Assembly: GCA_044378215.1 (NCBI GenBank)
Contig: JBILXR010000001.1
Span: forward strand, 1-53,400
DNA: 53,400 nucleotides
DNA from: Opitutales bacterium
GTDB lineage: Bacteria > Verrucomicrobiota > Verrucomicrobiia > Opitutales > UBA953
Reading direction: 5' to 3'
A program made the position numbers and the translations under genes. This document shows positions 1-53,400 of this stretch, in pieces (the stretch's first letter is position 1; each line of letters begins with the position of its first letter). The notes under the pieces were generated by a model that saw nothing but the letters and a program-made list of their open reading frames with translations, was not told the DNA's origin and searched no databases.

Positions 1-75
1 AAGGTCAGAGAAATGAACGCGCAGGGGATCGGCGAGAGCCGCCCAAGGACAGAATCCGGCTTATAGTGTATGGCT

Positions 76-113
76 CAAAAGACGGAGGGCCGAACGGAAA
101 CGTTCGGCCCTCC
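76..113 (-). terminator. Rho-independent terminator downstream of citrate synthase
   Basis: Perfect 13-bp stem GGAGGGCCGAACG (84-96) / CGTTCGGCCCTCC (101-113) with a GAAA loop. On the minus strand it is followed by GTCTTTTG. It lies about 25 nt after the gltA stop. Confidence 0.7.
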
Positions 114-137
114 CCCTTTGCGGACTATCCAGGTCGC

Positions 138-1469
<1,332 letters not shown>

Positions 1470-1475
1470 TACCCT

Positions 1476-2120
1476 TCAGCGGACGGACAAGGTCAGGAAA
1501 TTGCGGTAGAGTTGCAAGCCTTTGACCTGACTTTTCTCCGGATGGAACTGGGTCGCGAAGACCCGTCCGCGACGGACTCCGCTCACGAAACGGCCCGCAT
1601 AATCGGTCTCGCACCAGACCAGGGAGGGGTCGGTCTCGACCACCCGGTAACTATGGACAAAATAGAAGGGCTCCCCTTCCGCTCGCAGGCCCTGGGTCAA
1701 CGGGGCGCCGGGCTTGAAGATGGCTTCGTTCCAACCCATGTGGGGAATCCGCAGGCCGGGCTGGGAGGGGAAACGGCGGACGACACCCGGGAATACGCCC
1801 AGGCCGGGACGGTCAGCTTCCTCGGAACGCTCGAACAGGACCTGCAGACCCATGCAGACCCCGAGGAACGGGCGGTCGGCGGCGATCCATTGTTTCAGGA
1901 AGGATTCGAAGTCGTTTCGACGGATGCAGTCCATGCAGTCCGCCATGGCGCCCTGCCCCGGGAACACGACCAGCTCGGCCTGCTCGGCCTCGGCCGGCGT
2001 CGCGGCCAGGAACGCATCGGCACCGGCGGCGACCATGGCGCGGCTGACGCTGCGGAGGTTGCCCATCCCGTAATCGATGACGGCCACCCGCGGGCGGCGC
2101 GCTGTCCCGGAGGCTTCCAC
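1476..2120 (-). CDS. hisH: Imidazole glycerol phosphate synthase, glutamine amidotransferase subunit
   Basis: N-terminal VAVIDYGMGNLRSV, GVCMGLQ nucleophile elbow and FHPEKS motif. Sits in a his gene context. Confidence 0.95.
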   Translation of the reverse strand: MEASGTARRPRVAVIDYGMGNLRSVSRAMVAAGADAFLAATPAEAEQAELVVFPGQGAMADCMDCIRRNDFESFLKQWIAADRPFLGVCMGLQVLFERSEEADRPGLGVFPGVVRRFPSQPGLRIPHMGWNEAIFKPGAPLTQGLRAEGEPFYFVHSYRVVETDPSLVWCETDYAGRFVSGVRRGRVFATQFHPEKSQVKGLQLYRNFLTLSVR

Positions 2121-2122
2121 GG

Positions 2123-2725
2123 TCAGGCCAGCGTACCCTTGGTGCTCGGCACGCGGCCACCCTGGCGCGGGTCGACTTCGAGCGCCTCACGCAAAGCGCG
2201 GGCGAAGGCCTTGAACAGGGCTTCGGCGATGTGGTGCGGCTCGTCGCCATACTCGAGCTTCAGGTGCAGGTTGCAGCCGAGCGAGTTGGCGAGGCCTTGG
2301 AAGAACTCACGGACGAGCGCGATGTTGAAGTCCTTCACCATGTAGTTGGTGATCTCGACCTGGTAGACCATCATCGGACGATTGCTGAGGTCGACGGCGC
2401 AGCGGGCCAGGGTCTCGTCCATCGGCAGGATGAAGAACCCATAGCGACGGATGCCGGCCTTGTCGCCGAGCGCTTCCTTGATGGCCTGTCCGAGGACGAT
2501 GCCGACGTCCTCCACGGTGTGGTGGTAGTCGACGTCGGTGTCGCCGGTCGCCTTGACCTTGAGGTCGACGAACGAGTGACGGGAAAAGAGCGTCAGCATG
2601 TGGTCGAAGAAGGCCACACCGGTGGCGATTTCCGACGTCCCGGTGCCGTCTAGGTTCACCTCGAGGGCGATCTTGGTCTCGGCGGTATCCCGGCGGAGGC
2701 TGGCTTTACGGACGGCTGCGCTCAT
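2123..2725 (-). CDS. hisB: Imidazoleglycerol-phosphate dehydratase
   Basis: [24 protein letters not shown] and HHIAEA motifs typical of IGPD. Lies 2 nt upstream of hisH. Confidence 0.95.
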
Positions 2726-2762
2726 CCCTCAGAAATCCCCGCGGAAGGCAGGATTGTCAACC

Positions 2763-3857
2763 TCACCCTTCCATCCAGACCGCCAGGGCCTGCAGGAAGA
2801 CGTCGGTTTCCTGTTCCGTGCCCACGGAGATGCGCAGGGACTTCTCGGTGAGGCGATGGTTCGGGAAACGGCGGACGAGGATCTTCCGGGCACGGAGGAA
2901 CTCGAAACAATGGGCGGCGGTCTCGACCGAGGCCGGACGCTTCGTCGAGACGGGCGCGGCGAGCACGAAGTTACCGGCGGCGGGATTCACCTGCCAGCCG
3001 GACTTGCGGAGCGCGGCGACGAGGCGGTCGCGCGTCGCGCGCACCTGGGCGACGGTCACGTCGAGCCACTCGCGGTCGTCAAGCGCGGCCGCGGCGGCGA
3101 CTTGGGCGAGGCGGTCGACGTTGTAGCTGTCGCGGACGCGGTGGAGCACCTCGGCGACCGCGGGTGGACAGAGTGCGTAACCGACGCGCAGCCCGGCGAG
3201 AGCATGAGCCTTGGACATCGTACGGGTGACGACGACGTTGGGAAACTCCCGCACGAGCGCGACGCAGTCGGCGTCGGCGAAAGCGGCGTAGGCTTCGTCG
3301 ACGACGAGCAGGCCGGGGAAAGCCCTGGCGAGCGAGCGGACGACGTCCGTCGCGAAGGCCACGCCGAGCGGGGCGTTCGGATTGGTGAGGAAGAAGATCG
3401 CGGCGCCGCACTGGGCGACGGAGTCGACGTCGACGCCCAAGTCATCCGTGACCTCGACCTTGACGACTTCGGCATGCTGGGCGGCCGCGAGCACGGGATA
3501 GAGCGAGTAGCTCGGATTGAGCATGCCGATCGGGCGACCGGGACCGGCGTAGGCGCGGATCAGGAGGTTGAGGATGTCATCGGAACCATTGCCCGCGACG
3601 ACGTTCGCCGCCTCGAAACCATGGAAGCGCGCGACGGCCTCGCGCAGGGGCGCGGAATCCGGCGACGGATAGAGGCGCAGCGCGGCGCCTTCGTTGACCA
3701 AAGCGACGCGGATGGCCTCGAGCGAGCGCAGGCTCGGCGGATAAGGGTTCTCGTTGGTGTTGAGCTTGACCCATCCCCCGCCCTGCGGCTGCTCGCCGGG
3801 GACATAGGGAGACATGGCCGCGACATGCGCGTTCGCGGCGGGAAGACGGGAAGACAT
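2763..3857 (-). CDS. hisC: Histidinol-phosphate aminotransferase
   Basis: Class II aminotransferase with KLNTNENPYPP and TMSKAHALAGLRVGY (PLP lysine). The start shares 1 nt with the ptsI stop. Confidence 0.93.
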   Translation of the reverse strand: MSSRLPAANAHVAAMSPYVPGEQPQGGGWVKLNTNENPYPPSLRSLEAIRVALVNEGAALRLYPSPDSAPLREAVARFHGFEAANVVAGNGSDDILNLLIRAYAGPGRPIGMLNPSYSLYPVLAAAQHAEVVKVEVTDDLGVDVDSVAQCGAAIFFLTNPNAPLGVAFATDVVRSLARAFPGLLVVDEAYAAFADADCVALVREFPNVVVTRTMSKAHALAGLRVGYALCPPAVAEVLHRVRDSYNVDRLAQVAAAAALDDREWLDVTVAQVRATRDRLVAALRKSGWQVNPAAGNFVLAAPVSTKRPASVETAAHCFEFLRARKILVRRFPNHRLTEKSLRISVGTEQETDVFLQALAVWMEG

Positions 3858-5617
3858 CAGCGTAACTTAAGCTTAGCGACGGCGAATTCCTGCAGCAGCG
3901 CACGCGTCCGGGCCGCGTCATCGCAGGCGACGACCTGGGCGGCGAGCTCTCGGAGTTCGGCGGCGGTGGAATGACGGAGGACGAAGCGGACTTCGGGCAA
4001 GGCGGCGGGGCTCATGCTGAGCTCGTGAACGCCGAGACCGATGAGCAAGGGCGCCCACAGCGGATCGCCGCCCAGTTCGCCGCAGACGGCGGCGGGGATC
4101 CCGGCCTTCTGCGCGGCGGCGAAGATCGCTAGGAGCGTGCGCACGACGGCGGGATGGCAAGGATCGTAGAGCGAGGCGACGCGCTGGTTGCCGCGGTCGA
4201 CGGCGAGCAGGTACTGGACGAGGTCGTTGGTGCCGACGCTGAAGAAATCCGCTTCGGCGGCGAGGCTGTCGGCGACCAGCACGGCCGAGGGGATCTCGAT
4301 CATCGCGCCGAGCCGGATCGCCTCGACGGGGCGCAAGCCTTCGCGGGCGAGCTCGGCCTCGACGTCACGGAAGACGGCCTTGGCGCGGCGCAGCTCCTCG
4401 ACGCCGGAGATCATCGGGAACATCACCTGCACCGGACCGAGCGCGGCGGCGCGGACGAGCGCGCGGAGCTGCGGACGGAAGACGTCGGGTCGCTCGAGGC
4501 ACATGCGCACGGCGCGGTAGCCCATGAAGGGATTGGCCTCGTCGGCGAGATCGCCCAGCCGCTTGTCGCCGCCGATGTCGAGGGTACGGAAGGTCACCGG
4601 CCGGCCCTTCGCGAGACGCACGGCTTCGGCATATTCCTCATACTGCACGTATTCGTCGGGCCAGCCGTCGAGGCGCAGATAAAGGTTCTCGGTACGATAG
4701 AGGCCGATGCCGCGGGCGCAGTAGGCGAGCGCGTCTTCCATCTCGGCCGGATCGCCGATGTTGGCGAGCAGGCTGAAGGCCGCGCCATCCGCGGTCAGGT
4801 CCGGGAAAGAGACTTCCGCGCGGACGCGGTCGCGACGCTGGCGGATCGCCTGCTCCTTGTCGCGGTACCCTTCGATGGTCTCGGGCGTCGGATTGAGGAT
4901 GACGAGCCCGGTCTCGCCGTCGACGAGGATGACGTCGTCTTCGCGCACGGCTTCCATGAGTCCCTTGACGCCGACGACCGCGGGGACGTCGAGCGAACGG
5001 GCCATGATCGCGGAGTGGCTGGTGCGCCCGCCTTCTTCCGTCACGAACGCCAGGACGCCGCCGTCGTGCAGGCCGGCGGTGTCGGAAGGCGTGAGGTCGC
5101 GCGCGGCGACGACGTGTTCCAGGGCCGCCTGGCCGACGCGTTCGGGTTGGGTGCCGAGCAGCTGGTCGAGCACGCGCCCGGTGACGTCACGGATGTCCGA
5201 GGCCCGCTCCCGCAGGAAGTCGTCATCCATCTTCTCGAAGATCTCGATGTAACGTTGGGCGACCTCCTGGAAGCAGAACTCGACGTTGAAGCCGGTGCTC
5301 CGCACCTCGCGGCTGACGTCATCGATGAGCGCGACGTCCTCGAGCACGAGCAGGTGGGCGTCGAAGATGGAGGCTTCGGATTCGTTCAGCTTACGGGCGA
5401 CGTCGTCGCGGAGCTGCGCGATCTCCAACCGGGTCGCCGCCAAGGCGCCCTCCAGCCGACGGATCTCAGCGTCCGGGTCGGCGACCTTCTCGCAGGCGAC
5501 GATGGCCATGCCCCGCATCAGCGGGTAGGCGGGACCACGGGCGACGCCAGGGGCGGCGGCGATGCCTTTGAGGCGAACCTCGGGCCTGGATTCTGCTGCC
5601 TTCATCCGTGCATCCAT
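3857..5617 (-). CDS. ptsI: Phosphoenolpyruvate-protein phosphotransferase (PTS enzyme I)
   Basis: 586 aa with the GGRTSHSAIMARSL phospho-histidine motif and a C-terminal PEP-utilising TIM-barrel region (FFSVGTNDLVQY). Confidence 0.92.
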   Translation of the reverse strand: MDARMKAAESRPEVRLKGIAAAPGVARGPAYPLMRGMAIVACEKVADPDAEIRRLEGALAATRLEIAQLRDDVARKLNESEASIFDAHLLVLEDVALIDDVSREVRSTGFNVEFCFQEVAQRYIEIFEKMDDDFLRERASDIRDVTGRVLDQLLGTQPERVGQAALEHVVAARDLTPSDTAGLHDGGVLAFVTEEGGRTSHSAIMARSLDVPAVVGVKGLMEAVREDDVILVDGETGLVILNPTPETIEGYRDKEQAIRQRRDRVRAEVSFPDLTADGAAFSLLANIGDPAEMEDALAYCARGIGLYRTENLYLRLDGWPDEYVQYEEYAEAVRLAKGRPVTFRTLDIGGDKRLGDLADEANPFMGYRAVRMCLERPDVFRPQLRALVRAAALGPVQVMFPMISGVEELRRAKAVFRDVEAELAREGLRPVEAIRLGAMIEIPSAVLVADSLAAEADFFSVGTNDLVQYLLAVDRGNQRVASLYDPCHPAVVRTLLAIFAAAQKAGIPAAVCGELGGDPLWAPLLIGLGVHELSMSPAALPEVRFVLRHSTAAELRELAAQVVACDDAARTRALLQEFAVAKLKLR

Positions 5618-5658
5618 TGACGCCCGGGAGTGGTGGGAAGCAAGGCAGGATATCAGCC

Positions 5659-6168
5659 TCAGACCTCGATGGCGACGGGATCGTCGGACGGCATGACCAT
5701 CTCCGGCGCGACCAGGACCGGCATCGTGAGCTCAGGGACTTCGACGGCCTGCGAAAGGTCGGCTTCCTGGGCGACATCCGTGATCAGTCGCACTGGCATA
5801 TCCGCGGAACCAAGGACCGGTTCCTCGGCGGGCACCTGTTCTTCGACGTAGGAGAGCAGGCCGGAGTATTCGGCGGGAATCGTGACCTGCAGCTCGACGA
5901 AGACCAGGGCGAGCAGGCAGAGATGGGCGAAAGAGCGGCCCATGCGCTGACCATAGCCGTGCAGCCAGGACATCGCTCCGGCCGATGAACGCTCTTCGCG
6001 ATGGCTCAGGCAGGCGAGCTGGGCCTGATGCAGGCGGGCGCAGGCCTGGAAGCGGGCGCGCAAGGCCGGCGAGGCGCTCAACGCGGCGCGCAGACGGGTG
6101 ACCTGGTCGGCGGAGGCGCTCCCCTCTAGGAAAAGGGCGACGAGAGATTCGAATTCGGCGGCGCTCAT
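5659..6168 (-). CDS. Putative anti-sigma factor (single-pass membrane protein)
   Basis: The internal ATG at 6168 forms an ATGA overlap with the sigma-factor stop (6165-6167). 169 aa with an N-terminal helical region and one hydrophobic segment (FAHLCLLALVFVELQV). The call rests on position and architecture, not on a recognised motif. Confidence 0.5.
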   Translation of the reverse strand: MSAAEFESLVALFLEGSASADQVTRLRAALSASPALRARFQACARLHQAQLACLSHREERSSAGAMSWLHGYGQRMGRSFAHLCLLALVFVELQVTIPAEYSGLLSYVEEQVPAEEPVLGSADMPVRLITDVAQEADLSQAVEVPELTMPVLVAPEMVMPSDDPVAIEV

Positions 6169-6755
6169 CCGCGGAACTCCTCTCCCATGAGTTCGCGCAG
6201 GGCTTCGCGGGCGCGGTTGATGCGGCTCTTGACCGTGCCGATGGAGAGCCCGAGGTCTTCGGCGATCTCTTCGTACGACATATTGCGGACATTGCGCATC
6301 GTCAGGATACGAGCGTGTTCCGGCTTCAATTGTTCCATGCACTCGGCCACTTTGTGGACGAATTCGTTATGCTGGGCCTCGTGGCCGGGCCCCTGGGCGC
6401 CGTCCGAAAGGATATCGTGCAGGGTGGCGCCGGGATCGTCGCCGAGGTCGGCGTCGAGCGACATGGACTGGTCCCGCTTGCGGCGGCGCCAGTACCAGTA
6501 GCGGTTCCGAGCGAGATTCGTGCCGATCTGGTGGATCCAGGTCGAAAAAGTGGCGGTTCCGCGGAAAGAGGCCAGCACCCGGTGGGCCCGGATGAAGGTG
6601 TCCTGGGTGATTTCCTCGGCGTCCTGGCGGTTACGGAGCAAGGAGAAGACTTTAGCGAAGATCCGACCCTGATACTTCAGGACCAACTCGTTGTAAGCCG
6701 ACAGGTCCCCCTGACGGGCGCGGTCCAAGGCGGACTGGTCGGCTTCGGTCTCCAT
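6165..6755 (-). CDS. ECF-type RNA polymerase sigma factor (sigma-70 group 4)
   Basis: Region 2 (DAEEITQDTFIRA...FSTWIHQIGTNLARN) and region 4 (RNMSYEEIAEDLGLSIGTVKSRINRAR) are recognisable. Confidence 0.9.
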   Translation of the reverse strand: METEADQSALDRARQGDLSAYNELVLKYQGRIFAKVFSLLRNRQDAEEITQDTFIRAHRVLASFRGTATFSTWIHQIGTNLARNRYWYWRRRKRDQSMSLDADLGDDPGATLHDILSDGAQGPGHEAQHNEFVHKVAECMEQLKPEHARILTMRNVRNMSYEEIAEDLGLSIGTVKSRINRAREALRELMGEEFRG

Positions 6756-6872
6756 AGGGGTACGATTACTTTAGGGGAAAACAGGCCTGAGTCGACCCAT
6801 AATCGTGATGACATATCTTTACAATTACCCCTCGCTAATCAACCTCTTTAAAACCCCGACTTTCAGGAGCCG

Positions 6873-8600
6873 ATGTTCACGACCCGCAAGAAAACCCCTG
6901 CCCTCTCCTGGGTCAATTGCCTCAGCGGCGAAAAAGGCTCCACCGCCGACCTCCCGTCTTCGCTTCCCGGCGACTCCCCCCACCCCGCCCTGAACCTGGT
7001 CCCGGCCGGAGAACTCGTGGCACTCGAGGCTTCGGGCGAAGGCGTCGCCTTGGTCAACGGCTCGCCGCTGAACCAGCGGCTGGCCGTGACCGAACCCACG
7101 ACGGTCCAGCTACCGTCGGCCCTGCTCGTCGTCGCCCCCCGCACCCAGGAAGACTTTGCGTTCATCCGGACCGACCTCTGGGTCCTGTTCGACGCGCGCA
7201 CCGGCGATCAGCTCGGCGAATTCCCGGCGACGGGACTCCTCGACGCCGCCGGTCGCTCCGGCCTGCCGCCCGACGCCCTCGCCTGCACGCCGGTCGGCCT
7301 GGAGGTCGGCTTCAACCTCGCGCAGATCGCCCCCCTGCTCGCTCCGCCCGAAGAGCCGGTCGTCCGCCGCGAGAGCCAGGCGTTGCTCGCCGCCGAACAG
7401 AACCGCGGCGCGCACGTCTGCCCGGTCTGCTGGACGCGCTTCGACGCCGGCGACGCGCTGAGCATCGCGGTGCATGAGAAGCTGCGCGGCGACCCGATCC
7501 TCGGCTCCGACGCACGCCTGCGCTTCCAGCCCACGCGCTTCAATGATCAAGGACTCGCCCTCGACCCGATGGGCCTGGCCTGCACCGACATCGCCTGCCC
7601 GCACTGCCGCCGGCAGCTCCCGCCTGGTTACCTCGAACGCCCCCACCGCATCATCTCGCTCATCGGCGCCCCCAGCGCCGGCAAGTCCTACTATCTCGCC
7701 GTGCTCACCCGAGTGCTCCAGGACCGCCTGCCGGAGGACTTCTCGCTCGCCTTCAAGGACGGCGACCCGAGCGGTAACATGCTGCTCAACCAGATGCGCA
7801 GCACTCTGTTCTCGGCCGCGACGCCGGAAGACGCGCTGCTCGGCAAGACGGCCCTCGAAGGCGCCACGTACGAGAAGCTCCCGCGCCTCGGCCGAATGGT
7901 CTCCCTGCCCCGTCCGTTCATCTACACGCTCAGCCTCCCCGGGCAACCGGCCTTGGACACCTCGGTCATCCTGTACGACAACGCCGGCGAGCACTTCGAA
8001 CCCGGCATCGACATCCATGACTCGCCTGGCGCGATGCACGTAGCGACTTCGAGCGGGCTGATCTTCCTCTTCGATCCGACCGCCAACGCGCGCTTCAAGG
8101 CCAGGCTCGTCGGCGTCGACGATCCGCAGCTCTCCCTCAAGGGACGCGTCGATCAGCAGGACAGCATCCTCGCCGAGATGGAGACGCGCATGAAGCGCGT
8201 GCTCGGCCTGGCCCACGACCAGCGCATCGCGACGCCGCTCGCCTTCGTCGTCGGCAAGTCCGACACCTGGGAGAAGCTGCTCAGCTCGCCGCTCGAACCC
8301 GTCGTCAAGGCCGGCGTGCTCGACCTCGCCGCCGTCCGGCGTAACTCGGACCGCGTCCGCGAAGTCCTGCTGGCGCTCTGCCCTGGCCTCGTCTCCTCGG
8401 CCGAATCCCTGGCCGAGCAGATCTGCTTCTTCGCCGCCACTTCCTTCGGCCATACGCCGGTGATGATCGGATCCGGCCCGAACAAGGGACGTATCGCGCC
8501 GGATCCGCAGCGGCTCGCGCCAGCCCACGTGGAAGAACCCCTCTACTGGCTCTTGCATCTCTCCTCGCCGGCGATGTTCCCCTCGACCCCTACCTCCTGA
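6873..8600 (+). CDS. Zinc-ribbon-containing P-loop GTPase-like protein, first gene of the four-gene module
   Basis: AGGAG lies 4 nt upstream of the ATG. CPVC (7419-7430) and CPHC (7596-7607). Walker A GAPSAGKS (7665-7688). DNAG = DxxG (7977-7988). GKSD = [NT]KxD-like (8253-8264). Confidence 0.75.
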   Translation: MFTTRKKTPALSWVNCLSGEKGSTADLPSSLPGDSPHPALNLVPAGELVALEASGEGVALVNGSPLNQRLAVTEPTTVQLPSALLVVAPRTQEDFAFIRTDLWVLFDARTGDQLGEFPATGLLDAAGRSGLPPDALACTPVGLEVGFNLAQIAPLLAPPEEPVVRRESQALLAAEQNRGAHVCPVCWTRFDAGDALSIAVHEKLRGDPILGSDARLRFQPTRFNDQGLALDPMGLACTDIACPHCRRQLPPGYLERPHRIISLIGAPSAGKSYYLAVLTRVLQDRLPEDFSLAFKDGDPSGNMLLNQMRSTLFSAATPEDALLGKTALEGATYEKLPRLGRMVSLPRPFIYTLSLPGQPALDTSVILYDNAGEHFEPGIDIHDSPGAMHVATSSGLIFLFDPTANARFKARLVGVDDPQLSLKGRVDQQDSILAEMETRMKRVLGLAHDQRIATPLAFVVGKSDTWEKLLSSPLEPVVKAGVLDLAAVRRNSDRVREVLLALCPGLVSSAESLAEQICFFAATSFGHTPVMIGSGPNKGRIAPDPQRLAPAHVEEPLYWLLHLSSPAMFPSTPTS

Positions 8601-10729
8601 TGCCCCTCCAACTCGTCTTCACTTCCGCTCCGCAAGGCCTCACCCCGGGACGCTCGGGCTATTGCACCGTCGCCCGGCACCGCGCCGTGCCGGACCGCCT
8701 CGCCCAGCTGCTGGAATCTGTCGGGACTCCGCATGACCTGCCTCAGGGCGAGACGTTCACCTTCCGCACGCTCGACGCCGGCGACCGCCATTGGTTCGTA
8801 CTCTCCCGCTTCGTGGCCCGCGGCCTCGATTACACGCAGCGCGACAACCGTCTCGCCCATCACCTGATCTTCACCGCCGACGAGGCGGCGTTGCTCGCTC
8901 CGCCGGCCGCCCTGGCCGCCCGCTGGAAAGGCTGGCTCGCCGAATGGAACGGCGCCCCGGCCTGGCTCGAAGGCGAAGACCGCCCGCTGGCCCTCGAACC
9001 GGCCATCGCGCTTTCGCCCGCCCTTACCTGGCGCGAGATCACCGGTACCGGCGCCAAGGCCGCCTGGCTGATCGACGCGACCGGCGCGACCACGGTCGGC
9101 CTGCGCAACCCGCCCGCCAACGCGAAGCTGCTGCGTCTCTTCGCCGAATCTTCCGCTCTGATCGGCAAGGCCGCCTGGCATGCGACGTTCACCACCGACG
9201 CCCGGCTCACGGGCGAAGCAGGCTTCGTCTGGGCCGCCCACGCCGAGCGCCCCGCGGCGATCGACTTCGCCGCCGCCAGAGCGCAGCCGGCGCCGACCGG
9301 CGAACTCGCGCGCCAGGCCGCGGCCGGCCTGACTTCGCCGAAGACCACGCCGACCGCGGCCACGCACCGACCCGGCGCTGCGCCGACCGCGCCGCAAGCA
9401 GGCTCAGCCACGCCGTGGATCATCGGCGGAGTTCTCCTCATGGTCGCCGCCGGCCTGGCCTTCCTCTTCACGAATCGTACCGAGACGCCAGCGCCCGCAC
9501 CCGCGCCGGCGCCGGTCGTCGCCCCCGCGCCCTCCGCCGCCGACCTCGCTCAAACCGAGGAGATCCTGCGCGTGAACCAGGCGGTCAACGAGATTCTCGG
9601 CCTGCTCGAGTCCGGCGAAATGCTGCCGGCCGCGCGCCTATGGCTGGAGACTGATCGGCGCGACCCTCGTCGCCTGGGCAACTACAAGGAGCAGATCCTT
9701 CCGCGCATCCTGAACGGCTACTCCGCCGGCGCCGTCAAAGGGCTGCGTAATAAGATCGAACATCGCGACATCCTGGATGACCCCAAGGCCAGCCAGGCCG
9801 CCCACACCGAGGCCCTCGAAGCCCTCCGCGTCGGCAGACAGCTCGCCGTCCCGGAAGACGCGGCATGGAAGCAGCTGCTCGAGATCAAAGATCGCACCCT
9901 CCTCCTGCCCTCGCTCGACGTCCGGCCCACACTCGCCGTCCCGGGTCAGTGGCGCTTCTCCGACACCGGCCCGAAGTCTCCCACCGAAGCCGAGTTCCCC
10001 TTGTCGCGTTCCGCGGTGGACCAGCTGAACAAATGGGTCACCGAAGCCGGCGCTTCCGCGCGCTCCGCCGCGCAGATCCGCCTCCGCGTCCTGCCCTTGC
10101 TCTCACCCCATCAGCGCGACGACCGGACGCCTTACGTCAACGGTGAGATCCGTGTCAGCGGACCGACGACCTGGTTCGAATCGACGCCCGAACCGGGCAA
10201 GCTCGCCGCCATCGGCATCGGCCTCGGCCCCCGCCGTAACGTCGTGTCGCTCATCCTCTCCCCGACCGACGGCGCCCGCTCCGCCAACCTGCTCATCGAG
10301 ATCATCCTTCCCAAGGGCGATCGCCGCGTACTCGCCCTGATCGGCGACGCCGCGCTGCTCCGTCCGCTTGACCTCGGCGTCGGCGCCCTCCGTTTCGACG
10401 CGGACACGGGCGTCATTCGTCCTGCCCCATGGGCCGAGACCGCCGTCAACGCCTTCGTCTGGGCCCACGGCCAGGTCGGCCTCTATCCGTCCGGTCACGG
10501 CTTCCCGGACCGCGACCTGCCCTCCGTCCGCGCGACGCGCTCGCTGCTCGAGACCGACCTGCTCCGCCTCGACGGGAAGCAGGGCCCCGATGCCCCTCCG
10601 TATGAAGAAGTCGCCGCCCGCCGCAAAGCCTTCCGTGAGGGCAAGCTGATCGAAGCCGGCGCGCCCTGGGGAGTTCAGGCCGTCGACGCCGACGGGACCG
10701 CCGGCCCACGCCTCATCGAGTTCCGATGA
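8600..10729 (+). CDS. Single-pass membrane protein with GAP1-like (GTPase-associated protein 1) N-terminal domain
   Basis: The start overlaps the upstream stop (TGATG). The N-terminus MPLQLVFTSAPQGLTPGRSGY...RDNRLAHHLIF resembles, from memory, the GAP1-N signature. A TM helix WIIGGVLLMVAAGLAFLF (about 9416-9472) is flanked by Pro/Ala-rich linkers. A C-terminal region of about 400 aa follows. Confidence 0.6.
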   Translation: MPLQLVFTSAPQGLTPGRSGYCTVARHRAVPDRLAQLLESVGTPHDLPQGETFTFRTLDAGDRHWFVLSRFVARGLDYTQRDNRLAHHLIFTADEAALLAPPAALAARWKGWLAEWNGAPAWLEGEDRPLALEPAIALSPALTWREITGTGAKAAWLIDATGATTVGLRNPPANAKLLRLFAESSALIGKAAWHATFTTDARLTGEAGFVWAAHAERPAAIDFAAARAQPAPTGELARQAAAGLTSPKTTPTAATHRPGAAPTAPQAGSATPWIIGGVLLMVAAGLAFLFTNRTETPAPAPAPAPVVAPAPSAADLAQTEEILRVNQAVNEILGLLESGEMLPAARLWLETDRRDPRRLGNYKEQILPRILNGYSAGAVKGLRNKIEHRDILDDPKASQAAHTEALEALRVGRQLAVPEDAAWKQLLEIKDRTLLLPSLDVRPTLAVPGQWRFSDTGPKSPTEAEFPLSRSAVDQLNKWVTEAGASARSAAQIRLRVLPLLSPHQRDDRTPYVNGEIRVSGPTTWFESTPEPGKLAAIGIGLGPRRNVVSLILSPTDGARSANLLIEIILPKGDRRVLALIGDAALLRPLDLGVGALRFDADTGVIRPAPWAETAVNAFVWAHGQVGLYPSGHGFPDRDLPSVRATRSLLETDLLRLDGKQGPDAPPYEEVAARRKAFREGKLIEAGAPWGVQAVDADGTAGPRLIEFR

Positions 10730-10732
10730 TCC

Positions 10733-13681
10733 ATGCAGGCCGAACGCCTCATCGCCCGCATCCGCGGCCAGCTCGAACTCGGGACGCCTGAGCTCGAGGC
10801 CCGTTCGCTGGCCGGTGAATACGCGGCGCTGTGCCTGCGCGCGCGCGAACGTCTGGAGCAATGCGCCACGCTCGCGCGCGGAGGCAACGAACACGCCGCC
10901 TTCCAGGCCGCGGAAGCAGAACCTGACCTGCTCGGCCTCTGCGCCCTGCTGAGCTTCGCGGAATCCGACCGCTGGCATGCGTTGTGCCGCGAACGCGGCC
11001 TGCCGGCCGGCTTCCCGCTCGACGGCCAGCACGTGCTCGCGGTCGAAAGCCTGTACGGCCGCGTCATCGGCGAAAGCCACCCGCTCTACCGCGACTACCG
11101 CGACGCCATCCGTCGCCGCGACGAAGACCGCGCGCTGGCGGTGCTGCGCTCGATCGTCCGCATCAACCCCGACGACCCGAACGCGCAGTCCGAACTCGCG
11201 CGCCTCTCCGCGAAGTTCCTGCGCGAATCGCTGGGCCGGGTCGGCGCCTTCTTCGCCGAAGCCCGCGCCGCCGAGGCCGCCGAGCTCATGCAGCGCATGG
11301 AGCGCTTCGGGGCCAACGAACTCGCCGGCGAGCCGCGCTGGGACGACGCCCGCGCCCGACGCGCGACCTGGCTGCGGGCCAACGCGGCCGAGCAAGCCAC
11401 GAAGCTCGTCGCCGAAGCCGCCGAGGCCCGCGCCGGCGGTCACTGGGAAGCCTGCGCCGCCGCCTTGGGCCGCACGCGCGCGCTCGAACGCGATCATCAG
11501 CTCAACCTTTCGCCGGAACTGGTCGCGCAGATGGCCGAACTCGAAGCCTGGGCCGGCGAACTCGCCGCGACGGCCGAAGCCGAAGCCGCCCTCCGCGCCG
11601 CCGTCGAAGGATTGCTCGAAGAGTGGCGCATCCTCGGCCTGGAGGCCGCACGCGGCTCTTCGCCTGCGATCCTCATCGTGCGGCTCAGCGCCTGGCTCGA
11701 CCGCGCGGGCCCGCACGCCGAGCGGCTGCCCGAAGGACTGCTGCGCGAAGCCAGCGCGCTCCGTCAGGCCACGCGCACCCGCCTCAACCGTCGCTACCTG
11801 CTGCTGACCTCCTCCTGGGTCGTCGGCCTGCTGCTCGTCGTGGGGGCCGTCGTCGCCGTCAACCTCCAGCGGCAGCAGGAGGAAGAGACGGTCGGCCGCC
11901 TTTCCGAGGCCGCGCGGCTCGTCGAACTGCACGACCACGCCGCCGCCCTGCGCGCCTTGGATGAATTCGAACGCGGCGGGGGGGCGGCGGAGTTGGAACG
12001 ACGGAAGGCGGACACGCGCTCCCTCCGCGAAGCGCTCGCCAAGCAGATGACACTCGAGCAGCAGCTACGGCTCGAGGCCCGTCAACTGGCGGAGACCGGC
12101 CGGCCGGGCATCAATGACGCCAACGTCGCCGGGCTATGCCGTCGCACCGCCGCCTACCTCAAGGCGTTGGAGCCAGCCGGCGCGGCCATGCGGGAACGGC
12201 TGCGGACCGTGCTGCCGGACGCGGAAGGCTTGTCCGCCGCCGTGCAGAATCACCTGGGCAAACTTCGGCAGGAACTCGCCGTGCGCACCGCTTCGCTGAA
12301 CAAGACGGTGAGCGACAACGCCGCGATCGGCGATCCGCTGGCGGCCATGGAGAACCTCGAACGTCTCCGCACTTTGTTGAAGATCCTGGGTGAGGCGGGC
12401 GACCGCGACCTCGACTCCGCCGCCGCCGCCGCCGACCGCGGCGAGATCCGTCTCGCGGGCGACCGCAAGATCGCCGCCGCCCTCCGTACGCTGGATGCCG
12501 CCAGTGACCTCGGCACCTACCTCGCCGCCCTCGCCGACGCCGCCGCGAACACGGCCGGCGAGAAGACCGACCTCGGCGCCCGCGCCTCGTTCGTCTTCAC
12601 GCGCGCCTCCGCCCTGCAGGCCCTGCCGCGCCCCGTGCTCGCGCCGCGCGTCGCCGCGATGTGGGACGCCGCCTTGGCCGCCGACCCGAAAGGCGTCTTC
12701 CAGCACGCCGTGCTGACCGAGACCGAGAAGAGCCTGCTGCGCCGCATCTCCGACACCTCGCTCGCGGACAGCCTCCAGCGCGCCACGCTGAGCCTCTACT
12801 CCGTCCGCGGCGTCACGGCCGGCCGCTCCGTCTACGTGGTCGGACCGATCGCCGAGACCAAGAACGCCTTCACCGACGGCGACGAGTACACCCAGAAGGC
12901 GAAGGAGCTGACCCGCGACGGAGCCGTGCTCGAAGGCGCGTGGCGCCGCCGGGAGTTCAACAACGGCCTCCGCAACGGCGAAGAACTCACCTCGCTCGCC
13001 CCGATCCCGGAACTTGAGTTCATCCGTCAGGTGACCCGCTTCCAGGACGCCCGCACCGGACAGCTGCTCGAGCCTCCGCTGCGCACGATGGAACGCATCC
13101 GCCGCAGCGACTCGCCGTACCCCGAACTGCGCGCGTTCCAACTCCAGGAACTCTACCGGCTCGCCGCCGGCCGCCCCGACGTCTGGGGCCTGCTCTTCTC
13201 GCCGAGCGCGCAGCGCGACGCCGAACAGTTGCGCCGCATCACCCAGAACGCGCTCGAGCCCTACGACTACCTCTTCCGCGACAAGTGGGCCGACGTGAAG
13301 GCCGAACTCCGCGCCTTCCTCGTCCCGCAAGGCGGCGCCGGCTACGCCGAAGAAGCCCGCTTCTGGCGCGAGACGTTCGCGCAGTTACGCACCCGCCGCC
13401 TGGTCTTCGCCGGCATGGTCGGCCGTGACGGTACGCCCCGCCTGCGGGAAGCGACGAAGGGCAGCGCTCTCTACGGCCTCGATAACGAGGGTAAGGTCGC
13501 GGTGCTCTTCCGCGTGGGCGACGACGGCCTGCCGAAGCGCGTCGCCGACGCCGCGCCGCTTTCGCCGCTCCTGCGTTATCCCGGACTCGTCTCCGAAGCG
13601 GCCCAGGCCGCCGGCATCCCCAAAGGACTGAACCCGCCCGACGGCGGCTGGGAGACCCTGCTCCAAGGGCGCGACCTCTGA
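10733..13681 (+). CDS. Large (982 aa) predominantly alpha-helical single-pass membrane protein, possible GASH-like partner
   Basis: Starts 3 nt after the upstream stop. Composition is rich in Ala/Leu/Glu/Arg, consistent with helices. One TM segment YLLLTSSWVVGLLLVVGAVVAV (about 11795-11863). Confidence 0.55.
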   Translation: MQAERLIARIRGQLELGTPELEARSLAGEYAALCLRARERLEQCATLARGGNEHAAFQAAEAEPDLLGLCALLSFAESDRWHALCRERGLPAGFPLDGQHVLAVESLYGRVIGESHPLYRDYRDAIRRRDEDRALAVLRSIVRINPDDPNAQSELARLSAKFLRESLGRVGAFFAEARAAEAAELMQRMERFGANELAGEPRWDDARARRATWLRANAAEQATKLVAEAAEARAGGHWEACAAALGRTRALERDHQLNLSPELVAQMAELEAWAGELAATAEAEAALRAAVEGLLEEWRILGLEAARGSSPAILIVRLSAWLDRAGPHAERLPEGLLREASALRQATRTRLNRRYLLLTSSWVVGLLLVVGAVVAVNLQRQQEEETVGRLSEAARLVELHDHAAALRALDEFERGGGAAELERRKADTRSLREALAKQMTLEQQLRLEARQLAETGRPGINDANVAGLCRRTAAYLKALEPAGAAMRERLRTVLPDAEGLSAAVQNHLGKLRQELAVRTASLNKTVSDNAAIGDPLAAMENLERLRTLLKILGEAGDRDLDSAAAAADRGEIRLAGDRKIAAALRTLDAASDLGTYLAALADAAANTAGEKTDLGARASFVFTRASALQALPRPVLAPRVAAMWDAALAADPKGVFQHAVLTETEKSLLRRISDTSLADSLQRATLSLYSVRGVTAGRSVYVVGPIAETKNAFTDGDEYTQKAKELTRDGAVLEGAWRRREFNNGLRNGEELTSLAPIPELEFIRQVTRFQDARTGQLLEPPLRTMERIRRSDSPYPELRAFQLQELYRLAAGRPDVWGLLFSPSAQRDAEQLRRITQNALEPYDYLFRDKWADVKAELRAFLVPQGGAGYAEEARFWRETFAQLRTRRLVFAGMVGRDGTPRLREATKGSALYGLDNEGKVAVLFRVGDDGLPKRVADAAPLSPLLRYPGLVSEAAQAAGIPKGLNPPDGGWETLLQGRDL

Positions 13682-13683
13682 AC

Positions 13684-14301
13684 ATGGCTCCGACGAACGC
13701 ATTCCGACTCCGCTGGAAAGGCGCCGTGACCGGCCCCTTCCCGCTCGCCCGCGTGCAGGAACTCCTCCGGGCCGGAGAGATCAGCCTGCTCCACAACATC
13801 GAAGTCGACGGGGGCTGGATGACGCTGCGTGACTATCTCCGCGGCGCCGGCCTGACCCGCGTGATCTCGCCTTCCGCCGAAGTCGCGCCCGGCGACCAAC
13901 CGCCGCGCCCGCCGGGGTTCACGCCGCATGACGGCGCAGGGCTCCTGCCCGACGTCGGCCGGTCCGTCGCGGGCGAGAACCTCGAACGCACCGTCCGCGC
14001 CGGCTACCTCTGGTGCGGCTCGACCTTCCTGCTCCCACCGCTCTTCGCGCTGGCGGTCTACGGCTGGCACGTGGTCTCACCGGAGACTCCGCCGATATCT
14101 CTCTTCATTCTGCTGACGTTCACCTCGGCGGTCGGTTGTTTCCTGCCCGTCGCGTTCGTGCGCCGGATCGGCCGGACTCTCGACCAGGAAGGTCTGGCGG
14201 AAATCCGCCAGACCCAGTCCGGCCTCGCCCTGGCTTTGGCCTGCCTAGGCCTGCTTCTTTGGCTCTGGTGCTTCTGGATCATCGTCCACCAGCGCCCCTG
14301 A
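13684..14301 (+). CDS. GYF_2-like domain protein with three predicted TM helices
   Basis: Starts 2 nt after the upstream stop. The N-terminus FRLRWKGAVTGPFPLARVQELLRAGEISLLHNIEVDGGWMTLRDYL resembles GYF_2/DUF4339. Three hydrophobic segments follow. Confidence 0.6.
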   Translation: MAPTNAFRLRWKGAVTGPFPLARVQELLRAGEISLLHNIEVDGGWMTLRDYLRGAGLTRVISPSAEVAPGDQPPRPPGFTPHDGAGLLPDVGRSVAGENLERTVRAGYLWCGSTFLLPPLFALAVYGWHVVSPETPPISLFILLTFTSAVGCFLPVAFVRRIGRTLDQEGLAEIRQTQSGLALALACLGLLLWLWCFWIIVHQRP

Positions 14302-14360
14302 AGCCTCAATCGGCTTGACGAGTCCGAAGGGCTGGGCTGGACTGACCGAACTCGGTTTTC

Positions 14361-14437
14361 GGTAGTGTAGCTCAGTTGGTTAGAGCGAGGGACTCATAAG
14401 CCCTAGGTCGGCAGTTCGATCCTGCCCACTACCACCA
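14361..14437 (+). tRNA. tRNA with CAU anticodon (elongator Met, or Ile2 if lysidine-modified), CCA encoded
   Basis: Cloverleaf folded by hand. Acceptor GGTAGTG/CACTACC, D arm GCTC..GAGC, anticodon loop CTCATAA, T arm GGCAG-TTCGATC-CTGCC, discriminator A plus CCA. Positions 1-72 are paired, so it is not an initiator. Confidence 0.9.
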
Positions 14438-14456
14438 CCGGGTGATGCGTTCACCT

Positions 14457-15005
14457 TCAGGCCTTCAGGATGGCCGAAACCGGGATATCCAGTCCGTCCT
14501 TCCAGAGGGCTTCCAGTGCGTAGCTCTTACGGATGTCCTCACGGAAGACATGGAAGAGCACGTCGAAGGCGTCGACGACCGTCCAGCCGCTGTCGCGCTG
14601 GGATTCGGAGCGGCAAGTCACCCCGATCTCGTCGAGCGCTTGCTCGAGGGCGATACGGAGGGCGCGCAGGTGCGGCTCGGAAGTGCCGGTGGCGATCACG
14701 AGGAAGTCGGCGACGGACGAGATCTGCCCCATCTCCAGGACGCGGATCTCGACGGCCTTCTTGTCATCGAGCGCGCGGATGGCGGTGACGAGGTGAGCCG
14801 GCAGCTTGGGCAGGACGACCATCGGCTTGGCAGCGGTCTTCTCACCGCGGCTCTTGGCCTTCAGGGGCGGGACCGCCGGGATGATGCGACGAGCCGGACG
14901 AGCCGCCGGCTTGCCACCCTTGACGGGCCCGCGGACCTTGAACTTGGACTTCGCGGCTGGGCGGGCCGGGGTCTTCTTGGTGGTCTTCTTTTTAGGGGCG
15001 GACAT
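14457..15005 (-). CDS. rsfS: Ribosome silencing factor RsfS (iojap-like) with basic N-terminal extension
   Basis: C-terminal core AVEIRVLEMGQISSVADFLVIATGTSEPHLRAL...WTVVDAFDVLFHVF. An N-terminal stretch of about 70 aa is rich in Lys/Pro/Ala. Confidence 0.85.
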   Translation of the reverse strand: MSAPKKKTTKKTPARPAAKSKFKVRGPVKGGKPAARPARRIIPAVPPLKAKSRGEKTAAKPMVVLPKLPAHLVTAIRALDDKKAVEIRVLEMGQISSVADFLVIATGTSEPHLRALRIALEQALDEIGVTCRSESQRDSGWTVVDAFDVLFHVFREDIRKSYALEALWKDGLDIPVSAILKA

Positions 15006-15007
15006 GG

Positions 15008-15598
15008 TCAGGCTTGGTAAAGGGAGCGCTCATCGATGTGGCGGGCGACCCCTAGGGGCAAGCCGTTTCGGGGCGAATCACCGCGGCGCAAGGCTTCGCG
15101 TAGCGCGGTCGAGGAAACCTGCACCGGCGGAGCCTTCAGTACCGTCAGGCGGATGACCGCGGCCAGGGACGCCGGCGGCAAGGTCGAGATGCAGTCACGC
15201 GACAGGACGGCGAACTCGACGAGCCCGCAGAGCTCGACGACGTCCTTCCAGCGGTCGAGGCGAGCGAGCTGGTCCGCGCCAAGGATCCAGATCCGCAAGG
15301 CATCCGGGTGCTCGCGCGCGAGTTCGCGGGCGGTATCGACGGACCAGCTGGTACCCGAGCGAAGGGTCTCACGTTCGTCGATGACAGCCCACCGATACTC
15401 CGCGAAAGCGAGCCGGCACATCGTGACGCGGTCGGCGGCGGACGCCACCGGGGCGCCGGTGCGCAAGGGTGCCTGACCCGCCGGGATGACGCGGACTTCA
15501 TCCAGACCGAGCTGCTGCTGCGCGGCCACGGCCGCGGCCACATGGCCCGCATGCGGAGGATCGAAGGTCCCACCCAGGATGCCGATGGCAGTAGGCAT
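15008..15598 (-). CDS. nadD: Nicotinate-nucleotide adenylyltransferase
   Basis: GILGGTFDPPHAGH nucleotidyltransferase motif and a C-terminal SSTALR motif. Lies 2 nt upstream of rsfS. Confidence 0.9.
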   Translation of the reverse strand: MPTAIGILGGTFDPPHAGHVAAAVAAQQQLGLDEVRVIPAGQAPLRTGAPVASAADRVTMCRLAFAEYRWAVIDERETLRSGTSWSVDTARELAREHPDALRIWILGADQLARLDRWKDVVELCGLVEFAVLSRDCISTLPPASLAAVIRLTVLKAPPVQVSSTALREALRRGDSPRNGLPLGVARHIDERSLYQA

Positions 15599-15679
15599 GA
15601 AGTATTACGCTCCGGCGCGGGGCCTGTGGCAACCCAAAGCAGGCTTGAGCCCGAGCCCTTCCACCGAAACACTGCCTCC

Positions 15680-16534
15680 ATGGCGGTCGCCTCCCGATTC
15701 CTCCCTCCGGACTTCGCTCCGTCGCAGACCGTCGTGGTAATCGCCGGCAAAGGCCGCTACCCCGCCCTGCTCGTCGAGTGCGCCCGTGCCCGCAGCGCCA
15801 AGATCAAGCTGGTGTCCTTCGAAGAAGAGACCGACCCGGCCCTCATCGCCGCGTTCGACCCGGCCGACCATCGCGCCATCCCCGTCGGCAAGCTCGGCCA
15901 GATGCTCGACGCCCTCCACGAACTCGGCGCGTCCGGCGCGGTGATGGCCGGCCAGGTCACGCCGCGCAAGCTGTTCACGGGCATGGTGCCCGACCTGAAG
16001 CTCATCGCGCTCATGGCCTCGCTCAAGGAGCGCAACGCCGAGACGATCTTCGGCGCGATCTCCGCCGAGATCGAGAAGGTCGGCGTCCGCATGCTCGACG
16101 CGCGCGTCTTCCTCGACGACCATCTCACCTCGCCCGGCTGCATGACCGGCTGGGTCTGCGGCATCGCCGACGATCAGTTGGCCTTCGGCACGCGCATGGC
16201 CCGCGAGATGGCCCGCCTCGACGTCGGCCAATCCGTCGTCACGGCGAAAGGCACCGTCATCGCCGTCGAAGCTTTCGAAGGGACCGACGACATGCTCCGC
16301 CGCTGCGCCGCCACCGGCGGTAAGGAAATGCTGCTCACCAAGACCGCGAAGCACGCGCAGGACTGGCGCTTCGACGTGCCGTGCTTCGGCGTGAAGACGC
16401 TCGAGAGCATGGCCGAAGGCGGCGTGGCGAAGGCGGCCCTTGAGGCCGACGCGGTCATCCTCATCGACAAACCCGCGGTCATCGCGCGAGCCAAGCAGCT
16501 CGGCGTCGATCTCTTCGGCTTCGGACCGGCCTGA
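15680..16534 (+). CDS. lpxI: UDP-2,3-diacylglucosamine pyrophosphatase LpxI-like (DUF1009)
   Basis: Internal ATG at 15680 (MAVASRFLPP..VVVIAGKGRYP). The longer ORF from 15308 would overlap nadD on the opposite strand. Overall LpxI-like sequence (DVGQSVV...AVEAFEGTDDMLRR). Confidence 0.7.
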   Translation: MAVASRFLPPDFAPSQTVVVIAGKGRYPALLVECARARSAKIKLVSFEEETDPALIAAFDPADHRAIPVGKLGQMLDALHELGASGAVMAGQVTPRKLFTGMVPDLKLIALMASLKERNAETIFGAISAEIEKVGVRMLDARVFLDDHLTSPGCMTGWVCGIADDQLAFGTRMAREMARLDVGQSVVTAKGTVIAVEAFEGTDDMLRRCAATGGKEMLLTKTAKHAQDWRFDVPCFGVKTLESMAEGGVAKAALEADAVILIDKPAVIARAKQLGVDLFGFGPA

Positions 16535-16547
16535 GGTCCGCGTCGGC

Positions 16548-16811
16548 TCAGCCTTCGTAAAAGCCCCAGCCCGCGGCGCTTTCGACAAGGAACCACGCGA
16601 GCAGCGCTCCGAAGACAAGGAGCAGCCACTTGCGGTGGCGGGCCCACAGAACCGGCGTCTCATCGGCGTGATCCAGTCCGCGGCGGGCGCTCAGCAGGAG
16701 CTTCAGGCGCGCATGCCAGGCCAACCGGGTCTGCGACGAAAGATCGGGGTGCGCGTACGCGTTGACCCGATAGTCGGGCCTACGGAACAGGCTGAGAAAG
16801 CGACGCCACAC
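16548..16811 (-). CDS. Hypothetical small membrane protein
   Basis: 87-aa ORF with a C-terminal hydrophobic helix WLLLVFGALLAWFLV. No recognised family. Confidence 0.35.
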   Translation of the reverse strand: MWRRFLSLFRRPDYRVNAYAHPDLSSQTRLAWHARLKLLLSARRGLDHADETPVLWARHRKWLLLVFGALLAWFLVESAAGWGFYEG

Positions 16812-16874
16812 CCCGGCACCTTACACCCTTTACCCACGCTTTACAAGCGGAGCGTCTCTGGGTAAGCCCAAGGA

Positions 16875-17642
16875 GTGAAGTCCACCACCCGGTCCCTCCG
16901 CGCCCTCAAAGGCGTCCGGCCCATCGTCTGCCTGACCGCCTACGATGTGAGCACGGCCCGCATCGCGGACGCCGGCGGCGCCGACCTCATCCTTGTGGGC
17001 GATTCCTTGGGCAACGCGGTCCTGGGTCTGCCCGACACGGTCTGGGTCACCTTGGACATGATGATCCACCACTCGGCCGCGGTCGTCCGCGCGAAGACCG
17101 AAGCACTCGTGGTCGGCGACCTGCCCTTCGGCCTGGCGCACGACAGCTTCCCCAAACTCCTCGGCTACTGCCGACGCTTCCTCCAGGAAGGCGGCGTCAA
17201 AGCGGTGAAGATCGAAGGCGGCGCCTCGCTCGCGCCCGCGATCGCCCGGCTCGTCGACGCCGGCATCCCGGTGATGGGGCACGTCGGCATGCTCCCGCAA
17301 CGCGTCCACTCCGCCGGCTATCGCCGCCGCGGCCTGACGTCCGAAGACCAGAAGAAGATCCTCATCGACGCCCAGGCGGTCGCCGCCGCGGGCGCGTTCG
17401 CGATGGTCGTCGAATGCGTGGACGAATCCTTCATGCCGAAGATCACCGAGGCGGTGTCCATCCCGACGATCGGCATCGGCTCCGGTCGCGGCTGCGACGG
17501 CCAGATCCTCGTCATCCACGACTTGCTCGGCCTCACGCCCGAACCGCCGCCCTTCGCCCGACCTGAAGCCAACCTGCACCGTGACGCGGTCGCGGCCGTC
17601 CGCCGCTGGGCCGCCAAGGTACGCACCAAGAAATCCAAATGA
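16875..17642 (+). CDS. panB: 3-methyl-2-oxobutanoate hydroxymethyltransferase
   Basis: GTG start with AAGGA just upstream. CLTAYD, LVGDSLGN and VKIEGG motifs. Confidence 0.93.
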   Translation: MKSTTRSLRALKGVRPIVCLTAYDVSTARIADAGGADLILVGDSLGNAVLGLPDTVWVTLDMMIHHSAAVVRAKTEALVVGDLPFGLAHDSFPKLLGYCRRFLQEGGVKAVKIEGGASLAPAIARLVDAGIPVMGHVGMLPQRVHSAGYRRRGLTSEDQKKILIDAQAVAAAGAFAMVVECVDESFMPKITEAVSIPTIGIGSGRGCDGQILVIHDLLGLTPEPPPFARPEANLHRDAVAAVRRWAAKVRTKKSK

Positions 17643-18640
17643 ACTGCGTCATCTTCGGAGCCGGCGGCTGGGGTACGGCCATGGCGATCCACCTCGCCCG
17701 CCAAGGCCAGACCGTCACGCTCGTGCCGCGTCGCGCCGAACAAGCCCTCGCCCTCGCCACTACGCGGGAGAACACCGACTACCTGCCCGGCCATCGCCTT
17801 GATGATTCGATTCAGATCGGCCTCGAACCTCTGCCGGCGCTGATGGACGCCGACCTGGTCTTCCTCGCCTGCCCTTCCAAAGGCCTGCCAGAACTGCTCG
17901 CCGCGATCGGCCCCGCCGTCCGCGACTCCGGCGCCAAGATGGCGATCTCGCTCTGCAAAGGACTCGATCTCGCCACCCTGCGCCGGCCTTCGGAACTCAT
18001 GGCCGCGGCCTTCGGCGACCTTCCCGTCGCCACGCTGAGCGGACCGAGCAACGCCGATGAAGTCGCGCAGGGACTACCCACGGCTCTCGTCCTTGCTTCC
18101 ACCGCCGGCGACGCCCTGATGAAAGAAGTCCAGGCGGCCGTCAGCGGACCGACGCTGCGCGCCTACACCTCGACCGACCTCGTCGGCGTCGAGATCGGCG
18201 GTACGCTCAAGAACGTCTACGCCCTCGGCGCAGGTCTCTGCGATGGTCTCGGACTGGGCTCGAACGCCAAGGCCGCGATGCTCACGCGCTCCCTGCAAGA
18301 GATGACCCGCCTCGGCGAAGCGCTCGGCGCGCGCCCGGAGACTTTCCTCGGCCTCGGCGGTGTCGGCGATCTGATGGCCACGGCCCACGGCTCGTGGAGC
18401 CGCAACCGCTCGCTCGGCGAACAGCTGGCCCGGGATCCGCAAGGAACCCTCGCGTCCCTCGCTGCGCGCAAGGAAGCCGTCGAAGGACATCGCGCCGCCG
18501 AAGCGCTCTCGAAGCTCGCGACCAGCCGCGGCCTCACCGCCCCGATCCTTTTCTGCCTGCACGCGATCCTTTACAAGGGGCTCGACCCGCGCGCCGGGGT
18601 CGTCGCCTTGATGACCCGCGACCTCCGTCCGGAGGCATGA
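17639..18640 (+). CDS. gpsA: NAD(P)H-dependent glycerol-3-phosphate dehydrogenase
   Basis: FGAGGWGTAMA Rossmann motif and GTLKNVYALGAG. The start has a 4-nt overlap with panB. Confidence 0.92.
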   Translation: MNCVIFGAGGWGTAMAIHLARQGQTVTLVPRRAEQALALATTRENTDYLPGHRLDDSIQIGLEPLPALMDADLVFLACPSKGLPELLAAIGPAVRDSGAKMAISLCKGLDLATLRRPSELMAAAFGDLPVATLSGPSNADEVAQGLPTALVLASTAGDALMKEVQAAVSGPTLRAYTSTDLVGVEIGGTLKNVYALGAGLCDGLGLGSNAKAAMLTRSLQEMTRLGEALGARPETFLGLGGVGDLMATAHGSWSRNRSLGEQLARDPQGTLASLAARKEAVEGHRAAEALSKLATSRGLTAPILFCLHAILYKGLDPRAGVVALMTRDLRPEA

Positions 18641-19098
18641 GCGAGGACGTCGTCGAGACGCGGCGATCCGGGATCGCCGGCCGAGGACTCTTCGCCCGCC
18701 GAGATTTCGCCAGCGGCGAACGCCTCGCGCCCTACCGCGGACCGACGACCACGACGCCTCCCGTCCGGCCGGAGACCGGCGAAGTCTTCGCCTTGGAAGT
18801 GGCCGCGGGGCTCTGGCTCGACGGGTCGGGCGTCGATAACCCCGGCCGCTGGGCCAACCATTCCTGCGAGCCCAATGCCGAACTCATCTGGCATGACTCA
18901 AGCAGGGAAGCCTGGCTGACAAGCCTCCGCCCCCTGCAAGCCGGGGAGGAAATCACCTTTGATTACGGATTTTCTTTGGCGGACAGCCTCTTCCACCCGT
19001 GCTCCTGCCGGACCCCCGGATGCATCGGCCGGATCATCGCCGCCCCGCTCCGTCCTGCCTTGCGCCGACACCTGCGTTTTTCACGTCCAAGGGATTGA
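18637..19098 (+). CDS. SET-domain protein (putative protein lysine methyltransferase)
   Basis: The internal ATG at 18637 forms an ATGA overlap with the gpsA stop. GIAGRGLFA, NHSCEPNA and EEITFDYG motifs plus a C-terminal Cys cluster (CSCRTPGC). Confidence 0.8.
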   Translation: MSEDVVETRRSGIAGRGLFARRDFASGERLAPYRGPTTTTPPVRPETGEVFALEVAAGLWLDGSGVDNPGRWANHSCEPNAELIWHDSSREAWLTSLRPLQAGEEITFDYGFSLADSLFHPCSCRTPGCIGRIIAAPLRPALRRHLRFSRPRD

Positions 19099-19149
19099 CC
19101 ACCCGACTGGCCAGGGTCAGTTTTGGAAGGTCAATCTGCCCATTTCTCC

Positions 19150-20553
19150 ATGAAAAAAGTCGCCCTTACCGAGCTCGATCCCCGGCTCCAGAAACAGATC
19201 ACTGCCGCAGACCAGCAACTTAAGACCAACCCCCAGTACGCGGTCGAAGTCCTCTCCGGTATCCTCGTCCGTAATCCCGGCTGCGTCGAGGTACGCCGCA
19301 GCCTCCGCAAGGCCCAGAAAGCGATGCTCGGCACCAAGAAAGGCCTCTTTGACGGACTGACCAGCGCCCTGACCGCCGGCAAGATCGCCAAGGCCGTCGA
19401 AGCCGATCCCGTCGCCGCCATCGCCGCCGCCGAAGAAGTCCTCGCCAAGAAACCGACCGACGCCAACGCCACCAAGACCCTCGCCCTCGCCGGCTTGAAG
19501 CTCGGCTTCCATGAACTCGCCGCTTTCGCTTACGAGGAACTCGCCAGCAACGAACCGAGTCAGGTCCAACATTTCGTCGACCTCGCCAACGCTTGGATAG
19601 CCGGAGGAGAATACGACCAGTCCCTCGCCGCCGCCGACCGCGGCCTCAAGCTCTTCCCCGGCAACGGAGACCTCCAGGAAGTCGTCCGCAAGGCCTCCGT
19701 CAGCAAGACGATGAAGAAGGGCAACTGGGAGGACAAAGGTGACTTCCAGTCCAAGCTCAAGGACAAGGACGAAGCCCTGCGCCTCGACCAGGCCTCGCGC
19801 GCCGTCACGGACTCCGCCACCGCCCTCGCCCAAGCCGGCGAACTGGCCCAGAAGATCCAGGAAGCCCCGGACAGTCTCGATCTTTACCGCGAGATCGTGC
19901 GCATGCTCCTCATCGCCGAAGACCTCGACAGTGCCATCGCCTGGTTGCAGCGCGGACGCCTGACGACCCAGGGCAAGGCCGACACCTCGCTCGAGCGTCA
20001 GGAAAGCGACCTGATCATCCGACGCTACGAACGCATCTCCAAGCAGCTGCGCGAAGCCATCGCGGCCAGCCCCACCGAGGCGGCCAGCAAGGACGCCCTC
20101 GCCAAGAATGAGACCGAACTCGCCGACTTCCGACTCAAGACCTCCATCACGCTCGTCGAACGCTATCCGAACGACTTCTCTTACCGACACGAGCTTGGCA
20201 CGCTCCTGCTCGCCGCCAACCGCCTCGATGAGGCCGTCCAGCAGCTCCAGTACGCGCAGCGCAACCCGAAGTTCCGCCAACCGGCCCTCCTCGCGATCGG
20301 CCGGGCCTTCTCGCAGGGCGGCAAGTTCGACCTCGCGGTCGAGCAGCTCACGACCGCCAAGAGCGAAGTCCAGCTCATGAACGACCTGAAGAAGGAGATC
20401 ATCTACGCCCTCGGCGACACCTTCGAGAAGATGGGCAAGGCCAAGGAAGCCGTCGACGAATACAAGATCATCTACATGGCCGACTCGGGGTACCGCGACG
20501 TCGCCAAGAAGATCAACGACTTCTACGAACGCCAGAAGGGCGCCACGGCCTGA
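19150..20553 (+). CDS. TPR-repeat protein
   Basis: Helical-repeat composition with several TPR-like units (for example LGTLLLAANRLDEAVQQLQYAQRNPK). The start could be 19123 or 19150. Confidence 0.7.
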   Translation: MKKVALTELDPRLQKQITAADQQLKTNPQYAVEVLSGILVRNPGCVEVRRSLRKAQKAMLGTKKGLFDGLTSALTAGKIAKAVEADPVAAIAAAEEVLAKKPTDANATKTLALAGLKLGFHELAAFAYEELASNEPSQVQHFVDLANAWIAGGEYDQSLAAADRGLKLFPGNGDLQEVVRKASVSKTMKKGNWEDKGDFQSKLKDKDEALRLDQASRAVTDSATALAQAGELAQKIQEAPDSLDLYREIVRMLLIAEDLDSAIAWLQRGRLTTQGKADTSLERQESDLIIRRYERISKQLREAIAASPTEAASKDALAKNETELADFRLKTSITLVERYPNDFSYRHELGTLLLAANRLDEAVQQLQYAQRNPKFRQPALLAIGRAFSQGGKFDLAVEQLTTAKSEVQLMNDLKKEIIYALGDTFEKMGKAKEAVDEYKIIYMADSGYRDVAKKINDFYERQKGATA

Positions 20554-20616
20554 AGCCCTCCGCCGCCTTTCCTCACTTGCGGACGGCCCAGCACGTCCGC
20601 CTCCCTTTTCCTGCCC

Positions 20617-22164
20617 ATGGCACTCACCTCCTTTAAGAGCAACCTCATCGCCGACGTCGGCATCAGCATGGGAGACGAAGGCAAGGGCCGGCTCATCCCT
20701 GAGATCGTCCGCGAACTGCAGACCCTGACGGGCCGGCGCGACGTCGTCGGCACCGTCCTCAAGGTCAACGGAGGCGCCAACTCTGGCCACACCGTCGCCG
20801 GCCTGAAGCTCAACCTGCTGCCGGGCGGCGTCGCCGAGCATGACGTGGCCTGCTTGGCTCTCGGCGCCGGCGTGGTCGCCGACCCACGCAAGGCGCTCTG
20901 GGAAGCCCTGCCCCTCGAGAAAATCGGCATCCCGGTGCTCAACCGTCTGCTCATCGACGAACGCTGCATGATCAGCGACGTCTCGCATCGCATCCTCGAC
21001 CTGGCCTGGGAAGACTACCGTATCAACGTCCTCGGCCACGAGGCCCGCGGTTCCACCGGCCGCGGCATCACGCCGGCCTACGCCGACGAAGTCGGCCAGT
21101 TCCAGATCCATTACTCGGAGTTCCTCGGAGCGAAGGCAGACTACGCCACCCGCCTCTCGGCCCGCCTCAACCGCGCGAGCTCGATCGTGCGCGACGTGTG
21201 CAAGCTCTCGCCCGAGAAGTGGGCCGGACTCTTCGCCAAGCTGACCGAAGCCGAACTGCGCGCCAACAAGGGCGCGATCGAGTCCGGCGTCTTCCAAGCC
21301 GCAGAATTCGACTTCACCCGTTTCGCCGGCAAGGAACCGTTCGCGTTCGACCACGCCGCGGTGCTTGACTGCTACTGGCAGGCCGGCTCCGCCCTCGCGC
21401 ACGCGATCGGTGACGTCCGCGAACGTATCCTCGGCGACCTCGCCGCCGACCGTCGCATCATCGGCGAATTCGGCCAGGCCTACTGGCTCGACAAGCGCGC
21501 GGGCTTCGCCCCGAACGTCACGGCCTCCCACACTTACACGCCGGAATTCTTCCAGTCCGCCGGCATCCCGGTCCAGGCGATCCACACGGTCGGCTGCTGC
21601 AAGGCCTACGACACGAAGGTCGGCACGCACGTCTTCCTGACGAAGATGCCGGAAGAACACCCGCTGCAGCGCGCCCTCGCGAAGCTGGAATTCGGCACGA
21701 GCACCGGCCGCCAGCGCATGGTCGGTTGGTCCGACCTGGTCGAGAAGGCCGACGCCCTCCGCTACGGCGGCTACGACGACATCGTCCTCAACAAGCTCGA
21801 CGCCCTCTCGCCCCACGGCGAATGGAAGGGCGGCGACCTGCTCGTCTGCACGGGCTACCACGACGCGTCCGGCAAGGTCGTCTCCGGCGTCCCCCGCAAT
21901 GACGCGGTGCGCCGCACACTCCAGCCGATCTACGCCACCCTGTCCGGCTGGACGGCTGACATCACGAACGTCCGCTCCTACGCCCAGCTGCCCGCCGAAG
22001 CCCGCCGTTACGTGGCCTTCACGATGGCCGAGATCGTCCGCCTGGCCTCGCGCGGCGGTTCCCTGCCTTATCTCCCGAACCTCCGCTACATTGGCGTCGG
22101 TCCGGACCCCGACCAGATCATCTCCGACGTCCCCGCGACGGCCGAGCTGATCAAGCAGGCCTGA
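20617..22164 (+). CDS. purA: Adenylosuccinate synthetase-like protein (long, divergent)
   Basis: PurA motifs are present but divergent: [43 protein letters not shown]. 515 aa, versus about 430 typical. Confidence 0.75.
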
Positions 22165-22185
22165 CGACCCTCCGCCGCCGCGCCG

Positions 22186-22524
22186 ATGGCCGACCTGGAA
22201 CATAACTTCGCCCTCCCGCTGTGGTCGCTCGTCGACCAGGCCAAGGTCGAGGCGGGCAAGTCCGACATGCGCGGGCTGGCCAAGGAACTCGGCAAGTGGC
22301 TGGCCCATAATTTCGACGTCGACCACAAAGGCGTGGCGATCGAGGAGCCTTCCGGCACCGAACCCGGCGCGATGCCGATGTTCGTCGTCGCCGGCGTGCG
22401 CCAGGACCAGTGGCACGTGATGGTCGCGCTCGCCCAGAGCCGCGACAGCGCGCTCTTCGTGGTGCTCCCGACGGAAAGCGGCGCCTTCCGGCTCCAGCAG
22501 CTGAACGTGCCGAAGCCGGAGTGA
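22186..22524 (+). CDS. Hypothetical protein (112 aa)
   Basis: ORF only, with codon usage similar to its neighbours. No recognisable motif. Confidence 0.4.
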   Translation: MADLEHNFALPLWSLVDQAKVEAGKSDMRGLAKELGKWLAHNFDVDHKGVAIEEPSGTEPGAMPMFVVAGVRQDQWHVMVALAQSRDSALFVVLPTESGAFRLQQLNVPKPE

Positions 22525-23394
22525 TCAGGCCGCGAACGCCTTGACGGTCTCGAGGTGGAGCTCGGCGACCTGCTGCAGGGTCAGTCCGCCCCACTTGTAG
22601 CCGCCGGCGAGGGCGAAGATGTGCGGGATCTTCCGGGCCCGGGCCCACTGGACGACACGCCGCTCACGCTTCAGGATCATCTCCTTGGTGATGCCCTTCA
22701 TGCCGCCGGCTTTCTCATAGGTGTCCATGCCGGCGTTGTAGATCAGGAAGTCCACCCGTTCCAAGGCGTTCAGAGCCTCCTCGACGTGGTCGAGGTAGCG
22801 CTTAGGCTGCTCGACCTCGACGTAGAAGTGGCGATCGCGGTCCGTCGGCTCCCAGGAATCGAAGGAGTTGACGGTGACATCGGCGAGATACACCTGCGGG
22901 TGATTGCCGAGGATATCAAAGGTCCCCCCGCCGGCATGCGCGTCGAGGTCGAGGATGCCGACGGTCTTGACCTTCTTGAGCGCCTCGAGTGCGGCCAGGG
23001 CCAACCCATTGAACTGGCAGAAGCCGTTACCGGAATCACGGCGGGCATGATGCAGGCCGCTCGAGAGACTGCCGGAACGTCCGCTCTTCAAGGCTTCCTT
23101 CACGGCGTCGCGCATCCCGCCCGTCGAGGCGAGGATGCTGTCCACCAACGGCTGCGACCAAGGTCCGACCTCCAGGAAGGCGCCTTTGTCCTCGAACGTG
23201 CTCCGGACGTGTTCGGACGTGTGGATCAGTTCAAGCTCCTTGCGCGTGGCGAGCTTCGGAGCCTCTAGGCAGACCTCCCCGGCCTCGCCGGCTTCGATCA
23301 GGCCGGCGACGAGCTTGGACTTGCTGACCGTCTCCATCTTACCGTCGACGGCGTAAACGGGACTATAATAGACGGTCAAAGGAGAGTTAGGCAT
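22525..23394 (-). CDS. Histone deacetylase-family (arginase/deacetylase fold) amidohydrolase
   Basis: GLHHARRDSGNGFCQFN, DLDAHAGGGT, YNAGMD and AGGY motifs. I prefer the start at 23394 (MPNSPLTVYY) because the longer ORF to 23568 would overlap the divergent PARG gene. Confidence 0.8.
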   Translation of the reverse strand: MPNSPLTVYYSPVYAVDGKMETVSKSKLVAGLIEAGEAGEVCLEAPKLATRKELELIHTSEHVRSTFEDKGAFLEVGPWSQPLVDSILASTGGMRDAVKEALKSGRSGSLSSGLHHARRDSGNGFCQFNGLALAALEALKKVKTVGILDLDAHAGGGTFDILGNHPQVYLADVTVNSFDSWEPTDRDRHFYVEVEQPKRYLDHVEEALNALERVDFLIYNAGMDTYEKAGGMKGITKEMILKRERRVVQWARARKIPHIFALAGGYKWGGLTLQQVAELHLETVKAFAA

Positions 23395-23455
23395 ACGTAG
23401 GTTATGCCAGCGACTGACCTCTCCGTCAAATGGCTGCCCTGTCATAGGTTGCGGA

Positions 23456-24346
23456 TTGGCTTCAGGCGTCCGCGGGTCCATGCTCACCCGCACGCCGCCC
23501 ATGCCCTTCGACCCCAAGATTCCACGAGAATTCGCTAATAAAATGGGCCGGGAGGCCATGCAGATCATCGAGCTGGGCCTTTACGCCTCGCCCACCAGCC
23601 GGCAAGTCGACGTCGCGGCCGATATCGCCTCAGCCGTCGCCCGGACCACGCACCTCCCGCCGGACCACCGCCACACCTTCCCCCGGACCGGCGACCACGC
23701 CACCGTCATCGAAGTGACCGAGGCGACTTCCCTTTCGGTCGCCCGACGCCATCACCACGCCGGACTCCGCTCAGTCGTACTCAACTTCGCCTCACCGACC
23801 GTGCCCGGCGGCGGCTTCCTCGCCGGCGAACGCGCGCAGGAAGAATACCACTGCCGCTCCACGGCCCTCTTCGCCTGCCAGGCCGGCGGGCCGATGTACG
23901 CGTTCCACCTTCACCAGGCCAACGCGCTCCGCTCCGACGCGATGATCTATTCGCCCGACGTGCCGGTCTTCCGCGACGACGACCATCATCTGCTCGAGGA
24001 CCCCTTCAAGGTCGCGTTCATCTCCGCTGCCGCCTGCGATGCCCGCGACGTGGCTCCGCTCGACCAGCCGAAGATCGCCGGCGCGATGGGCGCCCGCATC
24101 GTCAAGGTCCTCGCCGCCGCCCAAGCCAACGGACACGACGCGCTGGTGCTCGGCGCCTGGGGCTGCGGCAACTTCGCCAACGATCCGGCCCTCATCGCCG
24201 ACCTCTTCCGCCAGACCCTGCAAGGGCCGTTCAAGGGAGCCTTCCGTCGGGTGAGTTTCGCGGTCATCGATAGCTCGCCCGAACGCCGCTGCCTGAGCCA
24301 GTTCCAGCTGGCCCTCGGACAGAAGACCTCGCCGCTCCACAACTGA
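23456..24346 (+). CDS. Bacterial-type poly(ADP-ribose) glycohydrolase-like macrodomain protein (TIGR02452/DUF2263-like)
   Basis: PARG signature GGG-X7-QEE (PGGGFLAGERAQEE, 23807-23842). VLNFAS and LVLGAWGCGNF motifs. The start is uncertain (23456, 23480 or 23501). Confidence 0.8.
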   Translation: MASGVRGSMLTRTPPMPFDPKIPREFANKMGREAMQIIELGLYASPTSRQVDVAADIASAVARTTHLPPDHRHTFPRTGDHATVIEVTEATSLSVARRHHHAGLRSVVLNFASPTVPGGGFLAGERAQEEYHCRSTALFACQAGGPMYAFHLHQANALRSDAMIYSPDVPVFRDDDHHLLEDPFKVAFISAAACDARDVAPLDQPKIAGAMGARIVKVLAAAQANGHDALVLGAWGCGNFANDPALIADLFRQTLQGPFKGAFRRVSFAVIDSSPERRCLSQFQLALGQKTSPLHN

Positions 24347-24354
24347 GCGTTAGC

Positions 24355-25197
24355 TCACTTGAGGCGGGAGAGGATCGACTCACCGACCTTGGCGCCCAGA
24401 AAATCGTAACCGGCGCCAGTGTAGTGGACGTCGAGCGGGGGCTGGAATTCCTTCAGCCGGGGCGTCATCGCGCCGAATAAGTCGTCGGTGGGGATGCCGT
24501 GCTTCTTCATGACCTCAGCGGCCAGGGCGTTCTTCTCGACGACCGACTGCGCGGTCTGTTTCTGCGCAGGATTATCAGGGATGGGCGTGGTGCTGGCCCA
24601 AATGAGCTTCGCCCCGGTCTTTTCCAGGCGGGTGACGATTTCTTCGAGTCGCTTCACGTAGTCGGCAGCCGGCGTGGCGCGGTCATGGATGCCGAAATTG
24701 AAGTGGATGACGTCCCACTTCCCTGCGCCAAGCCAGACATCGAGATGCTTGAGCCCGGAGGCGGTCGGACCACAGTTGGCCGGGGCGCGGTGGACGTTGG
24801 CCTTACCGGCGAGAGCCACCCGCGTCGGCTGGGTGTAACCGCGGGAGACCGAGTCACCGATCAGCAAAACCCGCGGTAGCTTGGGATCGTCCTGCACGAA
24901 GTCCCAGGCGTTGGACTTGCTCGCGACCTTGTCGCGCTTGTGCAGAGGCAGGTAGAAATTGCCGAGCTGAGACTGCAGGACCTTCTCCCAGGCTTGGGCC
25001 TCCGGCGAAAGCACCGCCACCCATGCCTGATACTTCTCATCGACGACCTTGTCCTGCGCCGCCTTCTTGGCGGCCGCCTGCGCGGCGGCCTCCTTGGCGT
25101 TGGTGGGCTCACCCTTGGGCGGCTCAGCGGCGAGCAAGTTGCAGGTCAGACAGAAGAGCGCGAGGTAAGGCTTCATGGCGGGGCTGGTCCGACGCAA
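24355..25197 (-). CDS. Secreted SGNH/GDSL-family hydrolase
   Basis: Signal-peptide-like N-terminus (alternative start 25176, MKPYLALF). LLIGDSVS block I and FNFGIHD. Confidence 0.8.
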   Translation of the reverse strand: MRRTSPAMKPYLALFCLTCNLLAAEPPKGEPTNAKEAAAQAAAKKAAQDKVVDEKYQAWVAVLSPEAQAWEKVLQSQLGNFYLPLHKRDKVASKSNAWDFVQDDPKLPRVLLIGDSVSRGYTQPTRVALAGKANVHRAPANCGPTASGLKHLDVWLGAGKWDVIHFNFGIHDRATPAADYVKRLEEIVTRLEKTGAKLIWASTTPIPDNPAQKQTAQSVVEKNALAAEVMKKHGIPTDDLFGAMTPRLKEFQPPLDVHYTGAGYDFLGAKVGESILSRLK

Positions 25198-25216
25198 TCA
25201 ACCTTCCCCCCGACCT

Positions 25217-25939
25217 TCAAGCCGTCACTGCCTCGACCGCCTGCCTAAGGAGACGACGGCGGGCCGCCTGGCTGCGCGCCGCGGCCGCGACGGAGCCGGC
25301 CTGCAAGACGGCGACGCCTCCGGGGCCATTGGCTCCCCGGACGAAATCGGCATCCTCTTCGGCCCAGAGCGCGGCCATCGGTCCGTCGACCTCCGGGTGG
25401 AACTGCATGCCGACCGAGTGCCCAAGGCGGAACATCTGCACGGAACAGACCTTCGTCGAGGCAAGCAAGGTGGCGCCTGGTGGCAGCTCACAGGCCTCGC
25501 CATGCCAGTGCAGCACCTCGATGCTCGCGGGCAGGCCGCGGGTGATCGCATCCGTCCCATGGAAATCCAGCCGACCCCAGCCGACCTCGCGGACTGGGGA
25601 GCCTGAAGGGGACGACATCGGCGCCACCTTCGCCCCCGCCGCGTGCGCGAGCAGCTGCATACCGAGGCAGACACCCAAGTTCGGCCAGCCTCTGGCGAGG
25701 CGTTCGCGCAGGAGCGCGACCTCCGCGGCCAACCATGGCATCGCGGGATCACCCAGGTCCGCCACGCCCATCGGGCCGCCCATGACGACGAGGATGTCTT
25801 CGGGACCGAGATCCGCGGGCAGCGGCTCGCCCCGAAAGACTTCCCTGGATTCAAGCGCGTACCCGGCGGCGGAGAGGACCTCGCCCAGCATGCCCGGCCC
25901 TTCGTGCGGGACATGGGTGACACAGACGGCGCGCAGCAT
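25217..25939 (-). CDS. Class I glutamine amidotransferase-like protein
   Basis: GVCLGMQLL nucleophile elbow and MQFHPE motif. Confidence 0.85.
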   Translation of the reverse strand: MLRAVCVTHVPHEGPGMLGEVLSAAGYALESREVFRGEPLPADLGPEDILVVMGGPMGVADLGDPAMPWLAAEVALLRERLARGWPNLGVCLGMQLLAHAAGAKVAPMSSPSGSPVREVGWGRLDFHGTDAITRGLPASIEVLHWHGEACELPPGATLLASTKVCSVQMFRLGHSVGMQFHPEVDGPMAALWAEEDADFVRGANGPGGVAVLQAGSVAAAARSQAARRRLLRQAVEAVTA

Positions 25940-26024
25940 CGTGGGGACGGATATTCCCGCGCGAATCCGTCATGGCAAGCCGACGGCGCCCGCGCTGTGT
26001 TTTTGCCGACTTTCCGACAGGCTC

Positions 26025-26873
26025 TCAGCGAGTCACGCCGCTCAGCGGGTGCTCCGACACCGCCTTCCAGGCGATGGACTGCAGCAGGCGGTTGAGCCTC
26101 TCAGCCTCCGGAAGCTTAGTCAGGGGGCTGACGACCGGCAGACCCGCCGGATCACGCCGATACATGACAGCGAAGTGACAATAGGCCGACAGCGCCCGGA
26201 TCTGTGGTCCGGGATGACCGAGCACATCGGTGAAGAGCTCGCTCTGGCGGCTCACGCCAGGAGCTTCGCCGGCGATGACCTTGGCGCGCAAGGCCAGCAC
26301 CGCCTCGCCGCAAGGCACGACGGCGATGCGCGCGCCGGGGATCCGTCCGTTGAGCTCCTTCACGTGTCCGTCGATCATCTGGAAATACGGCGCATGGATC
26401 GCACGTAATTGTTCGACGGTCTTACCGTCGCGGCCGACCGACTTCGGCTTGGTCCGGCTCAGCCAGATGGCGGGATCTTCGTAAGGCACCCAGTTCTGCT
26501 GTAAGGTGAAGCGTACGTCGGCCCGATGCTCCAGCCCCAGCTTGACGAAATTCTCGATGCCGGGATCCGGCAGGAACGTCGGCGCCATGGTGAAGAGCTC
26601 GGCCTGACCGGCGACCAGCAACGGCTTGGCCTTGTTCTTCTCCGGCGGCAGCTCCCAGTGCTGGATCACCTTCGAGCCGCCGATGGAGGAGACCGCCAAC
26701 TGTTCGTGACCGTGGATGCCCGCCGCCTTGGCCATCTCCGCGACGAGCGGAGGCATCCAGACATGGAAGCTATGGCCCGCCGAGAGTACCTTGAGGCCTT
26801 TGGGTGAGGCCTCCTGAGCCGTCAGCCCGACGGCTGCAAGGACGAGCAGGAGCAGACCACGAAGAAGGCTCAT
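26025..26873 (-). CDS. Secreted hypothetical protein, SGNH-fold-like
   Basis: The internal ATG at 26873 gives the signal peptide MSLLRGLLLLVLAAVGLTA. The C-terminal GHPGPQIRALSAYCHF resembles the HPxxxGxYL block of the 35082-35843 protein. Confidence 0.55.
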   Translation of the reverse strand: MSLLRGLLLLVLAAVGLTAQEASPKGLKVLSAGHSFHVWMPPLVAEMAKAAGIHGHEQLAVSSIGGSKVIQHWELPPEKNKAKPLLVAGQAELFTMAPTFLPDPGIENFVKLGLEHRADVRFTLQQNWVPYEDPAIWLSRTKPKSVGRDGKTVEQLRAIHAPYFQMIDGHVKELNGRIPGARIAVVPCGEAVLALRAKVIAGEAPGVSRQSELFTDVLGHPGPQIRALSAYCHFAVMYRRDPAGLPVVSPLTKLPEAERLNRLLQSIAWKAVSEHPLSGVTR

Positions 26874-26881
26874 CGTCAGGC

Positions 26882-28369
26882 TTACTTGCCGGAACGATAC
26901 GGACCGGCCGGGAGCGCGTCGGCGCCGGCGGAGAAGACGCTGACTTCGGGGAAGTTGGCCCAAGCGTAACGGACTTCCTTCGGAGCCTTCACGCCCGTGA
27001 CGGTCACGGTGGCGCCGTCGGCCTTGGCCTGCGCGAAGACCCACTTGTCATCCGCGCCGAGGAGGCCGAAGCCCTTGCCGTCATTCTTGAGGACGACCGG
27101 GCGATCGTAAGTGAGCACGAAGGCGTCGCCTTGACGCTCGGCCTTCACCACGCGCGGAGCCTCGCCGACCGGGCGGGTCTTGTAGACGCGATGCAGGGCG
27201 ACATAAGCGAGGCGCTCGCCGACAGGCAGCTTGTCCTTCGGGTGGATGTCCTTCTCTTCGCCGAGGTCGATATTCACGGACTGCATCGCTCCGGGGACAT
27301 TATCGGCGATCCATTCCATCGATTCACGGAGACGCGACCAGGAGGCATCAACCTCCACGGCGAGTTCCGGCTTGCGGGCCTGGAAGCGAGGCAGCTGCAC
27401 GATGATGAAAGGGAATTCTTTGCCCCAGGCCTTGTGCCAGGACTTGATCATGGATCCCAGCACCCACTTGTAGGCCTCAGGCTGGCTGGCGTTGGATTCG
27501 CCCTGATACCAGATGACGCCGCGAAAGCTGTGGCCGATCCAAGGGTGCACCATGCCGTTCCAATTCATGTGCGGTCCGTTGCTCCAGACCGGACCGAGCT
27601 TGCCGGCGTCCTGCTTGAGCTTCGCGAGGACCTTCGCGTCCTTTTCGACCGCGATGCGGGCCTGCAGCTTCTTAAGGTTCTCCGCGCGTGCCACCATGCC
27701 GGCGGCCTCCTTGGCGTCGAAGTCCTTGGCGTCCGCGACGTCGGCATACATGCCCTTCGGACCCCAGGCCTCGGCGCGCGTACCGCCGATGGAAGAGACG
27801 ATGAGACCGACGGGCTGCTTGAGATTGGCCCGGAGTTCGCGACCGAAATAGAAAGCGGAGGCGGAGAAACCCGGCACGGTCTTCGGATCGGCCAGCACCC
27901 ACGCGCCGCCCTTGATATCCTCGACGGGCTCGGCGGAGGGAATCCGCCCGACGGTGAACATGCGGATACCGGCGTCGGCCGGACGGCTCACCGCATCCTT
28001 CAGCGCATGCGTCGCATTGACGGTCCAGTCCATGTTGGACTGACCGGAACCGACCCAGACTTCGCCGACAATGACATCCTTCGCCACGAACTTCTCGTCG
28101 CCCGCGGCGATCACGAGATCGGCACCCTGCTCGGTGGGCTTGAGACCCTTGAGCGAGGTGCGGAAGACACCATCGGCGCCTGCGACAGCCTCGGCCTTGG
28201 CTTCGCCGAGCGCGACGGACACCTTGGCGCCGGGTCGGGCCTTGCCATAGACGGCGGACTCGCCGGCCTGGAGCACGGCGTAGTCGGAGAAGAGACGGTT
28301 CAGCTTGAGCTCTCCGGCCGTAACGAGCGCGGAGCAGCAAAGCACGAGGAATGCGAGGCGGGGTAGCAT
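26882..28369 (-). CDS. Sialate O-acetylesterase-like (SASA/DUF303) carbohydrate esterase
   Basis: The internal ATG at 28369 gives the signal peptide MLPRLAFLVLCCSALV. GSGQSNM catalytic block and WYQGESN block. The upstream 290 codons of the track ORF are low-complexity and overlap the divergent gene. Confidence 0.8.
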   Translation of the reverse strand: MLPRLAFLVLCCSALVTAGELKLNRLFSDYAVLQAGESAVYGKARPGAKVSVALGEAKAEAVAGADGVFRTSLKGLKPTEQGADLVIAAGDEKFVAKDVIVGEVWVGSGQSNMDWTVNATHALKDAVSRPADAGIRMFTVGRIPSAEPVEDIKGGAWVLADPKTVPGFSASAFYFGRELRANLKQPVGLIVSSIGGTRAEAWGPKGMYADVADAKDFDAKEAAGMVARAENLKKLQARIAVEKDAKVLAKLKQDAGKLGPVWSNGPHMNWNGMVHPWIGHSFRGVIWYQGESNASQPEAYKWVLGSMIKSWHKAWGKEFPFIIVQLPRFQARKPELAVEVDASWSRLRESMEWIADNVPGAMQSVNIDLGEEKDIHPKDKLPVGERLAYVALHRVYKTRPVGEAPRVVKAERQGDAFVLTYDRPVVLKNDGKGFGLLGADDKWVFAQAKADGATVTVTGVKAPKEVRYAWANFPEVSVFSAGADALPAGPYRSGK

Positions 28370-28465
28370 GGAGACAGGACACGCCAAGGCCGGAAGGTTG
28401 CCAAGTCCTAAGGACGGCCCACGATAGACGAAACTCCTCCCACGCCCCGCTGTTATATCGATACC

Positions 28466-29227
28466 ATGAAGCACCTGCCCCTGCTCCTCCTCGCCGCCAC
28501 GCTCGGCTTCGCCGCCGAAGAAGCCCCCCGCCCTCCGTTCCGCCCCGACGGCCCCGGCCCGGAAGGTCGCCCTAACCCGCGCCTGCCTATCCCACTCAGC
28601 CCCGACGAACAGAAGCGCCTGCATGAAGCCATGGAGAAGGCCAAGCAGGACCCTGCGGTGAAGGAAGCCCATGAGCAGGCCGCCAAGGCCCAGCAAGCCG
28701 CCATGGAAGCCCAGAAGAAAGCCCGCGAGCTCACCGACGAAGCCGCCCGTAAGGCCGACCCGGATGTCGCCCCGATCCTGGAGAAAATCAAGAAGGCCAT
28801 GGAACGCCGCCAGCCCGATCAGCCAGATCGGCAGCCGCAGGTGCAGCCTCGCGGCGAGCCGCCGCGCCGTCCCGAAGGCCAGCCCAACCAGCCCGGCCGC
28901 GACCGTGGCCCGAATCAGCCGAACGGCGATCGCCCTCGCGGCGACGTCCGTGAACCCGGTCCCGACCGTCCTGGCGTGATCCCCGGACTCTCTCCTGACG
29001 AACAGCGCCGCGTCCGCGAAGCCATGGCCAAGGCCAACGAAAACCAGGCAGTCCGGGCCGCCCGTGAAGCCGCCAACGCGGCCCAGCGCCAGGCGATCGA
29101 AATCGCCGAGGACGTCGCCCGCCAGGCCGACCCTTCGATTGCTCCGCTCTTGGAGAAAATGCGCAAGGCCGGCGAACCGCGCCGCCCGCAGGGCGAAAAC
29201 CCGCGCAGCCGCAAGCAGGCCGAATAA
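28466..29227 (+). CDS. Secreted repeat protein with two LSPDEQ-initiated helical repeats (Spy/CpxP-like?)
   Basis: Signal peptide MKHLPLLLLAATLGFA. Two units of about 70 aa start at 28595 and 28988, separated by Pro/Arg/Gly-rich linkers. Confidence 0.7.
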   Translation: MKHLPLLLLAATLGFAAEEAPRPPFRPDGPGPEGRPNPRLPIPLSPDEQKRLHEAMEKAKQDPAVKEAHEQAAKAQQAAMEAQKKARELTDEAARKADPDVAPILEKIKKAMERRQPDQPDRQPQVQPRGEPPRRPEGQPNQPGRDRGPNQPNGDRPRGDVREPGPDRPGVIPGLSPDEQRRVREAMAKANENQAVRAAREAANAAQRQAIEIAEDVARQADPSIAPLLEKMRKAGEPRRPQGENPRSRKQAE

Positions 29228-29248
29228 GCACGGATTCATCCGTAACGC

Positions 29249-29277
29249 AGGCCGACCGCGACGTCGGCCTTTTTATT
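29249..29277 (+). terminator. Rho-independent terminator
   Basis: AGGCCGAC (29249-29256) / GTCGGCCT (29263-29270) stem followed by TTTTTATTT, 22 nt after the stop at 29227. Confidence 0.75.
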
Positions 29278-29311
29278 TCCATTATCAGAAGCGGGGGCTC
29301 ATATTGAACCC

Positions 29312-31408
29312 ATGCGCCTCCCCACGCTTGTCCTCGCGGCCCTCGGCACCCTGACGATGGTCCAAGCAGAAGACTCCCGGCTCGGCCCGCTCAAGGACCT
29401 CAACGGCTACTTCCCCTTCACGGCACCGAAGTCCGTCCAGGCATGGGAGCCGCGGCGCGAACTCGTCCGCCGTCAGCTGCTGGTCTCGCAAGGCCTCTGG
29501 CCGATGCCGACCAAGACGCCGCTCAACGCGGTCGTCCACGGGAAGATCGACCAAGGCGAGTATACGATCGAAAAAGCCTACTTCGAAAGCACCCCGGGTT
29601 TCTTCGTGACGGGCAACCTGTATCGCCCGAAGAACGTGACGGGCAAGGCGCCGGCGGTGATCTTCCCGCATGGCCACTGGAAAGACGCTCGCTTCCTGAT
29701 CCAGCCGGACAAATACGTGCGCGAGGAGATCGCCACCGGCCAGGAACGTTTCGTCGAAGGCGGCAAGTCGCGCTTCCAGTCGATGTGCGTGCAGCTCGCC
29801 CGCATGGGCTGCGTGGTCTGGCAGATCGACGCGCTGAGCGACTCCGATTCGGTCCAGTTCTCACCTGAGGTCATCCATAAGTTCGCCAAGCAACGGCCGG
29901 AGATGAACCGCGCCGAAGGCTGGGGGCTCTTCAGCCCACAGGCGGAAGCCAACCTCCAGAGCGTGATGGGCCTGCAGACGCTCAACCTCGTCCGGAGCGT
30001 CGACTTCTTGCTCGGCCTGCCCGACGTCGACCCCTCCCGCCTCGCCATCACGGGCTCCAGCGGCGGCGGCACGCAGACGATGCTCCTGGCCGCGGCGGAT
30101 CCTCGCGTGGCCCTCTCCTACCCCGTCGTGATGGTCAGCACCGCGATGCAAGGCGGCTGCACCTGCGAGAACGCGACCTTGCTCCGCGTGAACTCGGGCA
30201 ACGTCGAGATCGCCGCGCTCTTCGCCCCGAAGCCCCAGGGCATGAACACGGCCAACGACTGGACAAAGGAACTCGCGACCAAGGGCTTCCCAGACCTGCA
30301 GGACCTCTACGGGCTCTACGGCAGGAGATACTTCGTCACGCTCCAGCGAGGCGAGCACTTCCCGCACAACTACAACGCAGTGACGCGCTCGGGCTTCTAC
30401 GCCCTGCTGAACAAGCACTTCAAGCTGGGCTTCGAGGCCCCGATCATCGAACGCGACTATGCGCCCCTGCCCAAGGAGAAGCTGACGGTCTGGGACGACG
30501 CCCATCCGGCGCCGAAGGCCGGCGACCCCGAATTCGAACGCAACCTGCTCAAGTGGCTGAAGAACGACGCCCAGCAACAGCTGCTCGCCGCGGCGAAGAC
30601 CACCGAAGGTCGTGAGCAGATCCTGCGTCCGGCCGTCGAAGCCCTCATCGGCCGATCCTACGCCCAGGCCGGATCCATCTCCTTCCCCGACGCGAGCACC
30701 CAATGGCGCGACTCCCACTTCCGCACCCAAGGCCGCCTGCTCAACGCCACCTATGGAGAAGAAGTCGCCATCGACTGGCTCCAGCCGATCAAGCCGACGG
30801 GCGAAGTGGTCATCTGGCTGGATGACGCCGGCAAAGGCTCCGCCCGCCTGCCCGACGGCACGATCCGCCCCGAACTGCAGGAACTCATCGACCGCGGCAT
30901 CGGCGTGCTCACGGCCGACCTCTTCCTCCAGGACGACAAGAAGCTGAAGCAGACCCGCGTCGTCGCCGGCCCCCGCGAAGTCCCGGCCTATACCTTGGGC
31001 TATAACCACGCGCTCTTCGCCCAGCGCGTACATGACGTCATGACCATCACGAGCTACCTGCTCATGCCGCGCGACGCTTCCCAGCCGCCGATCAAGAAAG
31101 TCTCGCTCGCCGGCTTCGGCCAGATGGGCGTCGTCGCCGCCGCCGCCCGCGCCGTGACCGGCAAAGCCATCGCCAAAGCCGCCGTCGATACGGGCGGCTT
31201 CCGTTTCGGTCAGCTGCTCGACTATCGCCATCCGATGTTCCTCCCCGGCGGCGCCAAATACCTGGACGTTCCGGGGCTGCTCTGCGTCGCCTCGGTGCAA
31301 CCGCTCTGGGTCGCCGGCGAGCAAGACCACACGCTCTTCCGCTCCGCCACGAAGCACCTCGACGGCACCGACGCGAAGACCGCCGCCGCCGCGTGGCTCC
31401 TCCGATGA
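29312..31408 (+). CDS. Secreted alpha/beta hydrolase (acetyl-xylan-esterase-like N-terminal domain plus a C-terminal extension of about 350 aa)
   Basis: Signal peptide MRLPTLVLAALGTLTMVQA. Nucleophile elbow ITGSSGGG. Confidence 0.7.
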   Translation: MRLPTLVLAALGTLTMVQAEDSRLGPLKDLNGYFPFTAPKSVQAWEPRRELVRRQLLVSQGLWPMPTKTPLNAVVHGKIDQGEYTIEKAYFESTPGFFVTGNLYRPKNVTGKAPAVIFPHGHWKDARFLIQPDKYVREEIATGQERFVEGGKSRFQSMCVQLARMGCVVWQIDALSDSDSVQFSPEVIHKFAKQRPEMNRAEGWGLFSPQAEANLQSVMGLQTLNLVRSVDFLLGLPDVDPSRLAITGSSGGGTQTMLLAAADPRVALSYPVVMVSTAMQGGCTCENATLLRVNSGNVEIAALFAPKPQGMNTANDWTKELATKGFPDLQDLYGLYGRRYFVTLQRGEHFPHNYNAVTRSGFYALLNKHFKLGFEAPIIERDYAPLPKEKLTVWDDAHPAPKAGDPEFERNLLKWLKNDAQQQLLAAAKTTEGREQILRPAVEALIGRSYAQAGSISFPDASTQWRDSHFRTQGRLLNATYGEEVAIDWLQPIKPTGEVVIWLDDAGKGSARLPDGTIRPELQELIDRGIGVLTADLFLQDDKKLKQTRVVAGPREVPAYTLGYNHALFAQRVHDVMTITSYLLMPRDASQPPIKKVSLAGFGQMGVVAAAARAVTGKAIAKAAVDTGGFRFGQLLDYRHPMFLPGGAKYLDVPGLLCVASVQPLWVAGEQDHTLFRSATKHLDGTDAKTAAAAWLLR

Positions 31409-32517
31409 TCCACCGTCGCACCCTCCTCACCGGCCTGGCCTTAGCCCCGTTCGCTGGCCTGCTCGCCGCCGAAAATAAGGAACGCCTCCGCGTCGCCCAG
31501 ATTGGCACCTCGCACGCCCACGCCGCAGGCAAGATGGACGCGCTCCGCTCCTTGCCCGACCTTTACGACGTCGTCGGCTTCGCCGAGCCCATCGCCTCCC
31601 GCCAGGCCGGCGCGCAGAAGGCGAAGTCCTTCGCCGGACTGAAATACCTGACGGAAGCGGAGATTCTCGCCGACCCGTCCATCCGCGTGGTCGTCATCGA
31701 GACGACCCTCGAAGATTCCGCGCGGGCGGCCTTCGCCGCGCTCAAAGCCGGCAAGCACATCCATCTGGACAAGCCGGGCGCCGAAAAACATGCCGACTTC
31801 GTGGCGCTCCGTCGCTACGCCGCCGAAAAAGGCCTGACCGTCCAGATGGGCTACATGCTGCGCTACAACCCCGGCATCCAGCTGCTGTTCCGCGCGGTCA
31901 AGGAAGGCTGGCTCGGGGACGTCATGGAAATCGACGCCTCGATGGGCAAGCTGCTCGATGAAGCCGGACGCAAGCGCTTCGCCCAGATTCCTGGAGGCGG
32001 AATGTATGAGCTCGCCTGCCATCTCGTGGACACCGTGGTGACACTGATGGGCCCGCCACTCTCGGTACAAGCCTTCGGCAACGCCACCCGCGCGCCGCAG
32101 GACCCCTTCGTCGACAACCAGCTCGCGGTCCTCACCTACCCCAAGGCGACCGTGACGATCCGCTGCAACCATGCCGACCCGTTCGGCGGACCAAATCGCA
32201 CCCTCACCGTCCGCGGCACCAAGGGCGACATGGAGATCCGTCCGCTCGAATCTGGCAAAGGCGTCCTACGCCTCGACGAACCACGCGATACGTCGAAGGT
32301 CTGCAGACAAGTCGGCGATAAAATGGTCATGTTCGCCGAGCCACGCTTCAAGAAGGGCGAAAACACCTTCGCACGGGATGTCCCCAAAGGCCGCTACGAC
32401 GAGGAATTCCGCGACCTGCACCGTGTGCTCGTCAACGGCGCCCCGTTCGCGTGGTCGGCCGATCACGACATCAGCGTCCACGCCGCGGCATTGCGTGCCG
32501 CGGGCCTGACGCCTTGA
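31405..32517 (+). CDS. Gfo/Idh/MocA-family oxidoreductase with TAT-like signal
   Basis: ATGA overlap with the upstream stop. MIHRRTLLTGLALAPFAG is twin-arginine-like. LRVAQIGTSHAHA is a Rossmann start. Confidence 0.75.
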   Translation: MIHRRTLLTGLALAPFAGLLAAENKERLRVAQIGTSHAHAAGKMDALRSLPDLYDVVGFAEPIASRQAGAQKAKSFAGLKYLTEAEILADPSIRVVVIETTLEDSARAAFAALKAGKHIHLDKPGAEKHADFVALRRYAAEKGLTVQMGYMLRYNPGIQLLFRAVKEGWLGDVMEIDASMGKLLDEAGRKRFAQIPGGGMYELACHLVDTVVTLMGPPLSVQAFGNATRAPQDPFVDNQLAVLTYPKATVTIRCNHADPFGGPNRTLTVRGTKGDMEIRPLESGKGVLRLDEPRDTSKVCRQVGDKMVMFAEPRFKKGENTFARDVPKGRYDEEFRDLHRVLVNGAPFAWSADHDISVHAAALRAAGLTP

Positions 32518-32521
32518 TCGC

Positions 32522-32690
32522 CTATTTCAGTACCTGAGCGGCGTAACCCTGCATGAGCTTGGCCTGGGCCTCGTCCAACTTGCCCATCCACTTCGGGGCC
32601 GGCGCCTTCTCGTCGTAGACCTTGCCGAAGAAGATCAGCGCATTGAGGTAGGTCCCGGCGAATTCGGGGTACGAATTATCCCCTGGAAAA
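32522..32690 (-). pseudogene. Remnant (C-terminal ~52 codons) of an SGNH-like gene paralogous to 35082-35843
   Basis: About 88% nucleotide identity without indels between 32521-32670 and 35081-35230. In-frame translation ..YPEFAGTYLNALIFFGKVYDEKAPAPKWMGKLDEAQAKLMQGYAAQVLK* ends at TAG (32522-32524). No start codon or N-terminal part is present. Confidence 0.8.
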
Positions 32691-32921
32691 AAAGGGGAAG
32701 TCAGGCCCTGCCCAACCTGCCCGGGTGATAAAACATGATAAAATCAGAGGATTCACCATCAGCGAGTCCCCGTGGCGGACTGACGCCTTCGCCCGGGATC
32801 GGTTCGATTCGCGTTTCGCGAATAGTAATAAAAAAATACCTGTATGTTATAAAAATTAAATTTCGCTATTCTTATATTGCAGGCAACTAGGCCTGTCTTA
32901 AAAAAGCGTGACTTTGTATCC

Positions 32922-34970
32922 ATGAAACCCCTATCTCTGGTCGCGCTCATCAGCGCCTCCGCGCTCTCAGCCAGTGATATCACGCCCCCGGGCCTGTCGA
33001 TCGACGGGGTGCCCTATTCGGGCAACACGGCCCATCCCGATTTCAACCAAGAGCCTGCGGGGGGATACCTCCGGGGCGCGATCCCCGCAGGCCTCGAAGA
33101 CCTGCAGACCTTCGATCTCGGGACCTTGGTGGTCGCCGACAAGACCAGGATCATCGTCGATCCCACCGGCCCGGACATTTTCTTGCCGGAGCCCACTTTC
33201 TTCGGCACCCATGTCTCAGACGACTGGCGGGCCACGCTCGGATACGACCAAGTGAGCGGAAACTGGCAGCTGCGGTTTAGCGATTCCGACCTCATTCGCA
33301 CCCTGCCGATGGTGGCCGCCTCGGACTTTGCCTACCGCTTCCCCGAGGATACGCTGTTCCCCGCGGTGATGGTTGACCTCCTCGCCAACGGGCTTTCCGC
33401 GGATGGATCGACGGTCATCGCCAACGGTAACGGGGCAAGTTTCCGCTACCGAGGCGACGAGCGAGACCGGCTCGAACACCTGGCCCACGGATGGAGATCG
33501 GGGTACGACAACACCTGGGCGGTGCAGCAGAGCCGTAACGGTGACACCGTCGTCGGGCAGGCGCGGCGCGCCGACACCGGACGCTGGCAGGCAGCCCGCT
33601 GGGACGCCTCCGGACAGCTGACCATCCTCAACCCCCGCGACCTCGCGAACAACAGCGTGGCCAGACTCGTCACACCCGACGGCACGGTGATCGCGGGTGA
33701 CGTCGCCGCCGACGTCGGACAGAACCGGGCCGGCATCGTGCCGTTCATCTGGAGCGAGGCCAAGGGCTTCCTCCAGCTCGGCGACCCCGACGCCTCCGAC
33801 GACCAAATCCTCGTCCAGTCCCTCTCGGCCGACGGCCTCATGCTTGGAGGTATCCACTCCTCGTCCGACGGCTCGCTCAACCATTGGACCTGGACCGAGG
33901 ACGGCGGCTTCCAAAACATCGAACTCATCGTATGCGACTTCAGCGGCGGACCTGTCGAGGATTACTCCCTGACCGGCGTCGACCTCGAGCGCGGCATATA
34001 CATGGGCACCTTCGCCGATGGGCGGCGCTTCCTCAATATGAGCAACCAGACCGTCGTGATCGAGGATTGGATCAGCACGCTGGCCGGTCCGGCCGCCACC
34101 TACCGTGCCGCGACCGCCGTCTCGCGGCAGACGATGGAAGGCGCCCACCACCGCCCGATCAAGCAGCTCGTCATCCCCGGACAGGAATCCTTCGCCTGGG
34201 CCACGGGCGACTTCGGCAAGGCGACCCGCCAGCGTGACGCGGTCCAGAGCGCCGGAGAGTTCGGCTACGGCATGCTCCTCGGCGGGGGCTCGGTGCTCGG
34301 GCTGGCCGCCGGCTACTCCAAACTCGACCAGAAATTCAGCTCCCTGGGTAACGGCGGGGGCGCCGGTACGACCGAAGCGACGTTCCTCGTCGCTGACCTC
34401 GGATTCTCGGCCGGCGCCGGTGAGGTCACCCTGACCGGGCTCCTGTCACGCAGCAACATCGATACGTCACGCGACGCCTATGTCGGCTCAACCAACGGGC
34501 AATCCTACAGCGCCCGGGCTCGCTACGACCGCCCCATCGGCGTCCTCTCCGGCGTTCCGTTTGGCGCGTTCGTCTCGCTGACGTACGACCACGCCAGCAT
34601 CGACGCCTACGCCGAGACCGGCGGACTCGGCGCGGCCTCCTTTGAAGCGCAGAGTAACGACAGCTGGATCGGCCGCGTCGGCCTGACCGGCAGGTTCTCC
34701 TTCGACGAAGCCACGAGCCTCGGCGTCACCGTCGAAGCCGTCCGCATGCTCAGCGAGAACCGCGATGATTTCAGCGGCACCGACCTCGCCACCGGCGTCC
34801 TTGACTTCACGATGCCTGACCTACGCAGCAAACGCACCTGGGGCCGCCTCGGGTTCGACCTCGACCACCGACTCGACCCGTCCACGGTCCTCAGCCTCAC
34901 GCTGCACGCCTCGACCGAAGGCGACGCCTTCGACACCGCCGCCGCCCTCAGTATCCGCAAGGGATTCTGA
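32922..34970 (+). CDS. Autotransporter outer-membrane protein with a repeat-containing passenger (HAF-like repeats)
   Basis: Signal peptide MKPLSLVALISASALSA at the internal ATG 32922. A C-terminal region of about 270 aa has alternating beta-strand patterns and ends ...AAALSIRKGF with a terminal Phe. The passenger carries repeated DG(T/S)V(I/V)(A/V)G-type units. Confidence 0.75.
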   Translation: MKPLSLVALISASALSASDITPPGLSIDGVPYSGNTAHPDFNQEPAGGYLRGAIPAGLEDLQTFDLGTLVVADKTRIIVDPTGPDIFLPEPTFFGTHVSDDWRATLGYDQVSGNWQLRFSDSDLIRTLPMVAASDFAYRFPEDTLFPAVMVDLLANGLSADGSTVIANGNGASFRYRGDERDRLEHLAHGWRSGYDNTWAVQQSRNGDTVVGQARRADTGRWQAARWDASGQLTILNPRDLANNSVARLVTPDGTVIAGDVAADVGQNRAGIVPFIWSEAKGFLQLGDPDASDDQILVQSLSADGLMLGGIHSSSDGSLNHWTWTEDGGFQNIELIVCDFSGGPVEDYSLTGVDLERGIYMGTFADGRRFLNMSNQTVVIEDWISTLAGPAATYRAATAVSRQTMEGAHHRPIKQLVIPGQESFAWATGDFGKATRQRDAVQSAGEFGYGMLLGGGSVLGLAAGYSKLDQKFSSLGNGGGAGTTEATFLVADLGFSAGAGEVTLTGLLSRSNIDTSRDAYVGSTNGQSYSARARYDRPIGVLSGVPFGAFVSLTYDHASIDAYAETGGLGAASFEAQSNDSWIGRVGLTGRFSFDEATSLGVTVEAVRMLSENRDDFSGTDLATGVLDFTMPDLRSKRTWGRLGFDLDHRLDPSTVLSLTLHASTEGDAFDTAAALSIRKGF

Positions 34971-35081
34971 ACGCGATTCGGGTTTGTGCGCACGCAGCCT
35001 GGTGACACGGACAAGATGCGGCCCAAGCCTTACGCTGAAGACCCAAGGCGCAACGGAGAGGCGGCGGACCAGGCCTGACGC

Positions 35082-35843
35082 TTACTTCAGCACCTGGGCG
35101 GCGTAGCCTTGCACGAGCTTCGCCTTAGCTTCGTCCAACTTGCCCATCCACTTCGGGGCCGGCTCCTTCTGGTCATAGATCTTCCCGAAGAAGATTAGCG
35201 CATTGAGGTAGGTCCCGGCGAATTCCGGGTGGGAATGGTCCTTGGTATGCAGTCGGAGCGGCTGGGAAGAGCCGTAATTCAGCTCCCAAGCGTCCCCGCA
35301 GGGGACGACGATCGCACCGTTATGCTTGGCGACGACGCCGTACCATTTACGCAGCCGCGCCTGCATCTCCTTCGGGTCGGCGCCGACATCAGTGAACTTC
35401 TTGGGCTGGCTCCAATAATCAGCATGCCGGGCCCACGTTTGGTAGAAGAAAATCCTGGCCTGAGGACTCTTGGCGCGGACGCGTGCGCAGAGCGCCGTGG
35501 CGCTCCCGAGGAAATCCTTCCGGACGGACTCATCTTTCTCCGCGATGGCCGGCTCCTGGCTCTGGCCTTGAAGCACCACGACGTCCCAACCGCCCTCGTC
35601 GATGAGCGCGAGGCTCCCGGCGATGCCAAGATGCTGTTTCAGGGTACGGCCACCTGGCGTCGAAGACTTCACCACCGGGGCGGACCGGCCGGAGCTCTTC
35701 ACGACTTCCAAGAAGACCTCGGGCAGTTTATTGACGCCGGTATAGCTATTACCGATGAAAAGCACGCGCTGCGGATCAGAGGCGAAGGCAGCCGAGGCGA
35801 GCATCAGCAAGGCTGCCAACCATGATACCGGGGAGGATTTCAT
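35082..35843 (-). CDS. Secreted SGNH-like hydrolase
   Basis: The ATG at 35843 gives the signal peptide MKSSPVSWLAALLMLASAAFA. VLFIGNSYT block I-like motif and a C-terminal DHSHPEFAGTYL block. Confidence 0.7.
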   Translation of the reverse strand: MKSSPVSWLAALLMLASAAFASDPQRVLFIGNSYTGVNKLPEVFLEVVKSSGRSAPVVKSSTPGGRTLKQHLGIAGSLALIDEGGWDVVVLQGQSQEPAIAEKDESVRKDFLGSATALCARVRAKSPQARIFFYQTWARHADYWSQPKKFTDVGADPKEMQARLRKWYGVVAKHNGAIVVPCGDAWELNYGSSQPLRLHTKDHSHPEFAGTYLNALIFFGKIYDQKEPAPKWMGKLDEAKAKLVQGYAAQVLK

Positions 35844-35901
35844 GCTCTGATGATTCGTATTCCGGAATGAGCCTGGCAAGAAGTCATTGGCCGAGGAAGG
35901 G

Positions 35902-37494
35902 TCACTTTTCGCGCAGCCCCCAAACTTTCTCCAATATCGGCACGACGCCGGGGTCCTTGGCCCTGAGCTGCGCCCGGTCGAAGGGCTCCATGTCGTTACG
36001 GTCGAAATAGGCTTCGGTAACCTCGGCGAAATATTCCATCTGATTGGTCATCGCATAGGCCTTGGAGGGCTTCTCCACGAACCTTTCCCCGGTCCAACGC
36101 TTCACCGCGTCGTAAGTCCCGGCGGCCTTGGCCTGCTGAAAGACCCCGAGGATATCCTTGTTCTGATAGCCTCCCGGGATGACCTGGTCGTGATAGGCAT
36201 GAGCGAGCTCATGGAGGACGAGCACCGGCATGCGCCGGATTTCCGGTTCGAAGCGATCGATGTTCGTGAACTCGATCGCCTTGGCCAAGGCGATCTCCCG
36301 CCCGACCTGCTTCACCCAAGCCAGGCCGCCATGATACTCGGCGGTGGGTCGGCGGTCGGGATAAGGCAGCGAGAAATTCAAAGGCACCGAGCGGAGCCGT
36401 TCGACCGCCTTGGCCGGGATGAGCCGCTCCACCTTCGCGAGTTGCGCATCCAGAATGACGACCGCCTTCTCGACGGACGCGGCATCCTTGGCGATCAGAC
36501 GTTCGTCGATCCGCAGGGTCCAGCCGCGGACCTGGCGCACCTGACGATCACGGCCAGCCATCTGCACGGCGGCCTTGCCGAGGGCGTCGCCGACGAGGAA
36601 GTAGGTCTCAGCGTTGCCGAACTCATGATGGCCATGGCCTGGATTCGGCGAGTCCTCGGGCTTGCGCACGAAGGTGCGGGTCGGGACGAACACGACGTTG
36701 TCCTTGAACTCGGGGTATTCCGCCACGTTGGCCTGGGCTTTTCGCAAGGCGGTCCATTCCTTGGGCGCATCGACCCATGGGCCGGTGAGTTCACCGACGA
36801 TGACCGGGAGCTTCGGCGCGCCGAACTCCTTGCGGATATCGCGAATCAGATGGGCGAGGTTCTGCTCGTATTCCGGCACGGCGGTCTTCGGATTCACCCC
36901 GTCGTTCCAACCCTGGTACCAGACGAAACCGGCGAGCTCGACCTCCGCGCCGTCGTAAGCCGGGAAATCTTTCTTCAGATTGGCCAGCGCCTCACGCACC
37001 TCGGCGACCATCTTCGTGAAATAAGGACCGACCTCACCGCCGGCGCTCGGCGGACGGAAATCACGATACAGGCTCTTGCCTCCCCAGGCGGTCTTGATGA
37101 GCAGCACCTGATCGCGGTAGGCCTGGCCGACGACGTGTCCGAACTGATATTCGGGACCGAAGTGATGCTTGCCGCCGTACACGGCATAGCCAACAGAAAG
37201 ACCGCCAGCGAGTAGTGACTGCTTCTCGCGCTGGTAACGTACCCAGACATCCTGACGTACGACCCATTTGTCGTCCTTATCGCGTAGATGGGCATAGCGC
37301 TCGGCGTTGCCCGGGCGGGCCATCACCTCTACCAAAGTTCCCTTCCCTTCGTTGTAATCGCGTCCGGTCAGGTCGACGACCGACTGACCTTCCATATTGG
37401 ACTGCCCGGCAAGGATGAAGACCTTAAGCTTCCGGGCCGGTTCAGCTGCAAAGCACAAGACGGACCAGCAGAGCAAGATCGGGGCGAATCTCAT
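35902..37494 (-). CDS. Fusion protein: SASA-type carbohydrate esterase domain plus C-terminal HExxH metallopeptidase-like domain
   Basis: The ATG at 37494 gives the signal peptide MRFAPILLCWSVLCFA. AGQSNMEG and WYQGWND are SASA blocks. HELAHAYH (36190-36213) plus the downstream EYFAEVTEAYF make a gluzincin/MtfA-like pattern. Confidence 0.75.
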   Translation of the reverse strand: MRFAPILLCWSVLCFAAEPARKLKVFILAGQSNMEGQSVVDLTGRDYNEGKGTLVEVMARPGNAERYAHLRDKDDKWVVRQDVWVRYQREKQSLLAGGLSVGYAVYGGKHHFGPEYQFGHVVGQAYRDQVLLIKTAWGGKSLYRDFRPPSAGGEVGPYFTKMVAEVREALANLKKDFPAYDGAEVELAGFVWYQGWNDGVNPKTAVPEYEQNLAHLIRDIRKEFGAPKLPVIVGELTGPWVDAPKEWTALRKAQANVAEYPEFKDNVVFVPTRTFVRKPEDSPNPGHGHHEFGNAETYFLVGDALGKAAVQMAGRDRQVRQVRGWTLRIDERLIAKDAASVEKAVVILDAQLAKVERLIPAKAVERLRSVPLNFSLPYPDRRPTAEYHGGLAWVKQVGREIALAKAIEFTNIDRFEPEIRRMPVLVLHELAHAYHDQVIPGGYQNKDILGVFQQAKAAGTYDAVKRWTGERFVEKPSKAYAMTNQMEYFAEVTEAYFDRNDMEPFDRAQLRAKDPGVVPILEKVWGLREK

Positions 37495-37632
37495 CAGCCA
37501 CTTATCCGCCCATCCCCTTCCCCCCGCAAGCCGAACCCCTCTAACAACACCTCCTTGACCCTGACTCGTGGTCAATTCTGCCCTCGATTCAGTCCTCGAT
37601 TCAGCCATCAATTCAGTCCTCCACTCTGCACC

Positions 37633-38511
37633 ATGTTCACCCCGACCTTCCCTCTCTCCGGACTGGCCGACGAAGCCGCTGACGACATCGACGGCCAGAT
37701 CGCGGCGCACCAGGCCCTCGGCTGGTCGGCCATCGAGCTGCGCCTCCTCAACGGCAAGCAGTTCTCCGGACCGGCCGTGAGCGACGACGACTTCAAGCGG
37801 GCCGTCGACAAGATCGAAGCCGCCGGCATGCGGGTCAGCAGCTACGCCTCCGCCATCGGCAACTGGAGCCGACCCATCACGGGCGACTTCGCCACCGACC
37901 TTGCCGACCTCAAGGTCCTGATCCCGCGCATGCAGCGCACCCGCACGAAGTTCGTGCGCACGATGAGCTGGGTCCGCGGCGACGTCTCCGAAGACGCCTG
38001 GCGCGACGAAGGCGTCCGCCGCTACCAGGAGATGGCCAAGCTCGCCGCCGACGGCGGCATCATGCTCCTGCACGAGAACTGCGAAGGCTGGGGCGGCCTG
38101 TCCGGCATGCACGCCCGCCGCTTCATCGAAAGCGTCGACCATCCCAGCGTCCGCTATCTCTTCGACATCGGCAACACGGTGTCCTACGGCCAGGAGACCA
38201 TGCCCTTCTACCGCGAGATCCTGCCTTACGTGGAATACGTCCACATCAAAGACTGCCGCCGTAATCCCGAGGGCGGCAAGAGCAGCGCGTTCACCTACGC
38301 CGGCGAAGGCGACGCGCTCGTCCGTGAGATCCTCACCGACCTCATCGCCCGCGGCTACAAGGCCGGCGTCTCCATCGAACCGCACGTGGCCAGCATCGTC
38401 CACCTCGGTGAAGGCACCAAAGCCTCCCCGCAGGAGCGTTTCGACTCCTACGTCCGCTACGGTAAGGGCCTCGAGAAGCTCCTCGCCGGCATCGGCGGCG
38501 GCGCGAAGTGA
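37633..38511 (+). CDS. Sugar phosphate isomerase/epimerase (xylose isomerase-like TIM barrel)
   Basis: Internal ATG at 37633; the track ORF from 37288 overlaps the divergent gene. LLHENCEGW, DIGN and VHIKD motifs. Confidence 0.75.
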   Translation: MFTPTFPLSGLADEAADDIDGQIAAHQALGWSAIELRLLNGKQFSGPAVSDDDFKRAVDKIEAAGMRVSSYASAIGNWSRPITGDFATDLADLKVLIPRMQRTRTKFVRTMSWVRGDVSEDAWRDEGVRRYQEMAKLAADGGIMLLHENCEGWGGLSGMHARRFIESVDHPSVRYLFDIGNTVSYGQETMPFYREILPYVEYVHIKDCRRNPEGGKSSAFTYAGEGDALVREILTDLIARGYKAGVSIEPHVASIVHLGEGTKASPQERFDSYVRYGKGLEKLLAGIGGGAK

Positions 38512-38553
38512 TTTGGCTGGCGCTCCGCCCCCGACCCCTCCTCCTTTCTGCGC

Positions 38554-39015
38554 ATGTCCTCCGAACCGACTCCTCCCTTCGACGGCCCCCAGCTGGGCGA
38601 CACGGTCGAAGGCCTCACGCTCATCGCGGTCGGCATCCGGGACACCTTCACCGAAGTCCTCCCCGCGCATCACGAGGCCTTCGCGCTGCTCAACGAATGG
38701 ATGAACGGCATCCGGCTGTATGAGCTCGAGGACGCCCTCGACCTCGACGCCAATTTCTGGGACGAACTCCTCGACTGCGACTACGAGGTCGGCGAAGGCG
38801 AGATCGACGGCGACCAACCCGGCGAGATGGTGACCATCTACGACGTCTGGGCCGACGCCCAGCAGACCGACGCCTGCCTCGACAAGCTCTGCGCCCGCCT
38901 CGAAGAACTCAAGGACATGGCCGTCGAAGTCCTACCTCCCGGCCTGCACAACGCCGCGAAGACGCACCAGTCGCCGACCGAGACGCTCAAGCTGATCGCG
39001 CAGCTAGCCGACTGA
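38554..39015 (+). CDS. Hypothetical acidic protein (153 aa)
   Basis: ORF only. Asp/Glu-rich with no recognised motif. Confidence 0.4.
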   Translation: MSSEPTPPFDGPQLGDTVEGLTLIAVGIRDTFTEVLPAHHEAFALLNEWMNGIRLYELEDALDLDANFWDELLDCDYEVGEGEIDGDQPGEMVTIYDVWADAQQTDACLDKLCARLEELKDMAVEVLPPGLHNAAKTHQSPTETLKLIAQLAD

Positions 39016-39053
39016 TCCGCAACTCCGGCGCCGCCCACGGGGTTTCCTTTAAG

Positions 39054-40472
39054 ATGAAGCTCCCCGCCATCCTGCTCACGCTGTTCGCCGCCCTCTGCTC
39101 GGGCGCCGACCGGCCTAACGTGCTCTTCATCATCGTCGACGACCTGACGACCACCCTCGGCAGCTACGGCGATCCGGCCGCCCGCACCCCGAACATGGAC
39201 GCGCTCGCGGCCCGCGGCGTCCGCTTCCAGCGGGCCTACACGCAATTCGCGCTCTGCAACCCTTCGCGCTGTTCGTTCCTCACGGGTTGCTACCCAGAGC
39301 GGACCAAGGTCTACGACCTGACGACCAGCCTACGCGTCGCCCTGCCTGACGTCGTGACTTTGCCGCAGGCTTTCAAGAATGCAGGTTACCTGTCCGGACG
39401 AATCGGCAAGGTCTTCCACGTCGCGGATCCGAAGACCAAACTGGACACCGAACTCGCCGCTCCGCTCGGACTGGATAACGCCATCCTCCGCGAGACCAAA
39501 CTCGCTCAAGAGGGCGAAGGAGACCTTTCCGACCCCGCCAAGACCAAGGGACGCAAGGACGCCACCTACAACAAGCCTTTCGGCCCCTCGAGTCATCCTG
39601 ACAAGGATTTCACCGACTACGCCGTGGCCGACCGGGCCATCGACACCCTCGAAGCCTGGCAGGGTAAGCCCTTCTTCCTCGCGGTGGGCTTCATCCGCCC
39701 CCACACGCCGTTCGTCGCCCCGAAGGCTTTCTTTGATGGCATCGACCGATCGAAGCTGACGCTCCCGCCCTTCTTCCAGGAGGGTGGCGAAAATCTCGCC
39801 CTCGTCCCTTCGGCGGCCCTGCGCCCTAACAATAATCTCTTCGCGCTCAAGCAGGCCGACAAGAAGGAGGCCCTCGACGCCCGCCATGCCTACGAAGCGT
39901 CGGCTTCCTGGACCGACGCGCAGATCGGCCGATTGCTGGCCAAGCTCAAAGCGCTCAAGCTCGAGGAGAACACGATCGTCGTGCTGACGGGTGACCATGG
40001 CTACCAGCTCGGCGAGCACGGCCTGTGGGCCAAGCAGACGCTCTTCGAAGGCAGCTGCCGCGTCCCGCTCATCATCACCGCCCCGGGCGTGAAACCGGCC
40101 GCAAGTCAGGCGCTGGTCGAACAGGTCGACATCTACCCCACCCTCACCGGCCTAGCCGGACTGCCCACGCCGGCGAGCGTGCAAGGCACGAGCCTGCAGC
40201 CGCTGCTCACGGACCCGACGGGCAAAGGGAAGGCGGTCGTCTTCAGTACGATGATCTCCAGCCACACCAAGCTGGTCGGCCATAGCGTCAGCACGGACCG
40301 TTTCCGTTATATCGAATGGGATGAAGGCCGCGGCGGACGTCAGCTCTACGACCACCAGACCGACCCGGATGAACTGCACAACCTCGCCGGCAATCCCAAT
40401 CAAGCCGACCGACTGAAGCGCATGCAGACGCGGCTGAGGGCGCACCTCGCCGCCGTCACGGCAGGCAAGTGA
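39054..40472 (+). CDS. Formylglycine-dependent sulfatase (iduronate-2-sulfatase-like)
   Basis: Signal peptide. FIIVDDL, the CNPSRCSFLTG (CxPSR) motif and LTGDHG. Confidence 0.9.
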   Translation: MKLPAILLTLFAALCSGADRPNVLFIIVDDLTTTLGSYGDPAARTPNMDALAARGVRFQRAYTQFALCNPSRCSFLTGCYPERTKVYDLTTSLRVALPDVVTLPQAFKNAGYLSGRIGKVFHVADPKTKLDTELAAPLGLDNAILRETKLAQEGEGDLSDPAKTKGRKDATYNKPFGPSSHPDKDFTDYAVADRAIDTLEAWQGKPFFLAVGFIRPHTPFVAPKAFFDGIDRSKLTLPPFFQEGGENLALVPSAALRPNNNLFALKQADKKEALDARHAYEASASWTDAQIGRLLAKLKALKLEENTIVVLTGDHGYQLGEHGLWAKQTLFEGSCRVPLIITAPGVKPAASQALVEQVDIYPTLTGLAGLPTPASVQGTSLQPLLTDPTGKGKAVVFSTMISSHTKLVGHSVSTDRFRYIEWDEGRGGRQLYDHQTDPDELHNLAGNPNQADRLKRMQTRLRAHLAAVTAGK

Positions 40473-40478
40473 GGACCG

Positions 40479-41330
40479 TCATCGGCTCAGGTGCTTGGCG
40501 AGGAAGGATCGGATGAGGACCCGAGACTCCTCCGAATCGAACTCCTTGCCGCCGTGCCCGGCGCCGGGAATCAGCTTCAAGGTCGATTCGACGCCGGCGG
40601 CCTTCAGGGCCGCGTGCAGGCGTTCGCTCTGATCGGCAGGCACGCCGGGGTCCTCCATCCCATGCATGATCAGGAACGGGACGTCGTCCTTGGAAACCTG
40701 GTGCAAGGCGCTGACGGACTTGGCCTTCTCCGGCTGGTCCATGACGATGCCGCCGAGCAACAGGGCGCCGTTGGCTTTGGCGAGGTCGGCGCGGGTGCGC
40801 TTTTCCGAAAGCACGTTGGGCGGCATCGTCAGTAGGTCGGTCGGACCGTACAGGTCCACCACGGCCTTCACCTTATCTTCCGCGGGCAAAGGCAGGGTGC
40901 CCCAAAGGGCGACCACGTGGCCGCCGGACGAACCGCCCATCGCGGCGGAACGCTCGGCGTCGAAGCCGTATTTTCCGGACTCTTGGCGCAACCAGCGGAG
41001 CGCCGCGACCGGATCCTCGATCTGGGCCGGCCACGGATGCTCAGGCAGCAGGCGAAAATCCAGGCTCGCGACGGCGTACCCCTTGGTCGCCAACCAAGCC
41101 GCGGGACAATTCGCCTTGGAACCGTTCCTCCAGCCTCCGCCATGTACCCAGATGACCAACGGCATGGGCGTGGAGGGCTTGGCCGACGGACGGTAGAGAT
41201 CCAACTTAAGGCTGACCCCCTTGACCTGCGCGTATTCAAGATCGCGCAGCACCTCGACCCCCTCCGGCACCTTGGTGCCAGCCCCATAGGCCGCAACCGC
41301 GAGCAGACCGACGGCGAACACGGCCCTCAT
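40479..41330 (-). CDS. Secreted alpha/beta hydrolase (esterase/lipase-like)
   Basis: Signal peptide. VWVHGGGW oxyanion motif and MGGSSGGH nucleophile elbow. ATGA overlap with the upstream sulfatase stop. Confidence 0.8.
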   Translation of the reverse strand: MRAVFAVGLLAVAAYGAGTKVPEGVEVLRDLEYAQVKGVSLKLDLYRPSAKPSTPMPLVIWVHGGGWRNGSKANCPAAWLATKGYAVASLDFRLLPEHPWPAQIEDPVAALRWLRQESGKYGFDAERSAAMGGSSGGHVVALWGTLPLPAEDKVKAVVDLYGPTDLLTMPPNVLSEKRTRADLAKANGALLLGGIVMDQPEKAKSVSALHQVSKDDVPFLIMHGMEDPGVPADQSERLHAALKAAGVESTLKLIPGAGHGGKEFDSEESRVLIRSFLAKHLSR

Positions 41331-42871
41331 TTTTTCTTGGCCTTGGTTTTGGCTTTGCCGGCAGGGCTCTTCTTGATGAGCTGGACCTCGACGTCGTTCG
41401 CGAGATCAGGACCCGGCGTGCTCCGTCCGCGGGCGATGAGCTTCTCGAGCTCGGCCTTCATCGCCGCGACGCGCTCGGGAAACTCGGCCTGAAGGTTCTT
41501 ACGCTCACCGGGATCCTTCGAAAGGTCGTAGAGCTGCACCGGCGGCAGACCCGCTTCTTCGGGACCCGGCTTGGGCGAGCTCCAACCGGCGGAACCGGCG
41601 CTGAGCAGCAGTTTCCACTGACCGTCACGGATCGCGAAGCTACCGTTGATCGACTGGCTCACGATGCCTTGGCGAACCGCAGGCTTATCACCACGCAAGA
41701 CCGGCAGGAAGCTCACGCTATCTTCCGCCATCGTAGCCGGAACGCTCGCGCCGGTGATCTCGGCGAACGTGGCCAAGAAATCGATCTGGCCGACCAGGGC
41801 ATTGCTCACACCGGACTTCACCTGGGCGGGCCAGCGCACGAGGAAAGGCACGCGGTGCCCGCCCTCGTAAAGGTCGGCCTTGTGTCCGCGGTAGATGTGG
41901 TTGGGTTCATGGCCGGCCTTCTGCAGCGTGGGAATATCGGCCGCGGGCGAACAGCCGTTATCTGAAGTAAAAATCACCAAGGTGTTTTCGGTCAGGCCCT
42001 GCTTCTCCAGCGCAGCCAGCAGCCGGCCGACGTCATGGTCGACCTGCTTCACGAAGTCGGCGTAAGGACTGATGCCGCTGGAACCTTGGAACTCCTTGGT
42101 CGGCACGATCGGCGTGTGCGGGGCGTTCAGCGGCACATAGGCGAAGAACGGTTTGGTCGGGTCGGCCTTCCGCTGTGACTCGATGAAGGCGATGGTCTGA
42201 TCGATGACCGAAGGCATCACGTCGACGGCTTCGAACTTGGGTCCGGCCGGACCGGAACGCAGCCAGGTCTTGGTCGCGCTCGGGATCTCCGTCACGCGCC
42301 GGTCCTTGATCCAGACGAACGGCGGCATGTCGAGCGAGGCGCTGATACCGAAGTAAGTGTCGAAACCATGCTCCAAGGGGCCATCCACGATATCGCGTCC
42401 GTAGTCGACCGAGGCCGCGTCCTGGAAAGCCTTGCTGTAGTTGCCGCCGTCGTCGGCGATGCCGCCGTTCTTCAGCGGGAAACTCATACCAAGATGCCAC
42501 TTGCCGAAACACCCCGTCGCATAGCCCTGCTGCTTCAGGAGGCCGGCGAGGGTGAGACGGTCTTTCGCGATCAGCGGGGTCGAGAAGCCTCCGAGCACGC
42601 CGGACTGGAGTTTGGTGCGCCAGTGGTAGCGACCGGTCAGCAGGCTATAACGGGTCGGCGTGCAGACGCCCGAAGACGTATGGCCGTCCGTGAAACGGAC
42701 GCCGCCTTTGGCCAAGGCATCCAGCTGCGGGGTCGCGATCTTGCTCTGCGGGTTGTTGGCGCCGAGGTCACCGAAGCCTTGGTCGTCGGCCAGGATGACG
42801 ATGATGTTAGGCCGATCGGCGGCGACCAGGGCCAGGGTCATTAGCCAACCACAAAGAAAAGGGAAGCGCAT
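41327..42871 (-). CDS. Arylsulfatase (formylglycine-dependent)
   Basis: Signal peptide. ILADDQGFGD, CTPTRYSLLTG (CxPxR) and FTSDNG motifs. Confidence 0.9.
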   Translation of the reverse strand: MRFPFLCGWLMTLALVAADRPNIIVILADDQGFGDLGANNPQSKIATPQLDALAKGGVRFTDGHTSSGVCTPTRYSLLTGRYHWRTKLQSGVLGGFSTPLIAKDRLTLAGLLKQQGYATGCFGKWHLGMSFPLKNGGIADDGGNYSKAFQDAASVDYGRDIVDGPLEHGFDTYFGISASLDMPPFVWIKDRRVTEIPSATKTWLRSGPAGPKFEAVDVMPSVIDQTIAFIESQRKADPTKPFFAYVPLNAPHTPIVPTKEFQGSSGISPYADFVKQVDHDVGRLLAALEKQGLTENTLVIFTSDNGCSPAADIPTLQKAGHEPNHIYRGHKADLYEGGHRVPFLVRWPAQVKSGVSNALVGQIDFLATFAEITGASVPATMAEDSVSFLPVLRGDKPAVRQGIVSQSINGSFAIRDGQWKLLLSAGSAGWSSPKPGPEEAGLPPVQLYDLSKDPGERKNLQAEFPERVAAMKAELEKLIARGRSTPGPDLANDVEVQLIKKSPAGKAKTKAKKK

Positions 42872-42977
42872 GGTGGGGTGACAGCTTCCTAGGGGACGGG
42901 TTCCCGTTCCGCAACCCTCGCTTCGACCCTATCTTGTTTGCCTCCGGCCAGCCCCTCCCCTATCCCCTGACCTCTCT

Positions 42978-44567
42978 ATGTCGTCCCTCCTCGGCTTCTC
43001 TTTCATCGGCTTCGCCCGCGGCAAGTCCCGCACCGCGCCCTACCGCTCCGTCAACCCGGCCACCGCCGGCGCCCTCGAGCCAGACTTCTTCCCCGCCACC
43101 GCGTCCGAGGCGGACCAGGCCTGCGTCCTGGCCGACCAGGCCACCCCGGTGCTCGCCGGACTTTCCGGCCAGAAGAAAGCCGCGTTCCTCCGCGACATCG
43201 CCACCCGGATCGAAGCCGCCACGCCCGCCCTCGTCGCCCGCGCGACGCAGGAGACCGGCCTCCCCGAAGCCCGCTGCCAGGGTGAGATCGGACGCACGAT
43301 GGGCCAGCTGCGACTCTTCGCCGACCTCGTCGAGAAAGGCGACTGGATCGACGCCCGCATCGAGACCGCCAACCCGGACCGCAAGCCGTTGCCCAAGCCC
43401 GACCACCGCTCGCTGCTCCGTCCCGTCGGCCCCGTCGCCGTCTTCTGCGCTAGCAACTTCCCCTTCGCCTACTCCGTCGCCGGCGGCGACACCGCTTCGG
43501 CGTTCGCCGCGGGCTGCCCCGTCATCGTGATGGCCCACCACGCGCACGTCGGCACGGCTGAGATCATGGGCGGCCTCATCGTCGAAGCCGTCAAGGCCGC
43601 TGGTCTCCCGGAAGGCACGTTCTCTCTCTTAATGGGCGAAGGACGCGTCATCGGCCAGCAGGTCGCCAAGCACCCGGCCCTCCGCGCCATCGGCTTCACC
43701 GGCTCCCGCGTGGGCGGTCGCGCCCTGATGGACTCCGCCGCCGCGCGTCCTACGCCGATCCCGGTCTACGCCGAGATGAGCAGCGTCAACCCCGTCTTCC
43801 TGCTCGAAGGCGCCCTCGCCGCCCGCGGCGAAGCCATCGCCACCGGCCTCGTCGGTTCCTGCACGCTGGGCGTCGGTCAGTTCTGCACCCAACCCGGCCT
43901 GATCGTCCTGACCCGTTCCGCCGCCGCCGAAACCTTCGTCGCCAAGCTCTCCGCGCTCTTCACGGAATGCGCGGACGGCGTCATGCTCACCGCCGGCATC
44001 CATCAGGCTTACCAGAAGGGTCTCGCCGCCCGCACCGCCCAGAGCGGCGTCAAGGTGATCGCCCAAGGCAAGTCCAGCGGCCAGCCCAACCGCGCGGTCG
44101 CCACGCTCTTCGCGACCGAAGCCAAGACCTTCGTCGCCGACGCCTCCCTGCAGGAAGAAATCTTCGGACCGAGCTCGCTCGTCATCTGGTGCGCCGATCA
44201 GCGCGAAGTCGACTCCGTCCTCGGCGCCCTGCACGGCAACCTGACCGCGACCGTCCACGGCACCGACGCCGAGCTCGCGCAGCACGCGGCGCTGATCGCC
44301 CGTCTCGAAGCCGCCGCCGGCCGTGTCGTCATCAACGGCTTCCCCACCGGCGTCGAAGTCTCGCACGCCATCGTGCACGGCGGACCTTACCCGTCGCTCT
44401 CGGACGGACGCACCACCTCCGTCGGCTCCAACGCCATCTACCGCTTCACCCGTCTGGTCTGCTTCCAGAACTATCCGGACGCCGCCCTGCCGGCCGAACT
44501 GCGCAACGCCAATCCCCTCGGCCTCTCCCGCCTCGTCAACGGCACCCGCACGAATTCTGCGATCTGA
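42978..44567 (+). CDS. Aldehyde dehydrogenase, alpha-ketoglutaric semialdehyde (2,5-dioxovalerate) dehydrogenase-like
   Basis: ALDH-superfamily length and blocks (FTGS, EEIFGP). Sits directly upstream of kdgD, a transporter and gudD. Confidence 0.75.
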   Translation: MSSLLGFSFIGFARGKSRTAPYRSVNPATAGALEPDFFPATASEADQACVLADQATPVLAGLSGQKKAAFLRDIATRIEAATPALVARATQETGLPEARCQGEIGRTMGQLRLFADLVEKGDWIDARIETANPDRKPLPKPDHRSLLRPVGPVAVFCASNFPFAYSVAGGDTASAFAAGCPVIVMAHHAHVGTAEIMGGLIVEAVKAAGLPEGTFSLLMGEGRVIGQQVAKHPALRAIGFTGSRVGGRALMDSAAARPTPIPVYAEMSSVNPVFLLEGALAARGEAIATGLVGSCTLGVGQFCTQPGLIVLTRSAAAETFVAKLSALFTECADGVMLTAGIHQAYQKGLAARTAQSGVKVIAQGKSSGQPNRAVATLFATEAKTFVADASLQEEIFGPSSLVIWCADQREVDSVLGALHGNLTATVHGTDAELAQHAALIARLEAAAGRVVINGFPTGVEVSHAIVHGGPYPSLSDGRTTSVGSNAIYRFTRLVCFQNYPDAALPAELRNANPLGLSRLVNGTRTNSAI

Positions 44568-44570
44568 CCT

Positions 44571-44616
44571 AACCGCCAACCGCGTCCTAGCCGCCAACCG
44601 CTAACCGCTTACCGCT
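44571..44616 (+). repeat. Tandem heptamer array (AACCGCC AACCGCG ... AACCGCT AACCGCT TACCGCT)
   Basis: Read directly in the 56-nt spacer between the ALDH stop and the kdgD start. The 12-mer CCGCCAACCGCT recurs at 51367-51378 and as its reverse complement at 51253-51264. Confidence 0.8.
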
Positions 44617-44623
44617 TCCCTCC

Positions 44624-45535
44624 ATGTCCCCTCTCGAACTACAGAAGGTCCTCTCCTCCGGCCTGCTCTCCTTCCCGATCACCGACTTCCAGGCCAACGG
44701 CGACTTCGACGCCACCGGCTATGCCAAGCGCCTGCAGTGGCTCGCGCCCTACGGCGCCACCGCGCTCTTCGCCGCGGGCGGCACGGGTGAGTTCTTCTCC
44801 CTCGAACCCAAGGAATACTCCGCCGTCATCAAGACCGCGGTCGATACCTGCGACGGACTCGTCCCGATCCTCGCCGGCGCGGGCGGCCCGACCCGCGTGG
44901 CCATCCAATACGCCCAGGAAGCCGAGCGCCTCGGCGCCAAGGGCATACTCCTCCTGCCGCACTACCTGACCGAGACGAACCAGGAAGGCGTCGCCGCGCA
45001 CGTCGACCAGGTCTGCAAGTCCGTCCAGATCGGCGTCGTCGTCTACAACCGCAACGTCTGCCGACTCCAGCCGCACCACCTCGAGAAGCTCGCCGCGGGC
45101 AACCCTAACCTCATCGGTTACAAGGACGGCTTCGGCGACATCGAGCTCATGGTCTCGATCCGCCGCCGCATGGGCGACCGTTTCAGCTACCTCGGCGGCC
45201 TCCCGACCGCCGAAGTCTACGCCGCGGCCTACAAGGCCATGGGCGTGCCGGTCTACTCTTCCGCCGTCTTCAACTTCATCCCGCAGGCTGCGATGGATTT
45301 CTACCACGCCGTCGCGAAGGACGACCATGCGACGCAGAACCGCCTGCTCGACACCTTCTTCCTGCCTTACCTCGAGATCCGCAACAAGAGCGCCGGTTAC
45401 GCCGTCAGCATCATCAAGGCCGGCGCCACGATCGTCGGCCACGGCGCGGGCCCCGTGCGCGCCCCGCTGACGGACCTCAAGCCCGCGGAGGTCGAGCAGC
45501 TCGCCGCCCTCATCGCCAAGGCCGGCGTCAAGTAA
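44624..45535 (+). CDS. kdgD: 5-dehydro-4-deoxyglucarate dehydratase
   Basis: DapA-family protein with an N-terminal [11 protein letters not shown] and GGTGEFFSL, typical of KdgD. Glucarate operon context. Confidence 0.85.
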
Positions 45536-45541
45536 GCCGGC

Positions 45542-46834
45542 ATGCGCGCGTTCGCCGGAGCATCAGAGGACCATCTCGGCGCCGCCGTCGCCAAGGTGAA
45601 GCAGCGCGTGCTGCCGCTGTTCATCCTGATGTTCATCGTGAACTATCTGGACCGGGTGAACGTCGGTTTCATCCAACAGCACCTCCGCACCGACCTCGGG
45701 CTCGACAGCGCCGCTTACGGGCTGGGCGCCGGCCTGTTCTTCATCGGCTACGCGATCTTCGAAGTGCCCTCCAACCTGCTGCTGCAGAAGTTCGGCGCCC
45801 GCCTCTGGCTCACGCGCATCACCATCACCTGGGGCGTCGTGGCCTCGCTGATGGCCTTCGCCCGGACCGAGAATGAATTCTACGTCCTGCGTTTCGCGCT
45901 GGGAGCCGCGGAGGCCGGCTTCTTCCCGGGCGTCATCTACTACTTCACCCGCTGGCTGCCTTCGGCCGAACGCGGCAAGGCCATCGCCTTGTTCCTCAGC
46001 GGCTCGGCCATCGCCTCGATCCTTTCCGGCCCGCTCTCCGGCGCGCTCATGCAGACCTCGCTGCTCGGCCTCAAAGGCTGGCAGAGCATGCTCTTCGTCG
46101 AGGGCCTCTTCTCCGTCGTCATCGGCGTCGGGGCCTGGTTCTGGCTCGATTCCCTGCCGCGGGACGCCCGCTGGCTTTCCGCCGAACAAAAGCAGGCCTT
46201 GGAGACGACCATCGAGGCCGAGCAGCGTGAACGTGAGGCCAGCCAGACCCAACGACCTGGCATCCTCAGACTGCTCCGCGACCCGCAGATCGTGCTCTTC
46301 TGCGTCATCTACTTCGCCATCCAGCTGACGATCTACGCCGCGACCTTCTGGCTGCCCAGCATCATCCGGAAGATGGGTGACCTCACCGACTTACAGGTCG
46401 GCTTCCTGAACTCGGTGCCTTGGACGATCTCCATCGTGGGCATGTATCTCGCCGCCGCCGGCGCGGCTCGCTGGAAACGTCCGCAGCTCTGGGTGGCCGG
46501 CGCGCTCGCCATCGCGGCGACGGGCATGTTTCTTTCGACGACCGGCGGACCGATCTTCGCCTTCGTAGCCATCTGCTTCGCGGCGCTCGGCTTCAAATCG
46601 GCCTCCTCGCTCTTCTGGCCCATCCCGCAGGGTTATCTCGACGCGCGCATCGCCGCGGCGGTCATCGCGCTGATCAATTCCTTGGGCAATCTCGGCGGCT
46701 TCGTGGCCCCGACGGTCTTCGGCCAGCTCGAAAAAGCCACCGGCTCGGTCCAATACGGCCTCTACGGACTCGCCGTCGCCTCGGTACTGGCCGCCGGCCT
46801 CGTCTTCCTCGCCCGGACCAAGCCCCAAGCCTGA
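45542..46834 (+). CDS. MFS transporter (ACS family, glucarate/galactarate-type)
   Basis: About 12 hydrophobic segments and an N-terminal [10 protein letters not shown] motif. Operon context. Confidence 0.8.
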
Positions 46835-46881
46835 TTTTCTTCGTATCCTCCTGCCCTCTTGTCCTCCCGCCCTCGCCTCTG

Positions 46882-48207
46882 ATGTCCTCTCCCCTCATCC
46901 AATCCGTCCGTGTCGTGCCCGTCGCCGGTCATGACAGCATGCTGCTCAACCTCAGCGGCGCGCATGGTCCGTTCTTCACGCGCAACATCGTCCTGATCAC
47001 CGATAACTCCGGACGCACCGGCCTGGGCGAAGTTCCCGGCGGCGAGAAGATCCGCCAGACCGTCGAAGACGCCGCGCCCTTGCTCATCGGCAAGGAAATC
47101 GCCGGTTACGAGCAACTGCTGAGCGCCGTAAGTGCAGCCTTCTCCGATCGCGACGCCGGTGGGCGCGGCCTGCAGACCTTCGACCTGCGCGTGACCATCC
47201 ACGCCGTCACGGCGATCGAATCCGCCCTGCTCGACCTCCTCGGCCAGTTCCAAGGCAAGCCTGTCGCCGCCCTGCTCGGCAAAGGCCAGCAGCGCTCCGA
47301 AGTCGAGATGCTCGGCTACCTGTTCTTCATCGGCGACCGCCGCAAGACGACCCTAGGCTACCGCGACGAGGCCGGCTCCGCGCACGCTTGGCATCGCCTC
47401 CGCAACGAGGAAGCCCTCACGCCGGAGAGCATCGTGCGTCAGGCCGAGGCCGCGCAGGAACGTTTCGGCTTCCAAGACTTCAAACTCAAGGGTGGCGTCC
47501 TCAGCCCCGCGCGCGAGATCGAAGCCGTCCGCGCCCTCGCCACCCGCTTCCCGCAGGCCCGCATCACGCTCGACCCCAACGGCGCGTGGCTTCTCAAAGA
47601 AGCCATCGAAGTCTGCCAGAACCTCAAGGGCGTGCTCGCTTACGCCGAGGATCCGTGCGGTGCCGAAGCCGGCTTCTCCGGCCGCGAGATCATGGCGGAA
47701 TTCAAGCAGGCCACCGGCCTCCGCACCGCCACGAACATGGTCGCGACCGACTGGCGTCAGCTCGACCACGCCCTGAAACTGCAGGCAGTCGATATCCCGC
47801 TCGCCGACCCGCATTTCTGGACCATGCAAGGCTCGGTCCAGGTCGCGCAGGTCTGTCAGGAACGCGGCCTCACCTGGGGTTCTCACTCCAACAACCACTT
47901 CGACATCTCCCTCGCGATGTTCACGCACGTCGGCGCCGCCGCGCCGGGCGACGTCACCGCGATGGACACGCATTGGATCTGGCAGGAAGGCCAGCGCCTC
48001 ACGAAGGAGCCTCTGCAGATCAAGGGAGGTAAGATCGCCGTCCCGCAGAAGCCCGGCCTCGGTATCGAGATCGACCCGGCCCAGCTCGAGGCCGCTCATC
48101 AGCTTTACCTGAAGCTGCCGTCCGGCTCGCGCGACGATGCGGTCGCAATGCAATTCCTGATACCCGGCTGGAAATTCGACCCGAAGAAGCCCTGTCTGGT
48201 GCGCTGA
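46882..48207 (+). CDS. gudD: Glucarate dehydratase
   Basis: Internal ATG at 46882 ([28 protein letters not shown]). An enolase-superfamily protein of 441 aa. The track ORF from 46420 overlaps the transporter. Confidence 0.88.
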
Positions 48208-48230
48208 AGCGGATTAAGCGGTAGCCAACC
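48208..48230 (+). repeat. Degenerate copy of the heptamer repeat family (reverse orientation)
   Basis: AGCGGATTAAGCGGTAGCCAACC lies immediately after the gudD stop. Compare AGCGGATAGCGGTTGGC at 51267-51283. Confidence 0.5.
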
Positions 48231-48255
48231 TCCGGACCTGGGCTAAGGTGGGCCC

Positions 48256-48813
48256 ATGAATAAGACGTCCGTCGCCATCACCGCCGCCTTCTGCGTGGCG
48301 ATCGGTTTCCTCATCGCCCGCTTCATCGGTCCGACCGAAGCCCCGCCGCCCGCCAAGGTGGAAAAAGCCGTCGTCGCCGCCCCGACGCCGCCCCCGCAAC
48401 CGACCAAGGTCGCCGCGCCTAAGCCCGCCACCGCGACCCCGGCCAAACGCCCGCCGATGGATGAAACCACCAAGGCGCGTTACAAGGCCTTCGGCGAAGA
48501 GACCCGGAAAATGGCGCTGGACCTCGCCGGCGGCGACGAGAAGAAGCTTGGGCAGGCCTTCCGCAACGGGATGGCCAACCCGGCCACACAAGACCTCTTC
48601 AAACGCGGCCGCGCCCTCGGTGAGGCGATGCGGGCCGCGGAGACTGACGCCGAGCGCACCGCCTTGGAAGGCGAAGTGGCCGCGCTCCGCGACGAAGGCA
48701 TGGGCCTGCTCAAGGCGGAGATCGATAAGATCGACGACGCCGCCGCGAACGGTCAGACCGCGCCGGCCCCGGCTGCTCCCGCCCCGGTCATCCCGGCGCC
48801 GGGATTGATGTGA
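48256..48813 (+). CDS. Hypothetical membrane-anchored Pro/Ala-rich protein
   Basis: N-terminal hydrophobic helix VAITAAFCVAIGFLIARF, a Pro/Ala/Lys-rich linker and a helical C-terminus. Confidence 0.5.
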   Translation: MNKTSVAITAAFCVAIGFLIARFIGPTEAPPPAKVEKAVVAAPTPPPQPTKVAAPKPATATPAKRPPMDETTKARYKAFGEETRKMALDLAGGDEKKLGQAFRNGMANPATQDLFKRGRALGEAMRAAETDAERTALEGEVAALRDEGMGLLKAEIDKIDDAAANGQTAPAPAAPAPVIPAPGLM

Positions 48814-48897
48814 TTCGGCTTCGCCGGGACAGGCCTATGACAGATACCAGGCAGACCGGGTATTGCGGCTAGCCAGTCCTTCCCTCAGCGTCGACCC

Positions 48898-49698
48898 ATG
48901 CTCGGAGCCATCGCCGGCGACATCATCGGATCGGTCCACGAATTCAGCCGTAACGAAGACGAGGGCTTCCCGCTCTTCGCCGAGAAGTCCTGCCCGACCG
49001 ACGACTCGCTGCTCACTTGGGCGGTGGCGGAGACGATCCTCCTCGGCGAACGCGACTATAAGCCGCGGATCGTCGGCATGGTCAGCTACTACGAGAAGAA
49101 CGGCCACCTGGCCCCTTTGTCGGCGGCCTTCGGCGGCGGCTTCCTTGGCTGGGTCTACGAGGGTGCGCCGGGCGAACGGAATTCCTTCGGCAACGGTTCC
49201 GCCATGCGCGTCTCACCGGTGGCCTGGGCTTTCGACGACTTGGAGACCGTGCTCGAACACGCCACGCTCAGCGCCCGCCCCTCGCACGCCCACCCCGAAG
49301 GCATCAAAGGTGCCCAAGCGGTCGCGGCGGCGACCTGGACGGCCCGCAAGTATCGCAATCCCGACGCCGTCCGCGCCGTGGCCGAAAGCTTCTATGGCCC
49401 CCTGCCCGAGCTTCCGGAGATCCGGAAGACCCACGCCTATAACGAGACCTGCCAAGGGTGCGTGCCGGAATGCCTGGCCATCGCCGTCGGGACGGCCGAC
49501 TACGAATCTGCGGTCCGCTTCGCCGCCTCCATCCGGGGGGACGCCGATACCCTGGCCGCCATCACCGGTTCGATCAGCCAAGCCCTCTGGGGGCTGCCCA
49601 AGGCCATCCGCGAGCAGTCCCTGGCCATCACCGCCCGTTGCTACCCCGGGATGGAGCGGACGGTGGCCGAATTCGAGGCCCGGTTCGGCGGATTTTGA
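48898..49698 (+). CDS. ADP-ribosylglycohydrolase-family protein
   Basis: N-terminal MLGAIAGDIIGS, TDDSLLT, GNGSAMR and GDADTLAAITGSI motifs of the ARH/DraG fold. Confidence 0.85.
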   Translation: MLGAIAGDIIGSVHEFSRNEDEGFPLFAEKSCPTDDSLLTWAVAETILLGERDYKPRIVGMVSYYEKNGHLAPLSAAFGGGFLGWVYEGAPGERNSFGNGSAMRVSPVAWAFDDLETVLEHATLSARPSHAHPEGIKGAQAVAAATWTARKYRNPDAVRAVAESFYGPLPELPEIRKTHAYNETCQGCVPECLAIAVGTADYESAVRFAASIRGDADTLAAITGSISQALWGLPKAIREQSLAITARCYPGMERTVAEFEARFGGF

Positions 49699-49726
49699 GG
49701 ATTATATGGCCTTTTGGCCTGCCGGC

Positions 49727-49761
49727 TTGACAGTGAACAAGTTTTCATCGAACATGCGTTC
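49727..49761 (+). promoter_or_regulatory. lexA promoter/operator: TTGACA -35-like hexamer followed by two tandem GAAC-N4-GTTC-type boxes
   Basis: TTGACA at 49727-49732. GAACAAGTTTTC at 49735-49746 (one mismatch to the palindrome). GAACATGCGTTC at 49750-49761 (perfect GAAC-N4-GTTC). The lexA ATG is at 49765. Confidence 0.6.
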
Positions 49762-49764
49762 ACT

Positions 49765-50424
49765 ATGGAAGAACTGACCAAGAAGCAGCGGGCCATCCTC
49801 GACTACATGAAAGCCCACGTGGCCGAGCACTCGTACTGGCCGAGCATCCGCGATATCCAGGCCAAGTTCCGCTTCGCCTCCACCAACGGCGTCTACGGTC
49901 ACCTCCAGGCCCTCGAGCGCAAGGGCGTCCTACAGCGCATCCCGGGCGCCGCCCGGGCCTACAAGATCGTCCCGGAAGTCCTCGGCGACACCTCCGAGAC
50001 CGTCATCCGCTACGAAGGCCCCGGCGACGACGCCATCGCCTTCGAGAACGTGAAGTTCGCCGGCTCCATCGCCGCCGGCTTCCCCGACTACACCGAGTCC
50101 TCCGGTGTCTTGGACTCGATGCAGGTCCCCCTCTCGCCCAGCGCCCGTCGTCGCGCTCCTGAATCCTTCGCCCTCCGCGTCCGCGGTGACTCCATGATCG
50201 ACGCCGACATCAACGACGGCGACACCGTCATCGTCGAACCCGGCACGCCCAAGCATGGTGACATCGTCGCCGCACTCATCGACGGCGAAACGACCCTCAA
50301 GCGCCTCATCAAGCAGGGCTCGAAGGTCTACCTCAAGGCCGAGAACCAGAATTACCCTGACCTCATCCCGACCAGCTCCCTGACGATCCAGGGGATTGCG
50401 AAGTCGGTGATGAAGCGGATCTGA
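49765..50424 (+). CDS. lexA: LexA repressor
   Basis: N-terminal wHTH (MEELTKKQRAILDYM..SIRDI), Ala-Gly cleavage site (IAAGFP), and Ser/Lys dyad blocks VRGDSM and TLKRL. Confidence 0.92.
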   Translation: MEELTKKQRAILDYMKAHVAEHSYWPSIRDIQAKFRFASTNGVYGHLQALERKGVLQRIPGAARAYKIVPEVLGDTSETVIRYEGPGDDAIAFENVKFAGSIAAGFPDYTESSGVLDSMQVPLSPSARRRAPESFALRVRGDSMIDADINDGDTVIVEPGTPKHGDIVAALIDGETTLKRLIKQGSKVYLKAENQNYPDLIPTSSLTIQGIAKSVMKRI

Positions 50425-50444
50425 AGCGGCGACCTGCGTCAGCC

Positions 50445-51308
50445 TCAGGCTTTGCGCAGCACCAGCAGGACATCCGAATACGCCATGTCGATCTTGCGGG
50501 TCGACTCTAGGTCGTAATGGAAATCGTGGCAGGCGACTAACTTAAGGGAGGAAACCTTGGCCAGCAGGGCCTTCAGCTCGGCCGGAGAGTAGGTGCGGAA
50601 ATCCCACAGGGTCTCCTCGATGCGGGTCTTACCCTTCTCGGTGATACGCATGCGGGTGCGCATGGCTTCGGTCCGCGACTTCCGATCGGCCGGGGCCGAC
50701 CAGGTATCACTGACGACACGGATGCCGGGCTTGCGGCCGATCCAGCGCTCATGGTCGGGCGGGCTGTTCTTGTAATCGGTCAGATGGAGTCCGAGGAGGA
50801 GCAGGCCTCCGGGACGGAGCGAAGCGGCCATGCGGCGCAAAGCGCTGACCGCGCCTAGCTCGGTGTCGACGTATTTGAACGTGCTGACGAAGCAGTGGGC
50901 GACGTCGTAGCGGGCGCCCTTCGGCACCGTGAAATCCTGCAGACGGTCGCGCCACACCCTGCCCTTCAGGCCCTTGGCCTTGAGGCGGTTCTTCGCGAAG
51001 GCGACCTGGTGCTTGTTCAGGTCGAAGCCATGGACGACATGTCCGCGGGCGGCGAGCGACTCCAGCAGACGGCCAGAACCGCAGGCCGGCTCAAAGACGC
51101 GCATCGGTCCCTGGAGCTTCGGGCCATGCTTCTTCATGATGCCCTCGATGAAACGCGTCTCCTTCTTCGTATAATCCGCATACACCATGTCGTAGTACAA
51201 CGGCGAGTCGTACCAGGCGGTGGAGGATTGTTGAGGAGATGACAAAGTGGTCAGCGGTTGGCGGTTAGCGGATAGCGGTTGGCAAAGACAGTACCGAGGC
51301 GGGTTCAA
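50445..51308 (-). CDS. Class I SAM-dependent methyltransferase
   Basis: Motif I VFEPACGSGRLL. The first ~20 codons of the track ORF overlap the heptamer repeat at 51253-51283, so the true start may be 51245 (TTG) or 51188 (ATG). Confidence 0.75.
   Translation of the reverse strand: MNPPRYCLCQPLSANRQPLTTLSSPQQSSTAWYDSPLYYDMVYADYTKKETRFIEGIMKKHGPKLQGPMRVFEPACGSGRLLESLAARGHVVHGFDLNKHQVAFAKNRLKAKGLKGRVWRDRLQDFTVPKGARYDVAHCFVSTFKYVDTELGAVSALRRMAASLRPGGLLLLGLHLTDYKNSPPDHERWIGRKPGIRVVSDTWSAPADRKSRTEAMRTRMRITEKGKTRIEETLWDFRTYSPAELKALLAKVSSLKLVACHDFHYDLESTRKIDMAYSDVLLVLRKA
51253..51283 (-). repeat. Heptamer repeat array (reverse orientation)
   Basis: AGCGGTTGGCGGTTAGCGGATAGCGGTTGGC. Its first 14 nt are the exact reverse complement of 51365-51378. 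Confidence 0.8.
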
Positions 51309-51364
51309 ACATAGGGCCAGGAGACAGCATCACGGCTAGACGGCTGGGTTTGGGTTCTACCCCA

Positions 51365-51392
51365 AACCGCCAACCGCTTACCGCTCACCGCT
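51365..51392 (+). repeat. Heptamer repeat array (AACCGCC AACCGCT TACCGCT CACCGCT)
   Basis: Read directly. Lies 8 nt from the thiC stop codon. Confidence 0.8.
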
Positions 51393-51400
51393 AAAACCCG

Positions 51401-53398
<1,998 letters not shown>

Positions 53399-53400
53399 CT

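Follow-up and report, generated by a model that had tools for sequence, protein, structure and literature searches.

The DNA analysed here, referred to below as the window, is a stretch of 53,400 nucleotides from an Opitutales bacterium (assembly GCA_044378215.1, contig JBILXR010000001.1, positions 1-53,400, forward strand). It carries four closely packed genes on one strand, P1 to P4, which are divergent from the genes of an ECF sigma factor and a putative anti-sigma factor and are followed by a tRNA gene (Table 1). P1 and P2 overlap by 1 nt (TGATG), and the gaps between P2 and P3 and between P3 and P4 are 3 and 2 nt. A recount agreed with the first-pass annotation on all ORF sizes, coordinates and spacings. 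The four ORFs are real genes: the ENA and JGI gene callers both predict these four products, the genes are kept in about 130 related loci, and their dN/dS within the Opitutales is 0.05-0.22. The antisense ORFs on the minus strand (482, 611 and 398 aa) were rejected as composition artefacts of a stretch with 70% GC.

Table 1. Features of the P1-P4 locus, in window coordinates
Feature	Position	Strand	Description
Putative anti-sigma factor	5659-6168	-	169 aa; 4-nt overlap (stop codon) with the ECF sigma gene
ECF sigma factor	6165-6755	-	196 aa, divergent from P1; Sigma70_r2 + r4_2
Divergent intergenic region	6756-6872	.	117 nt, shared; conserved core ATAATCGTGNTGACAT
P1	6873-8600	+	575 aa, predicted soluble zinc-ribbon GTPase, DO-GTPase2 family
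P1 N-terminal beta-rich domain	6900-7337	+	aa 10-155; AF2, about ten strands, pLDDT ~66-89
P1 zinc-ribbon region	7413-7613	+	aa 181-247; CPVC and CPHC knuckles ~55 residues apart
P1 Walker A, GAPSAGKS	7665-7688	+	aa 265-272 (K271); invariant columns
P1 Walker B, YDNAGE		+	aa 368-373; invariant columns
P1 GKSD		+	aa 461-464; invariant columns
P2	8600-10729	+	709 aa, predicted single-pass membrane GAP1-type protein
P2 conserved part	8609-9334	+	GAP1-N2 (aa 4-122) and second conserved domain to ~aa 245; presumed cytoplasmic
P2 TM helix	9416-9472	+	aa 273-291; hydropathy peak 2.25
P3	10733-13681	+	982 aa, predicted single-pass membrane protein; large family without Pfam annotation
P3 N-terminal helical domain	10790-11242	+	aa ~20-170; presumed cytoplasmic; conserved
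P3 TM helix	11798-11854	+	aa 356-374; hydropathy peak 2.41
P3 C-terminal alpha/beta region	12770-13582	+	aa ~680-950; presumed periplasmic
P4	13684-14301	+	205 aa; GYF_2-like N-domain, Pro-rich linker, three hydrophobic helices
P4 N-domain	13696-13842	+	aa 5-53; putative divergent GYF_2-like adaptor
tRNA-Met(CAT)	14361-14437	+	ARAGORN; 59 nt 3' of P4; conserved downstream boundary

Gene organization

The module is compact wherever it can be followed. In all of the ~55 Opitutales loci that are long enough, the lengths of P1-P4 stay within about 3% (about 7% for P4), and the spacing at the junctions ranges from -4 to +8 nt with a single exception of +20 nt. Neither a promoter-like site nor a convincing terminator was found inside P1-P4. 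Of 80 further metagenome loci, 42 show the order P1-P2-P3-P4 N-domain and 38 are cut off by contig ends; none of the 80 has a different gene order. The GAP1 gene lies directly downstream of P1 in every locus long enough, and loci with wholly different flanks still have the four genes in the same order. The tight junctions kept in ~55 loci and the constant order bear out the view of the first-pass annotation that this is one tightly coupled module; as to co-occurrence elsewhere, whose lack would have spoken against this view, P1-P4 are kept in the ~130 related loci.

The GTPase P1

On its motifs and profile matches, P1 is assigned to the DO-GTPase2 family of TRAFAC P-loop GTPases, outside the housekeeping families. 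PF19993 (DO-GTPase2) matches P1 with an E value of 5.7e-6 and 26.6 bits, 0.4 bit short of the cut-off of 27; it matches 18/18 P1 orthologs, none of which scores better than P1, and precomputed PF19993 matches are present on many close P1 homologs. The best Pfam families for P1 are DO-GTPase2 and DO-GTPase1, and an NCBIfam search with all four proteins gave zero matches. Foldseek with the AF2 model of P1 (mean pLDDT 68.7) returned 60 PDB matches at E<=1e-3, all of them TRAFAC GTPases; they include G-alpha, atlastin, GBP and EF1A and represent generic TRAFAC G domains only. Since the NCBIfam search was blank and the structural matches were generic, the earlier statement that P1 resembles no housekeeping GTPase holds. 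The Walker A, DxxG, KxD-like and CxxC...CxxC motifs reported with it were also found in their places. GAPSAGKS and YDNAGE are invariant, distant P1 homologs included, and the Walker B motif of P1 contains the Glu after DxxG that is a hallmark of DO-GTPases (Kaur et al. 2020, PMC7159879).

The region in front of the G domain is conserved as well. In distant GTPases, the alignment to the P1 HMM begins at HMM position 10 or 35, which means that they retain most of the beta-rich N-domain; judged by eye, this domain looks FHA-like, and the pattern is visible in the alignment of distant homologs. The two knuckles, CPVC (aa 183-186) and CPHC (aa 242-245), contribute the residues C183, C186, C242, C245 and H244, which are invariant in 18 P1 sequences together with H181 and H201, and the four knuckle cysteines are invariant in distant homologs too. 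AF2 confidence is below 50 in this region, whose fold may comprise one ribbon or two; N2-type GTPases usually have two N-terminal zinc ribbons (PMC7159879). The relative domain arrangement has low confidence in the AF2 models of both P1 and P3. P1 has no TM-like hydropathy peak.

The membrane partners P2, P3 and P4

Hydropathy peaks (1, 1 and 2) agree with the proposal that P2, P3 and P4 each carry TM helices; the topology given here is derived from hydropathy and the positive-inside rule. The P2 N-terminus, said earlier to be GAP1-N-like, is matched by GAP1-N2 (PF20013) at aa 4-122 with an E value of 6.9e-16 and 59 bits (cut-off 24), which specifies the subtype as N2, and PF20013 matches 20/20 P2 orthologs (best E 4e-20). 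The P2 ortholog HMM aligns in distant GAP1 proteins only at positions 1-243/263, a part that is also highly conserved in the alignment of P2 orthologs. These proteins share the second conserved domain (aa ~123-245); GAP1-M and GAP1-C gave no Pfam match at E<=1 in 20 P2 orthologs. The TM helix is followed by a Pro/Ala-rich linker and a region of ~390 aa that is presumably periplasmic. The part C-terminal to the TM helix varies among lineages, and the median length of the P2 ORF is 750 aa in loci of the ECF flavour versus 993 aa in the MotA flavour described below.

P3 has no family in Pfam, NCBIfam or PADLOC, and its own family counts 939 representatives at 50% identity clustering (E<=1e-3). 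The AF2 model (pLDDT 77.7) is mostly helical, with strands at 681-756 and 891-948 and helices between them. Foldseek against the PDB gave nothing at E<=1e-3, and the neighbours of P3 are alpha-solenoid/TPR-like only. Over 134 family representatives the N-domain is the most conserved block (R40, C44, E61, D68, W81, C85, Y119, R123, N145, D148), and the C-terminal region is the second (W819, G820, W847, G895). Exactly one TM helix, at position ~344-377, is present in 127 of the 134, and in the P3 sequence basic residues adjoin its N-side. The presumed periplasmic parts matched no known sensor fold. In two loci (L089 and L091), P3 occurs, with or without P4, away from any adjacent GTPase/GAP1 gene, which means that the four proteins need not always act jointly.

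Two known components were considered for P3 and rejected. The suggestion that P3 is a GASH-type partner fails: P3 has no Pfam GASH match (E<=1), nor do nine distant family members (E<=0.01), and GASH accompanies GAP1-N1, not GAP1-N2 (PMC7159879). An FNIII component is likewise not supported, as P1-P4 contain no fn3 match and the P3 model is mostly helical.

P4 had been described as a GYF-TM protein. The TM part of this description agrees with the hydropathy profile: two strong peaks lie at aa 141-159 and 183-201, and the ortholog alignment reveals one more conserved stretch of hydrophobic residues at ~108-130. The GYF part holds only partially, and the N-domain is probably just a divergent relative of GYF_2. 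Pfam GYF_2 (PF14237) matched 0/20 P4 orthologs even at E<=10, and hhalign of the N-domain family against three validated GYF_2 segments gave 94.7% and an E value of 6e-8 over the first 28 of ~50 columns only. Distant P4 N-domain homologs reach E 0.015-0.18 against Pfam GYF_2, at profile positions 1-27 only, and the P4 N-domain HMM matches residues 16-56 of a protein that carries two Pfam GYF_2 stretches. In distant loci, the same HMM matches the N-terminal part of the product or products encoded immediately 3' of P3-like genes (E 1e-6 to 9e-21), and the domain is fused there to RDD, rhomboid or other TM regions. Across P2, P3 and P4, the parts presumed to be cytoplasmic (P2 HMM positions 1-243/263, the P3 N-domain and the recurring P4 N-domain) are conserved, whereas the outside parts are variable.

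The sigma factor pair and the flanking genes

Precomputed matches to PF04542 and PF08281/PF04545 exist for an identical 196-aa ECF product. The protein encoded next to it matches no Pfam family at E<=0.1, a recognisable anti-sigma domain being absent; we call it a putative anti-sigma factor from its position, the 4-nt overlap, the conservation of the pair and an N-terminal pattern seen by eye. In non-syntenic loci, such a partner is found beside the ECF gene with an HMM made from the window protein and the counterpart in locus L094. The conserved core of the shared intergenic region emerged from an alignment of 69 distinct intergenic regions. Neither a sigma-70 consensus promoter nor an identifiable ECF-type promoter motif was found in the region.

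PtsI lies upstream of the module, and RsfS, NadD, LpxI and PanB lie downstream, in accordance with the reported position between an ECF sigma/anti-sigma pair and a tRNA with core metabolism on both sides. tRNA-Met(CAT) follows P4 in 12/12 Opitutales loci examined. What the first-pass annotation overlooked is that the sigma/anti-sigma pair appears to belong with the module. The ECF sigma factor is a probable functional partner of P1-P4; the adjacency itself gives linkage, without direction.

Distribution, two flavours and evolution

In the Opitutales, every locus of sufficient length shows one and the same synteny, PtsI-anti-sigma-ECF / P1-P4 / tRNA-RsfS-NadD-LpxI-PanB. The dN/dS values are 0.08-0.12 for P1 and 0.05-0.22 for P2-P4, compared with 0.11-0.24 for NadD and 0.08-0.16 for RsfS. 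The module is under purifying selection and vertically inherited in the Opitutales; it evolves like a housekeeping locus, a property also missed earlier. A search of 72,556 plasmids and 50,697 phage records yielded no homolog, and PADLOC gave no match.

Among metagenome loci with enough upstream DNA, a divergent ECF sigma gene adjoins P1 in 36 of 60. At least eight ECF-positive loci lie outside the PtsI/RsfS/NadD synteny (L094, L095, L097, L101, L102, L104, L105 and L156), and L108 is uncertain, with a partial ECF match 1.7 kb from P1. The ECF sigma factors of non-syntenic loci are 41-57% identical to that of the window. In a sister flavour, a MotA/ExbB channel and two coiled-coil membrane proteins, X and Y, come after the same core (9 loci in the survey and 6 further distinct loci); no homolog of MotA/ExbB, X or Y is present in the 53-kb window. 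The two flavours of the core exclude each other: of the 27 loci that show both flanks, 20 have the ECF gene without MotA, 7 have MotA without the ECF gene, and none has both or neither. Since a single clade, that of the syntenic Opitutales, supplies 17 of the 20 two-flank ECF loci, the ECF association draws its independent support from the ~8 non-syntenic loci, most of which show only one flank.

Discussion

The module belongs to the GTPase-centred DO-GTPase/GAP1 systems of Kaur et al. 2020, as its protein families indicate; the ternary-system idea of the first-pass annotation finds its counterpart in the DO-GTPase2 protein P1 and the GAP1-N2 protein P2. We propose that P1-P4 constitute one inner-membrane DO-GTPase/GAP1-N2 signalling complex, which is chromosomally fixed and coupled to the ECF/anti-sigma pair, and we give this reading a probability of roughly 0.5. 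P1 would be a soluble cytoplasmic GTPase made of the beta-rich N-domain, a Cys4 zinc-ribbon and a TRAFAC G domain, docking on the cytoplasmic N-domains of P2 (aa 1-245), P3 (aa 20-170) and P4 (aa 5-53). P2 and P3 would cross the membrane once, exposing ~400 and ~600 residues to the periplasm. An envelope change, sensed by these periplasmic parts, may then shift P1 between the GTP and GDP states, with GAP1-N2 as the regulator. The state of the switch would be read via the ECF/anti-sigma pair: either the complex controls the anti-sigma factor, or the operon is itself transcribed under the control of the sigma factor. In the sister flavour, the same core would be wired to a MotA/ExbB-type proton channel and two coiled-coil membrane proteins. 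We infer, rather than observe, a physical complex and its topology in the membrane, the hydrolysis of GTP, the way in which the signal runs and the cue from the envelope.

The module could instead be the output itself: the ECF factor would set the expression of a structural or mechanical machine in the envelope, the GTPase would govern the assembly of this machine, and MotA/ExbB would power it in the sister flavour. One example would be a scaffold that serves in maintaining the envelope, in division or in assembling surface structures. The divergent promoter region common to the module and the ECF gene would suit it, and so would the ~980-aa, helical and scaffold-like P3, the housekeeping-like evolutionary rate, and the MotA/ExbB and coiled-coil genes that follow the core in 9 + 6 loci. 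However, no ECF-type promoter motif was identified, the window contains no homologs of MotA/ExbB, X or Y, and the exclusivity of ECF and MotA is explained at least equally well by a single sensor with two alternative outputs; we regard this explanation as possible but rather doubtful. That P1 is a divergent housekeeping GTPase, and its three partners mere neighbours by chance or operon packing, is highly improbable: the locus does sit among core metabolic and translation-related genes, but NCBIfam is blank for all four proteins, Pfam ranks DO-GTPase2 and DO-GTPase1 first, and the gene order survives completely different flanks.

A role in conflict is the only published view of the family (PMC7159879). 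Applied to this locus, it would mean that an invader is detected by GAP1 together with its partners, that the GTPase serves as a switch with a threshold, and that P4 or P3 is an effector in the membrane which damages the membrane of the cell itself. P1 and P2 are in families with that predicted role, the partners are membrane proteins, and the fusion of the P4 N-domain to rhomboid, with trypsin-like peptidases nearby in sister loci, recalls the deployment of proteolytic effectors. We nevertheless consider an anti-phage system unlikely. A variable effector position is missing in the Opitutales clade, where ~55 loci are fixed in composition and length, and purifying selection is at the level of the neighbouring housekeeping genes. 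The locus lies in perfect synteny between core genes, not in an island; PADLOC was negative, and no plasmid or phage copy was found. The genes conserved beside it encode a sigma factor or a proton channel rather than toxins.

Beyond the signalling complex proposed for this locus, we tentatively suggest, with limited confidence, that the core is a widespread, hitherto unrecognised, non-immune GTPase-gated trans-envelope signalling device, whose output is an ECF sigma factor (as in the window) or a proton-driven MotA/ExbB-type motor. If true, this would add a further route of ECF sigma control beside regulated proteolysis, partner switching and TonB-dependent surface signalling, with a new input mechanism, and would suggest a function for the large orphan P3 family. 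DO-GTPase/GAP1 systems are known from one computational paper as diversifying conflict systems, and this subfamily differs unexpectedly: it has a fixed four-gene core with an unannotated family, evolves like housekeeping genes and is joined to one of two alternative partners. A vague conflict-system label could be replaced by a testable proposal, a GTPase switch linking the envelope to transcription.

Comparison with known systems

The DO-GTPase/GAP1 systems were predicted computationally as conflict or immune systems (Kaur, Burroughs, Iyer & Aravind, eLife 2020, PMC7159879), and our literature search found no experimental papers on them, as the first-pass annotation had supposed. It had further seen an unusual variant here. 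This holds only in part, since the TM-anchored GAP1 and GYF-TM partners do not make it one: a GAP1 fused to TM segments, a role close to the membrane, members from Verrucomicrobia and, in Planctomycetes, GYF proteins fused to TM-rich regions are already reported (PMC7159879). The main text of that paper contains no mention of MotA, ExbB, TolQ, rhomboid or RDD. New here are the constant P1-P4 order, the two flavours, and the housekeeping-like synteny and selection.

The module resembles the GAP1-N2 systems in its zinc-ribbon TRAFAC GTPase with the Walker B Glu, followed by a GAP1-N2 gene, and in the TM segment of GAP1. The family is reported from Verrucomicrobia and Planctomycetes, and the putative GYF_2-like TM protein P4 may have its counterpart in the GYF and TM-rich partners reported from Planctomycetes. 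It differs in having a single GTPase rather than a paralogous pair, a ~1000-aa helical single-pass P3 instead of an FNIII-repeat component, no detectable GAP1-M/GAP1-C, no variable effectors (composition and lengths are fixed in ~55 loci under purifying selection), and a conserved ECF/anti-sigma or MotA/ExbB companion. With the GAP1-N1/GASH systems it shares the combination of a GTPase, a GAP1 protein and an all-helical third protein; however, its GAP1 is of the N2 type, P3 has no GASH match, and the calcineurin-like, PNPase and TIR effector domains of those systems are absent.

Two better known systems offer functional parallels. In FecA-FecR-FecI signalling with TonB-ExbB-ExbD, a trans-envelope signal is passed to a membrane anti-sigma factor and an ECF sigma factor. 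By functional analogy only, the proposed pathway would likewise carry an envelope signal to an anti-sigma/ECF sigma pair, and related loci have an ExbB-family channel. Unlike Fec, the module has no TonB-dependent receptor, FecR domain or TonB, a GTPase is central, and ECF and MotA/ExbB are mutually exclusive rather than cooperating. In Myxococcus, the small-GTPase switch MglA/MglB acts with the gliding motor AglRQS, which is TolQR/MotAB-like. P1, with 575 aa, a zinc-ribbon and N-terminal domains, is not a Ras-like MglA, GAP1-N2 has no relation to MglB, a Roadblock/LC7 protein, and the window is without motor genes. The likeness lies with the sister flavour, which would similarly combine a GTPase switch, a dedicated regulator and a MotA/TolQ-type channel that drives an envelope machine.

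Gene layout and family placement

The module consists of four genes on the + strand, encoding a zinc-ribbon GTPase (P1), a GAP1-N2 protein (P2), a large helical protein (P3) and a small membrane protein (P4), joined by a 1-nt overlap at P1/P2, a 3-nt gap at P2/P3 and a 2-nt gap at P3/P4; the ORF lengths and spacing agree exactly with the first-pass annotation. These ORFs are real genes, and the ENA and JGI gene callers give the identical four products. Long antisense ORFs (482, 611 and 398 aa) also overlap the module on the - strand of this 70% GC stretch (6873-14301); they have no backing from gene calls or conservation and are typical high-GC artefacts. When the junction sequences were read directly, AGGAG was found 8 nt upstream of the P1 start codon and no similar element ahead of the P2, P3 or P4 starts, which would fit re-initiation. 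TM-like hydropathy peaks occur once in P2 (273-291) and once in P3 (356-374); P4 has two strong peaks and, in the ortholog alignment, a third conserved hydrophobic stretch.

Coordinates and conservation of the module and its surroundings (dN/dS from close pairs, dS 0.2-0.5; ranges and identities across the Opitutales loci)
Feature	Position	Strand	Size or detail	Range across loci	Identity to window	dN/dS
P1 ORF	6873-8600	+	575 aa	565-586 aa	62-97%	0.08-0.12
P1 two CxxC knuckles	aa 183-186 and aa 242-245					
P1 Walker A	aa 265-272		GAPSAGKS, K271 within			
P1 motif	aa 368-373		YDNAGE			
P1 motif	aa 461-464		GKSD			
P2 ORF	8600-10729	+	709 aa	702-714 aa		0.14-0.22
P3 ORF	10733-13681	+	982 aa	968-987 aa		0.12-0.21
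P4 ORF	13684-14301	+	205 aa	190-215 aa		0.05-0.22
P4 linker	13837-14004	+	aa 52-107			
Junction spacing				-4 to +8 nt (one +20)		
PtsI					57-99%	0.04-0.07
RsfS						0.08-0.16
NadD						0.11-0.24
ECF sigma	6165-6755	-				
Conserved intergenic core	6800-6830					
tRNA-Met(CAT)	14361-14437	+				
SET-domain protein	18637-19098	+	153 aa			
Histone-deacetylase-family protein	22525-23502	-				
PARG-like protein (PF10021)	23558-24346	+				

P2 is placed firmly in GAP1-N2 by profile comparison (Pfam PF20013, 59 bits against a cut-off of 24, aa 4-122), with matches in 20 of 20 orthologs. P1 scores 26.6 bits against DO-GTPase2 (PF19993), just under the cut-off of 27; all 18 orthologs searched match this family, and none scores above the window protein. 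On the strength of its two core proteins, the locus belongs to the DO-GTPase/GAP1-N2 class. No usable match to P1-P4 came from NCBIfam or PADLOC, and profile searches of PDB sequences with each of the four found no relative with a solved structure. In the AF2 model of P1 (mean pLDDT 68.7), aa 10-155 form a beta-rich N-domain; the zinc-ribbon region is poorly resolved, and the third part is a G domain. Foldseek relates this model to large TRAFAC G domains (G-alpha, atlastin, GBP, EF1A; best E 1.6e-5), a result dominated by the G domain that leaves the N-terminal domain unassigned and in which no one GTPase family stands out.

P3 has no family in Pfam, NCBIfam or PADLOC. Its AF2 model (pLDDT 77.7) is helical to aa 359, crosses a low-confidence TM segment, is helical again over 390-672 and is mixed alpha/beta to about aa 950, and its Foldseek neighbours are generic alpha-solenoid or TPR-like folds only (E>=0.01, TM<0.1). 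Therefore, P3 as an FNIII component was rejected, and the GASH-type partner proposed in the first-pass annotation was not borne out either. P3 is no lineage oddity: of 1.84 billion cluster representatives searched with its profile, 939 match at E<=1e-3 and 236 at E<=1e-30, mostly of 900-1050 aa and aligning end to end. Exactly one TM helix (around position 344-377) is present in 127 of the 134 full-length representatives, whose best-conserved blocks are N-terminal (aa 20-170) and C-terminal (about aa 780-900). Nine distant members gave no convincing Pfam match, the sole hit being COG4_N in one protein, under its cut-off. Two loci carry P3, with or without P4, and no adjacent GTPase/GAP1: at L089:4139-11585, P3 and a P4-like gene lie behind a cytochrome-c/HZS_alpha-like protein, and at L091:3140-9661, P3 is by itself, and a GYF_2-CD225 protein is encoded 3 kb away.

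Even at E<=10, the Pfam GYF_2 model had no match among 20 P4 orthologs, and the GYF membership suggested earlier for P4 is thus not established; as a lead it was a fair one. Indeed, comparing the P4 N-domain profile with three Pfam-validated GYF_2 segments gives a probability of 94.7% (E 6e-8), with only the first 28 columns aligned, and an HMM of this domain (aa 1-56) matches residues 16-56 of a 472-aa protein carrying two Pfam GYF_2 stretches. At distant loci, the same HMM picks out the gene or genes immediately downstream of P3-like genes, whose products begin with this domain and continue into an RDD domain, a rhomboid protease, a short helical protein or other TM regions. Considering these distant matches and the partial profile alignment, the domain is best called a divergent GYF_2-like adaptor domain. 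No paralogous copy was found in the window or in the nine loci searched. P4 as a MotA/ExbB-like protein was also considered and rejected; despite its three TM helices it shows no similarity, and nothing in the window is matched by the MotA HMM.

In 41 of 55 Opitutales P4 orthologs, the linker joining the GYF_2-like domain to the first TM helix contains PPxPG/PPPPG; the motif is missing from the distant proteins with this domain. Eukaryotic GYF domains have PPG-type ligands, which the linker motif resembles, and this analogy hints at binding in cis or between subunits.

Conservation and genomic context

At E<=1e-5, 1329 P1 homologs were found; the best 120 of them are 62-96% identical and mostly about 570 aa long, and their taxon-bearing source names are Opitutales, Opitutia or Verrucomicrobiota, with the exception of one partial Planctomycetota protein. 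A scan of species-representative genomes with P1 gave 97 relatives, and 80 loci were examined, nearly all from freshwater Opitutales MAGs. Gene order is identical in all loci long enough to judge: PtsI, anti-sigma and ECF sigma on one strand; P1-P4 and tRNA-Met; then RsfS, NadD, LpxI and PanB. Plasmid and phage collections held no P1 homolog. By this pattern, the Opitutales module is a vertically inherited, constrained cellular module.

Several side observations concern these loci. The tRNA-Met(CAT) gene follows P4 directly on the same strand in 12 of 12 Opitutales loci checked (the window, L003, L014, L034 and others) and may be co-transcribed with the module. The sole synteny break observed is in the distant Opitutales locus L080, where a 764-aa protein with a PEP-CTERM-like C-terminus (7678-9972) is inserted between P4 and tRNA-Met. 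Several publicly deposited MAG records with an Opitutales-type syntenic locus (L004, L016, L035, L053, L080) are titled Polynucleobacter, Klebsiella, Akkermansia muciniphila or Enterobacteriaceae and are probably mislabelled or contaminated bins. An apparently truncated P3 (641 aa, L056) and an apparent P1-P2 fusion (1283 aa, L069) seem to be assembly frameshifts, not genuine variants. Downstream of the housekeeping block, the window also encodes SET-domain, histone-deacetylase-family and PARG-like proteins, a trio of 'chromatin-type' domains unusual for a bacterium.

The window ECF sigma gene and its counterparts in the species-representative loci (L001-L080) are 92-100% identical in many genomes in which PtsI is only 63-75% identical, and their dN/dS of 0.000-0.016 (dS 0.2-0.6) is far under that of every neighbouring gene. 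Alignment of 69 ECF/P1 divergent intergenic regions revealed a conserved core, ATAATCGTGNTGACAT; it is missing from the non-syntenic locus L094, and no motif is common to both. No relevant paper turned up when the literature was searched for a link between ECF and GTPase.

Alternative partners of the core

Distant P3 homologs were traced to their contigs, and a P1 alignment headed by one of its distant sequences was used to scan metagenome contigs, giving at least 530 P1 relatives, of which 80 loci were examined. Both sets of loci were scored with local HMMs, whose E-values are relative to small local databases. The order P1, P2, P3 and a protein with the P4 N-domain is complete in 42 of the 80, the others being cut by contig ends, and no other order occurs in any of them. 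One fragmented distant locus, L090, was left without interpretation.

An ECF sigma/anti-sigma pair divergently adjoins P1 in 36 of the 60 loci that have 1.5 kb or more of upstream sequence (the ECF flavour). Past the downstream end of the core, 9 of the 35 loci that reach far enough encode a MotA/ExbB-family protein together with two coiled-coil membrane proteins, X and Y, of about 280-315 aa and no Pfam family (the MotA flavour). Where both flanks are present (27 loci), 20 have the ECF pair only, 17 of these belonging to the syntenic Opitutales clade, and 7 the MotA set only; no locus has both or lacks both. The idea that ECF adjacency is simply clade synteny was rejected, because the adjacency persists where every other flanking gene differs: at least eight loci (L094, L095, L097, L101, L102, L104, L105 and L156) keep the pair with all other flanks different, and L108 is an uncertain ninth candidate. 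These non-syntenic loci come from human-gut and other samples with a GC of 0.37-0.61; their P1 is 42-57% and their ECF sigma 41-57% identical to the window proteins. No homolog of MotA/ExbB, X or Y was found within the 53-kb window. The MotA-flavour loci (L084-L088, L092, L093 and L140-L171; for example L087:8888-11544) sometimes have rhomboid, RDD, trypsin or ankyrin-trypsin genes close by.

Discussion

Conserved across the two flavours are the whole P1 protein, the N-terminal ~245 residues of P2 and ~170 residues of P3, and the P4 N-domain, all predicted to be cytoplasmic; the regions past the TM helices are variable, the median P2 ORF being 750 aa in the ECF flavour versus 993 aa in the MotA flavour. 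This division leads us to read the module as one inner-membrane complex, in which a cytoplasmic GTPase switch (P1) would be seated on three membrane-anchored adaptors, two of them extending ~400 and ~600 residues into the periplasm. The mutually exclusive partners may represent alternative outputs, or alternative energy/transcription couplings, of the same core. In the window, the partner is the ECF sigma/anti-sigma pair; the complex may target the anti-sigma, or the sigma may drive the operon, so that the signal might run in either direction. Gene order, gene coupling, domain identities, hydrophobic segments, selection and the partner dichotomy were observed, whereas the complex, its topology, GTP hydrolysis by P1, the signalling direction and the envelope cue are inferred. 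We give this reading, a GTPase-switch complex coupled to the ECF pair, a probability of about 0.5.

Two other readings need to be weighed against it. The pair adjoining P1 could control a structural machine instead; the ECF/P1 intergenic region contains no convincing sigma-70 or ECF-type promoter, and its conserved core fits neither, and we regard an ECF-controlled structural machine as doubtful. Kaur et al. read the whole class, to which P1 and P2 assign this locus, as regulated conflict systems; however, their argument rests on variable effectors beside a constant core (PMC7159879), which is not the Opitutales pattern, and a conflict system seems quite unlikely here.

The DO-GTPase and GAP1 families were defined, purely computationally, by Kaur, Burroughs, Iyer and Aravind (eLife 2020; PMC7159879), and we found no later paper on them. 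That study describes GTPases that carry zinc ribbons at the N-terminus and a glutamate in Walker B, GAP1 encoded directly downstream, and the N2 subtype in Actinobacteria, Firmicutes, Planctomycetes, Verrucomicrobia and Chloroflexi; TM fusions of GAP1 are common, and in Planctomycetes partner GYF domains are fused to trypsin or a TM-rich region (PMC7159879). Thus the family and much of the membrane/GYF architecture that the first-pass annotation took as unusual had already been published. The main text makes no mention of MotA, ExbB, TolQ, rhomboid or RDD, and the accessible part of the supplement holds no Opitutales or GYF entries. The FNIII component belongs to the N2-type systems and GASH to the N1-type (PMC7159879). 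In contrast to the DO-GTPase/GAP1-N2 class as described, the locus has no FNIII component, no detectable GAP1-M or GAP1-C and no variable effectors, and it has one GTPase where the class has a paralogous pair. To the class it contributes a large unannotated third family (P3), a GYF_2-like adaptor on swappable membrane modules and a rule by which the partner is either ECF or MotA. The locus is still notable because both the way it evolves and its partner dichotomy argue for a biology that differs from the published reading and is directly testable.
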